DNA of 64,000 nt from a bacterium (GTDB taxonomy: Bacteria > Bacteroidota > Ignavibacteria > UBA10030): positions 36,383-100,382 of the forward strand of contig JAZDJN010000027.1 in NCBI GenBank assembly GCA_043803945.1, in the 5' to 3' direction. The position numbers and the translations under genes were made by a program. The notes under the pieces were generated by a model. It did no database searches and had not been told where the DNA came from. It saw only the letters and a list, made by a program, of their open reading frames with translations. Shown here in pieces: positions 1-64,000 of this stretch (its first letter is position 1; each line of letters starts with the position of its first letter).

Positions 1-1
1 A

Positions 2-1045
2 CTCAATCGTGAAACAACGTTTCTTAAGGCACAGCAATCCTTATTCGGTCGATCGTCGATTTCAGATCAGGATGAATCTGTTGAAAGGATAGAGGAGTAT
101 TCATCGATTGCGGATAGTGTTTCTGAGATGGTTCTTGATTCGAGTTCCTGCTTTTTCGATACAATCATAGACAATCTCACCGAAGCTGCCGATGCTGCAC
201 GCGACTCGTTGGAGTCCGTCTATTGGCTTCTGGAGGAGGATCAACAGAAGGAGAATGATCTTCTTGCAGAGCGCCAGGAAGCGATTGCAGACAGTCTTGC
301 CGAGGTGAAGGAACATGCTTCGAGACTTGTTGTTTCGATGTACTATAATCACCATGCAACGTATCGCGGCCGCGATAATGGGATTAGCTATAATTCATTT
401 GTTCCAACCCTCACGTATACTCATCGATCGGGATTTTCTCTTGGGCTGATGGGAATCATTTTCCCCAATCACCCTGAGCGTCGTTATGAAGGTACCGGAG
501 TAAGTCTGGGTTACTCGGGAGAAATTGCTGCTGTGGTGAGTTCCAGCATTACCTATACGCATTTTTGGTTTGGCAAGAACAGTGCGGAACCGCGCTCCTA
601 TATGAACGATAACCTCTGGGCTGATTTGGATATAAACCTCGGCAGCTTTTCCATGAATCTTGCATCAACGTATGATATAGGATCAAAATCCGAATTCAAT
701 GGTATCCTTACTTCGATGGTTCTTCTTGATCTTGGTAAACCATTCGGAGCAGACAGGTTCGTCGGCGGCCCGGTGCTTTCGGCGCTCTACGGGCAACAGG
801 ATGCAACCTTAACGAGTGTTCGATTAACCATCTTGAAAAAGAGAACGATCTCCACAACCGTCACCGAAGAGAAAAAAGTGTTTGGAGTTCTCTGCTATGA
901 GCCGATGTTGATCCTCAGTTATCAGAAGGGGGGATTCAATCTGAAACCGTCGCTGGTATATGAAATTCCATTAAATGTTGTCGATAATAGCACCTCTCAT
1001 CCCTTTCTCAATGTGACCTTGGAGATGAGTTATACCATCCGTTAA
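2..1045 (+). CDS. hypothetical protein, possibly outer-membrane beta-barrel (5' partial, runs off the window edge)
   Basis: Frame is open from position 2 through the ORF-track start at 128. C-terminal two-thirds has alternating aromatic/hydrophobic beta-strand patterns ending ...LEMSYTIR. Confidence 0.5.
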   Translation, partial: LNRETTFLKAQQSLFGRSSISDQDESVERIEEYSSIADSVSEMVLDSSSCFFDTIIDNLTEAADAARDSLESVYWLLEEDQQKENDLLAERQEAIADSLAEVKEHASRLVVSMYYNHHATYRGRDNGISYNSFVPTLTYTHRSGFSLGLMGIIFPNHPERRYEGTGVSLGYSGEIAAVVSSSITYTHFWFGKNSAEPRSYMNDNLWADLDINLGSFSMNLASTYDIGSKSEFNGILTSMVLLDLGKPFGADRFVGGPVLSALYGQQDATLTSVRLTILKKRTISTTVTEEKKVFGVLCYEPMLILSYQKGGFNLKPSLVYEIPLNVVDNSTSHPFLNVTLEMSYTIR

Positions 1046-1184
1046 AGATGATCTGCGGGTAAAATCGATCGTGCGCTTTCAGGTTTATGCACTGAACAAT
1101 AGAAGATCGGCACTGAAAAAATTGTTGAGCACGATTAATCTTCGTGCTTGTTGAAAAACTATTCTTTATCGAAAGAGGCTCACT

Positions 1185-1706
1185 ATGAAAATCAGAATGT
1201 TGCTTGCGGTTCTTTTGGTACTCTGCTTTGCACAGATGCTTGTTGGTCAGCAATCGAATCCCGTCTGGGAGAAGTGGCAGTATTTGCTCGGCACATGGAT
1301 TGGTGAAGGAAGCGGTCAACCGGGACAAGGTAGCGGCTCATTTACATTCCAAACTGATCTTAGCGGCTCGGTCATCATCCGGAAAAGTCAAACAACCTTT
1401 CCTGCGACCAAGGATAAAGGAGCAAGCCTTCATGAGGATTTGTTAATTATCTATTTGGATTATTCTGGAGTGCCTTCAAAAGCAATTTACTTCGATAATG
1501 AACGACACGCCATCAACTATACCGTTATGTATCGTGATCAAGTGATCGTGTTCACCAGTGAAAGTATCAAAAATGCTCCACGATTTCGGTTATCCTACGA
1601 GCCGATTGATCGCAATATCGTGAATACCAAATTTGAGATCGCCTCGCCTCAGAATCAGGATGAGTTTAAAACCTATATCGAAGGGAAATCCAGAAGGAAA
1701 GAATAA
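1185..1706 (+). CDS. secreted small beta-barrel protein (nitrobindin/FABP-like, tentative)
   Basis: Signal peptide MKIRMLLAVLLVLCFAQ, then WQYLLGTWIGEGSG motif typical of this fold; RBS-like AGAGG upstream. Confidence 0.5.
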   Translation: MKIRMLLAVLLVLCFAQMLVGQQSNPVWEKWQYLLGTWIGEGSGQPGQGSGSFTFQTDLSGSVIIRKSQTTFPATKDKGASLHEDLLIIYLDYSGVPSKAIYFDNERHAINYTVMYRDQVIVFTSESIKNAPRFRLSYEPIDRNIVNTKFEIASPQNQDEFKTYIEGKSRRKE

Positions 1707-1812
1707 TATCAGCTTGGAGTTGTTTGGCTAATTTATCAATGGTCGGAAATGCAGTTTGGAACTTGCATCTCATTCCGGAAATAGGTATCTATTACAGGGT
1801 GGAAAAAAATCG

Positions 1813-2163
1813 ATGAATAGAAAATTCACACAGCATATTGCAGCCAGCGTCCTTCTGCTCTACCTCTGTGTGGGTTTCCTTGGTAGCCTCGAGGTGATAT
1901 CGAATCTGTTCCGGCCTCCGACACCGGTCACCTCTTTCCGGGTATCGAAACCTCTCCCGCCAACATCATGCAAAATCATCTGGACTCAGTATAAGCATAT
2001 CCCGAGCAGTCCAAAGGTGGTGGTTCAAACCCAGGCGATACTCACTGATCCAATTTCGATCGAACGAAAAGAATTTTCTACTCTAGTCATTCCTTTTCAG
2101 GTTTCAGGATATACATCTCCTCAACATTCTTCCGGCTCTTCTCGCGCTCCACCTTCAGCATAA
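1813..2163 (+). CDS. small protein with N-terminal hydrophobic segment and C-terminal RAPP motif (DUF2946-like / candidate arrest peptide)
   Basis: ATG at 1813 gives MNRKFTQHIAASVLLLYLCVGFLG..., a Pro/Ser-rich linker, and ...SSRAPPSA-stop. Confidence 0.6.
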   Translation: MNRKFTQHIAASVLLLYLCVGFLGSLEVISNLFRPPTPVTSFRVSKPLPPTSCKIIWTQYKHIPSSPKVVVQTQAILTDPISIERKEFSTLVIPFQVSGYTSPQHSSGSSRAPPSA

Positions 2164-2320
2164 CATTTCTCAAATCAATACTGTAGACGAATCTTAGAAC
2201 TCAAGTCTGCTCGTGTTCTGATAAATTCATTTATACGAATTCATTTCATGCGATGAGGAGCAGAAGAGAATCCTCTCTTGTTCTAAGTTTCTTTCCACTG
2301 AAGTAAGAAGGGTGAGTGTC

Positions 2321-3544
2321 ATGATTCTATGGCATCGACGAGCTCTTACAAAAAGCACGCAATTGGCAAACAATGTACTGCGTCCATTTCAGGAGTTCTT
2401 TCGAATTGAATCGAGTGCCGGGATTCTTCTGTTCATATGCACGGCAGTCGCATTGTTTTGGGCCAACTCACCGTGGAGTACAACCTACAGTTCCTTCTGG
2501 CAGTACAGCCCTGCGGTTGATCTCGGCAGATTCAAGTTCTCGAAATCCCTTGAACACCTTGTGAATGATGGCTTGATGGCCATCTTTTTTCTCGTTGTCG
2601 GATTAGAGATCAAACGGGAATTGTTAGTTGGAGAAATCTCTTCCTTGAAGAAAGCAGCACTGCCCGTGATTGCCGCGATTGGCGGGATGTTAGTACCAGC
2701 CTCGCTATTTCTCTCGTTCAATTCCGGCACTGAAGGTTCGCACGGATGGGGTATCCCCATGGCAACCGATATTGCCTTTGCCATCGGTGTTCTCTCGCTG
2801 CTCGGAAACAGAATACCTCTTGGATTGAAAGTCTTTCTGACAGCCCTGGCGATCATCGACGACCTAGGTGCCGTTCTGGTAATTGCCTTTTTCTACACCA
2901 GCGAGATTAATGGCTCGGCGCTTATTGTAGCAGGAATGATCTTCCTTTTGCTTCTCCTTCTCAATTACAGAGGAATCCGATTGATTTCGATCTATGTGGT
3001 ACTTGGATTCTTCCTTTGGATTGCACTCTTAAAATCAGGCGTGCATGCGACGATTGCGGGGGTCCTGCTAGCCGCAACGATTCCGGCCCAGTTCAACCGG
3101 TCATTGGATCAGGAGGGAGAGGGGACCTCGCCGCTCCAAAAACTGGAACACACGCTTCATCCATGGGTAAGCTATTTCATCATGCCGGTCTTTGCTCTTG
3201 CCAATGCCGGGATTGTGGTGAGTGCCGGCTTCTTATCGGCCCTGACACATTCTATTTCAGCGGGAATCATTCTTGGACTGGTCATCGGCAAGCAGGTGGG
3301 GATAACACTCTTCGCATGGTTGGCGGTGCGCTTGAAGCTTGCCTCGCTGCCGGCACATACCCGGTGGATTCAACTCTATGGAGTTGGCTGGCTGGGCGGT
3401 ATCGGTTTTACAATGTCGTTGTTCATCGCCACTCTGGCATATGGTGAGTCAGAGATACTGGCAAATGCAAAATTGGCGATACTAATGGGTTCGGTCATTG
3501 CTGGATTTGGAGGATGGGCGCTGCTGCGCTCTGTACGATCATAA
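2321..3544 (+). CDS. nhaA: Na+/H+ antiporter NhaA
   Basis: Motifs NDGLMAIFFLVVGLEIKRE, GWGIPMATDIAFA, ALAIIDDLGA, GIGFTMSLFI. Confidence 0.97.
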   Translation: MILWHRRALTKSTQLANNVLRPFQEFFRIESSAGILLFICTAVALFWANSPWSTTYSSFWQYSPAVDLGRFKFSKSLEHLVNDGLMAIFFLVVGLEIKRELLVGEISSLKKAALPVIAAIGGMLVPASLFLSFNSGTEGSHGWGIPMATDIAFAIGVLSLLGNRIPLGLKVFLTALAIIDDLGAVLVIAFFYTSEINGSALIVAGMIFLLLLLLNYRGIRLISIYVVLGFFLWIALLKSGVHATIAGVLLAATIPAQFNRSLDQEGEGTSPLQKLEHTLHPWVSYFIMPVFALANAGIVVSAGFLSALTHSISAGIILGLVIGKQVGITLFAWLAVRLKLASLPAHTRWIQLYGVGWLGGIGFTMSLFIATLAYGESEILANAKLAILMGSVIAGFGGWALLRSVRS

Positions 3545-3596
3545 TAATATTTCAACTTACAACGATTTTTTACTTCGAAAATAGAAGGGTTGGCAT

Positions 3597-3806
3597 ATGA
3601 AAAAGAATTTTCAATTGATAGACATTGTCTTCAGTCTCATAGTTTCTTTCGTTGTGAGCCTCATTCTCTGCGTTGTTTATAGTTTACAAACTGATGAGTA
3701 TGTCCATATTCATTGGGAGCTCTGTGCAGTTCTTGCGTTGCTCATCGGAGTTGGAATTCTTTGGAATCAACGGCGCGACAGAAAAGCCCAGGTGAAAAAG
3801 CAATAA
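3597..3806 (+). CDS. small two-TM membrane protein
   Basis: 69 aa, two hydrophobic stretches and a basic C-tail; co-oriented within the cluster. Confidence 0.55.
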   Translation: MKKNFQLIDIVFSLIVSFVVSLILCVVYSLQTDEYVHIHWELCAVLALLIGVGILWNQRRDRKAQVKKQ

Positions 3807-3910
3807 CCATGTGCAGTAGTTAGAAAGATCGTTTCATAACGAGGCTCGAACAACCAAGCATTTTATCCTGTGCTTACAGGCAATCAACATTTAAGCGAGA
3901 TGAGGTATCT

Positions 3911-4582
3911 ATGCCTAGTCAAATAGAAGCAACCATCAATTCCCTAAAATCTCTTTGGGAACAACTCCTCCAATTCTTACCTCAATTGCTTATCAGTCTT
4001 GGCATTATGGCAGTCGGATGGTTCATTGCATTATTGATACGGAAGGGAGTTATTGTCCTCCTTAAACTCCTCCGAGTCGATAAAATGGCAGAAAAAGCTG
4101 GGCTCGAAGGTATTCTCTTAAAAGGTGGTGCTCAGTATTCGACAGTGAATATCCTGGCAAATCTTTTCTATTGGTTCCTGATGTTGGGGCTAACACTCTC
4201 CGTCCTTCATAGCCTCGGATTAGACACGGCAAAGGAAGTGTTCAATCGGATTATTCTCTACATCCCGAATGTCATTGCAGCTCTCTTTATACTTGTTTTT
4301 GGAATGTTTCTGGCAAAACTCTTACGGGGAGCACTGCTCACATACCTTACGAATGTCAGAATTTCAGGTGCAGACTTTGTGAGCACGGTAACGTATTGGG
4401 CGATCGTTTTTCTTGTCTTATCAAGCATGCTTCAACAACTGTCGCTCGGTGGACAATTGTTGATCTCGGCGTTCGAAATAGCCTTCGCAGGATTGTGTCT
4501 CGCACTCGCCATAGCCTTTGGCCTGGCAGGAAAAGAGTGGGCTACTCAAATTCTGGAGAAACTCTGGAGAAGCAGTCGTTGA
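3911..4582 (+). CDS. CmpX-like membrane protein (conserved TM-helix family related to small mechanosensitive channel N-termini)
   Basis: Repeated FLPQLL / YIPNVIAALFILVFG units; C-terminal ALAIAFGLAGKEWA motif; GAGG RBS. Confidence 0.8.
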   Translation: MPSQIEATINSLKSLWEQLLQFLPQLLISLGIMAVGWFIALLIRKGVIVLLKLLRVDKMAEKAGLEGILLKGGAQYSTVNILANLFYWFLMLGLTLSVLHSLGLDTAKEVFNRIILYIPNVIAALFILVFGMFLAKLLRGALLTYLTNVRISGADFVSTVTYWAIVFLVLSSMLQQLSLGGQLLISAFEIAFAGLCLALAIAFGLAGKEWATQILEKLWRSSR

Positions 4583-4637
4583 TGATACTCAATTATCATT
4601 GCGGGAGTGTCTAATTATACGATAGGATGGTGTAATT

Positions 4638-6905
4638 ATGAAGATTACCGTTCGTCTTATTATATCGCTTTTCATAGCGGCCGCCTTTGTTGCTGCTGTG
4701 TTTTCCTACCTTCAGGTTCAGAATGAACGAGATCTCCTTGTTCAAGACCTAACGAGCCGGGCGCGTGTCCTTGGTGAAAGTATGGAGGAAACCATCAAGG
4801 AATACATTCAAGCGAATGCAATGGCAAAACTTAAAAGCACGATATATCGATTCGGCAGAAGGACAAAACTCCTTGGAATTGCAGTTTATGATAATCAAGG
4901 GGCGGGTATTGCTTTCAGTCCAGCGCTGGATTCTACATTCTCGACAACTCCCCCGGAAGTCTGGGAATCAATCACAAGCCTAAAAGCTGTCAGTGGAATG
5001 AAGGAGGTGAGCGGTAATACTGTCCATTTATATGTTCATCCCCTGATGGCTGACTCGTCGATTGTTGGAGCGTTACTGTTCTACCATGATGTTTCCTTTA
5101 TTGATGCAAAGCTCCAGGGGATCTGGCAGACAAACTTTATTCGTCTGCTTACGCATTTTTTCCTAATTATCGTGACGACCATTCTTGTCGTACGATGGAG
5201 TATCAAAGGCCCCATTGCACAAATTGCCCATTGGATGCGCGGTTTACGAACGGGAAAATCTTATCAAACAATCCCAATTCCACGGGGTGATCTTCTTGAA
5301 CCGTTAGCCAATGAAGTCTCACTGCTTGCAAAAAGCCTCACACAAGCACGAACCGCTGCTCAGGAAGAGGCACGTCTGCGTATAGAAGCCGAGTCACTTT
5401 GGACCTCAGAACGGCTAAAGGAACATGTCAAAATTGAGTTAAACGGGAAAAATCTTTTCGTTATCTCCAACCGCGAGCCCTATATGCATATGATAATGGG
5501 AGGAACGATTCAGTGTATCGTTCCGGCGGGCGGATTAGTCACTGCCCTTGATCCGATTCTGCGTGCGTGCGGGGGTATATGGATTGCCCATGGGAGTGGC
5601 ACTGCTGACAGAGAGACTGTTGATATGCAGGATCGCGTTCAGGTTCCACCAGAGGATCCGACATATTCATTGCGACGAGTCTTTCTCACCAAAGAGGAGG
5701 AAGAGGGATACTATTACGGGTTCTCCAACGAAGGGATATGGCCGCTCTGTCATATTACACACACTCGTCCCACATTTAAATTACAAGATTGGGTTCATTA
5801 TCAAAATGTCAATGAGCAATTTGCAAAAGCGTTGTTAGAAGAAATCCGAAATGAAGAATCTCCCCTGATTTTGATTCAGGATTATCATTTTGCTCTCCTT
5901 CCATTATTGATTAAATCCAAACGCCCGGATGCGAGGGTGGCGATCTTCTGGCATATTCCCTGGCCCAATCCCGAAGTGTTCGGCATTTGTCCCTGGAAAC
6001 AGGAATTGCTGCTTGGTTTACTCGGCGCGGATCTTATCGGGTTTCATATCCAATTTCACTGCAACAATTTCCTTGAGACAGTGGATCGTTACTTAGAATC
6101 AAAAATCAACTGGGATCAATTTTCCGTTGAGCGGCATGGACAACTCACCTCTGTGCGTCCATTTCCTATCAGTGTCGCTCATCCGTATGAGTCTGAAATC
6201 AGCACTCAACGGCCAGTCTCTATCGCTACCAAAGAGTCCTTACTCAAAAAATCTGGAGTTGTTGCTCCCTTCATGGCGTTGGGCGTCGATCGGATAGACT
6301 ATACAAAGGGAATCGTTGAACGATTCCAGGCAGTGCGGCGATTCCTGGAAAAATATCCAGAATATGTTGGGAAGTTTACATTCGTTGAACTCGGAGCACC
6401 GAGCCGTACGCATATCAAACGCTACCACGACCTGATCGCTGAATTGGATGAAACAGTCGATCGCATTAATTGGTCGTTTCAAGCTAAAAATTGGAAACCG
6501 ATCGTTTTTCTCAAAGCCCACCATGATCACAAAACCATCGGCGATTATTATCGGGTTGCCGATGTGTGCATGGTCACTTCTCTTCATGACGGGATGAATC
6601 TCGTTGCCAAAGAATTTATTGCAACACGCACCGATGACGATGGTGTTCTCATTCTCAGTCAATTTGCAGGGGCGGCACGGGAGCTACCCGATGCACTCAT
6701 CGTTAATCCGTACGATATTGAAGAAATGGCTGAAGCGCTTCATCTGGCATTGACGATGGAGAAAAAAGAACAACGTGAACGAATGCAAGAGATGCGAACG
6801 GTGGTGAAAGAAAGAAATGTTTACCGGTGGGCAGCGAACATTATAACAACCCTCACGCACTTGCGGATGCCCAAGCAACCTGCAGCGATGGAGTCACAAC
6901 AGTGA
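4638..6905 (+). CDS. otsA: trehalose-6-phosphate synthase (GT20) fused to an N-terminal TM-extracytoplasmic sensor-TM-HAMP module
   Basis: GT20 motifs VISNREPY, GGLVTAL, IQDYH, FWHIPWP, GVDRIDYTKG, DGMNLVAKEF from ~aa 270. The N-terminus has two TM helices, a Cache/PDC-like loop and a HAMP-like segment. Confidence 0.93.
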   Translation: MKITVRLIISLFIAAAFVAAVFSYLQVQNERDLLVQDLTSRARVLGESMEETIKEYIQANAMAKLKSTIYRFGRRTKLLGIAVYDNQGAGIAFSPALDSTFSTTPPEVWESITSLKAVSGMKEVSGNTVHLYVHPLMADSSIVGALLFYHDVSFIDAKLQGIWQTNFIRLLTHFFLIIVTTILVVRWSIKGPIAQIAHWMRGLRTGKSYQTIPIPRGDLLEPLANEVSLLAKSLTQARTAAQEEARLRIEAESLWTSERLKEHVKIELNGKNLFVISNREPYMHMIMGGTIQCIVPAGGLVTALDPILRACGGIWIAHGSGTADRETVDMQDRVQVPPEDPTYSLRRVFLTKEEEEGYYYGFSNEGIWPLCHITHTRPTFKLQDWVHYQNVNEQFAKALLEEIRNEESPLILIQDYHFALLPLLIKSKRPDARVAIFWHIPWPNPEVFGICPWKQELLLGLLGADLIGFHIQFHCNNFLETVDRYLESKINWDQFSVERHGQLTSVRPFPISVAHPYESEISTQRPVSIATKESLLKKSGVVAPFMALGVDRIDYTKGIVERFQAVRRFLEKYPEYVGKFTFVELGAPSRTHIKRYHDLIAELDETVDRINWSFQAKNWKPIVFLKAHHDHKTIGDYYRVADVCMVTSLHDGMNLVAKEFIATRTDDDGVLILSQFAGAARELPDALIVNPYDIEEMAEALHLALTMEKKEQRERMQEMRTVVKERNVYRWAANIITTLTHLRMPKQPAAMESQQ

Positions 6906-7741
6906 AGAATCCGGTCTATCTATTTTCAGGACGACGAGAATCATGGGACGCGATCGCCCGGAAATTACGCGCTGCTTCCGGCATAGCTCTATTTCTTGAT
7001 TACGATGGAACATTGACCCCGATCCGGCGGACGCCATCAGCGGCAGTTCTTACACCGGACGTAAAGAACATTTTACAGCAGTTGGCACAACTTCCGGATG
7101 TGTGCGTCGCTATCGTCACCGGCAGGTCAATGAGGGATATCCAGAAACTCGTTCGTGTAGATACCCTCGGATTTGCCGCAAATCATGGTTTCCATATGGA
7201 TATCAATGGAATTGACTGGATTCATCCTCAAGCTGTATCTCAGAAGAAAGTACTGTCACGACTTCACTCGATTCTTTGCAACGCACTTGCAGCATTTCCT
7301 GAACTCTATATTGAGAACAAACAATTCACATTAAGTATTCATTATAGGAATGTTGCTGCACATCATGTCCGTTCCCTCAAAGCACTGGTTTCGAAAACCG
7401 TACACTCATTTAATCCGACACTACAAATAACTCGCGGAAAGAAAATATTGGAAGTAAGACCTCAAATACCATGGGGAAAGGGAGATGCTGTTTTAGCAAT
7501 GTTAAATTTGAGTAAGACTTCTCAACGCCGGATCCCGCTGTTTATCGGCGATGATACAACAGATGAGGATGTCTTTCGAGCCTTGCGTTCGAAAGGGATA
7601 ACGATACGGGTGGGAAGGGCGCGATCTACAAATGCGCAATACTATGTGAAGAGCGTCAAGGAAGTTCACGATATACTTCGATTGATCATCTCTCTCAGAG
7701 AGAATCGTTCTATCCGCACTCGTTCACGTCAGAAGAAATAA
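6902..7741 (+). CDS. otsB: trehalose-6-phosphate phosphatase (HAD family)
   Basis: FLDYDGTLTPI, VTGRS, GKKILEVRP, GKGDAV, IGDDTTDEDVF. GTG start at 6902 overlaps the otsA stop (GTGA). Confidence 0.93.
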   Translation: MKNPVYLFSGRRESWDAIARKLRAASGIALFLDYDGTLTPIRRTPSAAVLTPDVKNILQQLAQLPDVCVAIVTGRSMRDIQKLVRVDTLGFAANHGFHMDINGIDWIHPQAVSQKKVLSRLHSILCNALAAFPELYIENKQFTLSIHYRNVAAHHVRSLKALVSKTVHSFNPTLQITRGKKILEVRPQIPWGKGDAVLAMLNLSKTSQRRIPLFIGDDTTDEDVFRALRSKGITIRVGRARSTNAQYYVKSVKEVHDILRLIISLRENRSIRTRSRQKK

Positions 7742-7756
7742 GGAAGGAACATCAGC

Positions 7757-8965
7757 ATGCATGCATTAGAAGAATACCGGGACATTGTCGGTGATGATGT
7801 TATCGCAGAAATCTATCGTTTAGCTCGTCCGCTATATGGTAAGAAAATCCTTCATATCAATTCCACCTACTATGGAGGCGGTGTTGCAGAGATCCTCTAT
7901 TCACTTGTGCCACTTCTGAATGCCGCCGGTCTTGATGCCGACTGGAGAATGTTGCGAGGTACTCCGGAATTTTTCAACGTCACAAAGAAATTCCACAACG
8001 CTATTCAGGGTGAATCGATCCGAATGACCGACATCAAGGCAGCGCTCTATTCCGAGAATAATCAGGACTTTGCATCGTATTGCAAGATCGATGCCGATTG
8101 TGTGATCATTCATGATCCTCAACCATTACCACTGATCCGTTTTTATAAGAAACGCCAACCCTGGCTCTGGAGGTGTCACGTTGATCTCTCGCATCCAAAC
8201 CAAGATCTCTGGCACTTTCTCAAAGGGTATATCCTTGCCTATGATGGTATCATTGTCTCCGATGAACAGTATGTTCAAAAAGATCTTCCGATGAACTATA
8301 CTATCATCGATCCTGCTATTGATCCACTCTCCTCGAAGAATAGAGTTATCCCGGAGGACCTAATAGAACGGACGCTTCAGAAGTATGATGTCCCCACTGA
8401 TAAACCATTTATTACTCAAATATCAAGATTTGACAAGTGGAAAGATCCTGAAAATGTTATTGAAGTATATAAACTTGTGCGGAAGGAATGCGATTGTCGG
8501 TTAATACTGTGTGGAAGCATGGCAACGGATGATCCGGAAGGCTGGGAATATTTCGAGCGAACGAGGAAGGCAGCAGGATCGTACCTTGATAATAAGGATA
8601 TCATATTGATTACAGTAGAGGACAATATTTTGGTCAATGCACTCCAGAGTAAGTCGACCATCATTCTTCAAAAATCGATACGGGAAGGATTCGGGCTCAC
8701 GGTCACTGAAGCGCTCTGGAAGGGCAAGCCAGTAGTTGCATCGAATGTTGGCGGTATTCCCCGGCAGTTGATTGATAATAAAACGGGATTTCTCGTGGAG
8801 CCGCTAGATATCCAGGGTTGTGCCGATATCGTGAGTACGATTCTAAAGAATCCAAAGTTGGGTCAGGCACTTGGTGTGAATGGTAAAGAACACGTTCGAA
8901 AAAACTTTCTCATCACCCGGCATGTGATTGATGATCTAAAGCTGCTCAATAAAATATTGAGTTGA
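7757..8965 (+). CDS. treT: GT4 glycosyltransferase, trehalose synthase TreT-like
   Basis: HINSTYYGGGVAEIL, IHDPQP, WRCHVD, QISRFDKWKD, QKSIREGFGLTVTEALWKG. Confidence 0.85.
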   Translation: MHALEEYRDIVGDDVIAEIYRLARPLYGKKILHINSTYYGGGVAEILYSLVPLLNAAGLDADWRMLRGTPEFFNVTKKFHNAIQGESIRMTDIKAALYSENNQDFASYCKIDADCVIIHDPQPLPLIRFYKKRQPWLWRCHVDLSHPNQDLWHFLKGYILAYDGIIVSDEQYVQKDLPMNYTIIDPAIDPLSSKNRVIPEDLIERTLQKYDVPTDKPFITQISRFDKWKDPENVIEVYKLVRKECDCRLILCGSMATDDPEGWEYFERTRKAAGSYLDNKDIILITVEDNILVNALQSKSTIILQKSIREGFGLTVTEALWKGKPVVASNVGGIPRQLIDNKTGFLVEPLDIQGCADIVSTILKNPKLGQALGVNGKEHVRKNFLITRHVIDDLKLLNKILS

Positions 8966-8983
8966 GATTGACTGTGGTGGACC

Positions 8984-9514
8984 ATGAATTATTTTGAACG
9001 TTTTTACAAACACAAGAAATTTTTTGATTTCCTGGACGAGCTAAAGATAAAGCAGCGGCACTGGATTATCTTATCGATTCTCGTTGCAAGCGCCGATTTC
9101 CTGAGTGGCAACAAGATCCAATTTTCTATCCTCTACCTCTTGCCCATTGCTTTGGCTGCCTGGTTTGGTGAACGTCGTGAAGCATTGATTCTTGCTTTGC
9201 TACTTCCCTGTTCTCGATTGATCTTCCGAGCACAATGGGATATGCCATGGTTCGTTCTCGATTCAATGATAAATCTTCTCATTCGCATTCTTGTCTTTAT
9301 CATTATTGCATATTTAATTTCTTTCATAAAAGAGCTACACGTGTTGAGGGGATTATTGCACATCTGTTCGTATTGCAATCGGATCAAAAATGAAGATGGA
9401 ACCTGGATCTCCGTGCAGGAGTATATCGTTGATCATTCAGAAGCTCTCTTGAGTCATGGCATATGTCTTGAGTGTGGTTCAAAACATTTCAGTCGACTGT
9501 TTCCGAACAAATGA
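8984..9514 (+). CDS. membrane protein with C-terminal CxxC...CxxC Zn-ribbon-like domain
   Basis: About four TM helices, then LRGLLHICSYCNRIK...W...SHGICLEC. Confidence 0.7.
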   Translation: MNYFERFYKHKKFFDFLDELKIKQRHWIILSILVASADFLSGNKIQFSILYLLPIALAAWFGERREALILALLLPCSRLIFRAQWDMPWFVLDSMINLLIRILVFIIIAYLISFIKELHVLRGLLHICSYCNRIKNEDGTWISVQEYIVDHSEALLSHGICLECGSKHFSRLFPNK

Positions 9515-9693
9515 GATACTTTTTCGACATGAGTGATTTGACCAATAAGGATTGAGCATATAGTTAACATTACTTGATAAATGCTGAATTTCTTGATCTC
9601 AAAAACTAGGTACTATTCTCCGGTTTGCAGATGTAATGATTCCTTCTCATATTCAATTCACGATCACTAATTCCAGTAAAAGTTGGAACATTG

Positions 9694-11685
9694 ATGCCAG
9701 TGGGATCAAAACGATTTCAACTCCCAAAATTATTAATGCGCCTCACTGCGCCTCCCAGAAACGCGGTAGAGAAGTGGTTTTATCATGGAGGAAAAGTTGA
9801 TGCAAAATCCCGAAAGAGCGAAACGCATCCTTGGTACAGAGTACTCTGGCTCACCGGTGTTGATTATTTTTCTACGTTAGGATACCAACCGGGAATTGCC
9901 CTCCTTGCTGCAGGAGCTCTTTCTCCTTTGGCAACGGCTCTTTTAGTAATTGTCACCTTGTTTGGTGCGTTGCCAGCCTATCTGCAGGTAGCACAACGTT
10001 CGTATGCCGGTCAGGGATCCATCGCGATGCTGGAGAATCTGCTTCATGGATGGAAGGGTAAAATCTTCGTTCTGATTCTCCTGGGATTTGCCAGTACAGA
10101 TTTCGTTATTACGATCACACTCTCTTCTGCTGATGCAGTCCAGCATCTCCTCGAGAATCCACTTATCGGTCCCTTCTTTGGCGATGCACGCCTGACATTA
10201 ACAAATATCATGCTGGCAATCCTTGCCGGTGTATTCTTAATGGGCTTTACTGAGGCAATCAGAATTGCTGTTTTTGTTACAATACCATACCTGGCATTAA
10301 ATGCCATTGTCATACTCCGGTGCATCGTTGAGATCATCCAGCGACCGGAACTATTCACCAATTGGTCAGCAATGCTCTCGCTTCACGGTGATCCAATCAT
10401 GATCGTTCTGGTCTGTGCCTTGATTTTTCCGAAGCTCGCTTTGGGACTTAGCGGTTTTGAAACCGGTGTCGCAGTTATGCCGCTCGTATCCTCAGGAGGG
10501 GGTGTCTCCCGGGGTCAGATACCATTCGTCAGAATCGCTGCAACAAAAAAGCTACTTACCACGGCCGCTCTGATCATGAGCGTATTTCTTATCTCTTCAA
10601 GTTTTGTAACGACCCTGCTTATTTCGGAAAAAGAATTCGCCCTCGGAGGAATAGCAAGTGGAAGGGCATTGGCATTTCTGAGTCATACCTATCTTGGACA
10701 TACTTTTGGAACGTTGTACGATATTTCCACGATCGCGATTCTCTGGTTTGCGGGTGCCTCAGCAATGGCGGGCTTACTCAACGTGATTCCCCGATATCTG
10801 CCGCGGTTTGGTATGGCGCCGCGATGGGTAGCCTACACCCGGCCCCTGGTTATTGTGATCTTTATTGTAAGCCTTATCGTGACAAAAATCTTCAATGCGA
10901 GTGTCGAAGCTCAAGGTGGAGCATATGCCACTGGAGTTCTTGTTCTGATGCTTTCTGCAGCGGTCGCCGTTGCTCTCGAGCTGAAGCGTGAAGCGATGGA
11001 TAAAGCAGAGTATCTTCTGGGAAGAATTAAAAAAGTTCTCTTAAGCGGATATTTTTGGGTTATTACGTTGATTTTCACATTCACACTTATTGATAATATT
11101 TTCGTTCGCCCGGATGGAGTGATCATTGCAAGCCTGTTTATTATTTCGATTATTGCACTGGGTGCATTGAGCCGCTACATCCGACAGACAGAATTACGCG
11201 TGGAAAGTATGTCGCTTGTGGATGAGGAGTCACTAGCCTTGTGGCAAAAAATTAAAGGGAAGAAGGTTAATCTTGCACCGTTAAAAGATGAGAATCAGGA
11301 CTCTATAGTCAAAAAGCAGAGTGAAATTAGCAGACATTACAAAGTTCAGGGTCCGATAGCATTCGTTCATGTCCATCTTCTCGATAACCGCAGCGAATTT
11401 CTGACTCCGTTGCAATTGAAAATTCGTAGGCGAGGAAAACATTACATGATTAATATCTTTGGCGCTGTAGCTGTCGCGAATAGTCTCGCCTATCTGAGCG
11501 AACAGATGGATCCAAAAACCATCTTCATTGGTCTCACAGGGCAGAACCTCATGACTCAATCACTAAACTATTTTATTTGGGGAGAAGGCGAGGTGGGACT
11601 TTCGGTGTACACCATTCTTGTTCGATATTGGGAATGGATCGGTGAAGAAAATGAACGGCCGCTAATTTTCTTAATGAGTGAATGA
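9694..11685 (+). CDS. APC-superfamily transporter with C-terminal soluble domain
   Basis: LTGVDYFSTLGYQPG, LALGLSGFETGV, AQGGAYATGVL; about 12 TM segments plus a cytoplasmic tail. Confidence 0.85.
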   Translation: MPVGSKRFQLPKLLMRLTAPPRNAVEKWFYHGGKVDAKSRKSETHPWYRVLWLTGVDYFSTLGYQPGIALLAAGALSPLATALLVIVTLFGALPAYLQVAQRSYAGQGSIAMLENLLHGWKGKIFVLILLGFASTDFVITITLSSADAVQHLLENPLIGPFFGDARLTLTNIMLAILAGVFLMGFTEAIRIAVFVTIPYLALNAIVILRCIVEIIQRPELFTNWSAMLSLHGDPIMIVLVCALIFPKLALGLSGFETGVAVMPLVSSGGGVSRGQIPFVRIAATKKLLTTAALIMSVFLISSSFVTTLLISEKEFALGGIASGRALAFLSHTYLGHTFGTLYDISTIAILWFAGASAMAGLLNVIPRYLPRFGMAPRWVAYTRPLVIVIFIVSLIVTKIFNASVEAQGGAYATGVLVLMLSAAVAVALELKREAMDKAEYLLGRIKKVLLSGYFWVITLIFTFTLIDNIFVRPDGVIIASLFIISIIALGALSRYIRQTELRVESMSLVDEESLALWQKIKGKKVNLAPLKDENQDSIVKKQSEISRHYKVQGPIAFVHVHLLDNRSEFLTPLQLKIRRRGKHYMINIFGAVAVANSLAYLSEQMDPKTIFIGLTGQNLMTQSLNYFIWGEGEVGLSVYTILVRYWEWIGEENERPLIFLMSE

Positions 11686-11699
11686 AAAGGATGTGAGAC

Positions 11700-11834
11700 A
11701 TGCATGATATAGCACCAATAATTCTTTTTGTCGGCTGCCTGGTGTTTCTTGCACATTTTTTTGTCCTTGCGTTTGAACGAACCCGTGTGCCCGACGTGCT
11801 ATAACTTATCATGATTGGCCTATTTATAGTATAG
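11700..11834 (+). pseudogene. N-terminal remnant of a cation:proton antiporter (CPA1/NhaP-like)
   Basis: Hand translation MHDIAPIILFVGCLVFLAHFFVLAFERTRVPDVL*LIMIGLFIV* matches the TM1-RxPxVL-TM2 start of CPA antiporters; internal TAA at 11802-11804. Confidence 0.6.
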
Positions 11835-12086
11835 TGGGGATGCGGATGATTGTCGGATAACGAAGCGGTTCAACCGTGAACCTGCTGCATTACTGTTTCG
11901 ATATGGGTTTCGCTGCGCACTGAGCAAATAGAAGGTAAACAATTAAAAATTCTCCAATTAGCTTGGTAGAGGCATAGGAATATCATTTATGCCACATGAC
12001 CATCGAGCTAATTCAATTGTCCATCGACTCTTCTTTAATATTTTACTAACTTTGCTTTGGAAAAGAAGCATAGAATCGGGTGTGAA

Positions 12087-12800
12087 ATGATTCTTCCAAA
12101 TTTCATTCTCAAAAGCGTAATTATTCTCATCCTGCATGTTGCCATCGCCGCACGGGCCGGACAGGAACAGTATCTTCGCGAACGCACTATGATGGTACAA
12201 ACTCAAATTGTGGAGCGCGGTGTTCGCGATACCTCCGTCCTGCGGGCTCTTCGAACTGTCCCGCGTCATCTGTTTGTTCCGGCTGAACAGCAGCAGAATG
12301 CATATCAGGATTCTCCTCTTCCCATCGGATATAACCAGACCATCTCCCAGCCCTACATTGTCGCATTGATGACTGAACTCATCAAGCCGCAACCATATTT
12401 CCGTGTGCTGGAAGTTGGAACCGGATCCGGTTACCAGGCTGCAGTTCTTGCCGCACTTGTCGATAGTGTCTTTAGCATTGAACTTCTCCCGGAACTGGCT
12501 ACTTCTGCAGCGACACGATTGAAGCGGCTAAATATTCGTAACGTAGTTGTACGGCAGGGAGATGGCTACCAGGGCTGGCGTGAGCATGCGCCATATGATG
12601 CAATTCTGGTGACAGCAGCGGCTGATGAAGTTCCTGCTGCGCTGATCGACCAGCTCAAGGAAGGGGGCAGAATGATCATTCCGGTTGGATCAGCAGGGTC
12701 GGTTCAGGAGCTTATGCTCATTGAGAAGAAGGGGAAAAAAGTTGTATCGACGTCTATCATACCGGTTCGATTCGTTCCTCTCATCCATCCTCGTAAGTGA
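12087..12800 (+). CDS. pcm: protein-L-isoaspartate O-methyltransferase
   Basis: VPRHLFVP, QTISQPYIVALM, VLEVGTGSGYQAAVL, APYDAILVTAAA, VRFVPL. Confidence 0.96.
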   Translation: MILPNFILKSVIILILHVAIAARAGQEQYLRERTMMVQTQIVERGVRDTSVLRALRTVPRHLFVPAEQQQNAYQDSPLPIGYNQTISQPYIVALMTELIKPQPYFRVLEVGTGSGYQAAVLAALVDSVFSIELLPELATSAATRLKRLNIRNVVVRQGDGYQGWREHAPYDAILVTAAADEVPAALIDQLKEGGRMIIPVGSAGSVQELMLIEKKGKKVVSTSIIPVRFVPLIHPRK

Positions 12801-12845
12801 TTCCTCGCTTAATACCTACTGGTAGGAGTATTAATAACAGGGGAA

Positions 12846-13113
12846 AAAGTGATCCCAAAGTGACTTTGTTTGGGATCTGTAACGCGGAATCAATTTACAC
12901 CGAATAGTAGATCCCCGATAAATACATTCGGGGAACACTAATGAGTTGGGAAACAACAAGCAAAGGAAAGTGATCCCAAAGTGACTCTATTTGGGATCTG
13001 CTAAATGGAAATGAATTGCACCGCATCGTAGATCCCCCACCTTCGCATCGCTACGGTGGGCAGGCCGATAGAAGCATTCGGGAACACTAATGGGTGAGGA
13101 ACCAACAAGTAAA
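12846..13113. repeat. imperfect ~121-bp tandem duplication of REP-like hairpin units between convergent genes
   Basis: GTGATCCCAAAGTGACT..TTTGGGATCTG with hairpin starts at 12851 and 12972; GTAGATCCCC..CATTCGGG(G)AACACTAATG in both copies. Confidence 0.85.
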
Positions 13114-13141
13114 AAGCAGCAAGAAGTAAATTTACTTTTCT

Positions 13142-14506
13142 CTAAAATCTTGGCGGCAGGCTTGCCTTCCATCTCCAATAATAATATGCAGGAATACCGA
13201 GAAGAATAATTCCCAATCCAAAGAGCGCATCACGAGGATCTTCAAACAGAGTGTTTCCAACGAGATAGAGAGAGAAAAGGATGAAGATTATCGGAGTGTA
13301 TGGATATCCCCATGTCGCATACGCTCTCGGAAGCTCTGGCGATCGCTTACGGAGGATCAGCACCGCACCCGCTGCCATCGCATAGAAGATCCACGATGCA
13401 AAAATCACATATGTGAAGAGTTGATCAAATGTACCAGAGAGCACCAACAGGCATGACCAAACGCCCTGCGCGATCAGCGAAGGTATCGGTGTGTGAAATC
13501 TTGGATGCACCGAAGCCATGATCTTTGGAAAAGAATTATCGATACCCATCGCATAATAAATCCGTGCACCGGAAAGGATAAAGCCATTATTGCTGCCAAT
13601 CGTTGCTATCATTACAGTGATGGCTGCAATGGATGCTCCGGCTGATCCGATCAGCTTTGTTGCTGTATCGGCTGCAACCAGGGTTGACTGTCCAATCTTC
13701 TCAAGTGGAAGTACTCTCAGATATGTGATATTCACCAGAGTGTAAATGACAAGAACGATAAGCATCGAAAGAATAATTGAGCGGGGAATATTCTTCTGGG
13801 GATTCTTAACTTCTCCGGCGACGTAGGTGATTTCAATCCAGCCATCATACGACCAGAGCACAGCTACCAGTGCGATGCCGAACGGTCCTAAAAAACTCGA
13901 AAAGGAGAAAGGAATATTCGTAAGTGATAAATCCAGGCTCTGAGCGTTGGTCATAGTAAATCCCAGGACGATGAGGGCAACGATGATGAGCAATTTGAGG
14001 ATCGTGAATCCATTTTGCACGATAGCACCGAGTCTAATCCCGAAGCAATTGATTGTTGTCAGGAGAATGATTGACCAGATGGCGATAATTTTTATTCCCA
14101 TGGCAGAAAGAGGAATGAAATATCCGAGATATGTGGCAAAGCCGACCGCAACTGCAGAGATTGCCGCTGTCAGGATAACCGTGAATGCTGTCCAGCCGTA
14201 GAGAAATGCCGAAAGAGGGCCATATGCTTCGCGCAGGTAAACATATTGACCACCAGCGTTCGGATACATCGCTCCCAGTTCTGCCACCGAAAGAGCTCCG
14301 AACAGGCTTATGATGCCGCCGAAAATCCAGACCAGGATAATTGAGGGGGAGGAGGGAAGGATTAACGCAATGGATGCAGGGACAAGAAAAATTCCCGATC
14401 CGATCATACAGCCAACATTCAGCATGGTTGAATCGAGAAGTGAAAGCTCACGTTTGAGTTCAGGAGTGTCGGCTGATGGAGAAGCTTCCTTCGGTATCAA
14501 ATTCAC
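13142..14506 (-). CDS. amino acid permease (APC/LAT family)
   Basis: LKRELSL, GCMIGSGIF, AELGAMYPNAGGQYVYL, WSYDGW, GEVKNPQKNIPR. Confidence 0.93.
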   Translation of the reverse strand: MNLIPKEASPSADTPELKRELSLLDSTMLNVGCMIGSGIFLVPASIALILPSSPSIILVWIFGGIISLFGALSVAELGAMYPNAGGQYVYLREAYGPLSAFLYGWTAFTVILTAAISAVAVGFATYLGYFIPLSAMGIKIIAIWSIILLTTINCFGIRLGAIVQNGFTILKLLIIVALIVLGFTMTNAQSLDLSLTNIPFSFSSFLGPFGIALVAVLWSYDGWIEITYVAGEVKNPQKNIPRSIILSMLIVLVIYTLVNITYLRVLPLEKIGQSTLVAADTATKLIGSAGASIAAITVMIATIGSNNGFILSGARIYYAMGIDNSFPKIMASVHPRFHTPIPSLIAQGVWSCLLVLSGTFDQLFTYVIFASWIFYAMAAGAVLILRKRSPELPRAYATWGYPYTPIIFILFSLYLVGNTLFEDPRDALFGLGIILLGIPAYYYWRWKASLPPRF

Positions 14507-14725
14507 ACCTTGAGCTGTAATTGTCTGACTGGTAGAATCATTGCAAGGTAAACGAATCGATTGTGAATGTGAGGATAGTTTTTGAGAATAACAATTGTAA
14601 AAGAACTTTTGCTTTGTTCACCATAATCGATTATTTTCAAGAGTAAGTTCCGAAACGGTCAAGCCACAACCGGAGAGGAGAAGATTGTTCCAGTGGCAAG
14701 GTAAGCACAGAAGAAAGATGAGCGT

Positions 14726-15718
14726 ATGACACACTATAAAGAACTCGGATTGGTGAATTCAAAGGAATTATTTCAGAAGGCCGTGAAGGGCGGATACGCG
14801 ATTCCGGCATTCAATTTTAATAACCTTGAACAATTGCAGGCAATCATCGGTGCTTGCGTTGAAACAAAATCTCCCGTTATTCTTCAAGTCTCCAGCGGCG
14901 CCAGAAAGTATGCGAACCAAACGCTTTTAAAACATCTCGCCAAAGGTGCCGTGGATTATGCCGGGGAACTCGGCTATGCCATTCCTATTGTGCTCCACCT
15001 CGACCATGGCGATACTTTGGAGTTGTGTAAATCCTGTGTTGAATCCGGATTCTCCTCGGTGATGATTGATGGTTCTCACCATTCGTATGACAAGAATGTT
15101 GAATTAACGCGCCAAGTTGTTGAGTTCGCACACTCGCACGATGTTACTGTTGAAGGTGAGCTGGGCGTATTGGCAGGTATCGAAGATGAGGTTTCCAGCG
15201 CGGTAACGCATTACACGAAACCGGAAGAGGTAGAAGACTTTGTGAAGAAAACGGGAGTCGACTCGCTGGCCATTTCCATTGGAACCTCGCACGGTGCGAA
15301 CAAGTTCAAACCGGAACAATGCACACGGTCCGAAGACGGAGTGCTTGTCCCGCCGCCGCTCCGGTTCGATATTCTGGAAGAAATTGAAAGGAGGATTCCG
15401 GGATTTCCCATCGTGCTGCATGGTGCATCCTCCGTGCCGAGCGAGTTAGTGAAAATCATCAACAGCAATGGCGGCAAGTTGAAGGATGCAGTTGGTATTC
15501 CGGAGAGCCAACTCAGGAGGGCTGCCGCATCGGCGGTGTGCAAGATCAATATCGATTCAGATGGCCGGCTTGCAATGACAGCAGCGATACGAAAAGTGTT
15601 TGGTGAGAGTCCGGGGGAATTCGATCCGCGAAAATATCTGGGTCCGGCCCGTGATCAACTCAAGGCATTATACAAACACAAAATTGTGAACGTGCTTGGG
15701 AGTGCTGATAGGGCATAA
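14726..15718 (+). CDS. fba: class II fructose-1,6-bisphosphate aldolase
   Basis: YAIPAFNFNN, LHLDHG, SVMIDGS, VEGELG, GTSHG, VLHGAS, KINIDSD, DPRKYL. Confidence 0.97.
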   Translation: MTHYKELGLVNSKELFQKAVKGGYAIPAFNFNNLEQLQAIIGACVETKSPVILQVSSGARKYANQTLLKHLAKGAVDYAGELGYAIPIVLHLDHGDTLELCKSCVESGFSSVMIDGSHHSYDKNVELTRQVVEFAHSHDVTVEGELGVLAGIEDEVSSAVTHYTKPEEVEDFVKKTGVDSLAISIGTSHGANKFKPEQCTRSEDGVLVPPPLRFDILEEIERRIPGFPIVLHGASSVPSELVKIINSNGGKLKDAVGIPESQLRRAAASAVCKINIDSDGRLAMTAAIRKVFGESPGEFDPRKYLGPARDQLKALYKHKIVNVLGSADRA

Positions 15719-15744
15719 CACAGTTCAATGCCGATGTACATTTG

Positions 15745-15772
15745 AAGCCCGTCTATGGACGGGCTTTTTTTT
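15745..15772 (+). terminator. rho-independent terminator after fba
   Basis: AAGCCCGTC-TATG-GACGGGCTT followed by a T-run. Confidence 0.9.
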
Positions 15773-15906
15773 GGGGGGACTGGACTACACAGTCATCAGT
15801 AATTGAATTTATGTGATAAAGTTTTTTACTCATTCGAAGAAGAAAGAGCAACCGCGAAGAATGCCAATAGTCCAAGAATAGAATGAAAGTGTTTTCCTCA
15901 TAATAG

Positions 15907-15937
15907 AAAAAGTCAGGCAATGTGTTACCTGACTTTT
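15907..15937 (-). terminator. terminator-like hairpin directly downstream of the duplicated tRNA-Arg 3' end
   Basis: AAAAGTCAGG-N10-CCTGACTTTT inverted repeat. Confidence 0.65.
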
Positions 15938-15938
15938 A

Positions 15939-15995
15939 GTACGCCCGAAGGGAGTCTCCGCCAGGCGGATGAGCCTCCGGCTCAGAGCCCCTAAC
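15939..15995 (-). repeat. duplicate of tRNA-Arg 3' end (att-like), interrupted by a 28-bp palindromic insert
   Basis: GTACGCCCGAAGGGAGTC (15939-15956) is identical to 16113-16130. After the insert (15957-15984), GAGCCCCTAAC matches GAACCCCTAAC with one mismatch. Confidence 0.85.
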
Positions 15996-16046
15996 ACCCA
16001 TTTTGATTAATGACCGAAATCGTACTAATGCTTAATTCGCGGTAAT

Positions 16047-16075
16047 AAAAATCCCGCCTCCCAGCGGGATCTTTT
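16047..16075 (-). terminator. terminator downstream of the tRNA operon
   Basis: AAAA-ATCCCGC-CTCCCA-GCGGGAT-CTTTT hairpin flanked by A and T runs. Confidence 0.7.
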
Positions 16076-16113
16076 CTTCTCACTTCTCACGTTTTTCTTC
16101 TTACCTTCTTTTG

Positions 16114-16187
16114 TACGCCCGAAGGGAGTCGAACCCCTAACCCTCAGCTCCGTAGGCTGATGCTCTATCCAGTTGAGCTACGGGCGC
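16114..16187 (-). tRNA. tRNA-Arg(ACG)
   Basis: Reverse complement GCGCCCGTAGCTCAACTGGATAGAGCA-TCAGC-CT-ACG-GA-GCTGA-GGGTTAGGGGTTCGACTCCCTTCGGGCGTA; CCA not encoded. Confidence 0.96.
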
Positions 16188-16303
16188 AAAGGAATATGTA
16201 AATGTGGAAATGAGTAAATGAAGGAATTGTAGCATTGAAAAGACGTTTCTCTTAATTCCTCAATTTCCTAATTCCCAAATTTTCACATTCTCACATTTCT
16301 ATG

Positions 16304-16376
16304 TAGCCCTAACGGGATTCGAACCCGTATTTTGGCCTTGAGAGGGCCACGTCCTAAACCCTTAGACGATAGGGCC
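16304..16376 (-). tRNA. tRNA-Glu(CTC)
   Basis: Reverse complement GGCCCTATCGTCTAAGGGTTTAGGACG-TGGCC-CT-CTC-AA-GGCCA-AAATACGGGTTCGAATCCCGTTAGGGCTA. Confidence 0.96.
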
Positions 16377-16483
16377 AAGGTAAATAAGTGAATGTGAAAA
16401 TGTGGAATTGAAAAACAGTTTCTTTCAATTTCTCAATGCCATATTCTACATTCTCATATTCCCCCATTCTCATATTTCCATTG

Positions 16484-16556
16484 CTGCCCCGCTAGGGCTC
16501 GAACCTAGACTCTTCTGATCCAGAGTCAGACGTGTTGCCAGTTACACCACGGGGCA
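16484..16556 (-). tRNA. tRNA-Gln(CTG)
   Basis: Reverse complement TGCCCCGTGGTGTAACTGGCAACACG-TCTGA-CT-CTG-GA-TCAGA-AGAGTCTAGGTTCGAGCCCTAGCGGGGCAG. Confidence 0.96.
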
Positions 16557-16853
16557 ATTAAAAATCAGTACTTTCGTAAGGGAAAAACCTATTCTTGATA
16601 AAATACATGTTACAGAATAGTAGCAGATTGTATAGGTTTGTATCTGCCGGTACTGATTTATGGCGCACAAATGTAGCAAGGAATTTCAAAACTATCAAGA
16701 AGATATATTTTGATAGATTCATTCCAAATAAAAAGAAGCTAAGTGTAAGATTCCAGATATGTATTCTTGTTGGTGTGAGGATGTTATGATAGAATCACAA
16801 ATAAAGAAGCGCGTATTCTTAAAAATATATCAAATAGAAAATATTCGATTGAT

Positions 16854-17930
16854 ATGGATGTTTTTACCATGATGCGCGGCCTCCCGATGGATTTCTCATC
16901 TGACGAAAAAAGCTACTCCATCGGAGATCAGTATATGTTCGGTCCCTCGATCATGGTTTGCCCTGTAACCGAGTACATGTACCATCGCCCGCCGGAGTCA
17001 AGCGAACTGGTGCAACGCGATGTTTTCAAAACTAACGACGGTAAGCCCGGGCTCCTGGCAAGATATTTCAAAGACGCCGACCGACGAATGTTGACACGAG
17101 AACAGATCGATCCCAACATCGACATCATATGGTATACAGGTCGCCCGGACTATGTCACGGACTCGGCTTATGCGATCCGCTGGGAAGGAAAGCTCATACC
17201 GAAGGAGAACGGGAATCATCAATTTCATTTGTTGTGCTATGATAAAAAACGTCTATTGCTGAATGGGGATACGCTTCGTATGGTGTACACCAGCGTCGAG
17301 CAGTACACTGAACTTGTGAAGTTGGAGAGAGGAAAAGAATATCCTTTTGTACTTGAAACAGAGAATAGGTCAACCGGAGCTGCACGAATGCGCCTGTTCT
17401 GGAAGACACCGTCGATATTCGCGAGAGAGCAAGAGAAGAAGAATAAAGAAAAAACGAGAACAGTCTATCTTCCCGCTTCTCACCTTTGGTACGATTTCTG
17501 GACAGGTGCTCCTTTTAAGGGAGGGCAGACGATCAAGGCTGATGCACCGATTGAGAAGATTCCTCTCTTCATAAAAGCCGGGTCAATCATCCCGATGGGA
17601 CCTTTTCTCCAGTACACCACGGAGAAACCTGCCGATCCTCTCGAATTGCGTATCTATCCCGGAGAACATGGTCGGTTCACCCTCTATGAGGATGAAAACG
17701 ACAACTACAACTACGAGAAGGGAGTGTATGCGACGATCGAATTCTCCTGGGACAATGAGCGACGGCAACTCGTCATCGGTGACCGCCAAGGAGAGTTCCC
17801 GGGCATGGTGCGTGAGCGCATCATCAAGGTAGTCCTCGTCTCAAAAGACCGCGGGACTGGTATCGAGATCTCAGATCGATTCGATGCAGTCGTTACCTAT
17901 CGTGGTACAGAAATCGTTTTGAAGTTCTGA
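16854..17930 (+). pseudogene. C-terminal fragment of a GH31 glycosidase (alpha-xylosidase-like) with PA14 insert and DUF5110-like end; catalytic barrel missing
   Basis: Begins at TMMRGLPMDF..DQYMFGPSIMVCPV, which follows the barrel in GH31. Has YAIRWEGKL (PA14), WYDFWTG, APIEKIPLFIKAGSIIP, FTLYEDE. No catalytic motif; upstream DNA is AT-rich with stops. Confidence 0.8.
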
Positions 17931-18043
17931 ATAGTTGAAGATCTTTATAAAGGAGGAGTTCATTACGAGCAGTTGTTTTTGTGGGACGAGCAAGAATTCA
18001 ATACAAGCCTACCGCGACACGCTTTAAGTCGGGATCCTATGTA

Positions 18044-18074
18044 CCCGCTGAAGCCCCGAAGGGTTGAAGGTGGG
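18044..18074 (-). repeat. small palindromic repeat element
   Basis: Reverse complement CCCACCTTCAACCCTTCGGGGCTTCAGCGGG resembles the insert at 13036-13064. Confidence 0.55.
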
Positions 18075-18400
18075 CCCCATCACAATAGAGGCCGTTTCTG
18101 AAAAGACTCGACCTCTTTCTTTTCATGACCCCGACTTGTACCTGCATTTTGAAGATGGAGCAAACAATAAGACTTCTTTACAGAGCTAAAGAAAGCACGA
18201 TGTATCACGCTTGATTGGTTTGATGCGGATAGGACAATAATCTGATATGGAGTGGCCAACGGAGGAATCAATAAACAACAGATGATCTAATGAACACCAG
18301 AGTATCTGCAGACATCGGAAGGTGTGGGGAATGTAGAGACAGTAGAAATCTGATGGGTCGTGCTTTGATGATTAAAGAGGTGAGAATGAGCGGAGAGGTC

Positions 18401-18428
18401 TTGACATTTGAATAATTGGTAGTAATCT
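18401..18428 (+). promoter_or_regulatory. candidate sigma70-type promoter for the GH5-GH2-CE2 operon
   Basis: TTGACA-N16-TAATCT about 95 bp upstream of ATG 18524. Confidence 0.4.
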
Positions 18429-18523
18429 TCCTTATAACAGTCTGGAATTCTTTGAGCTGCAACGTTGAGCGGTTATACTGTGATGGACAATCGAGCTATA
18501 ATTCTCTAAAGCGAGGATTGTGT

Positions 18524-19882
18524 ATGTTTCGTAAAATTTTCCTGGTTGGCATTCTAGCTTTGATAATGTTCTCGTCGTGTTCTCTCATCCAGTTTCTTTA
18601 TGAGCAGGATGATTTCATTCGCGTGGAGAGGACTCAGTTTACCCACAACGGTAAGCCGTACTATTTTGCTGGGATCAACCTCTGGTATGGCTGCTATCTG
18701 GGATCTCCCGGAGAAACAGGTGATCGTGAGCGGCTTTGCCGTGAACTCGATTCATTGCTCGCCTATGGCATTAACAATCTGCGTCTCCTGGCTGCTTCTG
18801 AAGATTCATACATACTGCGTTCGATCAAGCCGGCGATTCAACGAGCTCCCGGTGTTCTCAATGATTCCCTGCTGGTCGGATTAGATTTTGTCCTGGATGA
18901 AATGTCAGAGCGGCATATGCATGCTGTGATGTTCTTGAACAATTACTGGGAATGGTCGGGTGGAATGGCGCAGTATGTCGCTTGGGCCACCGGTGCAGAT
19001 GGCCCCGATCCGGAAGATCCGGTAAAAGGCTACGGTGGATTTATGGATTTTTCAGCGAAGTTTTATTCTACTCCCGAAGCGATGCGGCTGTATGAAGAGT
19101 ATGTGAAACGGATCGTCACTCGGAGAAATACAATCAATGGCCGCTTGTATGCCGAGGATCCAACGATCATGTCGTGGCAGCTCGCGAATGAACCACGCCC
19201 CGGCCGGGATGGAGAATCGGGAAAACGAAACCTTGCCGCGTTCAATGCCTGGATCGAACGGGCTTCGCAGTACATTCATTCCCTGGATACCAATCACCTC
19301 GTCTCGACTGGAAGCGAAGGGAAGGTTGGCTGTATTCAACTTGAAGAAGCGTTTCTCGAATCACACAAATCGGTGTATGTTGATTACCTGACATTTCATC
19401 TCTGGCCATTGAATTGGGGATGGTTCAATCCCAAACGCATTACGGAGACTCTTCCCTCGTCGGAAGAAAAATCGTTGCAGTACATCAACCTCCATTTTAC
19501 GCTAGCGAGACAGCTCAACAAGCCAATTGTCATGGAAGAGTTCGGCATGGGGCGGGATAGTGCAAATATCCTTCCCGGAACACCGACGACAGCACGCGAT
19601 CATTTTTATCGAGTTGTCTTCCAGGCACTCTATGATTCTGCACGGGCCGGTGCACCGATTGCCGGCTCGAATGTCTGGACGTGGGGAGGCGAAGGTGTTG
19701 CCCGGCATCCAGACGGTCAATGGCGCAAAGGCGATCCGTTCGTCGGCGATCCTCCGCAGGAACCACAGGGAAGAAATTCAATTTTTATTTCGGATACCTC
19801 TACCCTAAGTATTCTGCATCGGCACGCACGACTGATGCAGCGGCTTGGCATTATGGATTCCCTGCTCACCTATAAGAAGTGA
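18524..19882 (+). CDS. GH5 (GH5_7-like) beta-mannanase/mannosidase, lipoprotein
   Basis: Signal ending in FSSC; GINLWYG, NNYWEWSGGM, WQLANEP (acid/base), IVMEEFG (nucleophile), GDPPQEPQG. Confidence 0.9.
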   Translation: MFRKIFLVGILALIMFSSCSLIQFLYEQDDFIRVERTQFTHNGKPYYFAGINLWYGCYLGSPGETGDRERLCRELDSLLAYGINNLRLLAASEDSYILRSIKPAIQRAPGVLNDSLLVGLDFVLDEMSERHMHAVMFLNNYWEWSGGMAQYVAWATGADGPDPEDPVKGYGGFMDFSAKFYSTPEAMRLYEEYVKRIVTRRNTINGRLYAEDPTIMSWQLANEPRPGRDGESGKRNLAAFNAWIERASQYIHSLDTNHLVSTGSEGKVGCIQLEEAFLESHKSVYVDYLTFHLWPLNWGWFNPKRITETLPSSEEKSLQYINLHFTLARQLNKPIVMEEFGMGRDSANILPGTPTTARDHFYRVVFQALYDSARAGAPIAGSNVWTWGGEGVARHPDGQWRKGDPFVGDPPQEPQGRNSIFISDTSTLSILHRHARLMQRLGIMDSLLTYKK

Positions 19883-20047
19883 CAATGAATTTGAAGATGC
19901 AATGGAGATTCCTGCTGATGCGGAACAGTACTGATGAGTCGCTCTCAGCAGTTACTTGCTTAAAATCTGGTCAACGCCTGCTATGGCGCATGCGGACCAA
20001 TCGTACGGTACTAATCCACACTTCAACGAATCGTGCCTTAGAATTCT

Positions 20048-22659
20048 ATGAACCATATCAAAGTCTTGACGTTACTTGCCGTATCGATGATGATCGTGCA
20101 GCTTTCAGCTTCCAACGGTGACCGTTCGATGAACATGAACCTGCACACTCAATGGAGATTTAAACAGGAAGGAACCGATCGATGGTACTCTGCGGCTGTA
20201 CCGGGGTGTGTCCATACCGACCTGATGCAAAACGGACTAATTCCAGATCCATTTGTTGGAACGAACGAACGCGATCTCCAATGGATTGGTGAAAAGAATT
20301 GGATCTATGAGACAACATTCGGCATTCCAGCCGCATTCCTCCGACAGGACCATGTCGAACTTATCTTCGAGGGATTGGATACGTATGCAGATGTTACCCT
20401 GAACGACAACACCATTCTCCATGCAACAAATATGTTTCGCACATGGCGAATTGAATGCAAAAGCCTTTTACGAGAGGGGCAGAATCGTTTGGCAATCCGA
20501 TTCAAAAATGTGTTCGACGAAAATCTCCCTAAACATCGTTCTGCACCCTTCGAGCTGCAAGCCTTCGATAACAATGATCAGGCAGAGGCAAAGATTTCCA
20601 TGCATTCCCGCAAAGCCCAGTTCCATTACGGATGGGATTGGGGGCCCCGGCTAATCACGTGCGGCGTTTGGCGTCCTGTGGCCCTTCAAGCGTGGAGTGG
20701 ATTCAAGCTTAACCATGTGCATGTCCAGCAACAGAATGTCACAGAAGCTGGTGCTGATATCCTCTCTGTCATCGCCATCGACTCAGATCGGCCGCGGGAG
20801 GTTTCCATACTCATGACGATGGATGACCTCCAGCTTGTTACACAGCGTGTGAAGCTTCAACAGGGGAAAAATGTTATTCCTCTTACAGGGCATCTGGCCA
20901 ATCCAAAACTCTGGTGGACGAATGGCTTAGGTGCTCAATACCTCTACTCGTATCGGCTTATCGTGAAGGATGATTCCGAATTGAGTGATGAGTATACCAC
21001 ATCCATCGGCATCCGTTCTCTGGAAATTGTTCGGGAGAAGGACACACACGGTAGAAGCATGTATGTGAAACTGAATGGTGTACCGGTCTTTATGAAAGGG
21101 GCTAATTATATCCCGCAGGACAATTTTCAGAATCGGGTGACTCGGGACCGTTGCGAACACATTGTTCGTTCTGCCGCAGAAGCGAATATGAACATGCTCC
21201 GGGTATGGGGCGGCGGTATTTACGAAGACGATCAATTCTATGAGTTCTGCGACCGGTACGGTCTCCTTGTGTGGCAGGAAATGATTTTTGCCTGTGCGAT
21301 GTATCCTGCTGACGGTGACTTTCTGGAAAATGTGCGGCAAGAGGTGATTGATAATGTAACCCGAATCCGCAACCATCCCTGTATCGCATTGTATTGCGGC
21401 AACAATGAGAATGAAGCTGCCTGGTTTCAGTGGGGATGGAAGCAGAAATACGATACACGAACGCAAGAAATTTTTGAACGGAACGCAGAAAGGCTCTTCT
21501 ATGAAGTAATCCCTTCGGCGCTCCGGGAAGCAGACTCGACACGCTATTATCATCCCACTAGTCCGATTGCCGGAATCAAAAATACTCCATACAGCGAAGG
21601 TGATATCCACTATTGGGGTGTGTGGCATGGCAAAGAACCGTTCGAGAATTTCACTTCCAACATTGCCCGCTTTGTGAGTGAATATGGATTTCAGTCCTAC
21701 CCTGAACTCTCCACCGTTTCAAAATTCGCCCGGCCGGAAGATCGACAGCTTCATTCCGATGTGATGCTGTCTCATCAGCGTTGCATGGCGGATGCACGGC
21801 GTGACAAAGAGTATGGCAATCGCTTGATACAGACATACATGGATCGATGGTACCGTACGCCGAAAGATTTTGAATCATATCTCTATGTCAGTCAGGTTCT
21901 TCAGGCTGAAGGAGTACAGGTAGCATTGGAGGCTCATCGCCGGGCAATGCCATTTTGCATGGGAAGCTTATACTGGCAGATCGACGATTGCTGGCCGGTG
22001 GCATCATGGTCGAGTATCGATTATTACGGCCGCTGGCATCATGGTCGAGTATCGATTATTACGGCCGCTGGAAAGCACTCCACTATGCAGCAAAAAACTC
22101 TTATGCTCCTATTCTGGTTTCTCCAGCGATGTCGAAAGACAGTGTCATCCTTATTCTAGTTTCAGATGCATTGAAAGCGTTTGAAGCGTTGCTCGATGTA
22201 ACGGTGATGGATTTCAACGGCACTCGAATTTCACACCTTACGCTTCCCGTGACTGTACCGGCGAATAGCTCGGCGAAGATTCCTACCATCCCGAAACAGC
22301 AGCTTATCGGAGATGCAAACGAATCCCGATCTGTTATTCACCTGCAATTACGACGGGGGCAGGAAACTCTCCACGAACGATACGCCTACTTCCGGCTGCC
22401 AAAGGAACTGGAACTACACAAGCCAACCCTGATGAGAGCCATTCAAAAAAATCTAACGGGATATACCATTGAGTTGGCCGCATCGACACTTGCGAAATCT
22501 GTCATGCTTGCCTGCGGTGACGATGCATGTTTCTTCAGCGATAATTATTTTGACCTGGTGCCGGGAATTCAAAAGACTATAACGGTAACGACAACAATGA
22601 AACAGGATGAATTCGAAAAATCATTGAAGATTATCAGCTTGATCGATAGTTATCAGTAA
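20048..22659 (+). pseudogene. GH2 beta-mannosidase split by a frameshift (ORFs 20048-22159 and 21955-22659)
   Basis: FEGLDTYA, RKAQFHYGWDWGP, KGANYIP, NMLRVWGGG, CGNNE, SEYGFQS, YWQIDDCWP. A 35-bp tandem duplication at 21999-22068 shifts the frame; removing one copy gives one 858-aa ORF. Confidence 0.9.
21999..22071. repeat. perfect 35-bp tandem duplication
   Basis: TGGCATCATGGTCGAGTATCGATTATTACGGCCGC starts at 21999 and again at 22034, followed by TGG. Confidence 0.97.
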
Positions 22660-22721
22660 CCTGAATTCTCCGTACTGCTAATTCGATTACAGTCCTCCGT
22701 ATCCTGAACATTAAACGATCC

Positions 22722-23819
22722 ATGATGATTGTCATTATTCGATTGCTTGTCTATCTCGCCACACTCTTAGGATCGGCCACTATGCCCTCACCGCTGAAAT
22801 TCATACCAGCCAACCATCCCTTCATTCAATATAGTGGAAGATGGGATGTATCCGACACGCTTCACCGCAAGCATTCCTGGCCCGGAGCGTATCTCCGCGC
22901 TTCATTCAGCGGTACGAGTATCGGGATCAGGATGAAAGATAATCTGAACTATTACAATGTGTATATCGATGGAACGCTGTATAAAATTTTTCGTGGAACC
23001 TCGCCGGACGAAGCTGAGTACACCCTTGCGGAAGGTCTGGATTCTTCAGCGCATGCACTGCTTCTTAGTAAGCGAAATTTCATGTTCGATGCCGTTTTTT
23101 CGGTTTCAGGATTACTGATCGAGGAGGGGGCATCGCTTCTTCCTCCGCCACCGAGGCCGGAGCGAAGAATAGAATTCGTCGGGGATTCCTTCACGGCTGC
23201 TGAAGGGAACGAAGCAACCATGCAGGATGTCGCGTGGGAAGATCGTTTTCCACTCACCAATATTGATCGGGGATTTGCTCCCATCGTTGCCCGTCATTTT
23301 GATGCCGAGTATCACACAACCTGCCGCTCCGGCAGCGGGATGGTATGCAATTGGGAGGGAAATCCAGAGATCACCATTCCGAAGATCTTCAACCGTACAT
23401 TGATGGAAGCCCCGGAACCGAAATGGGATTTCAGACAATGGAAACCCGACCTCATCGTCATTTGCCTCGGCCTGAATGATCACTCGGGATTACGTGATTC
23501 CAATGGGAATATCTCTGAGGAAAAATCTTCTTTCTTTCGCAGAGGTTATACAGAATTTATCAGTAGACTCCGAACGCTCTATCCCGGTGTGCGACTTCTT
23601 GCCGTTGCGGCTCATCCTGAATGGGTCAGAACGAACGTTCATCAGGTTGTTCAGGAGGAACTCCTCCATGGAATGAAGGATGTTGCATACACAACGTTCG
23701 ATGAGGTTCCAGGCGGGTATGTCGCGAACAATCACCCAACAGTTGCCACGCACGAAAAAATTGCTGAACAGATCATTGCTGCCATCGAACGGGAGAAAAT
23801 ATTTCCGGTGATGAAATAG
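22722..23819 (+). CDS. CE2-type SGNH acetyl esterase
   Basis: IQYSGRW..SWPG N-domain, RRIEFVGDSFT, SGSGM, ICLGLND, NHPT. Confidence 0.85.
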   Translation: MMIVIIRLLVYLATLLGSATMPSPLKFIPANHPFIQYSGRWDVSDTLHRKHSWPGAYLRASFSGTSIGIRMKDNLNYYNVYIDGTLYKIFRGTSPDEAEYTLAEGLDSSAHALLLSKRNFMFDAVFSVSGLLIEEGASLLPPPPRPERRIEFVGDSFTAAEGNEATMQDVAWEDRFPLTNIDRGFAPIVARHFDAEYHTTCRSGSGMVCNWEGNPEITIPKIFNRTLMEAPEPKWDFRQWKPDLIVICLGLNDHSGLRDSNGNISEEKSSFFRRGYTEFISRLRTLYPGVRLLAVAAHPEWVRTNVHQVVQEELLHGMKDVAYTTFDEVPGGYVANNHPTVATHEKIAEQIIAAIEREKIFPVMK

Positions 23820-23831
23820 CAGTCATATTCA

Positions 23832-25061
23832 ATGTATCCAATGAAAGAATTACGAACGATGAGAAGGTGCACTCTACAACGGTTCTTGTTTTACCTAGCT
23901 TTGGTGATCTGGAATTCATTCTCCTATGGACAATCACCTCTCCCTCCCGATGCAAAACTGGAAAAACTTGCCACCGGATTCCTGCAGCCCGAGGGACCAG
24001 TATGGAAAGAGGGAGTCGGCCTCCTCTTTAGCGACATCAAACGCAACCTCATTAATCTCTGGTCGCCGGTGGATGGTTCGATAAAAACATATCTGCAGCC
24101 GTCGGATAGTTCCAACGGACTCACATTCGATCGCCATGGCCGTTTAGTGCTCACACAGATGCGATTGCGCCGGGTATCACGGCAGGAATTGGATGGCACG
24201 ATCACACCGCTTGCCTCGACATATAATGGTAAGAAACTGAACAGCCCGAATGATCTCGTGGTGAAATCCGATGGCTCCATTTTCTTTACCGACCCCGATT
24301 TTAATATCCCTGTCGGGCAGATAAAAGAATTGAACTTCAAAGGGATTTATCGGATTAGTCCCGCCGGCGCGTTGATTCTCCTGGATAGCACATTCGATAA
24401 ACCGAATGGCATTTGTTTCTCTCCAGATGAACGGAAATTATACGTTTGCGAGTCGCCGCGCTGCGGCATTTATGTATGGGATGTGATCGGTGATTCCGCG
24501 CTTGCGAACAAGAAACTTTTCTTCGCAATCCCCGCAACCGGCTATGCAGATGGGATGAAAGTTGATGCAGCAGGCAATCTTTACTGCACAGGGCCTACGG
24601 GAGTCTGGATTATCTCTCCATCGGGACAATATTTGGGTAAGATTGCTACACCTGGAAATCCATCGAACTGTGCCTGGGGTGATGCCGATAGGAGAACCTT
24701 ATATATTACTGCGGACAGTTCACTGTATAGGATTCGGATGGTCACCACAACAAAACAGGAAGAAGAAGAGCATCCAACACCCGACCACTCCGAGCTGTTT
24801 CAGAACTATCCGAATCCATTCAATGTCTCGACTATTCTTACGTATCGGATTTCGGAAGCCTCGCATATCAATCTCAGGATCTTTGATTCGCTGGGGAATC
24901 TTGTCACAACTCTCGTCGACGAGAGGAGAGAGGCGGGTTTCCATGCTCGAACATTCGATTGCTCGGTGTTGGCGAGCGGTGTTTATCTTGCCCAGCTCAT
25001 GGCCCGAACGGATCGGACAATCTCCACCTCGCAATCGAAAAAGTTACTGCTGATACGGTAG
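23832..25061 (+). CDS. SMP-30/gluconolactonase family protein with T9SS C-terminal domain
   Basis: EGPVW, LLFSDI, SNGLTFD, NSPNDL, FTDP, PNGICFSPD, ADGMKVD; LFQNYPNPFN CTD. Confidence 0.9.
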   Translation: MYPMKELRTMRRCTLQRFLFYLALVIWNSFSYGQSPLPPDAKLEKLATGFLQPEGPVWKEGVGLLFSDIKRNLINLWSPVDGSIKTYLQPSDSSNGLTFDRHGRLVLTQMRLRRVSRQELDGTITPLASTYNGKKLNSPNDLVVKSDGSIFFTDPDFNIPVGQIKELNFKGIYRISPAGALILLDSTFDKPNGICFSPDERKLYVCESPRCGIYVWDVIGDSALANKKLFFAIPATGYADGMKVDAAGNLYCTGPTGVWIISPSGQYLGKIATPGNPSNCAWGDADRRTLYITADSSLYRIRMVTTTKQEEEEHPTPDHSELFQNYPNPFNVSTILTYRISEASHINLRIFDSLGNLVTTLVDERREAGFHARTFDCSVLASGVYLAQLMARTDRTISTSQSKKLLLIR

Positions 25062-25220
25062 TTAATCGATGATCGTTTATATTGCTGCGCGTGAAGGTGA
25101 AGTATTGCCTCGCTTTGTATCGTCCGATAGATCCTCAAGAAAAAGAAGAGAATTTTAAAGAATAGGTGTATATTTGTTTGTCGTACTTGATATGTATGTT
25201 CATTCACAGGAGGGGACTCC

Positions 25221-27410
25221 ATGAACCTGGGTAAACATTTTTTCAACTTGCTTCTTGCACTTATCATTTCACAGGTATCATTTTCACAATCGAACCGGAT
25301 CACCTATAACAATCAACGACTGTTTCTCAGCGGTGCTAATCTCGCATGGCTCAGTTTTGCGGGAGATATTGGACCGACACAGGCCAATTATGCAAAGTTC
25401 GGAGAAATACTTCTTATGATGCATGACAGCGGCGGGAATTCGATGCGTTGGTGGCTTCATACCAATGGCACTATCAGTCCGCAATTCAATGATTCGGGGT
25501 ATGTTATTGGACCGGGAGATGGTACTCTTGATGATTTGAAGAAAGTGTTGGATCTCGCCTGGGAGCGAGAAATTGGATTGAAACTGTGTCTCTGGTCGTT
25601 TGACATGCTTCGCTCTTCCAATAATAGTACAGTTCTCAATCGAAACAGGCTGATGTTGAATGATACCAACTACACCCGCGCCTATATTAAGAATTGTCTC
25701 ATTCCATTGGTCAATGCGCTGAAAGGGCATCCCGCGATCGTTGCATGGGAAATATTTAATGAACCAGAGGGCATGAGCAATGAATTTGGATGGAGCGAAA
25801 TCCAGCACGTCCCCATGGCCTCTATTCAACGATTCGTTAATCTCTGTGCTGGAGCGATTCACCGTGCAGATCCGGCAGCTAAAGTGACGAATGGCTGCTG
25901 GGCGTTTCTTGCACTCACCGATGTGGCGACAACTTCCATCTCCTTGGGAAAGATTGGCATAGACCTCTCACAACTGGGTATTGCCGAGAGAGAGGATATG
26001 GAAAAACGGTTTACGGATAAATATGGGATAACGCTCACCGCGGAAGAAATAGTGCAGCACTATCAACGCGCTGCTCTGCAAGCAAACTATAATTATTACT
26101 CCGACAGCCGTCTCATTGCTGCAGGTGGAGATGTTCAGGGAACACTCGATTTCTACTCCGTGCATTATTATGATTGGGCAGGGACGTCTCTTTCTCCTTT
26201 CAGCCGGCCTGCACTGTTTTGGAATCTGGATAAGCCGATCGTCGTTGCTGAATTCCATATGAAAGATACATTCGGTGTTCCCAAACAGTATCTCTTTGAA
26301 GTCTTGTTCCAGAATGAATATGCAGGTGCCCTGCCATGGTCGTGGACGGATAACGCCGTCACGAAAGTTGAAGATATGCTGGCTGGAATGAAGTATATGT
26401 GGGATAATCATAAGAACGATGTGGATGTTCTCGGCATCGGGGGAGATTGGCCAATTGTAACGCTTACAGCTCCTGCTCCTGAAACAAAATTTGCCGACAC
26501 TGCAAAAGTCGTCATTACAGCCGAGGCGTCGGATAAGGATGGTTCTGTAGCCCGGGTGGAGTTTTTTATCTCGGATACTGTGAGAATTGGAGAGGCCATA
26601 ACACCGCCGTATACGATGACCTGGTCGAATTTGAAATCAGGATTATACGTGATTACAGCAGCAGCGACCGATGACAAGGGTCACAAGCGGATCTCCAAGG
26701 GAGTTCAGATCCAGGTGGGTGCGCTTCAGATGACAAGACTGGAAGCCGAAGGTGCAATCCGATCTGGCACACCGACTGTTCGAAGCGATCCGACAGCAAG
26801 CCGTGGTTCCTATGTCACCATGCAGCAGACCGGCACTATTACATGGACAATCCCCAGTGTGCCTAAAGATGGAGCTTATGAAATCGTGTTTCGATACAGA
26901 TTATCTTATAATACACCAAAGAATCAGTATATCAATATCAATGGAGTACGTATAACAGAACTGGCATTCACGGGAACAACGAATACATGGCTCGATAAAT
27001 CATTAACGGTTAATCTTACTGCCGGGCAGAATATTGTACAAATGGAATTATCCTGGGGATGGATGGATGTCGATTACCTCTCCGTCCCGGTCACATTCCT
27101 CACATCGGTGAAGAGCAACAATGAGCTTCCACTCTATTTTTCTCTTGAGCAGAATTACCCGAATCCGTTTAATGCAATGACAAATGTCGAATTCCGATTG
27201 CTGGTGAGGGCCAAGGTGAAACTGAGTGTGTACGATATCCTCTGCCGTGAAGTGGCAATACTGGCGCATAGCGACCTGGCGGCAGGAACCCATGCAGTAC
27301 GGTGGGACGCTTCGAATTTCGCCAGCGGAGTTTACTTCTACAGACTCGAAGTACAAGATGGTTCACCGGCTGGTGTGATTCAGACAAGGAAAATGGTCCT
27401 GGCCAAATAG
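25221..27410 (+). CDS. GH5 (GH5_10-like) endo-beta-mannanase + Ig-like + CBM35-like + T9SS CTD
   Basis: FLSGANLAW, AWEIFNEPEG, LDFYSVHYY, VVAEF; ASDKDGSVARVEF Ig domain; LEAEG...SWGWMDVDY CBM; EQNYPNPFN. GGAGG RBS. Confidence 0.88.
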   Translation: MNLGKHFFNLLLALIISQVSFSQSNRITYNNQRLFLSGANLAWLSFAGDIGPTQANYAKFGEILLMMHDSGGNSMRWWLHTNGTISPQFNDSGYVIGPGDGTLDDLKKVLDLAWEREIGLKLCLWSFDMLRSSNNSTVLNRNRLMLNDTNYTRAYIKNCLIPLVNALKGHPAIVAWEIFNEPEGMSNEFGWSEIQHVPMASIQRFVNLCAGAIHRADPAAKVTNGCWAFLALTDVATTSISLGKIGIDLSQLGIAEREDMEKRFTDKYGITLTAEEIVQHYQRAALQANYNYYSDSRLIAAGGDVQGTLDFYSVHYYDWAGTSLSPFSRPALFWNLDKPIVVAEFHMKDTFGVPKQYLFEVLFQNEYAGALPWSWTDNAVTKVEDMLAGMKYMWDNHKNDVDVLGIGGDWPIVTLTAPAPETKFADTAKVVITAEASDKDGSVARVEFFISDTVRIGEAITPPYTMTWSNLKSGLYVITAAATDDKGHKRISKGVQIQVGALQMTRLEAEGAIRSGTPTVRSDPTASRGSYVTMQQTGTITWTIPSVPKDGAYEIVFRYRLSYNTPKNQYININGVRITELAFTGTTNTWLDKSLTVNLTAGQNIVQMELSWGWMDVDYLSVPVTFLTSVKSNNELPLYFSLEQNYPNPFNAMTNVEFRLLVRAKVKLSVYDILCREVAILAHSDLAAGTHAVRWDASNFASGVYFYRLEVQDGSPAGVIQTRKMVLAK

Positions 27411-27478
27411 GCGGGTGAGTTACAGGGTGTGCATACAAATAATTAAGTGTTGTCACTGTTTACTAACGAGATAGTATT

Positions 27479-29575
27479 TTGATTATAACAAAGGAATCAG
27501 CCGTGCAACCTTGCCGATTTTTTCTCTCTGCGGTATCATTGACAATACTAACAGTGTCGAGTCTATGGTGCCAGCTTTCCAGCGACATTCGCTTGAATCA
27601 GATCGGGTTTTATCCCGCGATGCCAAAGATCGCAATTGTCCGCAATGTAAGTGCAGCGCCGTTCGCGATTGTATCAACGACAACGTTAGATACCGTCTTC
27701 CGCGGCACACTGAGTTCAGCGCAGACATGGCCCTATTCAAATGAGTCTGTAAGCCGTGCAGAGTTCACCGAATTGCAGACACCCGGCACTTATCGAATTG
27801 TGGTACCCGGCTTAGGAACATCGTACCTCTTCACGATTAAACCCCGCATTCACCTGAATGTCGCGACCGCCGCGTTGAAGAGCTACTATTATCAGCGTGC
27901 ATCGATGACGCTCGATGCTGCGTATGCGGGTTCCTGGGCGCGTGCTGCTGGGCATCCGGATAATAGTGTCCTGATTCATCAGTCGGCGGCAAGCGTGCAG
28001 CGTCCGGCAAACAGTACAATCTCCGCTCCTCGCGGATGGTATGATGCCGGTGATTATAACAAGTATATCGTCAATTCCGGAATATCGACATACACGATTC
28101 TTGCGGCGTACGAACACTATCCGGAATTCTGTGATCGACTGGACACAAACATTCCTGAGAGCGGCAATGGCGTTCCGGATATACTCGATGAGGCGCTCTG
28201 GAACGTACGGTGGATGTTGGCCATGCAGGATCCGAATGATGGAGGAGTGTACGCCAAACTGACGAATGCGAACTTTGATGGTTTTATCATGCCCGCTGCT
28301 GCTACCACGCCGCGCTATGTCGTGAAAAAATCTACCGCTGCTGCATTAGATTTCGCTGCGGTAACGGCGCAGGCAGCACGGATCACAAAAAAATTTTCTG
28401 CTGCACTGCCGGGATTATCAGACTCTTGCTTGCAGGCATCGCTGAAGGCGTGGCAATGGGCAAGGAACAATCCAGCAGTGTATTATGATCAGGCGCAAAT
28501 TAATGCTCAATATACTCCCGTAATCAATACGGGAGCATACGGTGATAATAATGTCTCCGATGAATTTGCATGGGCGGCTGCAGAGTTATGTGTTACAACG
28601 GATCAGGATAGTTTTTTAACGGTGGCGAGCCCTCTCTCGGTCTCCTGGTTCAACGTCCCCGGATGGCCTGATGTTCGCACACTCGGACTGTACACACTCG
28701 CTCAGCATCGTAACACTCTGCCATCATCCATCGATACGAGTATTCTCGCAGTTCGATTGGTAACGCTGGCAAACATGCTTCGTAATGCTATGACAACTTC
28801 TGCCTACCGTGTCGTGATGGGCGCGCAAAGCTCTGATTTTGGATGGGGAAGTAATTCTGTGGCAGCAAATCAGGGAATGGTGCTCCTGATGGCGTTCAGG
28901 ATGACAGGCGATACAAGCTATCTGCGCGCCGCCCTGAGCAATCTCGATTACCTTCTCGGGAGAAATGGAACGACATTCTGTTTTGTTACCGGTCTTGGAT
29001 CTCGCTCTCCATTGAATATTCATCATCGCCCCTCAGCTTCAGATGGTGTCCAGGCACCCGTGCCGGGATTATTAGCCGGAGGGCCGAATCCCAGAATGGA
29101 GGATAGTGTGAAGACCTATCCGTCATCGCTGCCCGCTCTGGCGTACACCGATAATGTGAATTCCTATGCTTCGAATGAGATTTGTATCAACTGGAATGCA
29201 CCCCTGGTATACCTCGCCATCGGAATAGAGGCGCACACGTCACCGAATGGTTTACCGACCTCGTTGAATCCTGATCCCTCGCATCAGCCGATTCCCGGGT
29301 CATACGGACTGTTCCAGAATTATCCCAATCCATTCAATCCCTCAACGACGATCAGGTATCAGATACCGGCGACAGGACATGTGACGTTGAAAGTGTTCGA
29401 CACGCTTGGTTGTGAAGTGACAACCTTGATTGATGAAGTGAAAAGCGAAGGTTCCTATTCAGTGGTATTTGATGGTGCACATCTTTCGAGCGGTGTCTAC
29501 TTTGGACGGTTGATGGCACAATCCCGGGATGGTAATCCTGTCGTTGAGACAAGAAAGCTTGTCTTGACAAAGTGA
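27479..29575 (+). CDS. GH9 endoglucanase with N-terminal Ig domain and T9SS CTD
   Basis: IRLNQIGFYP, GWYDAGDYNKY, DEFAWAAAEL, YLLGRN, HHRPS, SYASNEICINWNA; FQNYPNPFNP. Exact start uncertain. Confidence 0.93.
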   Translation: MIITKESAVQPCRFFLSAVSLTILTVSSLWCQLSSDIRLNQIGFYPAMPKIAIVRNVSAAPFAIVSTTTLDTVFRGTLSSAQTWPYSNESVSRAEFTELQTPGTYRIVVPGLGTSYLFTIKPRIHLNVATAALKSYYYQRASMTLDAAYAGSWARAAGHPDNSVLIHQSAASVQRPANSTISAPRGWYDAGDYNKYIVNSGISTYTILAAYEHYPEFCDRLDTNIPESGNGVPDILDEALWNVRWMLAMQDPNDGGVYAKLTNANFDGFIMPAAATTPRYVVKKSTAAALDFAAVTAQAARITKKFSAALPGLSDSCLQASLKAWQWARNNPAVYYDQAQINAQYTPVINTGAYGDNNVSDEFAWAAAELCVTTDQDSFLTVASPLSVSWFNVPGWPDVRTLGLYTLAQHRNTLPSSIDTSILAVRLVTLANMLRNAMTTSAYRVVMGAQSSDFGWGSNSVAANQGMVLLMAFRMTGDTSYLRAALSNLDYLLGRNGTTFCFVTGLGSRSPLNIHHRPSASDGVQAPVPGLLAGGPNPRMEDSVKTYPSSLPALAYTDNVNSYASNEICINWNAPLVYLAIGIEAHTSPNGLPTSLNPDPSHQPIPGSYGLFQNYPNPFNPSTTIRYQIPATGHVTLKVFDTLGCEVTTLIDEVKSEGSYSVVFDGAHLSSGVYFGRLMAQSRDGNPVVETRKLVLTK

Positions 29576-29750
29576 CTTACGTGTCCCGCTAGAGCCAAGA
29601 TTGAGAGTCTGAGATTGATACTCTGAACCACCAAGTTCACCAAAATGTAAAATATTTACTCAGCGTGATATTAACAGTCAAGGTGATTTCCATCTCAGCA
29701 GAATGCCGCAGGACCTGATTAATCAATTGTAGTTCTCATGCGGAGTAAAT

Positions 29751-29859
29751 TCCCCCTTTCGTAAAGGGGGTCCGGGGGATTTGGTTTTTGCTGCGTTAAT
29801 CTGAGAAGTATTTACAGCTTCCAAAGAAATCCCCCAAATCCCCCTTTGGCAAAGGGGGA
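29751..29859. repeat. inverted pair of REP-like CCCCCTTT-AAAGGGGG elements
   Basis: TCCCCCTTTCGTAAAGGGGGTCCGGGGGATTT (29751-29782) and a near reverse complement, AAATCCCCCAAATCCCCCTTTGGCAAAGGGGGA (29827-29859). Confidence 0.85.
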
Positions 29860-30021
29860 GATAGAAATGAAGGCACTCATTGGGCTGTCGGACATGCTGA
29901 GTAAATACAAATATTTTTATAATAGGATTTGAGGACCATTCAGTCAATGATTGAAGAGGAGTAAACTTGTTCGTGCTAGAACATCAGGCTTGATATGCAA
30001 CGCTATCTCGATATTGCTAGG

Positions 30022-31842
30022 TCAATCCGGATCGTACCCGATTTCCAATCTTGAGAGTTGAATCCCATCCATCAAATGAATTTTTATGAAGCGATGATCC
30101 GGTGGAATATTTACAATTGAATACCGCATCGGGATAAAGGCTTTGTATTCATTTTTGAATGGCTCGAATATCTCGTATTTCACCGACAGCGAGGAAGGTG
30201 TTTCGGGCGAAGCGCCGGAAAAAAATGTTATGCTGCTGTCCCGATTCGTTGTGGTGATGAAGACGTCGAGTTGAAGTACGGTTGCCTCTTCCGACAGGCG
30301 ATAGAGAATGTAGTCGCTTCGTTTTCCTTCCAGGCGGTATTGATCTTCCTTGGCCTTGGCCGCATCCTTATTACGGATGAAGCTTACTCCAGAGGATTTT
30401 TCCACCATCAATTTATCATTCTCGAATTCATCGATAAGAATCCGATATGGTGCTTCGATGGGTCCTGCAACGGCTGAGGCCTCCGATATCCCGGAAGTAT
30501 TCTTTGCTCGAATACGGTACGAGTAACTGACACCAGGTTCTGCCGTGGTATCCGAAAAAAGAGGACGATATCTGACGTTTGCATCGCTGGCGTTGCTGTC
30601 GATAACGCTCCAGCGTGAAAAGAAGAGGAGGAACCGATCCTTCCGTTCAACAAGGTATGATGAGGCGCCTGTCGATCCTTGCCAGGAAATTTTATAGGGA
30701 GTCGTTATGGGCAGTATCGTTGGTGCCGCGGGTATCGGGAGAGGCGCAACTGGAAGTCCATTAATAGCATAAGCCTTTTCTGTGAAGAGTTGAATGATCT
30801 TTTGCTCCTCCCATCGCTGTCCAGATTCAAAGCCGGGCCATCGGTAGGCATCTGTGTGGTAGTAATAGCCTCCATCACGATTATGCCCGCGCATACTCCA
30901 CACCATGATTCCGGAAATACCTGATGAAATAACAGCATCGAGCACCAGGCGCATGCTATCCGCGGGCATGAAGCCAAACTCCCCGACAAAGTACGGTTTC
31001 TTCCCCTTTGCTTTTTCCCGCGCTGTGAGCATTAAAGTTATGGTTTGATACGCAGGCCGATAATGATGTGTCGAGAGAATATCGATGTTGGGATCGGCAA
31101 GAGCTTCGTCCAAGATAGACTGGCTATGAGTTCCTTCGATGACCAGATGGTTGGTATCGAGACTTTTGATATAAGCAGCAATTTCTCTTGTCCAAGCGAA
31201 GGTCGGTACATCAAGTTCGTTGCCGGTTTCCCATCCGAGAAGAGCTTTATCGTCTTTGAAGGGGAGACCGGTATAGGTGTTGACACGATTGACCATGAAG
31301 GCAATCGTCTTCTTGAAATCGGCAATCACAACGGAGTCCGTCCAAAATGCTTCACGCGGTTTACCGCGTAAACGCCCATAGTCGGTAACACCGCCCCACC
31401 ACCACCAGTTATCGATCAGAGGGATAATAACACGTACGCCTACCTCATTGGCAATCTGGAGAATTTTGTCGTACGCTTTGAACGCTTCTTCGTTAAACTG
31501 CCCCGGCCCTTCTACGTGCCTGATGATGCGTGGATCATCGTTCGCTTTTCGGATCGAAGGAGTATAGAGGCGAGTGACCATTCCGCCCGACTGCTTGATG
31601 GCGTTTAGTGCATCACGAATCTCGAATTCGTTCGCCACCCGCCATGGATTCGGATCGTCAAATGCCTGATGGTCTTCAATGTAGTGCAGGTTCGGAATAT
31701 TGTATGAAATGAACCGGAGCTCCCAATCTCCATCCATTAACTTGTCGCCTGCTGCCGTGATGAAGTGACTGAATTGTCCATTCACAGATTGAATGAGCGT
31801 GAAAACGCAGCAGAGTAGAAAGGTGACGAGATTACGGTTCAT
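30022..31842 (-). CDS. GH5 endo-beta-mannanase with FN3-like domain
   Basis: Signal MNRNLVTFLLCCVFTL; RFISYNIPNLH, DNWWWWGG, WETGNEL, VGEFG, ISWQGSTGA..Y.YRIRAKN. Confidence 0.85.
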   Translation of the reverse strand: MNRNLVTFLLCCVFTLIQSVNGQFSHFITAAGDKLMDGDWELRFISYNIPNLHYIEDHQAFDDPNPWRVANEFEIRDALNAIKQSGGMVTRLYTPSIRKANDDPRIIRHVEGPGQFNEEAFKAYDKILQIANEVGVRVIIPLIDNWWWWGGVTDYGRLRGKPREAFWTDSVVIADFKKTIAFMVNRVNTYTGLPFKDDKALLGWETGNELDVPTFAWTREIAAYIKSLDTNHLVIEGTHSQSILDEALADPNIDILSTHHYRPAYQTITLMLTAREKAKGKKPYFVGEFGFMPADSMRLVLDAVISSGISGIMVWSMRGHNRDGGYYYHTDAYRWPGFESGQRWEEQKIIQLFTEKAYAINGLPVAPLPIPAAPTILPITTPYKISWQGSTGASSYLVERKDRFLLFFSRWSVIDSNASDANVRYRPLFSDTTAEPGVSYSYRIRAKNTSGISEASAVAGPIEAPYRILIDEFENDKLMVEKSSGVSFIRNKDAAKAKEDQYRLEGKRSDYILYRLSEEATVLQLDVFITTTNRDSSITFFSGASPETPSSLSVKYEIFEPFKNEYKAFIPMRYSIVNIPPDHRFIKIHLMDGIQLSRLEIGYDPD

Positions 31843-32116
31843 TGAGATGGCTCTCGATAAGTGATTACGAGTAAGTGCTCTGCGCACATGGAGCGCAGAC
31901 CATATCTTGAGTAATGTACTGTACAAGAAAGAAACAAAGTAGCAGAATTCTCTTCTCAAGGTTGTTTCGGAATGAAGCTTACTCTGGAAATTATAATCAG
32001 AAAGGTAACGTTCTTGTAGTGTGGTTAATAAAAATCGCCCAATCTCCCTCTCTCCTTGTATTCACTCCCCCAATTACTTTCCTCTCAATCTCCTACACTC
32101 ATACCCTCTCACACTC

Positions 32117-33304
32117 TTATTGTCGTTTTAAGATTGTAAGGTTTCTCTTAATAAGCTGTACTCTCTGCTGCACGCTCATTCCTGTGCGTAATCCATCCTC
32201 GGGTGTATGAAGCACATAGTCGAGCAGTTTCTCTATGCTTGAGACAGCGGCATGCATTCTTGTATCAGAAGAACCGTAATAGATAAGTACTTCCCCGTTT
32301 GAGCGCATGACCCAGCCACTGCTGAAGACCACGTTGGAAACATCGCCAATTCTCTCCATTCCTTCGGGAGCCAGGAAGTATCCGGCCGGCCGGGTCATCA
32401 CTTTCGAAGGATCTTTCAGATTGGTGAGAAAGAGGTAGAGAACATAGCGTAATCCGGCGGCGGTGTTGCGTACTCCATGCGCGAGCTGTAGCCAGCCTTT
32501 CTCGGTTTTCAAGGGGGCCGGTCCAAGGCCGTTCTTGGCCTCTTTGATCGTATGGTATTCTCGGTCGTCGATAATGATCTCACTCTCGATGACAGCATTG
32601 TCGATACTGTCGCACATGCCCCAGCCGATCCCGCCGCCCGATCCGGCTTCGATGAATCCATCCTGCGGCCGGGTGTAGAAAGCATATTTTCCTCGAATGA
32701 ATTCAGGATGGAGAACGACGTTGCGTTGCTGTGGAGACTTGGTCACCAAATCCGGTAAGCGCTCCCAGCTCATAAAGTCCTTCGTTCTCACAATTCCACA
32801 TTGGGCAATCGCAGAAGAGGTGTCAGTTCTTGATACGTTCGGATCTTTTCGTTCCGTGCAGAAGAGCCCGTAAATCCAGCCGTCTTCATGCTTGACAAGA
32901 CGCATATCGTATACGTTGATATCCGGATCCGGGGTTTCCGGGAGTACTATCGGAAAATCCCAGAATCGGAACTGATCAACACCGCTGCGCGATTCTGCGA
33001 TGGCGAAGAACGACTTGCGGTCCACGCCTTCCACACGGACCATAAGAAGGATTTTGCCATGATACTCGATGGCGCCTGCGTTGAAGGTGGCATTCACACC
33101 GAGACGCTCCAGCAGGTGCGGATTTGTTTTGTAGTTCAGATCGTATCGCCAGAAGATAGGCGTATGGTCTGCTGTCAGTACAGGATTGGTATACCGTTGA
33201 TAAATGCCGTTTCCCGAACTTGACTTTTTATTTTTCTTTGCAAGAAAAAGCTTCTGCGCAGCAAGAAGCCGTTTGACGTTACGATTGAATTCAGCTTGTG
33301 TCAT
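32117..33304 (-). CDS. mgp: 4-O-beta-D-mannosyl-D-glucose phosphorylase (GH130_1)
   Basis: [79 protein letters not shown]. Confidence 0.92.
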
Positions 33305-33353
33305 AACTCTTGTTCCTCTTCCATCGAAAACCGGTACTAGGCCGTTTTGTTTC

Positions 33354-35234
33354 TCACCGTGATGGCCGCACATCGACCGAATTCACAGGGTCCGGTCCGA
33401 TTTTTATTCGATTGTCAAAATCCGGAGGCAATGTTTCTTTGCTCAACTCATCGAGTTTATTCCACCAGGTGAATTTTAAAATGATCGAAGTAATGATTAT
33501 ACTCACCGTCACGTTGAACAGCATATGATATTCTTTGGTGACCAGTGATATTGGGAAGAGCACCAATGATACCTGCCAGGTGACACCCACGATGATGTTG
33601 AAAAGATCTCGTTTAAAATTTCGATTGGGTTCGAATGCCGGGTAATACTTATTGACTTTATGCAAGATCGGTTTCCAAAATCCCCAGGGGCGGACCTGCA
33701 TATAGAATCGCATAAGCACTTCATCCGCCTCTGGTTTGGTCAATAAGCTTCCCACGATACAGCCGATCAATGACAGAACGAAGACATAGGGGAACGCCAT
33801 GATGGGAGCGATGGAAGGGAATGCGACCGGGATGATCATCGATGCAGCGATGCCGGTGATCATGCCCCAGAAATATCCGTGACCGTTTAACCGCCACCAG
33901 TACCATTTGAGCACATTCGATGCAGTATATCCACCATACAGGGCGCTCACGATCCATAAGGTAACCTGATTAATCGAGTCGACCATAAAACCGAACACAA
34001 AACCGATCAGGACGAAAGCAATGGTTGTAATAATGCTCAACTGTACGTATTTTTTTTCTTCTGCATGAGGATTAATGAAGCGTTTGTAAATATCGTTAAC
34101 CACATAGGCAGGTGCGGCATTAATCGTCGCGGCATAGTTGGACATAAACGCTGCAATCAATCCGGAGAGGAGAAGCCCAACCAATCCAACAGGAATGATA
34201 TTCTTGATGATATTGGGGAGAATCATCTCGAAGTCAATGTTCGGTCCCATGTCGCGTAAGTGAGGTGAGAAGTAGACAAGCGCGAGCACGGTAATGCCGG
34301 AAATCATCATGTAGCGTGGAAGGATGAGTACAATATTAACGAACCAATTCATCTTTGCCGCTTCTTTCGGTGAACGTGTGGCAAGGACTCGCTGCATATC
34401 GTAGTTGGGAGCCGGGCCTGCCGCACTTTTCAGAATTCCCTGAAACAAGACCATCATAAAGAAAAATCCAAAAATGCCATAACCATCCTGTTGGATCTTG
34501 GTATTCACTGCGTCGATCAATCCCGTCCAATCCAGGTTCAAATGCCATCCAAAAAATGGTGTAAGCCATCCTTCGGGGATCACCTGCCGAAGCTGCTCGG
34601 GCGAGATCGAGACGAACGCGAGAAATCCGATTGAAAGAGAAGCGATCGTCAAGACGATGAATTGGAGAAATTCTGTAATCACAACACTGAACATTCCTCC
34701 CTTTGCTGCATAAATGGCTGTCAAGGACATCAGGATGATGGCGTACATATCCGGTGAGATGTCCCATGGAAAAAATATTGCAGCGAATTTCCCTATTCCC
34801 TTAAATGCGTAGGCGATAAATCCGATGACGCTCACCAATGCGAATATGACGACGCTGATATGCGATAAATTTGCGCCTGTACTGTTCCCAAAGCGTGTTT
34901 GGATCCATTGTGCGCCAGTCATGACATTGGATTTTCGCAGCCAGATAGACAGAAATACCATGAGGAAAATTTGATTGAAGGTAGGCCAAATCCAGGGAAG
35001 CCACACGCTTTTAAAGCCATAGACAAACAGAACATACACTAACCACATCGTGCCAGTGATATCGAACATCCCCGATGCATCCGAAACGCCAAGCATCCAC
35101 CATGGCAGCGTGTTATTGCCAAGGAAATATGAATTGATGTTTTTTACAGCTCGTTTCGAGACCAGGATGCCCAGGGTGATCGCTACGACAAAATAGGTAA
35201 TGATGATAATCAGATCGATTGGGTGAATTATCAT
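33354..35234 (-). CDS. sodium:solute symporter (SSS family)
   Basis: [51 protein letters not shown]; about 13-14 TMs. Confidence 0.93.
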
Positions 35235-35278
35235 AGATGAGTTCTTTCCATCAATGGAATAGTATTTCCCCGGTTTCA

Positions 35279-35294
35279 GGCATAAAGGATGCCA
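35279..35294 (-). promoter_or_regulatory. candidate sigma54 (-24/-12) promoter for the SSS-mgp-GH5 operon
   Basis: Reverse complement TGGCATCCTTTATGCC: GG-N10-GC spacing, about 45 bp upstream of ATG 35234. Confidence 0.6.
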
Positions 35295-35449
35295 AACCTA
35301 CAAAGGCATATTATGCTGTCATTCCCCAATAATACTATGCCTGATTTATCAGCATAATAATCTTTTATGGAATTGATAAAAAATCGGGTTATGATAGCGA
35401 GTTACCGGGAAAAAGTGAGTGCAAAATGTGAAATTCTGCACCCATTTAA

Positions 35450-35465
35450 TGGCAAAGACTTTGCT
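35450..35465 (+). promoter_or_regulatory. candidate sigma54 (-24/-12) promoter for the esterase-GH27-GH94 operon
   Basis: TGGCAAAGACTTTGCT, near consensus TGGCAC-N5-TTGCW; 53 bp upstream of ATG 35519. Confidence 0.72.
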
Positions 35466-35518
35466 CATTCTCTAATGCCTAAACTCTCAAATGTAACTCA
35501 TTCAGGTGTGGAGGGTAT

Positions 35519-37570
35519 ATGTTCCTGTCGAGCGCCAGGATTTCAAGATCGTCCATAATTATTATTCTTAGTATTGCAGCAATAGCCTTTCTGCCACCCC
35601 TCGCGTTTTCTCAGACTGCTACTTTTCATCTCGCTCCACTTTTCACCGATAACATGGTTCTGCAACAACAGAGGAGTGTTCCCGTTTGGGGAAAGGGAAT
35701 TCCCGACTCAAAAATTGTTGTCCGTGCCTCCTGGGGAAAAACGGTATCGACTGTTGTGAAGGACGATAGTTCGTGGATGATGAAGTTACCAACGCCAAAA
35801 GCCGGAGGGCCATTTAAGATTGCTTTTCAGCATGCAGACTTTGTGTTCGTCTTAGACAATGTTCTCATTGGAGAAGTATGGCTCTGTTCCGGACAATCAA
35901 ATATGGAGATGCCGTTGGAAGGTTGGCCGCCGACTGATACCATCGCTCGCTCATCGTACGAGATACAGAATGCGCAGTTTCCAAAAATTCGACTCTTTCA
36001 TCTGCAGCGCAACTATGCTGCGGAGGAAGCCGACCGTTGTTCAGGTCATTGGGAAGAATGTTCCCCGACGAGTGTGCGGACATTTAGTGCAACGGCATAC
36101 TTTTTTGGAAAGAGGCTTCATCAAACTCTGAAGATTCCTGTTGGATTGATTGAGGCCGCATGGGGCGGGACTCCTGTGGAGTCCTGGATGAGTAAAGAAA
36201 AATTGAGCGAGTTTGGAGAGTTTCTCCCATCGCTCCAATCCATTGAAAAATGCAAGGATAGCCTGCAAAAATTGGAACGGTGGTTGTCTCAATTACCCCA
36301 GGTGGAGGTCGGCACACGCGAGCCCGGACTGCGATGGCAGGGATTGCACTTCGATGATGAAGATTGTTCACTTCGAGAATTTCCTGACAGCAACTGGAAC
36401 GAAATGGAGTTACCCATCACGTGGGAGAGAACATCGCTCGGCAACTTTGACGGGACAGTGTGGTTTAGAAAAAGCATTGCTCTTCCTTCAGCATGGAACG
36501 GGCGCTCATTGACACTTCATCTTGGACCAATCGACGATCTGGATGAAACGTATGTGAATGGTGTGAAGGTAGGCGAAACGATGCACGATGGATTCTGGAA
36601 AGTTGAACGGGTGTACACGATTCCCGATTCAATCAATCGCGATTGCATGCTACAGGTTGCCGTTCGCGTGATCGATAATCAAGGCGGCGGTGGTATCTGG
36701 GGTGATGGAAAAAAACTGTTCATAGCGAACGATTCCGGCGAGCAAATTTCCCTCGAGGGAGAGTGGAAGTATCTTCCTGTCGCCGAGTATCGTGCAGGAA
36801 AATTTTATGTCATGGGCGGGAAAGGAAATAACTACCTGCAGCGGCCGAAACTACCAGTAGACTTCTCTGCAAACTCTCCCACATCACTGTATAACGGAAT
36901 GATTCATCCTGTTATCCCTTACAGTATCAAAGGCGTCATCTGGTACCAGGGTGAATCGAATACAGGGGATCCGGCACTCTACTCTCGATTATTCCCTGCG
37001 ATGATCGCTGATTGGCGTAAAGCATTTGGTGTTGGAAATTTTCCGTTCTACTTCGTTCAGATTGCACCCTTTGATTATGGTGATCAGACAGCATCGCAGT
37101 ACCTCCGTGAAGCGCAACTCCAAACCCTCCGGATCGCCAACACCGGCATGGCCGTGACACTCGATATTGGCAATCCCACAAATATTCATCCTGCCAATAA
37201 AATGGATGTTGGAAGGCGGTTGGCTTCTTGGGCGCTTGGGAAACTGTATGGCAAGAATCTCCAATACTCGGGCCCGATCTATAATGCCATGAAAGTTGTC
37301 AAAGAAAAGATCATCATCTTCTTTACGCATGCTGGTGGCGGACTGGTGTTGAAAGAATTGAATGGAGAACATCATATCGTCATCGCTGGTGAAGATCGAA
37401 TGTTCAGGAAAGCAAAAATAAAACTCGATGGCAAGAGTCTGATCGCTTATCATCCTGAGATCAAGATGCCTGTTGCTGTCCGGTATGCATGGAGTAATAC
37501 GGCTGAAGGCACACTCTTCAATAAGGAAGGATTGCCTGCTTCATCATTCCGAACCGATAATTGGAAATAG
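35519..37570 (+). CDS. sialate O-acetylesterase-family (SASA) carbohydrate esterase with inserted beta-sandwich
   Basis: DNMVLQQ, GEVWLCSGQSNME, WGGTPVESW, LYNGMIHP, IWYQGESN, IHPANK, VRYAW, PASSFRTD. Confidence 0.9.
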   Translation: MFLSSARISRSSIIIILSIAAIAFLPPLAFSQTATFHLAPLFTDNMVLQQQRSVPVWGKGIPDSKIVVRASWGKTVSTVVKDDSSWMMKLPTPKAGGPFKIAFQHADFVFVLDNVLIGEVWLCSGQSNMEMPLEGWPPTDTIARSSYEIQNAQFPKIRLFHLQRNYAAEEADRCSGHWEECSPTSVRTFSATAYFFGKRLHQTLKIPVGLIEAAWGGTPVESWMSKEKLSEFGEFLPSLQSIEKCKDSLQKLERWLSQLPQVEVGTREPGLRWQGLHFDDEDCSLREFPDSNWNEMELPITWERTSLGNFDGTVWFRKSIALPSAWNGRSLTLHLGPIDDLDETYVNGVKVGETMHDGFWKVERVYTIPDSINRDCMLQVAVRVIDNQGGGGIWGDGKKLFIANDSGEQISLEGEWKYLPVAEYRAGKFYVMGGKGNNYLQRPKLPVDFSANSPTSLYNGMIHPVIPYSIKGVIWYQGESNTGDPALYSRLFPAMIADWRKAFGVGNFPFYFVQIAPFDYGDQTASQYLREAQLQTLRIANTGMAVTLDIGNPTNIHPANKMDVGRRLASWALGKLYGKNLQYSGPIYNAMKVVKEKIIIFFTHAGGGLVLKELNGEHHIVIAGEDRMFRKAKIKLDGKSLIAYHPEIKMPVAVRYAWSNTAEGTLFNKEGLPASSFRTDNWK

Positions 37571-37678
37571 GATTCGGTTCAGAATCTCACTGTTCCACAC
37601 GAGGGCAACGTGATCGAACATGGAACAGATGCTCACTGATAAACAGTAGTGACAGTGAACGATATCGAAAGGACTACA

Positions 37679-38890
37679 ATGAAAAGAAGAATTGATTCCA
37701 TACTCGCACTCTTGGTTCTGGTTTCCATCCAGGTATTCGCGCAGAAATTTCAGGGATTGGCATTAACCCCACCGATGGGTTGGAATAGCTGGAATCGATT
37801 TGGGTGCAATGTCGATGAACGACTAATTCGTGAAACTGCAGATGCAATGGTTTCCAGCGGTATGAGAGAATCAGGATATCAGTATATCATTATCGATGAC
37901 TGTTGGCAGCTCTACAGGGATAGTCTCGGTACTATTCAGCCCGATCCTCTTCGCTTTCCTTCCGGGATGAAGGCGCTGGCGGAGTATATCCATGCAAAAG
38001 GTCTGAAATTTGGCATTTATTCATGTGCAGGTGACAGAACCTGCGGCGGCCGGCCAGGTAGCCGCGGTTACGAATATCAGGATGCCCGGACGTACGCTCA
38101 ATGGGGTGTCGATTACCTCAAATACGATTGGTGTAATACATCAGGATTGAATACGGTTGGTGCTTATACCACGATGCGCGATGCACTGTATGCTGCAGGG
38201 AGGCCGGTGGTGTTCAGCATCTGTGAATGGGGTGACACCAAGCCATGGGAGTGGGGAAAAGATGTGGGCCATCTCTGGCGGACAAGCGGTGATATAACAA
38301 ATTTCTTCGAGGGTGAGGTGAACCATGGCACATGGTCGTCGTGGGGAATTATGAACATCATCGAAATGCGAAAAGGGATTCGCAGTGCTGCGGGCCCCGG
38401 GCACTGGAACGATCCGGACATGCTTGAGGTGGGGAACGGAATGGCGATCGCAGAAGACCGTGCACATTTCAGTCTCTGGTGCATGCTTGCAGCGCCGCTT
38501 ATTACTGGTAACAATTTGAGAACGATGACCAAAGAGACGAGTGAGATTCTCACGAATCATGAGGTGATCTCCATCGATCAGGATTCCCTCGGAGTGCAGG
38601 GATTCCGATACATCGGTAAAGAGGGTCTTGAGATATGGGCGAAACCTCTTATGAAAGGTGATTGGGCAGTGTGCTTTCTCAATCGTTCGCAACAGAAACA
38701 GAAAATCGAGTTTCGCTGGAACGAACACACGATCAATGACGATTTCTCTAAGACCAGTTTTAATGCAAGTATGTCCACATACTTTGTGCGCGACCTATGG
38801 ATGAAGAAAGATCTTGGTACTACAAAAACTGATTTGAAAACCGAACTTCCATCCCATGAGGTCCTCATGCTTCGTTTGTCGAAAGAATGA
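37679..38890 (+). CDS. GH27 alpha-galactosidase
   Basis: LALTPPMGWNSWN, IDDCW, WGVDYLKYDWC, WRTSGDI, HWNDPDMLEVGN; signal peptide. Confidence 0.95.
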   Translation: MKRRIDSILALLVLVSIQVFAQKFQGLALTPPMGWNSWNRFGCNVDERLIRETADAMVSSGMRESGYQYIIIDDCWQLYRDSLGTIQPDPLRFPSGMKALAEYIHAKGLKFGIYSCAGDRTCGGRPGSRGYEYQDARTYAQWGVDYLKYDWCNTSGLNTVGAYTTMRDALYAAGRPVVFSICEWGDTKPWEWGKDVGHLWRTSGDITNFFEGEVNHGTWSSWGIMNIIEMRKGIRSAAGPGHWNDPDMLEVGNGMAIAEDRAHFSLWCMLAAPLITGNNLRTMTKETSEILTNHEVISIDQDSLGVQGFRYIGKEGLEIWAKPLMKGDWAVCFLNRSQQKQKIEFRWNEHTINDDFSKTSFNASMSTYFVRDLWMKKDLGTTKTDLKTELPSHEVLMLRLSKE

Positions 38891-38974
38891 TCAGTTGGTT
38901 CAAACGAAGTAATCAGAGTACGTTCGGGTGTCAACCTTGAGATGAACGATCTGAAATACCGATGGAGGAGTTAG

Positions 38975-41413
38975 ATGAAATACGGATATTTTGATGATGA
39001 GCAGAAAGAGTACGTCATTACGCGTCCTGATACACCGCTGCCATGGATCAACTATTTAGGGACGGAACAATTTTATGGCATCATCACCAACACCGCCGGC
39101 GGATATTGCTTTTATCAGGATGCACGGTTGCGCCGCCTGACACGATACCGCTATAACAACATCCCGATGGACAGTAATGGCAGGTACCTGTATATCAGAG
39201 ATGGCAATTCCATCTGGAATCCGATGTGGAAACCGATGCGTGTGGAGCTGGATCACTATGAATGCCGGCATGGGCTGGGATATACAAAAATTACCGGTAG
39301 AAAAAATGATCTCGAAGTATCAATAAACTTTTTCATTCCACTCGGATCCAGAAACGAGGTATGGTCTGTTCGGGCGGTAAATCGCTCTCAATCACCGAAG
39401 CAGATCAGGATGTGGAGTTTCGTTGAGTGGTGCCTCTGGGAGGCGTATGACGATATGACGAACTTTCAGCGGAATTACTCGACGGGCCAGGTGGAGATTG
39501 AAAACGGAGCTATCTTTCATACAACCGAATATCGGGAACGACGCAATCATTATGCCTATTTCGCTGCCAGTGAGACAGTGTCGGGATATGATTCGAGTCG
39601 TGATGCGTTCATCGGTGTGCATAATGGATTGGATGCACCTCAGGCCGTGATGGAGGGATGCTGCAAGAATAGTACCGCTTATGGCTGGCTTCCGATTGGG
39701 GTTCATCAGATCGATTTGAATCTTCAACCGGGAGAGATAAAAGAACTTACCTTCATTCTCGGTTATGCAGAGAATCCACCTGAGAAGAAATTTCTTGAGA
39801 ATGGAACGATCCGGAAAAATGAATTTGAAGAAATACGATCGAGATACCTGAATCCTTTGGTAGCCTTATCTGCCTTTGATGCACAAAAGGTGTACTGGGA
39901 AAAGCTCTTATCGACGTATCAGGTTAGCAGCCCCGATATGATCGTCAATCGGATGGCAAATATATGGAATCAGTATCAATGCATGGTCACCTTCAATATG
40001 TCACGTGCCGCTTCGCTGTATGAATCGGGTGTCGGACGCGGGATGGGATATCGTGATAGTAATCAGGATGTTCTGGGATTTGTCCACATGATCCCCTCGC
40101 GGGCGCGTCAGCGAATTCTTGACATTGCTTCAACGCAGCTCTCAGATGGCACATGCTACCATCAATATCAACCGCTGACGAAAAAGGGAAATGCCGGCAT
40201 CGGCGGGGGATTCAATGATGATCCACTCTGGTTAATATTGTCGACTGCGGCGTATCTTAAAGAGACCGGTGATTCCAGCATCCTGTATGAATCCATAGGT
40301 TATGCCGATCAAAAAGCATCGGAGGCCACACTTCTCGATCATCTGCATCTCTCTCTTCGCTATACCTTGAATCATCGCGGACCTCATGGTCTGCCCTTGA
40401 TCGGTCATGCCGATTGGAACGATTGCCTCAATCTCAATTGCTTCTCAACGACGCCAGGAGAAAGTTTTCAATTGGCGGGACATATTGAGAATGACAGAGT
40501 AGCCGAGTCAGTGATGATTGCAGGATTATTCTGCAAGGCATGTACAGAGATGGTTCATCTTCTGCAATCTATCGGTAATACAACGCGAGTTGTTGAGTAT
40601 AATGCATTGGCAGAGAGTATGAAACGAACCGTCTATGAACATGGCTGGGATGGTGAATGGTTTCTGAGAGCGTATGATGCATATGGGAAGAAGTTAGGTT
40701 CCCAAGAAAATGAAGAGGGAAAAATTTTCATTGAAAGCCAGGGATGGTGTATTTTGGGTGGTCTTGGATTGGAAAATGGTTTTGCCCTGAAGGCATTGGA
40801 AAGTGTCAAGCAGTATCTCTTCACTCCCAATGGAATCGTGCTGCAGCAGCCGGCATTTTCGAAATACTATGTTCATCTTGGAGAGGTGAGTTCCTATCCA
40901 CCGGGCTATAAAGAAAATGCAGGCATCTTTACACATAACAATACATGGATTCAGATCGCCGAAACCATGATCGGTCGTGGAGATCAGGCGATGGAATATT
41001 ATAAAAGCATCTGCCCATCAACCAAGGAAGAGCAGATCGATATCTATCGAAGTGAGCCGTATGTCTATAGTCAGATGACGGCCGGAAGAGATGCACCGAC
41101 ACCGGGAGAGGGGAAGAATTCCTGGTTGACCGGTACCGTCGCATGGTCTTTCGTAACACTCTCGCAATATATTCTTGGTATCCGACCGGAGTATGAGGGA
41201 TTGGTTATTGATCCCTGTATCCCCAAGGAGTGGAAACAATTCCAGGTCATACGGAAGTTTAGAGGAGCGACGTATTCCATCACCGTAAAGAATCCAAATG
41301 GAGTAAGCAAGGGTGTGAAAAGTATGACACTTGATGGAGAGAGAATTCAAGGCAACAAAATCCCGACACTCAACGATGGGAAGGAGCATCGTGTAGAAGT
41401 TGTGATGGGATAG
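38975..41413 (+). CDS. GH94 cellobiose phosphorylase
   Basis: MKYGYFDD..EYVIT.PDTPLPWINYLG, GRGMGYRDSNQD, HQYQPLT, ADWNDCLNL, YPPGYKENAGIF, KNSWLTGT. GGAGGAG RBS. Confidence 0.92.
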   Translation: MKYGYFDDEQKEYVITRPDTPLPWINYLGTEQFYGIITNTAGGYCFYQDARLRRLTRYRYNNIPMDSNGRYLYIRDGNSIWNPMWKPMRVELDHYECRHGLGYTKITGRKNDLEVSINFFIPLGSRNEVWSVRAVNRSQSPKQIRMWSFVEWCLWEAYDDMTNFQRNYSTGQVEIENGAIFHTTEYRERRNHYAYFAASETVSGYDSSRDAFIGVHNGLDAPQAVMEGCCKNSTAYGWLPIGVHQIDLNLQPGEIKELTFILGYAENPPEKKFLENGTIRKNEFEEIRSRYLNPLVALSAFDAQKVYWEKLLSTYQVSSPDMIVNRMANIWNQYQCMVTFNMSRAASLYESGVGRGMGYRDSNQDVLGFVHMIPSRARQRILDIASTQLSDGTCYHQYQPLTKKGNAGIGGGFNDDPLWLILSTAAYLKETGDSSILYESIGYADQKASEATLLDHLHLSLRYTLNHRGPHGLPLIGHADWNDCLNLNCFSTTPGESFQLAGHIENDRVAESVMIAGLFCKACTEMVHLLQSIGNTTRVVEYNALAESMKRTVYEHGWDGEWFLRAYDAYGKKLGSQENEEGKIFIESQGWCILGGLGLENGFALKALESVKQYLFTPNGIVLQQPAFSKYYVHLGEVSSYPPGYKENAGIFTHNNTWIQIAETMIGRGDQAMEYYKSICPSTKEEQIDIYRSEPYVYSQMTAGRDAPTPGEGKNSWLTGTVAWSFVTLSQYILGIRPEYEGLVIDPCIPKEWKQFQVIRKFRGATYSITVKNPNGVSKGVKSMTLDGERIQGNKIPTLNDGKEHRVEVVMG

Positions 41414-41599
41414 AACAAGGAAGAGGCTGATCGTGCTATGCAAGTTAGTTGTAAAACTACAAAAAACACAAAAGGTGCAAAGGTATAGATCGAAATCATA
41501 AAATCTTAGAAATATTCATTCTAATCTCTTAGGGGAAGAATTAAAATATGACAATTATAAACCAGATATTTGAAATAGTCGGGTCCTTATTCGCTATAT

Positions 41600-42695
41600 C
41601 CTTAAATCCGATATAGAAGCGTTTCCAGGATAAAAGTGAGGAAAAATGAGACAGAGGGGCTTGATAGACCAGCGAAGAAAAAGCGAAGAGGTGTTTTTGG
41701 AGTACTACAAGGGGAAAACAATAGCGCTACAAGGCAAAGCAGAGATAGATCACCGATGACGTTACAAGATACAAAGAAGCACGCCTGAGAGGGAACATAC
41801 CAAAGTACAGCAGCATGGATACTTACCAAGGAGGCCAAGGAGCAAGACGAAGCGTGTAAAAAGAGTTGGTCAAGAGGTTGAACGAATCGGCTGTTGAAGC
41901 CACTCGCACGATAAGACCACGAGCGTGATGAATAACGCGAGCTGCGAGATGATAGAGTTTATAGCGAAGTGTTCGAATAGATTTTTTCATCCACGTGTTG
42001 CCAAGTGTTATCTGCTTGATCAATTGAATGATGTTGTAAGCGAGGATGCCCGTGGTAAAGTAAAGCGCATTGGCATCGAACTGTCCACACGGAAGATGAT
42101 CGAGATTAAAATGATGTTTGAGTTCGCCGATGATACGTTCCATTTCTCCACGCTGTTGGTGGAAGAGAATGACAGCATTGGCACTCATCTCTTCTACGGA
42201 GATGTTGGTAGCAACAATCCAATAGGTGTAGATCCCATCGAAGAGGTGAGTCTGATGTTTGCGAAGAGTGCGTTTGACAACGAGCTGAAAACTGTCTGTT
42301 GTTTTCTCCATCGTGTGTATTGTTTCAGCAACCTCCCACGGTGCGAGTGTTCCATCATCGAAAACGCCCTGTTTCCAAGCACATTGTGGGATGGTGGCAA
42401 GAGCGTTCATGACGGCAATGTCGTGATCAGCAGTCACGGTAAAGAGTCGGTGACAAGCAAAACAATCATTGAAGAAGGCGCTGTTGTAGGCGGCAGAATC
42501 ACTCCGCACAATACGGATACGATCTGGGAGTCTCTGTTCACACTGGTGAACAAATTCTACCAAACCGACTTGGGGCGACTCGTTGCCGTAGCGGAATGTT
42601 GAACCGGCAACCAAACCGCTGCTTGCAATGATAGCGGGTAGTGGTTGATGGCCAATGGATTTCGCTTTTTCTGAAGCAAAGCAAGCCTCGAGCAT
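41600..42695 (-). mobile_element. degenerate IS1380-family element; transposase ORF 41823-42695 is N-terminally truncated
   Basis: FRYGNESP, RSDSAAY, YWIVATN, HQQRGEMERIIGELKH, LPCGQFDANALY, LRYKLYHLAARV. Only 290 aa. Possible terminal repeat CCTTAAATCCG at 41600 (tentative). Confidence 0.8.
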
Positions 42696-42911
42696 AACCT
42701 ATCAGGTTACTGTCGATAGCACTGGCCGATCACTATAACAACATCATTGATATGAAAAACGAATGCAATGTGGACAAGTTGGAATAATAAATCACCTTGA
42801 GGCAACGCTAGCCTGAACTCAAATTCTTCTTCAGTTCATAAAATGATCTTGATATTGTCGTAATACAGGCTTATATTTAGCCCAGAATTAAGACAATATA
42901 AAGGTATAGAA

Positions 42912-43196
42912 ATGAGAAGCATCTCGATTTCAAATGACATTATTCCTGTCGGTCAATTCAAATCCAATCTAGCAAAGCACCTCAAAGAACTACGGACGAA
43001 GCGAAATTCTTTGATCATTACACAGAATGGGAAACCTGCCGGAGTATTATTGTCTCCAGAAGAATTTGATGAATTGAGGGAAACAAAACTCTTCATCGAT
43101 TCAATTTCTCGTGGATTATCTGATTCAGAGGAAGGAGAAGTAGTGTCAACATCACAACTGAGAAACGAATTGCAAAAGAGACGTGCAGCTAAATAA
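42912..43196 (+). CDS. Phd/YefM family antitoxin
   Basis: IIPVGQFKSNL, IITQNGKPAGVLLSPEEF; immediately upstream of a RelE/ParE toxin. Confidence 0.9.
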   Translation: MRSISISNDIIPVGQFKSNLAKHLKELRTKRNSLIITQNGKPAGVLLSPEEFDELRETKLFIDSISRGLSDSEEGEVVSTSQLRNELQKRRAAK

Positions 43197-43198
43197 AA

Positions 43199-43510
43199 AT
43201 GAAAATCTTCTGGACAAAAGAAGCTGTGTTGAGATTACAAGAAATCGAAGAATACATTTCGAGAGATAAACCCGTAATAGCAATAGAATTTGTTGATAAA
43301 CTAATCTCGGTCGCAGAAACTCTAGTGGATAATCCAAAGAAAGGAAGAATTGTACCTGAATTGTCTCTTGAAAGTATCAGAGAATTGCTATTTAGAAATT
43401 ATCGCATTGTCTATCTGGTCAAGAAAAACTCGATAGAGATTATCACAGTTTTCGAAGGACATCAACTATTAAAACAAGAAGAAATATTTAAAAGCAGAGA
43501 TCGATCATAG
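43199..43510 (+). CDS. RelE/ParE family toxin
   Basis: MKIFWTKEA..L.EI..YI..D, P.KGRIVPEL, IRELLFRNYRIVY. Confidence 0.9.
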   Translation: MKIFWTKEAVLRLQEIEEYISRDKPVIAIEFVDKLISVAETLVDNPKKGRIVPELSLESIRELLFRNYRIVYLVKKNSIEIITVFEGHQLLKQEEIFKSRDRS

Positions 43511-43630
43511 TAGGCCATCCGCGTCGCTAACTCAACCTCAGCGGCAATAGATAAGTTCAGTGGTATTTTATCATCTGTAAGACTCTTGTGGAAAGTCCCA
43601 TCACGATTCAACTATGAAAGAGTTCGAACT

Positions 43631-46024
43631 TCATCCCATCACCACAACCACCTCATTCTCTCCCTTCATCATCTCCAGTGGAATGAGATTACCATTAATC
43701 TCTGTTCCATCAACAGTGACTCTCTTCACACCTTTCTGCACGTTGTCCGGATTCTGGATGATGATGGAGAAATTCTTTTTCCTGAATCTTCTTGTGATTG
43801 TTATCTCTTTCCAATCAGAAGGAATACATGGATCGATCCGCAGGCCGGTATACTCCGGTTGGATTCCCAGGATGTACTGCGTCGCTGTATAATATGCCCA
43901 CGATGCACTGCCGCTGAGCCATGGAAGGCGTGCCGCGCCATAGCGAGGGCTGTATTTGCTGTGTATGAACTGGTTGTACACGTACGGTTCGATCTGCCTG
44001 AGCTCCGCTTTGGTATTATAGGCTGCCGGCATAAACTTTCTGTAGTACTCGTACGCCCAATCTCCCCGTCCCAGCATCGCCTCGGCGATGATAGCCCACC
44101 CCTGTGTATGACAAAAGATCGAACCGTTTTCTTTCATCCCTTTATTGAACAATCGCGCTTTAATCACTTTGGGATCGGTATTCTCCACCGGAGGATCACA
44201 GATCATTAACCCATACTCGGTCGAGAGGCGGTGATGCACAACATTCATCAATTGCTCACCGCGCTCATCTGTGAGGTGACCGCTCAGAATTGCCCATGGC
44301 TGCGGTTCTAAGAATATAGATGCTTCCTCATTCTCCTTTGAACCAAACTTCAGGCCGTCTGCCCGATATGCCCGCAGGTACCATGCACCATCCCAGGCGT
44401 GCTTCTCCAGATTTTCATCGAGTGTTTTCATATGTCCCTGCGCCCACGACACTTCATCGGTGATGGCAAGCATTTCACAAATCTCAAGATAGGTCTTCAG
44501 TGCATAACGTAACTGGAATGCAACGAAGACAGTCTCTCCGTCATGGCCGAGTTCAAGGCAGTCATTCCAGTCTGCAAACAGGCCGCAGGGAAGTCCATGT
44601 GCGCCTGACCGATCGAGATTGAATTGAATGGCGCGTTTCATATGGCCAAGGACAGTCTCTTCTCCGGTATCCGCATAAGGAAGAATTTTCGAGTAGAAGG
44701 AAAGATCACCCGTCTCTTTGACATATACCGGAATGGTGCTAAAGAGCCACATGCAATCGTCGGACCGGTACTCGTGTTCCCGGGGAGCTTTTTCCTTTCC
44801 CGGTGTATGGGCAAATGGCTTTACAACCGGCATCGCACCGCCGGTAGATACCTGTCCGGTAATCATCAACTCAAGGCGCCCACGCACTTCATCGGGAATG
44901 AGATGAAGCACTCCGAGCAAGTCCTGAACGGTGTCGCGGTATCCGAGGCCATCTCGTTCACCTGTATACACCAGGCTTGCCGCGCGTGACCATGTGTAAG
45001 TCATCATACAGTTGTAGGGATTCCACATGTTCAACATACTATTGAATTCGGCATCAGGAGTGCAAGCGGAGATCCCCGTAATTTTATTATGCCAGTATTC
45101 CTTCAACTGTTCATACTCCACGCGAGCCTTTGCCGGATCTCCCATTTCCTGAACGGCTCTCTTGGCCTCAATTCCTGCAGCACCTATTCCCATGAGAATG
45201 ACGATTGTTTTTGATTCACCTGAATCCAATTCCACATCAACCTGCACAGTGCCGCAACCGTTATCTCCCACTGCGATGGAGTTCTTACAGCGACCCTCTT
45301 CGACCACCAGTGGATTGGCATAGGTGCGATAAGGTCCTAAAAAGATTTCTCGATCCGTATCGAAGCCGACTATTGGCGCTCCTGTCACTGCTAGAAAAGT
45401 GTGACGTCCCTGGCCATCGTCTTCAAAATGATCTGGCTGTTCAGGCATAAAGACATTGGTGCCATGATCGATGATGTTGTCGATTACACTCATCTTAAGG
45501 ATATATTGTGAGTATTGAAGATTGATCATATCCTGAGATAAATTCCAATTGTTTGCGTACTCGACATAGGTGAAGAAACTCAATCGTCGTTTCTTTTTAT
45601 CCTTGTTTGTTATCGTGAGCAGCCAGCATTCGTATATCCGGCCAAGAGGGACAAAGTATAAGGTCTCAGTTTTGATTGCGGAATATTCGGATGATATTTT
45701 GGTGTACGCCGTGCCATGTCTGCACTCTGATTTGTATTCCCGGAGTGATTTCCCTACCGGCTGCCAGCTCGCAGACCAAAAGTCTTTACTCTCTTTGTCA
45801 TGAATGTAAATGTATCGGCCCGGTTGATCCATGGGTATGACATTGAAGCGAAGACGGGTGAACCTGCCCTGAGCTGCGGATTTATAAAAACTGTACCCGC
45901 CGGCGTTATTGGTGATGATGGCTCCGTACTCGGTCGATCCCAGGTAATTGCTCCATGACCGTGGTGTGTCGGGTTGCTCGATTACATATTCTTTATTCTC
46001 GTCATCGAAAAAGCCGAATTGCAT
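43631..46024 (-). CDS. GH94 phosphorylase (cellodextrin/chitobiose phosphorylase-like)
   Basis: MQFGFFDD..EYVI..PDTPRSWSNYLG, RDGLGYRDTVQD, ADWNDCL, KENGSIFCH, PWLSGSASW. Confidence 0.9.
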   Translation of the reverse strand: MQFGFFDDENKEYVIEQPDTPRSWSNYLGSTEYGAIITNNAGGYSFYKSAAQGRFTRLRFNVIPMDQPGRYIYIHDKESKDFWSASWQPVGKSLREYKSECRHGTAYTKISSEYSAIKTETLYFVPLGRIYECWLLTITNKDKKKRRLSFFTYVEYANNWNLSQDMINLQYSQYILKMSVIDNIIDHGTNVFMPEQPDHFEDDGQGRHTFLAVTGAPIVGFDTDREIFLGPYRTYANPLVVEEGRCKNSIAVGDNGCGTVQVDVELDSGESKTIVILMGIGAAGIEAKRAVQEMGDPAKARVEYEQLKEYWHNKITGISACTPDAEFNSMLNMWNPYNCMMTYTWSRAASLVYTGERDGLGYRDTVQDLLGVLHLIPDEVRGRLELMITGQVSTGGAMPVVKPFAHTPGKEKAPREHEYRSDDCMWLFSTIPVYVKETGDLSFYSKILPYADTGEETVLGHMKRAIQFNLDRSGAHGLPCGLFADWNDCLELGHDGETVFVAFQLRYALKTYLEICEMLAITDEVSWAQGHMKTLDENLEKHAWDGAWYLRAYRADGLKFGSKENEEASIFLEPQPWAILSGHLTDERGEQLMNVVHHRLSTEYGLMICDPPVENTDPKVIKARLFNKGMKENGSIFCHTQGWAIIAEAMLGRGDWAYEYYRKFMPAAYNTKAELRQIEPYVYNQFIHSKYSPRYGAARLPWLSGSASWAYYTATQYILGIQPEYTGLRIDPCIPSDWKEITITRRFRKKNFSIIIQNPDNVQKGVKRVTVDGTEINGNLIPLEMMKGENEVVVVMG

Positions 46025-46168
46025 GATGGCATTCCTTTGTGATCCCTTAAAAATAAATTTACCGCAAAGATCGCCAAGTCACCAAGAGTCAACTATGTCA
46101 AGGTGCGGTTCTTTCACTACAAAACTCTTGGCGTCTTGGCGGCCATTCTTCATTCCATGAGATGATCG

Positions 46169-47161
46169 TCAAAACACTTCTGAATTGTTCTTGATGTACT
46201 CGATCAGTTCATCCACTTGGGCAAATGCGATCGAAGTATAGGTATCCGCTGCTCCGTAATATATCACAATGCGGCCTGTCGGAGCATCGAAGAGGGCCGC
46301 ACCTGGGAAAACAACATTCGGAACAAAACCGGTTGTCTCATATGGCTGCTCCGGCGTGAGCAGATAATCCCTTGTTCGGTACAATACCTTGCTGGGATGA
46401 TCGATGTCGAGAATCACTGCACCAAAACTGTACACAAAACCGTTACAGGTTGTCGATACACCGTGGTAGAATAAGAGCCAGCCTTCGGTTGTTTCAATGG
46501 GGATAGGGCCCGCTCCGATTTTCACTCCCTGCCACCATCCCTGGCCGCCTTTGCCCATCACGAATTGATGGTTCCCCCAGTGAATGAGATCGGGACTTTC
46601 ACTCAGAAAAATATCACCGAACGGTGTGTGGCCGCTATCGCTTGGGCGACTGAGCAGAATATATTTGCCATGCACTTTTCTTGGAAAGAGCACACCGTTG
46701 CGATTGAAGGGCATCAGGGGATTGAGCATGCGGGTAAACGTCTTGAAATCGCTTGTCCTGCCTAATCCGATCGATGCTCCCCGCATATCGTCGCACCAGA
46801 CGACATAGTAGGTGTCGTCAATGAGGACTACGCGAGGGTCGTACGCATAACTTGTTGGACTGGGATTTCCTTGTTCATCGACCCACTGAATCGGATCGGG
46901 TCCTATTGTCCATTTCAATCCGTCTCTGCTTTTACCGGAGAAAAGCATTGCGCGCCCGTTCTTCTGATCGGCACGAAATACTCCGACGAATGCATCATTG
47001 TACGATACCACCGCACTGTTAAAAATTCTGGCGGCTTTGGGAATTGGATTCCAGCCAATCACTGGATTCTTCTTGTATCGCCAAAGGACATCAGAACACC
47101 CTTTCGGTTTTTTCTGCCAAGGAATGTTGGGTAATGCTCTGCCGATAATTGTCTTCTTCAT
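46169..47161 (-). CDS. beta-1,4-mannooligosaccharide phosphorylase (GH130_2)
   Basis: LPNIPWQ, RIFNSAVV, YAYDPRV, PFNRNGVLFPRK, SRPSDSGHTPFGDIF, KIGAGP, GFVPNVVFP. Confidence 0.92.
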   Translation of the reverse strand: MKKTIIGRALPNIPWQKKPKGCSDVLWRYKKNPVIGWNPIPKAARIFNSAVVSYNDAFVGVFRADQKNGRAMLFSGKSRDGLKWTIGPDPIQWVDEQGNPSPTSYAYDPRVVLIDDTYYVVWCDDMRGASIGLGRTSDFKTFTRMLNPLMPFNRNGVLFPRKVHGKYILLSRPSDSGHTPFGDIFLSESPDLIHWGNHQFVMGKGGQGWWQGVKIGAGPIPIETTEGWLLFYHGVSTTCNGFVYSFGAVILDIDHPSKVLYRTRDYLLTPEQPYETTGFVPNVVFPGAALFDAPTGRIVIYYGAADTYTSIAFAQVDELIEYIKNNSEVF

Positions 47162-47249
47162 TTGTGATCCTTTATGCAATAGGTCATTCACGGTAAGGTC
47201 GAGAGAACGTTCATCTTTCATTCACGATCCATACCAGCGATCATCAAGC

Positions 47250-48665
47250 CTAAGCAATAACTTCTTCACCGATCGCTTTCCTTCTTGCTTCGAGGTCGGC
47301 TACGATCTCCGCAACACGTGTATCATTCAGCGGATAGAAGAACATTATGACCGCTGCGAGAACTCCAAACCCGGCAGGGATAAGACTAAAGAGAAGGAGC
47401 AATCCATTGAGGCTGCTCTCGGACTGTGCCTGATTGGGTTCAAATCCCACTTGGGACATCAATGTCAATGCCACAAAGGCACCGAATGCCCACCCGATTT
47501 TCTGTGACATCGTCGAGGCAGAAAAAACTAAACCGGTTGCTCTCCGTCCGCGCTTCCACTCGCCGTAATCGGCTGTATCGGCATACATTGCCCATACCAA
47601 AACGCTCAATGGTCCGCCCGTAATGGAGCCGGTAATTTGGAAGAGGAAAATCAAAGCAAGCTGATCGGGGCCGAGAAAATAAAATGCAGCCGTACTAAGG
47701 ATGGCGACAATGAAGATGATCATGAATGCTTTTTTCTTTCCAAGCGCTTTTGCAACAAAACTCACCATGAGCACACCGATAAATGAAGAGATCTGTCCAA
47801 TGGTATTGAATGCAGAAGTGATTGCCGTAAAATCGTAGGTATTAGTTCCGAGGAAGGGGAGAGAAATACTCTGTGACTGAACGAAATATTTAAAATAGTG
47901 AACAGTGACACTGCTCCGAACTGCGACAAAAAGGATAAAGGTAATCGTTGTCGCCAGGAGAATCAGCCAAGGCGTGTTGGTGACTAATTCATAGAGATCT
48001 TGCTTGATGGAAGCTTTCTGAGATTTGGGAGGCAACACTCGTTCCCGGGTGCCTTTAAACGCGATGAGGAAGAAAATGACGGCCGCAACACCATAGACCA
48101 TAAAGGATCGCTGCCATCCATGGGCGTCATTTCCGGCACCCAACATGTTGACCATCGGTAGTAATGTCGCGGATACGATAATCCCTGCGGCGAACGCAAA
48201 GAGGAATTTCATGGAAGATACTGTCGTCCGTTCGTTCGAATCGGCTGAGATCACGCCAAGCAGTGCAGTGTAGGGGATATTGATCGCGGTATACAGCATC
48301 ATAAGGAGATTGAATGTAACATACGCCCAAATGAGTTTTCCGGTATCTCCCAAATCTGGGACTGTAAACGTAAGCACACCGACAAGAGCAAAAGGGACAC
48401 AAATCCAGAGCAGATAAGGGCGGAAGTGTCCCCATCGCGTCTGTGTTCGATCAGCAATAATCCCCATCATTGGATCATTGATGCCGTCCCATATTCGACT
48501 CACAAGAAAGAGCGTTGCTGCAGTGCTGGCAGGAATGAGAAACACATCCGTGTAGAAGTAGGTAAAGTACAGCATAAAGGTTTGCCAGTATAAAACCGAG
48601 GCAAGGTCGCCAAAGCCATAGGAGAATTTTTCTTTAAATGGGAGTTTCTGGATTTCGCTGCCCAT
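47250..48665 (-). CDS. MFS glycoside-pentoside-hexuronide:cation symporter
   Basis: KEKFSYGFGD, WDGINDPMMGIIADRT.TRWG.FRPY, NIPYTAL, WAMYADTADYGEW..GRR..G. Confidence 0.93.
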   Translation of the reverse strand: MGSEIQKLPFKEKFSYGFGDLASVLYWQTFMLYFTYFYTDVFLIPASTAATLFLVSRIWDGINDPMMGIIADRTQTRWGHFRPYLLWICVPFALVGVLTFTVPDLGDTGKLIWAYVTFNLLMMLYTAINIPYTALLGVISADSNERTTVSSMKFLFAFAAGIIVSATLLPMVNMLGAGNDAHGWQRSFMVYGVAAVIFFLIAFKGTRERVLPPKSQKASIKQDLYELVTNTPWLILLATTITFILFVAVRSSVTVHYFKYFVQSQSISLPFLGTNTYDFTAITSAFNTIGQISSFIGVLMVSFVAKALGKKKAFMIIFIVAILSTAAFYFLGPDQLALIFLFQITGSITGGPLSVLVWAMYADTADYGEWKRGRRATGLVFSASTMSQKIGWAFGAFVALTLMSQVGFEPNQAQSESSLNGLLLLFSLIPAGFGVLAAVIMFFYPLNDTRVAEIVADLEARRKAIGEEVIA

Positions 48666-48815
48666 GTGTCCGATTCCTTTTCTCAATGAAAGATGGCTAC
48701 TTCATTTTTGCTTGTGATGGAAAAATACTGAAATGGTGTCACCGAATGCAGGTTGCGTACGATCCAGAGGACCATTCTCCTGCTTATTCCGATTAGTATT
48801 TTCCAAAAAGGTTTA

Positions 48816-48831
48816 AGCAAATTTCATACCA
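48816..48831 (-). promoter_or_regulatory. candidate sigma54 promoter for the MFS-GH130-GH94 operon
   Basis: Reverse complement TGGTATGAAATTTGCT: GG-N10-GC with TTGCT at -12. Confidence 0.68.
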
Positions 48832-49096
48832 TAAGCAATCCTTAGTTTGATCCAAAAACAATCCAGAGAATATTTCTCATCGATACATGAAGAAAACTTA
48901 CTATCGACTGAAAGAATGTGCTGGCCAGCTTGAGGGCATCAATTACCAGGAGCAAATCGAGTGCCGACGTTCATCGGTGAACAATGATTCGAGCAGTGTT
49001 CTTGATTGTTATAAATCTCCGCTCCATTACCTTAACAATATTATGGTACTCTTTTTGTTGGTAATTCTGGAAAATAGTGTATCAAAAGGAGGACAA

Positions 49097-50170
49097 ATGC
49101 GCTGCGCACTTCAATGTATTCTGATGATGTTACTATTGGTATGGTTTGGCCAATCAAGCGACGCCCAGCAGCCAAAAAGAATCTTATTTAATTGGGACAA
49201 TACAGTAGATGTCAACCGGCCTCTTCGTCTCCAAAACACAAAGAAACTCCCTCTCATTATGGTAAAGGGGAATAAGTTCGTCAATAGTCGGGGTGACGCC
49301 GTACTCTTTCGCGGAGCAGCGATTGCTGATCCCGATAAGATTGAACAGCAGAAGCGATGGAATAAAACTCTTTTTGAGAAAGTGAAGGAATATGGTGCCA
49401 CCATTGTGCGGATTCCGGTTCATCCTGTCCCGTGGAGGATGCGGACACCTGAGAAATATATCCAATTACTCGACCAGGCCGTTAATTGGTGTACTGAACT
49501 TGACATGTATATCATTATCGACTGGCACTCAATCGGAAATCTTGGCATGGAACTCTTCCAGGATCCTGTGTATGTCACCACAAAACAGGAGACATACGAA
49601 TTCTGGAGAACAATGGCTGTGCATTATAAAGGGCACAATACAGTGGCATTCTTTGAGATTTTTAATGAGCCGACATTGTATAACGGACAATTGGGAAGAA
49701 TTTCATGGACGGAGTGGAAGGAGATTAATGAGAATATTATCAGTCTCATTCGTGCCTACGATACCGAGAAAATTCCTCTCGTGGCCGGTTTAGATTGGGG
49801 ATATGACCTTACACCTCTCCATATCGAACCTATCGAGGCGGAAGGGATTGGTTATGTGACTCATCCCTATCCTCATAAGCGGCAAAAGCCGTACGAACCG
49901 AAATGGGACGAAGCATTTGGATTTGCTGCAGATCGCTATCCGGTGTTTGCAACTGAATTTAGTTTTGTGCTGGGGAAGCAAGGGATGGCAGACAATGGTG
50001 AATATGGTTATGCAATCATTAAATATCTGGAATCGAAGGGGATTAGTTGGGTAACGTGGGTTTTTGATCCCAATTGGTTCCCTCAACTGATTGAATCCTG
50101 GGATACCTTTAAATTAACGGAGGGAGGCGAATTTTTTAAAAAAGCTCTCCATAAGGAAATTGCGAGGTAA
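49097..50170 (+). CDS. GH5 endoglucanase/glucomannanase
   Basis: AAGGAGG RBS; signal peptide; IVRIPVHP, IIDWH, FEIFNEP, VTHPY, FATEF. Confidence 0.88.
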   Translation: MRCALQCILMMLLLVWFGQSSDAQQPKRILFNWDNTVDVNRPLRLQNTKKLPLIMVKGNKFVNSRGDAVLFRGAAIADPDKIEQQKRWNKTLFEKVKEYGATIVRIPVHPVPWRMRTPEKYIQLLDQAVNWCTELDMYIIIDWHSIGNLGMELFQDPVYVTTKQETYEFWRTMAVHYKGHNTVAFFEIFNEPTLYNGQLGRISWTEWKEINENIISLIRAYDTEKIPLVAGLDWGYDLTPLHIEPIEAEGIGYVTHPYPHKRQKPYEPKWDEAFGFAADRYPVFATEFSFVLGKQGMADNGEYGYAIIKYLESKGISWVTWVFDPNWFPQLIESWDTFKLTEGGEFFKKALHKEIAR

Positions 50171-51023
50171 CAAGGTCCGGGTACAGCTTTATCACTTTCG
50201 AAATCTAACGTGTCAGGTTGTTCAGCAGGAAAGCTCGTCTTTATTAGATTAATATGGATTTATTAATTTGATAAAGGCAGGTGTTTGCCACTCAGATGCA
50301 GGGTTCGGTTTTCATCTGAAAACTCCAATCGGGCAGTATTTTTTCTGGCATTCGATATGTTTCTCCCTTTTGGGTTATCCTTGGTTTTTCATTTCAAATG
50401 ATAATAGACTATGAAAATTTGTTCAGTAGTATGAATTGCAGATGATTTACGGGTCTAATCATCTCTGCTCAATCTAATCGAACCAAGCAAATATCATCGA
50501 TAATTAATGATGCTTCAAACAATCCACCATGACGGGCATCTTTTGGAATCAATTTTTCCTCTCAGCCATTCCGCCACAATCCTCCTAAGTCATCAAAAAT
50601 CAGAATGTTATGTGAAGAGTTTGAGATGGGGATTCAACATAGACCGAATAAATTATGACTATAACAGTCTTGATAGACACTATAGTGGCACGACATCGTG
50701 CAGCATGAACAAATCAATAATCTCCATCAAACGCACCCGTGTTTTCAATGGAAGTTGCAGAACTGTATCATCTCTTGGAGAATCCTGGAATGAGGGAACG
50801 AGATCCGCTCAGTCCAAAACAGATTTGTCAAAGGTATGGAATCTAACAGATCTTGACTTTCAATGTCAAAAATCTAATCTTGCTGGTGGCGTTCACGGTC
50901 AAAGCACTCTTCCAGATGATAAGCATCGCACAACCGATATTACCCGTACAGATTCACTCTCACACTCAGCAACGAAAAGAAACGCAATTGGATAACAGAA
51001 GAAAAATCCATAAGGAGAATATT

Positions 51024-53993
51024 ATGTCTATCGGTATCTCTTATCGTCAACGAAGACTTGCTTATGGACTCATCATTGGTCTACTCTTTTTGATTCAATC
51101 GGTAATTGCCCAGGGATCCGGTTCGATTAAGGGATCAGTCGTCGATAATGAAACCGGTGAAGTACTCATTGGAGCAAATATTCTTATCCAAACAACAAGT
51201 CTGGGGGCAAATTCTGACCTGGATGGAAATTTTAAAATACCAATCGTCCCTGCAGGAAAGTGGATCATTCGGGTATCGTTTGTTGGCTATGCTCCAGTGA
51301 CGCGTGAAGTAACGGTCATTGAAGACAAAACATCGGAAGAAAAATTCCGTCTCACCGCACGGGCTATTATGCGTGAGGCAGTCATTATCACTGCTCAGGT
51401 GAAAGGGCAGGATGCAGCGATCAACCAACAACTGGCTTCAAACACCATCAGCAATATTGTTGCCCGTGACCGTATCAAGGAATTGCCCGATGTCAATGCA
51501 GCAGAGTCCATTGGAAGGCTGCCAGGTGTCTCCATCAGCCGGTCGGGGGGCGAGGCGAACAGAGTGTCGATCCGCGGACTATCGCCGAAGTATAACACCG
51601 TAACGCTGAATGGCGTTGCTGTGCCGGCAACCGGCGGTGATGATAGGAGTGTTGATCTCTCGCTCATTTCGTCGACGATGCTTGATGGCATCGAACTAAA
51701 GAAAGCCAATACGCCTGACATGGATGCCGATGCTGTCGGCGGAACAGTTGACCTGCGATTAAAGGAGGCCCCGGAAAATTTTGAGTTCAATGCCACGGCA
51801 CAAGCCGGCTATAACCAATTGCAGAAGTACTATGGTAATTACAATTTCAGTGCAAACATCAGCGACCGGTTTTTGGAAGGAGATCTTGGTATTATCGGCA
51901 GTTTTAATATGGATAACTTTGATCGGAGTGCCGATAAGTTCTCAGGCAACTATCGGGAAAAACAAACCGGTGGAGTGACAGGAATTGCAGTAACCTCCAT
52001 TCTACTTCGGGAGGAAAAAGTAAAACGGGGACGCACAGGTGCAAGTCTGTTGCTCGATTATCGCATCCCTTATGGAAAGGCTACACTGAATTCCTTCTTT
52101 AACCGTTTGAATTGGGATGGACTCTATCGCATCAACAGGATGAATGTGAACGACAACCGTCACTATTATGATCTTGAAGATCGAGGCGGGATCACTTCAA
52201 TTTTTACCGGAGCTTTGGGAGTGAAGCAGGACTTTGACTGGATTAAGTACGATTTGAATATTGCTCGGACTGGAACCCATTCGGATAGTCCTGATGATCG
52301 CACCTGGACATTCGCCCAGGAAAACGCAGCATTTCTCGGAGTCACCAATGAGACGCGGGCAATTGAAGTGCCAACCTTCGCCACCGTCGATACGAATATT
52401 ACGGGATTATCCTCGATGTTTATCTACGGAACCCGGCGGAATGAAAACCAATCCTCCATTCAACTGAACATTCAGATGCCGTTCCACATTGCCGATTTTC
52501 TCAGCGGCTATGTAAAATTTGGAGGAAAACTTCGAACACTCAAACGGAATAATGATGAAAATCAGAGCGGCCGGGACGGACTTCAATATGGCAGCAGCAC
52601 CGGATTGAATCAACCGCTAGCAGTGACGCTAAAAAACCTTGCTCACTGGTATCCGGATCAATTCAACTGGCCGAACGATTCTACAATGGCAAGGAAGTAC
52701 GGTATCATTCCCATCTGGCGATTCAGGAGCGATTATTCCCGATCAGACTTCCTCAAGAATCAATATCCTCTCGGTTATGTAGTCAACGAAGGATTGATGA
52801 ATAAAATGACCGAAGGCATGCATGGCACTGCAGAATGGCTGCCGTATGCGATCGGTTCAAGAGGACGTGACTACGATGGCGAAGAACGATATCAGGCAGC
52901 GTACTTCATGGCGTCGCTCAATCTGGGAGAATATGCGACCCTGATTCCAGGAGTGCGTTTCGAACAGGATTACTCCAAGTATCATGGACAGAGCTACCGG
53001 GAGGCCACACTGAACAACATTCAGGCAGAGCCGGCGGATCTAGTGTTGCTTGAGAATGAACGTAAAAATAAATTCTGGCTGCCGATGCTTCATCTGTCGA
53101 TCCAACCGATCGACTGGATAAAAATCCGATTTGCACGCACCGAAACACTTACCCGGCCCGATTATATCCAGTATGCACCAATCACTTCTATTAATGTCTA
53201 TCAAAGCTATATCCGTGCCGCGAATGCAGAACTCAGGCCGGCCCGATCCAAGAACTACGATGTGGCAATCTCAATCTATGAAAACCACATTGGCTTGTTC
53301 TCCGTTTCAGGATTCTATAAGAAAATTTACGACCTCATTATGCAGAGCACAATATACTACCAGCCTGGGATCACGTTACCAGAGGGATTGAACATCCCCT
53401 CCAAATGGCTCGCGAATGCGAGCCCCCAGATTGATACGTACACCAACAATCCCTATGCGGCAGAATATCGAGGATTCGAAGTTGAGTGGCAGACCAACTT
53501 TTGGTATTTAACTTCGATCTTCCAGGGGGTTGTATTGAATGTGAATTATACCAGAATCTTCTCAGAAATCGAGAAAGAGTTGTTTTTCGTCATTAATGGG
53601 CCCCAAATTCCGGGCACCCGTCCGCCGCGATTCTCAAAAATCCTGGTTGATAGTTCCAGATTCGCACGTATGCCGGATCAACCGAAGCATATTGCCAATG
53701 TCACCCTTGGGTACGATTACGAAGGATTCTCAGCTCGCCTCTCGTATCTCTATCAAACGGATAAGACGACATTCATCAGTCTGGAACCGATTCTTGATAA
53801 CTTCTCCGGGACATATGCACGCTGGGATCTTACGCTGCAGCAAAACATTGGCTGGGGGATACAGCTTTTTGCCAACTTCACAAACCTGAACAATAGGCCC
53901 GATGAGAATTTCCGCGGGTACACATTAACCGATCCAGCATATATCGAGTATTACGGTTTTTCCAGCGATGTTGGTATCCGATACAGATTCTAG
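51024..53993 (+). CDS. TonB-dependent receptor with N-terminal carboxypeptidase-regulatory-like domain
   Basis: AAGGAG RBS; GSIKGSVVD..TGE.LIGA; plug ELPDVNAAESIGRLPGV..IRGL..YN; C-terminal NLNN..GIRYRF. Confidence 0.95.
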   Translation: MSIGISYRQRRLAYGLIIGLLFLIQSVIAQGSGSIKGSVVDNETGEVLIGANILIQTTSLGANSDLDGNFKIPIVPAGKWIIRVSFVGYAPVTREVTVIEDKTSEEKFRLTARAIMREAVIITAQVKGQDAAINQQLASNTISNIVARDRIKELPDVNAAESIGRLPGVSISRSGGEANRVSIRGLSPKYNTVTLNGVAVPATGGDDRSVDLSLISSTMLDGIELKKANTPDMDADAVGGTVDLRLKEAPENFEFNATAQAGYNQLQKYYGNYNFSANISDRFLEGDLGIIGSFNMDNFDRSADKFSGNYREKQTGGVTGIAVTSILLREEKVKRGRTGASLLLDYRIPYGKATLNSFFNRLNWDGLYRINRMNVNDNRHYYDLEDRGGITSIFTGALGVKQDFDWIKYDLNIARTGTHSDSPDDRTWTFAQENAAFLGVTNETRAIEVPTFATVDTNITGLSSMFIYGTRRNENQSSIQLNIQMPFHIADFLSGYVKFGGKLRTLKRNNDENQSGRDGLQYGSSTGLNQPLAVTLKNLAHWYPDQFNWPNDSTMARKYGIIPIWRFRSDYSRSDFLKNQYPLGYVVNEGLMNKMTEGMHGTAEWLPYAIGSRGRDYDGEERYQAAYFMASLNLGEYATLIPGVRFEQDYSKYHGQSYREATLNNIQAEPADLVLLENERKNKFWLPMLHLSIQPIDWIKIRFARTETLTRPDYIQYAPITSINVYQSYIRAANAELRPARSKNYDVAISIYENHIGLFSVSGFYKKIYDLIMQSTIYYQPGITLPEGLNIPSKWLANASPQIDTYTNNPYAAEYRGFEVEWQTNFWYLTSIFQGVVLNVNYTRIFSEIEKELFFVINGPQIPGTRPPRFSKILVDSSRFARMPDQPKHIANVTLGYDYEGFSARLSYLYQTDKTTFISLEPILDNFSGTYARWDLTLQQNIGWGIQLFANFTNLNNRPDENFRGYTLTDPAYIEYYGFSSDVGIRYRF

Positions 53994-54056
53994 ATGTCTA
54001 TCGTCGAATGCAATCATTAACCAACAAATCCACCAACAAACAATAGGAGAATTCCT

Positions 54057-56594
54057 ATGAAACTCAACTACGGCATTATTCTTCTGGCGTTCATCGCAGT
54101 CGTTGTTTTCTGGCCTGCCGAACGGGCAAAGGCTCAGGCGAGCGATACGCTCACGGTGCAGTGGGCAAATACAGACGGTTCTGTGAAAGTAAATTCTCTC
54201 GTCGATGCAGTACGAGGTGACACAACCGCTGCGGGCGCCAGAAAAAGCGCAAACCGTGTCTATAAGCTGTTACGAGGTGGTTTCTACTGGGTTACAGAGC
54301 GTATTGAAAACAAGGGATACCATCTGCGTATCGTTGGGGAGGTACCGGGAGCAAAATACGATGAAAATCCCGCTGCTATCCAGATGTATCCACGAGCTGA
54401 TGGGACTGTTGATGGCCGTGTCATAAGCGGTCAAAGTGATGTAACGTTAAAGAATCTCTGGCTCACTGGTCGTGATTATAATGGTGTCCAGACATATTAT
54501 CAGCCATACCAGATGGATGCAACCAACAGTCGCTTTGTTATCGACAATTGTATAATTGAGTATACCAACTTTGCTCCCATCGCATGGACGGGTAAGGGAA
54601 ATAAAATTTTCTATACAAACACCAAGTTCCGGAATATTATCGGTCAGCCTAGCACTCAACAATGGGAAGGCCGTGGCATATCGATCTGGGCAGATCAGGA
54701 TAGTGTTGTTGTCGAGAACTGCACATTTTTCAATGTGGGATTCACAGCACTCCAAATTGAAGGCGGGGCGGCAAGCTACCTTCGATTCAACCACAATACA
54801 TTGGTGAATGTAGGCCGCTCCATCAACACCGGTAACTGGTTCCGTGAAGCCTATTTCGCCAATAACCTCTGCATCAACGTCTGGTGGCATGGAGAGGGAT
54901 ACGTCGATATGTCCAATGTGAATCGTGATGTACGAGACGTTCATGGCGGTCTCTTCAGCATTGGTGCATTGCCATCACAATATGGTCCTGAACAGGGTCG
55001 TCGGATTGTCTTCACAAATACCGCAGCGTATCTCGATCCGAAATTTGTGACCTTCTATAAGGATACAATCCGAAGAGCGTTCTTTGTCAATCCAATCACA
55101 AAATTCGACTTCCTTGCAAAGTACAGTGCAATGAAGATCAAAGATACAACATGGCTGACCACCGAACCCGGCATCCCGGTCTATTCTACCATTACGGCGA
55201 TCATCGATTCGATGATCAAGAATATCAAAGATCTTCGTGCAGGGATTACTCCAGCACAGCGGTATTTCTATAAGCCATCGCAGTATCCAACAGATGTTGT
55301 ATGGCCATTGCCAGAGAATTTTGCCTACACGAATACCACACTCAAAACTGGCGGCTCTGATGGTTTGCCTCTTGGTGACTTGAACTGGTTCCCAACTGAT
55401 AAAGCAAAATGGGAAACAAACAAAGTGAAATACATTGCGGATATCGAAGCCCTTGCCGGTCCGAAGATTAAACTCGATGTTGTCAGCACATCGCAAGCAG
55501 AAGCCGGTACACTTTCAGGATCTTCTGCCATTTCCACGTTCACTGGATTCTCTTACTTCCAGATGGACGGCGGCGGATTCCTGCAATGGGATTTCACTCT
55601 GGCCGCAGCCGGACAGTTGGATCTGAATATCTGGACGCATATGCGCAACAACAGTATGAGGGGCCAGCATACATTTGTCAACGGCGTAGAGATCCATGAT
55701 TCAAACCATGGTTGGGGAGAATTAATTTATGATAACGCTGCCGGTGTAACCTCTGGTATGAAAATCAACGAGTGGACTTGGGTAAAGTGGACGCAAGCGG
55801 ATCTCAAGGAAGCCGGAGCATTAACATTCAAGGCGGGTGCAAATACAATCAAGATGTCCTCTTCATGGGGATGGCAGAACTTTGCCGGTGTTGACCTGCT
55901 CACTCCGGGTACGACGACTGTTGTCAAGTCGCTTCGGGCACCTGATGTAACTTCGTACGAAATCGTTTTACCAATCGGCGAAGGTGCGAAATTTACTCCG
56001 AGCGGTTTCAAGTCCGTTAAACTTGGCTCGAGTGGAAGCATTGCCTGGAGCATGACCGCCGCTACTGCGGGAACGTATCGGCTCAATGTGTTCTATCAAA
56101 ATCCGGGTACCGCACAAACCGGACAAATTAAGGTCGATGCCGCAACGGTTATTTCAAATCTTGCCATGGCAGTAAAGACGGATTCTACAGGCACCAATGT
56201 GTTGTCCGATCCATTTACCATGTCAGCCGGTGCTCATACAATTACCCTGACTGGAAGCCAGGCGAATGTGGACTATGTGCAACTGGTGAAAGAAACCTCG
56301 GTGAGCGGCATTGGCGACGCCGAAATTCCGCAGGGCTTTGCATTGGCACAGAACTATCCGAATCCATTCAATCCCACAACAACAATTCGCTTCTCTATTG
56401 GTACTTCGTCGAAAGTACTCCTGACCGTGTATAACATCCTCGGTCAAAAAGTAGCGACATTGCTCGATACAAAAATGGATGCCGGTACCTACATGTACAA
56501 TTTCGATGCCGGTCGATTATCTACCGGTGTTTATTTCTATCATCTGGAAGCTGGTAATTTCCGTTCGATCAAGAAAATGATGCTGATCAAATAG
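54057..56594 (+). CDS. T9SS-secreted protein: parallel beta-helix-like domain + tandem CBM35/CBM6-like modules + CTD
   Basis: Signal peptide; Asn-rich repeats (IDNCIIE, VENCTFFN, FNHNTLVN, ANNL); DGLPLGDLNWFP; QAEAG...SSWGW...VDYVQL; LAQNYPNPFNP. Confidence 0.75.
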   Translation: MKLNYGIILLAFIAVVVFWPAERAKAQASDTLTVQWANTDGSVKVNSLVDAVRGDTTAAGARKSANRVYKLLRGGFYWVTERIENKGYHLRIVGEVPGAKYDENPAAIQMYPRADGTVDGRVISGQSDVTLKNLWLTGRDYNGVQTYYQPYQMDATNSRFVIDNCIIEYTNFAPIAWTGKGNKIFYTNTKFRNIIGQPSTQQWEGRGISIWADQDSVVVENCTFFNVGFTALQIEGGAASYLRFNHNTLVNVGRSINTGNWFREAYFANNLCINVWWHGEGYVDMSNVNRDVRDVHGGLFSIGALPSQYGPEQGRRIVFTNTAAYLDPKFVTFYKDTIRRAFFVNPITKFDFLAKYSAMKIKDTTWLTTEPGIPVYSTITAIIDSMIKNIKDLRAGITPAQRYFYKPSQYPTDVVWPLPENFAYTNTTLKTGGSDGLPLGDLNWFPTDKAKWETNKVKYIADIEALAGPKIKLDVVSTSQAEAGTLSGSSAISTFTGFSYFQMDGGGFLQWDFTLAAAGQLDLNIWTHMRNNSMRGQHTFVNGVEIHDSNHGWGELIYDNAAGVTSGMKINEWTWVKWTQADLKEAGALTFKAGANTIKMSSSWGWQNFAGVDLLTPGTTTVVKSLRAPDVTSYEIVLPIGEGAKFTPSGFKSVKLGSSGSIAWSMTAATAGTYRLNVFYQNPGTAQTGQIKVDAATVISNLAMAVKTDSTGTNVLSDPFTMSAGAHTITLTGSQANVDYVQLVKETSVSGIGDAEIPQGFALAQNYPNPFNPTTTIRFSIGTSSKVLLTVYNILGQKVATLLDTKMDAGTYMYNFDAGRLSTGVYFYHLEAGNFRSIKKMMLIK

Positions 56595-56630
56595 AGACCT
56601 GGCTGCTAGATCGTTGTAAAGTATGTTGGG

Positions 56631-56668
56631 GGCCGGCACGCGAAACGAGATGCCGGCCACTCTTTTTT
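56631..56668 (+). terminator. rho-independent terminator after the TBDR pair
   Basis: GGCCGGCA-N12-TGCCGGCC then ACTCTTTTTT. Confidence 0.75.
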
Positions 56669-56719
56669 CCCTACCAAGGGGAGAAGCTTTTCCTGTCGGT
56701 CTAACATCAAGGAGCTGTT

Positions 56720-57439
56720 ATGGAAGAGGTGACTTGCATAAAGACCTTGGCACGAATGATCGACCACTCCCTCCTTCACCCCACGATGACAGATGAAAGC
56801 ATTCTGAAGGGTTGTGAGCTTGCCAAACAGTATGATGTGGCAACGGTCTGCATAAAACCCTATGCCATTCCATTGACACGGAGTGTTCTCGAGAACTCCG
56901 ATGTAGGACTCTGTGTCGTCGTCGCTTTTCCACACGGCAACAGTACAACGTCAATAAAAGTACAAGAGACCGAAGAGGCGTTATCGGGTGGTGCGACAGA
57001 AATCGATATAGTCGTGAATATCGGCAAGGTTCTCAGCGATGATTGGGACTATGTGACCTCAGAAATTGCAGCGATCAATGAGGTGGTGGTGAAACGAGGT
57101 GCGGCTCTGAAAGTGATATTTGAAAATGATTTTCTTGAAGACCGGCATATTCTCAAACTCTGTGAACTTTGTTCGGCGAATGAAGTTGCGTTCGTGAAGA
57201 CTTCAACCGGCTATGGATTTGTAAGACAAGCGAATGGTATGTACTCATATGCAGGTGCAACTGACCACCATCTGAAACTTATGCGAAGTCATTGCCCTCC
57301 ATCGGTGCAAGTAAAAGCCGCTGGCGGGATACGCACGCTCACAGACCTGCTTCGGGTCCGAGAACTCGGCGTGACTCGGGTTGGGGCCACAGCAACACAA
57401 GAAATTTTGGAAGAGGCAAAACGGCAAGGGTATCGCTAA
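56720..57439 (+). CDS. deoC: deoxyribose-phosphate aldolase family protein
   Basis: IDHSLLHP, VVAFPHG, GATEIDIV, LKVIFE, FVKTSTGY, VKAAGGIR, TRVGA. Confidence 0.92.
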   Translation: MEEVTCIKTLARMIDHSLLHPTMTDESILKGCELAKQYDVATVCIKPYAIPLTRSVLENSDVGLCVVVAFPHGNSTTSIKVQETEEALSGGATEIDIVVNIGKVLSDDWDYVTSEIAAINEVVVKRGAALKVIFENDFLEDRHILKLCELCSANEVAFVKTSTGYGFVRQANGMYSYAGATDHHLKLMRSHCPPSVQVKAAGGIRTLTDLLRVRELGVTRVGATATQEILEEAKRQGYR

Positions 57440-57495
57440 GCCCTCAAGAGTGCAGAACACTGGAAGTTATCAGCTTTCCTTTGAAAGATGATTCT

Positions 57496-59205
57496 ATGAA
57501 ATTCTTAACGTGTGTTGTGCTGGTGTTCTACTTCGTGCAGGTGTCTGATGAACTCTTTGCGGGAGCATGGGGTGAGAAACCAACAGAAGGCACACAGTAT
57601 CAATCACTCAGCTTTCGTTTCACGGAAAATTTGCACTTCACAAATCCTTTCGATCTCGAATCAAATCAGGTGGTCTTGGTTATCCGGCAACCCGACTACT
57701 CCAGCAAGGTGATCTCATTCTTCTATGATGGATTATCTCAAGAGAAGGTGGAGCAATGGGAGGCGCGTTTTGCACCAAGCCAGCCGGGCCTCCATCGATT
57801 GAGCATTGTCATCAACGGAAAAGCCAAAGAACAGTTCAACGTGCAAGTGAAACCTCATCGAGAGGGTAACGATGGAGGATTGAAGATCTCCGACCGGCTT
57901 GGTGTCTTCGAATTTGAATCCGGGAAAACATTTCGAGGCATCGGCCTGAATGTGTGCTGGGCGATGAGCTACGAATACTTTTTCAAAAAAATGCAGGCAT
58001 CAGGGATAACAATCGCCCGCATCTGGCTCTGTCCGTGGAACCTCTCGTTTGAATGGAAAGAAACAGGGCTCGGTCGATATAACCTGGAATCGGCACGCAG
58101 ATTGGATGACATCATTGCTCTGGCAGAACGGTACAGCATCTATGTGATTCTCTGTATGGATTATCATGGAATTGCACCGAAAGGGATGGGATACTTTAAA
58201 GAGAACCGGTGGCTGGCCAGTCCCTATAATCGGATGAACGGCGGGCCTTGTGCGAACGAAGCAGATCTCTTTACCGATCCCGAAGCGAAGGAGTACTATA
58301 AAAAGAAATACAAATACATCGTTTCCCGCTATGGCGCCAGTGCACATCTAGCAGCATGGGAATTTTTCAACGAGGCTGACCTCATGGCAGGCCAATCGAT
58401 CCCAATCAATCGCTGGCACATTGAAATGGCAGAGTATGTAAAATCAATCGATGTACACAAGCGCCTCGTTTCGAGCAGCTCGACAAGAAAGTATATAGAA
58501 AAACTGGTGGATGCGTTTAAGTCGCCCGCTACAGATTTTGTCATGTTTCACGAGTACAACACGTTGAATATGGCGCCCTATGTTATAGATTTGCATGAGG
58601 CTGCGACGGAATATTATCAAAAGCCTGTTATCCTCGGTGAATTTGGCATTGAATTTCGGGGAGGCGATCGGACCTTTAAAGCCGACTCGCAGCATATCGG
58701 TCTCCATAATGGAATATGGGCTGGCTGGTTCAGTGAAACACCTGTCGTACCTATGAGCTGGTGGTGGGACAATTATATCGATGCACATAACCTTTGGCAT
58801 GAATATGCCGCATTGACTCGCTTCGCACAGTCGATGGAGTTCGAGGGGAAGCATCTTGCCTTCAAGACTCTTGATCCTGGGTATCTTATCGCGAAACCGA
58901 AGGAGCAGGCTGCATGCATGGTGCGCTGTATCTACTTCAGTGATCACGCTGCACTTTGGTTGAAACATCTCGATTACCAATGGTCTCTCGTGAGTGAAGG
59001 CATCCAGCCGGCGAAACTTGGTTCTTTTACACAAGTTGTACCTCATCTAGTGCCGGGGCAGTATACTGTTCGTTGGTACGATCCCCAAGCCGGGCAATTT
59101 TCTGAGAAGCTCGATGCCGCGGAGGTGAAGCAGGATGGAGTTCTCAGTCTCACAATTCCTGTCCTCACAACGGATCTTGCGTGCCTCCTGATCCGGAAGC
59201 AGTAA
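57496..59205 (+). CDS. clan GH-A (GH5-like) glycoside hydrolase with DUF5060-like N-terminal domain
   Basis: Signal peptide; NPFD...FFYDG..WEARFAP (DUF5060-like); GLNVCW, AAWEFFNE, ILGEFG, MSWWWD. Confidence 0.75.
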   Translation: MKFLTCVVLVFYFVQVSDELFAGAWGEKPTEGTQYQSLSFRFTENLHFTNPFDLESNQVVLVIRQPDYSSKVISFFYDGLSQEKVEQWEARFAPSQPGLHRLSIVINGKAKEQFNVQVKPHREGNDGGLKISDRLGVFEFESGKTFRGIGLNVCWAMSYEYFFKKMQASGITIARIWLCPWNLSFEWKETGLGRYNLESARRLDDIIALAERYSIYVILCMDYHGIAPKGMGYFKENRWLASPYNRMNGGPCANEADLFTDPEAKEYYKKKYKYIVSRYGASAHLAAWEFFNEADLMAGQSIPINRWHIEMAEYVKSIDVHKRLVSSSSTRKYIEKLVDAFKSPATDFVMFHEYNTLNMAPYVIDLHEAATEYYQKPVILGEFGIEFRGGDRTFKADSQHIGLHNGIWAGWFSETPVVPMSWWWDNYIDAHNLWHEYAALTRFAQSMEFEGKHLAFKTLDPGYLIAKPKEQAACMVRCIYFSDHAALWLKHLDYQWSLVSEGIQPAKLGSFTQVVPHLVPGQYTVRWYDPQAGQFSEKLDAAEVKQDGVLSLTIPVLTTDLACLLIRKQ

Positions 59206-59358
59206 ACAGCCACGAGAAAATGAGGATTTCAATGCAAGTCTGTGATCGATTAGGCATTCTACGATGGTGGCTCGTCACATTGCTGTGATCATGTGTCCAA
59301 CACAGAAGAGCAATAAGTTTGAAGAAATAGCATTGATGGATACTATCAGGAGATAACG

Positions 59359-60192
59359 ATGAAAACACAACGTACAGTCACCCTTTGTGTGGCTCTCGTT
59401 CTCGCTTCACTTTCCTTTTCTCAAGAAAAGACCGTCGAAGAGCTTCAGAAAGGATTGAACTATCTTGAAACAAAAACCTATACAGAGGCGGAGAACCTCC
59501 GCATCCTCAAACTCTTCGAAGGATTACGCGCTGCCGATGTCTCCGATGGCATGGATATAGCGGGATTACCGGGTGTGGGACTCGTCGATCCTGCTATTCA
59601 TCCGGACTGGATCGATTCTAAGGGACTGACACATCAGTTCAGGGGAATTGCAGTGACTGCGCGTTACGTCCCTACACAGCGTTCCGACAGGCCGATGCCG
59701 GGCCAGAAGTTCCAGGAGTGGGAGGGGCACTTCTATAATACCTATTCGCATGAGGCGTTTGCCAAAATCATTCGACCTGGATCAGTTGTCGTCCTTGATG
59801 ATGTAGAGGAAAAAGACATTGGGTCAATCGGATCGTACAACATCCTGTACTGGAAAAGCCTAGGAGCTGTTGCTGTTGTAACAGATGCATCGTCACGTGA
59901 TACCGATGAAATTCTTATCGAAGGCGTTCCACTCTATCTGCGGAAAAAAGGTCGCGGCATCCGGCCCGGCAGAAATGAACTCGAATCTGTCAATCGTCCC
60001 GTCGTTATCGGCGGAGTGCTTGTCTGTCCCGGCGATGTTGTCGTGGGAGACGCCGATGGAGTCGTCGTCGTACCCCGGGCACAGGCAGAACAAGTTGCCG
60101 GTTATGCTCGAGAGATATTACTGAAAGATAAAGAGGGGAGAAAGCAGTTGTACGAAAAAGTGGGATTGCCTCCTGATAAAACTATCAAGTAA
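59359..60192 (+). CDS. RraA/HMG-aldolase family protein with signal peptide
   Basis: ADVSDGMD, GIAVTARY, RDTDEI, PGDVVVGDADGVVVVP; N-terminus MKTQRTVTLCVALVLASLSFS; AGGAG RBS. Confidence 0.82.
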   Translation: MKTQRTVTLCVALVLASLSFSQEKTVEELQKGLNYLETKTYTEAENLRILKLFEGLRAADVSDGMDIAGLPGVGLVDPAIHPDWIDSKGLTHQFRGIAVTARYVPTQRSDRPMPGQKFQEWEGHFYNTYSHEAFAKIIRPGSVVVLDDVEEKDIGSIGSYNILYWKSLGAVAVVTDASSRDTDEILIEGVPLYLRKKGRGIRPGRNELESVNRPVVIGGVLVCPGDVVVGDADGVVVVPRAQAEQVAGYAREILLKDKEGRKQLYEKVGLPPDKTIK

Positions 60193-60244
60193 TCCAGACC
60201 ATCGCCAATGCTCCGAAACTGTCTATTAGAAGTGAGATTTCCCT

Positions 60245-62584
60245 ATGAACAATCATGTCACCGCGGCCAGTATGCAAGTACTGATTGCGCTGGTGTTCTT
60301 TCTGGTGCCAATTAGCTGTCATAACGTGACGATGAAACGAGAACATCACATATCAGAATCACACGCCACCCAGAATCGCATCGCCCTGGAGATGCAGAGA
60401 GTACTCGATGATGAGCTAAAGTCCTGGTATCCTCTGGTGCTCGATACCGTGGATGGCGGATTTTTCAGCGACATCAATTCCACCTGGCACGTCGAAGGGC
60501 AGCAGAATAAGTTCATTGTGACACAGGCCCGACACGTCTGGTCCGCTGCGCATACCGCTCAGTATTACCAAAAGGATAACGCGCTGCGCAGTGTGGCTGC
60601 ACATGGTTTTCAGTTTTTGAAGAATGTCATGTGGGATAAGGACTATGGAGGATTCTACGATCTCGTTACGCGGAAGGGGGAACCGATCAAAGAGGATGGC
60701 CGGATTATCAAGCGTGCGTATGGAAATGCATTTGCCATGTATGGGCTTGCAGCGTACTACCGGACTTCGGGTGACACAACTGCATTGAAGCTAGCTCAGG
60801 AAACTTTTCAGTGGCTTGAGAGGTATAGCTACGACTCTCTCTGTGGCGGGTACCTCCAATTTATAACCCGTGAGGGAGCAGCTCTTGAACGAGGATTCCG
60901 CGGTGCCCCCCCGAAAGATCAGAACTCTTCCATCCATCTCCTTGAAGCGCTTACAGAACTCTACACGGTATGGCCGGATGCAATCGTGAGAAGCCGCCTG
61001 GAGTCGATGCTGCAGATTGTCCGCGATACGCTGACGACGGGGAAGGGATATCTGGTATTGTTTTTCGAACGTGATTGGACTCCGGTTTCATTTCGCGATA
61101 CCGAGCCGGCCCTTCGAGAGAGGAACTATGAATACGACCATGTCTCTTTCGGCCACGATGTAGAAACAGCCTACTTGATGCTGGAAGCCTCGGAAGCACT
61201 CGGTCTGGAGAATGATACAACAACACTTCGTATTGCGAAGAAGATGGTCGATCACGCATTGAGATTCGGATGGGATCGGGATCATGGAGGATTCTTCGAT
61301 GGCGGCTATTACCTGCCAGGAGAAGAGGGCGCATCAATCGTACGAAACACAAAAGAATGGTGGGCACAAGCCGAAGCGTTGAACACCTTTCTCTTAATGG
61401 CCGATCGTTTTCCGGAGGATGAACACCGCTATTTCGAAAAATTCTGTACTCAGTGGGACTATTGTAAAGAATATGTCATCGATCAGCGCAATGGAGGTTG
61501 GTATTGGGGTGGAGCAGATATCGTACCGGAAAATCGAACATCGGCAAAAGCATCCATATGGAAATGCAACTATCATACCTCCCGCGCGCTCATCAATTGT
61601 ATCGATCAACTGAAGCGATCGGCGAGTTCAATAGATATACCGCGATATGAACCGGTCAATCCAAGAGCTTCTGCCGAAGCACGAACGCTGCTGGCATACC
61701 TCTACTCTATCCGTGGAAAGAACATTATCGCCGGCCATCACAATTATGTCGATAGAATCAACACCTACCCAAATCGTATCAACCAGCTCACGGGAAAGCG
61801 GCCCCAAATCTGGGGCTGTGATTTTATCCACTACTATGTGCCCGGCAATGGAAAAATCATCGTCGAAGAGTGCTACAAGAAGCATAACGAGGGGTTCTTC
61901 ATTACGTTGATGTGGCATGCAGGACGGCCGCTCGATACTCCGCCATTCCGATGGAAAGAAAGCATCCAGGCAAAATTGAGCGATGAGGAGTGGAATGAAT
62001 TACTCACCCCCGGCACGAAACTTCACAATCAATGGCTGGTGCAGGTTGATGCGGTTGCCGCTTACCTGTTGGAGCTTCAGGCATTAGGAGTGCCTGTACT
62101 CTGGAGACCGTACCATGAACTGAATGGTGTCTGGTTCTGGTGGGGGAATCGAAAAGGAGTGAACGGTTCTGCAAGACTCTACCAGATGATGTACGATCGA
62201 TATGTCCATCACCACAAGCTGAATAATTTGATCTGGGTGTGGAATGCCAACGCACCTCGCCAGTTGATTAATGATGAGGCCTATGCCTATGAAGACTACT
62301 TCCCAGGATTGAACTATGTCGATGTCCTGGCAGCAGACGTGTACCAAAAGGATTATCGTCAACGTCATTATGATGAATTGGTACGACTAGGTGAGGGAAA
62401 AATCATCGCACTGGGTGAAGTGGGAGAGGTACCATCTCCGAAAATTCTGACAGCGCAGCCGATGTGGACCTGGTTTATGATCTGGGGAGACTTTGTCGAT
62501 TCCCATAACACGCCTCAGCAGATCAGGGATTTGTATTCCTTTCCGCGAACCCTTACGCATGAAGATGTCTTCAAAGCCAAATAG
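60245..62584 (+). CDS. fusion: AGE-family cellobiose/mannobiose 2-epimerase + GH26 beta-mannanase
   Basis: Epimerase motifs KFIVTQARHVW, AYGNAFAMYGLAAY, NSSIHLLE, SFGHDVE, KEWWAQAE, WKCNYHTSR; GH26 motifs WRPYHELNGVWFWWG, LNNLIWVW, YFPG..YVDV, IALGEVG. Confidence 0.9.
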   Translation: MNNHVTAASMQVLIALVFFLVPISCHNVTMKREHHISESHATQNRIALEMQRVLDDELKSWYPLVLDTVDGGFFSDINSTWHVEGQQNKFIVTQARHVWSAAHTAQYYQKDNALRSVAAHGFQFLKNVMWDKDYGGFYDLVTRKGEPIKEDGRIIKRAYGNAFAMYGLAAYYRTSGDTTALKLAQETFQWLERYSYDSLCGGYLQFITREGAALERGFRGAPPKDQNSSIHLLEALTELYTVWPDAIVRSRLESMLQIVRDTLTTGKGYLVLFFERDWTPVSFRDTEPALRERNYEYDHVSFGHDVETAYLMLEASEALGLENDTTTLRIAKKMVDHALRFGWDRDHGGFFDGGYYLPGEEGASIVRNTKEWWAQAEALNTFLLMADRFPEDEHRYFEKFCTQWDYCKEYVIDQRNGGWYWGGADIVPENRTSAKASIWKCNYHTSRALINCIDQLKRSASSIDIPRYEPVNPRASAEARTLLAYLYSIRGKNIIAGHHNYVDRINTYPNRINQLTGKRPQIWGCDFIHYYVPGNGKIIVEECYKKHNEGFFITLMWHAGRPLDTPPFRWKESIQAKLSDEEWNELLTPGTKLHNQWLVQVDAVAAYLLELQALGVPVLWRPYHELNGVWFWWGNRKGVNGSARLYQMMYDRYVHHHKLNNLIWVWNANAPRQLINDEAYAYEDYFPGLNYVDVLAADVYQKDYRQRHYDELVRLGEGKIIALGEVGEVPSPKILTAQPMWTWFMIWGDFVDSHNTPQQIRDLYSFPRTLTHEDVFKAK

Positions 62585-62622
62585 CTCCTTACGTTCTTTA
62601 TCTTACTGATGAAAAGGATAGC

Positions 62623-63723
62623 ATGAAACGGCGAGACTTTTTAAAAGCAAGTGGTACCGTTGCCGCCCTCTCATTCACGGGATTACCCTTGCAGGCCGGC
62701 ATTACCGTTCAAGAGACACAGATAAAGTTTCCCCGATACAGGGGATTCAATCTCACAGAGAAAACCGGCGGCTGGGGTCCAAGAAGGAAATTCAATGAAG
62801 CGGATTTCGAACTTATGGCGGAATGGGTGCTCAACTTCGCCCGCATCCCCATGTCCTATTGGAACTGGGCTTCGAAAGATGATTGGTTGAACATTCATGA
62901 AGATGTGATGTCTGACATTGATGAAGCGGTGGAATTTGGAAAGCAGTACAATGTCCACATCAACCTCAATATGCACCGCGTACCCGGATATTGCATCAAT
63001 GGCCGCGACCAGGAGCCGATGGACCTCTTCAAGGATACACCCGAACGGATGCAGCAAGCCCTGGATGCAGTTGTGTACCATTGGAAATTCTTCGCCCGGC
63101 GATATAAAGGGATTCCGAGCAGCCGGCTGAGCTTCGATCTTATTAATGAACCGCCCAAGATGACCGATGAAACACGGTATGTTGAGATTGTCCATGCACT
63201 TGTCCGTGGAATCAGGGCAGAGGACCCCGACCGGTTAATCGTCGTTGATGGAAAGGATATCGGCCGCACACCTGTGCTCGGTATTGTCGACCTGGGCGTT
63301 GTTCAAAGTACGCGTGGGTACGATCCGATGAGTGTGAGTCATTACACGGCGACCTGGGTACCGAAAGATGAATTTGAGACATTCTCATCCCCGACCTGGC
63401 CGATTCGCGGCGATGATGGAAAACTTTGGGACAAAGCTGCTCTAAAGGAAAAGCTCATCGATCGATGGCAGCCGATCGTCGAACGAGGAGTACAAATCCA
63501 TGTGGGTGAGTGGGGATGCTATAACCAGACACCGCATGATGTGGCACTCCGATGGATGAGGGACATCCTCTCGCTCTGGAAGGAAGCAGGATGGGGGCAT
63601 GCGATGTGGAACCTCAAAGGCCAATTCGGTGTCATGGACAGCGGCCGCAAGGATGTAGTGTACGAGGAATACAAAGGCCATAAACTTGACCGGAAAATGC
63701 TGGAGTTGCTTAGAGAATACTAA
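62623..63723 (+). CDS. Tat-exported GH5 glycoside hydrolase (probable mannanase/endoglucanase)
   Basis: MKRRDFLK twin-arginine signal; RGFNL, NFARIPMSY, NMHRVPGY, FDLINEP, HVGEWG. Confidence 0.88.
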   Translation: MKRRDFLKASGTVAALSFTGLPLQAGITVQETQIKFPRYRGFNLTEKTGGWGPRRKFNEADFELMAEWVLNFARIPMSYWNWASKDDWLNIHEDVMSDIDEAVEFGKQYNVHINLNMHRVPGYCINGRDQEPMDLFKDTPERMQQALDAVVYHWKFFARRYKGIPSSRLSFDLINEPPKMTDETRYVEIVHALVRGIRAEDPDRLIVVDGKDIGRTPVLGIVDLGVVQSTRGYDPMSVSHYTATWVPKDEFETFSSPTWPIRGDDGKLWDKAALKEKLIDRWQPIVERGVQIHVGEWGCYNQTPHDVALRWMRDILSLWKEAGWGHAMWNLKGQFGVMDSGRKDVVYEEYKGHKLDRKMLELLREY

Positions 63724-64000
63724 TTCTCGATTCGAGCACGGAAGCATGTATCCATCGCGTTCTCTTTCTTCATGCACATTACAAATCCAGTGAACTGCAT
63801 TCTCCGTTTCCACTTTGGTGTTCATACTGTATTGTTCGATTCCGATGCCGGTGTCAATACTAACCCAAGTTCGACAGTCGTATGGTCTAAAAAAATATTT
63901 TTTGGTCATTGAGCTCTGCTTTCACTTATTATGACAGAAAAGCTCATGTAGTGAAAACCTACCCCCTTGCGGAGCCCCATGATGATGTTGTATATTGCAC

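Follow-up and report, generated by a model that had tools for sequence, protein, structure and literature searches.

A trehalose-6-phosphate synthase fused to a Cache- and HAMP-like membrane module, a candidate receptor-enzyme

The window analyzed here, a stretch of 64,000 nucleotides from a bacterium of the Bacteroidota (Ignavibacteria, UBA10030), carries on its + strand a single open reading frame of 755 codons (positions 4638 to 6905) in which a membrane-anchored, sensor-like module of a kind usually borne by bacterial signaling kinases is joined to a full-length OtsA domain of the GT20 family, the enzyme that opens the pathway to trehalose, a protective sugar. We consider it probable that this protein is a dimeric receptor-enzyme, in which an envelope signal, or an osmotic or ionic one, would gate the synthesis of trehalose-6-phosphate (T6P), and we infer this regulation from the architecture. 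The order of parts given in the original prediction (transmembrane helix, Cache-like domain, transmembrane helix, HAMP, linker, and intact OtsA) was backed by profile comparisons, fold searches, and conservation among homologues. The design is widespread and apparently unstudied.

Gene architecture and distribution of the fusion

The open reading frame of the sensor-fused T6P synthase gene starts with ATG, ends with TGA at 6903 to 6905, and contains no internal stops. Kyte-Doolittle hydropathy in 19-residue windows gave two peaks, at residues 7 to 25 (2.52) and 167 to 185 (2.34), with nothing comparable in the rest of the protein. TM1 was thus placed at residues 7 to 25 (4656 to 4712, +), within a model helix spanning residues 2 to 58 and in the predicted dimer interface, and TM2 at residues 166 to 187 (5133 to 5198, +), which lies within the I155-to-P192 spacing discussed below. 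These positions agree with the membrane segments first proposed at about residues 5 to 25 and 165 to 187. Moreover, K2 and R6 precede TM1 and the residues NERD follow it, while R186, K190, R201, R204, and K207 come after TM2, a charge pattern that fits an N-in topology, with residues 26 to 165 outside and both the HAMP and GT20 parts inside. The outside region so delimited has exactly 140 residues, as the extracytoplasmic domain of about 140 residues had been described. The strings GIAVYDNQG, LYVHPL, IVGALLFYHD, KGPIAQIAHWMRGLRTG, and GDLLEPLANEVSLLAKSL all occur in the translated 755-residue protein.

The fusion recurs far beyond this genome. At least 594 related loci were found, and the best 80, all of them from MAG records, were examined; 30 related loci were scanned against Rfam. 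In 79 of the 80, the N-terminal module and the GT20 domain were contiguous and in one frame, and the phyla represented included Acidobacteriota, Elusimicrobiota, Thermodesulfobacteriota, Planctomycetota, Patescibacteria, and Bacteroidota. When residues 1 to 270 were used for the search, all 120 homologues listed carried PF00982 and were annotated just as "trehalose-6-phosphate synthase." Considering these two results together, the fusion is not an assembly artifact. A search of representative sequences with residues 1 to 272 yielded 825 clusters at an E value of ≤0.001, and those among the matches listed were mostly unlabeled fragments. The earlier remark that unstudied homologues might exist was thus an understatement, given the hundreds of homologues. 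A literature search returned no description of a HAMP-, Cache-, or membrane-fused TPS/OtsA, in line with the earlier statement that no characterization of this architecture was known.

Outside domain, HAMP-like hairpin, and linker

The outside domain (residues 26 to 165; 4713 to 5132, +) is identified, on the basis of a predicted structure, fold searches, and a family profile, as a single Cache (PDC) fold of the WalK type. The AF2 model of residues 1 to 272, built from a 33-row alignment, reached a pLDDT of 86.4 and placed a long helix (a1), a second helix (a2), and a five-stranded sheet between the two membrane helices. Foldseek searches with this model returned 59 matches at an E value of ≤0.001, including the sensor domains of WalK (4ywz_B, E = 2.1e-07), DctB, DcuS, CitA, and Tlp3. 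In superpositions by VIA, the model aligned with the WalK Cache domain 4ywz_B over 136 of 146 residues (Z = 16.2; root mean square deviation [rmsd], 2.3 Å), with CitA 2j80_B over 119 residues (Z = 14.8; rmsd, 2.5 Å), and with DcuS 3by8 over 126 residues (Z = 13.6; rmsd, 2.9 Å), and the whole N-terminal module aligned with the integrative WalK model 9a5d_A over 271 residues (Z = 16.6). The model and the fold search together thus point to the Cache fold that had been predicted.

At the level of sequence families, the assignment was less direct. In a Pfam search of residues 1 to 272 (E ≤ 10), neither HAMP nor Cache was matched in the window's copy, and the matches obtained were at chance level (SMP_2, 0.061; HU-CCDC81, 0.11; ASL_C, 0.18). 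The NCBIfam WalK model spanned residues 1 to 246 with an E value of 2.8e-6, the family profile matched the WalK Cache domain 5is1_A with an E value of 3.1e-4, and Cache families were matched among 45 relatives, namely, sCache_3_2 in 12 (best E = 2.2e-6), dCache_3 in 5, and dCache_1 in 5. Thus, the original Cache-like and HAMP-like labels found no backing from Pfam on the sensor-fused OtsA itself but stood at the level of the family profile and the fold. Apart from the HAMP connector, the outside domain was the least conserved part of the protein (majority frequency of 0.43 in alignment A2), and its conserved positions were mostly glycine, proline, or hydrophobic residues or belonged to the side of helix a1 that faces the dimer partner. 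Few polar residues were conserved in this domain across the family alignment, and none of a ligand pocket were seen, which makes one shared specific ligand doubtful. In 2 of the 120 homologues, the outside region was doubled, with 304 and 306 residues between the anchor positions and weak matches to dCache and Cache_WalK.

Residues 188 to 240 (5199 to 5357, +) are supported, by sequence comparison and by the model, as a divergent HAMP-like hairpin. They directly follow TM2 and form a predicted helix-connector-helix unit, with model helices at residues 153 to 205 and 221 to 254 and a loop at 206 to 220 between them. The landmarks of such a domain, a proline early in the first helix (AS1) and a glycine at its end, are present as P192, which is invariant, and G206, which is conserved in ≥80% of sequences (alignment A2); E226 in the second helix (AS2) is likewise invariant, and the connector between the helices is variable. 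Aligned by hhalign with the TM2-HAMP region of a histidine kinase from the same genome, in which residues 158 to 208 are a Pfam HAMP domain (E = 4.5e-11), the family gave an E value of 9.5e-5 at a probability of only 58.7%. In that alignment, Pro192 and Gly206 matched the Pro and Gly of the kinase, and Leu219 occupied the place of the Glu in its "DE" motif. The family profile matched the TM2-HAMP region of Tsr with an E value of 0.033. In addition, Pfam HAMP (PF00672) was found in 6 of 45 relatives below the threshold (best E = 0.0015) and also in P0121 (E = 0.0011). Confidence in the HAMP region was low (pLDDT, 49 to 64) when the full-length monomer was modeled.

The segment that follows (residues 241 to 272; 5358 to 5453, +) resembles a signaling-helix coiled coil and continues as a linker helix, judging from its conservation, fixed spacing, and predicted dimer contacts. 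It was the most conserved segment of the N-terminal part and contains the invariant residues E244, W255, and L260, while AS1 was as conserved as the GT20 domain (majority frequency of 0.77 each in alignment A1). The spacing along this path hardly varied among the 120 homologues: 37 residues from I155 to P192 in 119, 14 residues from P192 to G206 (AS1) in all 120, 29 residues from E226 to W255 in 116, and 22 residues from W255 to S277 in all 120. Length variation was confined to the HAMP connector (20 residues in 98 of 120; range, 19 to 23) and the outside domain. Such fixed spacing could partly mirror the overall similarity of the family rather than signaling.

Homodimer prediction, as suggested with the original prediction, was carried out with ESMFold2 on residues 1 to 272 and gave an ipSAE of 0.51 (median of three runs), compared with 0.00 for the best control; the contacts of the runs agreed to ≥89%, with a partner pLDDT of ≥74. 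Of 30 proteins whose solved structures are pairs of one chain, 20 passed the mark applied to ipSAE, as did 1 of 23 proteins solved as single chains; these counts hold here only roughly because our own alignment was used for the homodimer. The predicted interface comprised TM1, TM2, helix a1, and AS1 and ran along AS2 as far as residue 252, with heptad-like contacts to the same residue. Since dimers of sensor kinases have already been solved, the module may have passed through resemblance to them only.

A module of this kind might also do no more than tether and dimerize OtsA at the membrane, e.g., so that trehalose is made beside a channel or close to the membrane it protects, leaving regulation to transcription or substrate supply. 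The poorly conserved outside domain with its lack of a conserved polar pocket, the divergence of a HAMP that Pfam missed in the window's copy, and the riboswitch that already controls expression in some relatives (see below) are all compatible with such a static anchor. However, anchoring does not need a folded Cache domain and a HAMP, and AS1, AS2, the coiled coil, and the linker were conserved like the enzyme and kept nearly fixed lengths in the 120 homologues while the loops varied. Moreover, the doubled outside regions are what is seen when true receptors diversify. We therefore regard a purely static role as unlikely. The fixed helix lengths and the conserved relay make it reasonable to suppose that the sensor would switch the enzyme.

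Genomic context and catalytic domain

The fusion gene lies in an operon-like array. Its stop codon overlaps the likely GTG start of otsB, encoding T6P phosphatase (6902 to 7741, +; PF02358, E = 3e-51; frame open from 6827), as GTGA, so that the two genes are translationally coupled. A gene for a TreT-like GT4 glycosyltransferase (7757 to 8965, +; PF21269 TreT_GT1, E = 4.8e-56, and PF00534) begins 15 bp past otsB. Upstream, and considered here as context only, are a gene for a 223-residue membrane protein in which the MscS-type "conserved TM helix" repeat occurs twice (3911 to 4582, +; PF05552, E = 7.4e-17; 55 bp upstream) and one for an NhaA Na+/H+ antiporter (2312 to 3544, +; PF06965, E = 3.7e-153; 1.1 kb upstream). 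Cotranscription is suggested only by the intergenic gaps of 55, −4, 15, and 18 bp. Motif scans of the region from 1600 to 12200 gave no usable operon edges, with 26 promoter-like sites (18.9 ± 4.2 in shuffled sequence) and 9 terminator-like sites (9.4 ± 2.6 in shuffled sequence). Among the 80 best related loci, tblastn detected an OtsB homologue near the fusion in 39 and a TreT-like homologue in 32, compared with 1 for the MscS-like protein and 0 each for NhaA, a 176-residue protein, and a 664-residue protein. These last four were dropped as functional partners on account of their 1/80 or 0/80 recurrence.

A further element of context came from RNA. An Rfam scan of window positions 1 to 14000 (E ≤ 1) returned no matches, riboswitches included. 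Of the 30 related loci scanned, 5 had an nhaA-I (Li+/Na+) riboswitch upstream on the same strand and 25 had none. T6P synthase genes behind some Li+ riboswitches are already known from the literature (PMC9646797). One related operon (L046) also holds MscS together with a GH15 trehalase-like gene. Taken together, nhaA, MscS, and the Li+/Na+ riboswitches (5/30 loci) point to salt and osmotic themes. The stimulus would most likely be a stress, whether osmotic, ionic (Na+/Li+), or from dehydration; a single small ligand common to all members is less likely.

It is also conceivable, though improbable in our view, that the Cache domain binds a specific small molecule or envelope fragment instead of responding to a physical osmotic or ionic cue. 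Its nearest folds are the carboxylate-binding Cache domains of CitA and DcuS and that of WalK, whose stimulus is cell wall cleavage products, and the outside domain differs between lineages, as ligand-binding domains do. Against this, the family shows no conserved binding residues, and the nhaA, MscS, and riboswitch context suggests a salt or osmotic cue.

The catalytic domain (residues 273 to 740; 5454 to 6857, +) was supported by PF00982, TIGR02400, solved TPS structures, and substrate-binding residues. PF00982 matched residues 273 to 739 (E = 3.6e-118; 395.7 bits against a cutoff of 32.5) over positions 3 to 471 of the 473 in the profile, so that the GT20 domain is intact, as originally claimed. 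The best-scoring specific NCBIfam model was TIGR02400 (OtsA; E = 2.3e-129), whose 432.1 bits fell under the equivalog cutoff of 564.85, which places the fusion in its own subfamily within GT20 rather than among the NCBI-defined equivalogs; GgpS scored 295.1 bits. Among solved TPS structures, the domain matched 6jbi_A (E = 1.4e-76) and 1uqt_A (E = 2.3e-69), with all matches after the first weaker than 1.4e-76. Phylogenetically, the fused GT20 domains formed one clade of their own on a long stem (0.91), apart from the clade of OtsA-OtsB fusions (SH-aLRT, 95).

For E. coli OtsA, PMC1769515 lists Arg9, Trp40, Tyr76, Trp85, and Arg300 as binding glucose-6-phosphate and Gly22, Asp130, His154, Arg262, Asp361, and Glu369 as binding UDP-glucose. 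Compared with this list, 10 of the 11 residues were identical in the fusion (R279, G299, Y359, W368, D415, H439, R552, R590, D651, and E659), and each of the ten was invariant in all 45 relatives. The exception, Trp40, could not be placed, since the E. coli reading frame has Trp at positions 39 and 42; the former corresponds to the invariant W315 and the latter to H318, a position with His in 38 of 45 relatives. The best reading of these sequence features is that the GT20 domain is catalytically competent and would make T6P.

A different product, e.g., glucosylglycerol-phosphate or another sugar phosphate, is very unlikely. The OtsA score below its cutoff, the additional match to GgpS, the separate long-stemmed clade, and the His318 found where E. 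coli has the Trp of position 42 would be in keeping with it, but OtsA is still the best-scoring specific model, the binding residues for glucose-6-phosphate and UDP-glucose are identical, and the coupled Trehalose_PPase gene recurs in 39 of the 80 loci. The fusion was the only GT20 gene in the window's genome (5.5 Mb, 100% complete), and each of five other fusion-bearing genomes likewise had one GT20 gene. Together with the coupling to otsB, this sole GT20 gene indicates plain trehalose synthesis. The suggestion that T6P itself serves as an output signal, as in plants and fungi, which would make the protein a signaling receptor rather than a biosynthetic enzyme, is hardly credible: it has analogy alone in its favor and was borne out by nothing found here, the sole GT20 gene is coupled to a phosphatase that would remove T6P at once, and a second route to trehalose (the TreT-like gene) lies in the same array.

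Proposed mechanism and comparison with known systems

We propose that the fusion is a homodimeric inner-membrane protein with its N terminus inside and its WalK-type Cache domain facing outward between two membrane helices. TM2 would lead into the four-helix bundle of a divergent HAMP, whose AS2 would extend as a dimeric coiled coil and, through the fixed 22-residue linker, reach strand 1 of the complete GT20 domain. In the cytoplasm, this domain would make T6P from UDP-glucose and glucose-6-phosphate, and the coupled OtsB would next free trehalose. A change at the envelope would shift TM2 and the HAMP, the rigid linker would relay the movement, and the activity of the enzyme would alter. [quoted passage not shown] Alternatively, the relay may alter the mutual orientation of the two catalytic domains. 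The outcome would be a fast, post-translational control of compatible-solute synthesis that does not involve gene regulation.

The chances appear about even that the protein represents a new output class, in which a Cache-HAMP receptor, responding at the envelope to osmotic, ionic, or dehydration stress or to some ligand, acts through a rigid coiled coil on the acceptor-binding N-lobe of a biosynthetic glycosyltransferase, switches compatible-solute synthesis in a matter of seconds without an intervening kinase, second messenger, or transcription step, and is the sole T6P route in hundreds of species from soil, peat, and groundwater. Control of osmoprotectant synthesis in bacteria is commonly ascribed to transcription and to the effects of ions on soluble enzymes. 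Direct gating of the committed enzyme by a receptor would amount to another principle of control, and this would be one of the few HAMP relays that drive a metabolic rather than a signaling enzyme. If true, this would be relevant to the survival of uncultured bacteria in soil and peat under drying and salt. Moreover, the formation of a sugar phosphate would offer a simple readout for HAMP signaling, and the modularity of the protein suggests engineered sensor-controlled enzymes.

Compared with known systems, the fusion shares a full-length GT20 domain with the soluble OtsA/Tps1 enzymes (E. coli, 1gz5 and 1uqt/1uqu; fungal, 6jbi and 5hut; M. thermoresistibile, 5jij). E. coli OtsA is 32.5% identical to the fused GT20 domain; an otsB downstream is a further point of likeness to this group. 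In contrast to these soluble enzymes, the fusion alone has a membrane sensor and relay front of 272 residues, and the matched chains of solved TPS align only from its residue 263 onward. The bifunctional OtsA-OtsB proteins (PRK14501) of the same phylum serve the same pathway step and were found in 3 of 10 further genomes from the family to which the window belongs, namely, those with a GT20 gene. They are soluble, carry a C-terminal phosphatase extension of about 260 to 296 residues and no N-terminal sensor, and are 33 to 37% identical to the fusion in the GT20 domain. On the sensor side, WalK (YycG) of Firmicutes has the same front of TM1, single Cache, TM2, and HAMP, and its Cache crystal structures aligned with Z scores of 15.7 to 16.2, at an identity to the fusion of only 13 to 14%. 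Unlike WalK, the fusion lacks PAS, DHp, and ATPase domains as well as a response regulator step, and its relay ends in a metabolic glycosyltransferase. Built on the same logic are HAMP-linked receptor enzymes of signaling, such as membrane adenylyl cyclases, diguanylate cyclases, and PP2C phosphatases that have a TM-sensor-TM-HAMP front; in these, too, a dimeric cytoplasmic enzyme is reached from an outside sensor through a HAMP relay and a coiled-coil linker of constant length. Those enzymes yield second messengers or phosphorylation states, whereas the fusion would yield the precursor of a bulk metabolite.

Domain architecture and predicted dimer

The gene is a single open reading frame of 755 codons with an ATG start (window positions 4638 to 6905, forward strand), and hydropathy analysis of its product revealed strong hydrophobic peaks at residues 7 to 25 (TM1) and 167 to 185 (TM2), with no comparable peak elsewhere. 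Positive charges precede TM1 and follow TM2, so the ∼140 residues between them would face outward, and the part beyond residue 187 would be cytoplasmic. Pfam placed a full-length GT20 domain at residues 273 to 739 (E = 3.6e-118). The top specific NCBIfam models were OtsA-OtsB fusion (E = 3e-149) and OtsA (E = 2.3e-129), both under their equivalog cutoffs, and the WalK histidine kinase model matched residues 1 to 246 weakly (E = 2.8e-6). The original prediction had described a TM, a Cache-like sensor, a second TM, and a HAMP fused to OtsA, and the sequence strings that it quoted are all present in the protein. Its Cache and HAMP labels drew no Pfam match in the window copy, even at E ≤ 10, but they are supported by the family profile, the fold, and a kinase alignment.

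A word-indexed search with residues 1 to 270 returned 143 proteins (E ≤ 0.001). PF00982 was present in all 120 homologues listed, among which exactly two hydrophobic peaks precede the catalytic SNRE motif in 114, with spacing equal to that of the window protein in 106. When 45 diverse full-length members were scanned singly, Pfam matched SMP_2 in 14, sCache_3_2 in 12 (best E = 2.2e-6), HAMP in 6 (best E = 0.0015), CHASE8 in 6, and dCache_3 and dCache_1 in 5 each. The fold model, calculated from a 33-row alignment of the N-terminal 272 to 275 residues from related genome loci, had a mean pLDDT of 86.4 and comprised a long helix (residues 2 to 58) and a short one, then five strands interspersed with two small helices, a further long helix (153 to 205), a loop (206 to 220), a helix (221 to 254), and a last helix (257 to 267). 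Foldseek retrieved 59 PDB matches at E ≤ 0.001, led by the full-length WalK integrative model (E = 1.6e-11, 265 columns), with sensor domains of WalK, DctB, DcuS, CitA, and Tlp3 among the other leading matches. VIA-align yielded Z scores of 16.2 for the WalK Cache domain 4ywz_B (rmsd 2.3 Å, 136 aligned) and 14.8 for CitA 2j80_B (rmsd 2.5 Å, 119 aligned), and the family profile reached the WalK Cache domain 5is1_A by sequence (E = 3.1e-4). On these fold and profile matches, the modeled outside domain is a WalK-type single Cache (PDC) domain.

Besides the fusion gene, the N-terminal profile matched three further places in the window's genome, and the two inspected are both histidine kinases with a Pfam-validated HAMP. 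In an hhalign comparison of the family with one kinase, TM2 and residues 186 to 240 paired with the kinase TM2 and HAMP (E = 9.5e-5, probability 58.7%); Pro192 and Gly206 coincide with the Pro and Gly of the kinase HAMP, and Leu219 occupies the position of the Glu in its "DE" motif. The family profile matched the chemoreceptor Tsr over TM2 and HAMP more weakly (E = 0.033). As aligned, the predicted HAMP of the fusion is divergent, which would explain why Pfam missed it. The conserved "ESLWTxERLK" stretch following the coiled coil (family residues 252 to 262) pairs in hhalign with ELVWTEFLGNVSHELRTP of a histidine kinase, the start of that kinase's phospho-acceptor helix, a likeness that the fusion may have kept from a kinase ancestor.

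An AlphaFold-type check of the dimer had been proposed with the original prediction. The predicted homodimer of residues 1 to 272 passed its controls, with an ipSAE of 0.51 (median of three runs) versus 0.00 for the best control; at least 89% of contacts agreed between runs, and partner pLDDT was at least 74. Of 30 proteins solved as one-chain pairs, 20 reached the dimer mark, as did 1 of 23 proteins solved as monomers; these counts hold only roughly because our own alignment was used. The predicted interface comprises TM1, TM2, the long N-terminal helix of the outside domain (helix a1), and the HAMP helices AS1 and AS2, the latter in a heptad-like pattern up to residue 252. Since sensor-kinase dimers have already been solved, the pass indicates likeness to those dimers rather than proof of dimerization.

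Active site and proposed relay to the enzyme

The active site is intact. An excerpt of PMC1769515 gives Arg9, Trp40, Tyr76, Trp85, and Arg300 as glucose-6-phosphate-binding residues of Escherichia coli OtsA and Gly22, Asp130, His154, Arg262, Asp361, and Glu369 as UDP-glucose-binding residues. With E. coli OtsA from NC_000913 aligned to the 755-aa protein, 10 of these 11 residues were identical (R279, G299, Y359, W368, D415, H439, R552, R590, D651, and E659). Trp40 was left without placement; in the E. coli ORF, Trp occurs at 39, aligned with invariant W315, and at 42, aligned with H318, a position occupied by His in 38 of 45 relatives. Lys267, a residue outside the excerpted list, corresponds to K557, which, like the ten mapped residues, is invariant in 45 of 45 relatives. 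In the model, strand 1 (273 to 277) comes after the linker helix and a four-residue turn, and the acceptor-binding R279 lies two residues past it. Because R279 sits just past this linker-fed strand, the relay could act on the enzyme via the linker helix, strand 1, and R279.

The spacing of the relay is rigid. Counted between conserved anchor positions in the 120 listed homologues, I155 to P192 (stalk and TM2) spans 37 residues in 119, P192 to G206 (AS1) 14 residues in all 120, G206 to E226 (HAMP connector) 20 residues in 98 (range, 19 to 23), E226 to W255 (AS2 and coiled coil) 29 residues in 116, and W255 to S277 (linker) 22 residues in all 120. Length variation was confined to the connector and the outside domain, and the outside region was doubled in 2 of the 120. 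Fusion variants with a doubled outside region, the homologous proteins P0045, P0046, and P0121 (913 to 931 aa), had weak matches to dCache_3, dCache_1, and Cache_WalK, with 304 to 306 residues between anchor positions in the first two.

In A2, the diverse family alignment, the coiled coil and linker formed the top-conserved N-terminal segment (majority frequency, 0.62), and conservation was lowest in the Cache core (0.43) and connector (0.34); in the other family alignment, A1, AS1 equaled GT20 (0.77 each). Conserved outside positions lie chiefly on one face of helix a1 (Q26, E30, L34, L38, R41, and L45), with another cluster in the "HDxSYI" stretch adjoining TM2. Residues 37, 41, and 44 to 49 of helix a1 fall within the predicted dimer interface, making R41 and L45 predicted contact residues. 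As judged from the alignments, conservation extends along the transmission path but not to a ligand pocket. The main rival reading, that the N-terminal module is a static anchor and dimerizer, seems less likely, as it fits poorly with the conservation of the HAMP and the constant length of the coiled coil. We infer that the module regulates the enzyme, the stimulus being osmotic, ionic, or dehydration stress.

Trehalose gene context

Apart from the fusion, the window's genome (5.54 Mb, 100% complete) has no GT20 match, and the fusion is also the sole GT20 in all five other fusion-carrying genomes checked. In the otsB frame (forward strand, probably 6902 to 7741), a likely GTG start codon at 6902 shares bases with the otsA stop codon (GTGA), and a TreT-like GT4 gene (7757 to 8965, forward) starts 15 bp past otsB. 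Among the best 80 of at least 594 related loci, an OtsB homologue was nearby in at least 39 and a TreT-like gene in at least 32, both lower bounds because contig ends cut many loci. At the related locus L020, otsB and the TreT-like GT4 gene are separated by a DUF5752 gene (9038 to 9712). Many related loci have a similarly sized gap at this place, so DUF5752, which is absent from the window, may be a regular member of the trehalose cluster.

No cation riboswitch was found in window positions 1 to 14000, where Rfam gave no match at E ≤ 1. An nhaA-I (Li+/Na+ class) riboswitch scored above the gathering score upstream, on the strand of the fusion, in 5 of 30 related loci, four labeled Elusimicrobia and one Planctomycetales: L020 (5828 to 5874), L002 (5915 to 5971), L023 (5902 to 5952), L022 (4845 to 4891), and L046 (4813 to 4864), the last two ∼1.1 kb upstream of the fusion. 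The order at L020 is riboswitch, fusion, OtsB, DUF5752, and TreT-like gene, and that at L046 is riboswitch, an intervening 360-aa gene, fusion, MscS, two OtsB copies, and a GH15 trehalase-like gene. A passage of PMC9646797 places T6P synthase genes behind some Li+ riboswitches and makes no mention of a sensor.

In the window, nhaA (2312 to 3544, forward) lies 1.1 kb upstream of the fusion, and a 223-aa MscS-type small membrane protein is encoded 55 bp upstream (3911 to 4582, forward). The latter has just two MscS-type "conserved TM helix" repeats (PF05552), without the MscS beta domain, and a homologue near the fusion in only 1 of 80 related loci; nhaA and the MscS-type gene were rejected as conserved neighbors across these 80. 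A 176-aa predicted membrane protein (8984 to 9514, forward), 18 bp past the TreT-like gene, carries two Cys pairs (CSYC ... CLEC) in its C-terminal stretch, and a 664-aa multi-pass membrane protein follows (9691 to 11685, forward); neither matched a Pfam family at E ≤ 0.1 or any of the 80 related loci.

Distribution, origin, and novelty

In the genome collection, a relative occurs at no fewer than 594 loci. The best 80, all MAG records, span the query almost end to end and are labeled Acidobacteriota (majority), Elusimicrobiota, Thermodesulfobacteriota or Syntrophus, Gemmatimonadota, Omnitrophota, Planctomycetota, Methylomirabilota, Binatia, Patescibacteria, Bacteroidota, and Gammaproteobacteria. 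An unindexed search with the N-terminal region returned 825 clusters at 50% identity (E ≤ 0.001). The sensor module is rare and patchy in the window's phylum, occurring in 4 of 201 genomes, the window's own included, and in none of the 10 other genomes of its family. GT20 of any kind exceeded the cutoff in 22 of the 201; the 24 matching rows were OtsA-OtsB fusions (16), sensor-fused (5), proteins with a different 214-residue N-terminal extension (2), and a plain 511-residue ORF (1). One genome of the window's class (G193) has two sensor-fused copies on separate contigs (L086 and L089).

A quick maximum-likelihood tree was built from 63 GT20 domains, with E. coli OtsA as the only rooting sequence. 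It comprised 42 sensor-type rows, thinned from 78, together with 16 OtsA-OtsB fusions and 5 others; 15 rows were omitted (10 same-place duplicates and 5 partial). All sensor-type rows, including L034 with its shorter N-terminal part, fell into one group (SH-aLRT 94, with a long-branch warning), whose sister was the plain ORF L110 (long stem 0.91, support 100, same warning); the OtsA-OtsB fusions stood apart (support 95). Among the sampled rows, the fusion thus placed looks like a single old invention, since widely spread. L110 (genome G113, window's class) is a sensor-less 511-aa ORF that shares 49% identity with the catalytic domain of the window protein and may represent the soluble ancestor type or secondary sensor loss. 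Two loci of the window's phylum, L105 (G003) and L106 (G008), have GT20 in 670-aa frames with a distinct N-terminal extension of ∼214 residues, are neither of the sensor nor of the OtsA-OtsB type, and are sister to L110 plus the sensor clade.

Literature searches found no published description of the sensor-fused OtsA architecture. The fusion joins a known enzyme to a known receptor front end, an arrangement in which a membrane receptor would have a metabolic enzyme as its direct output.
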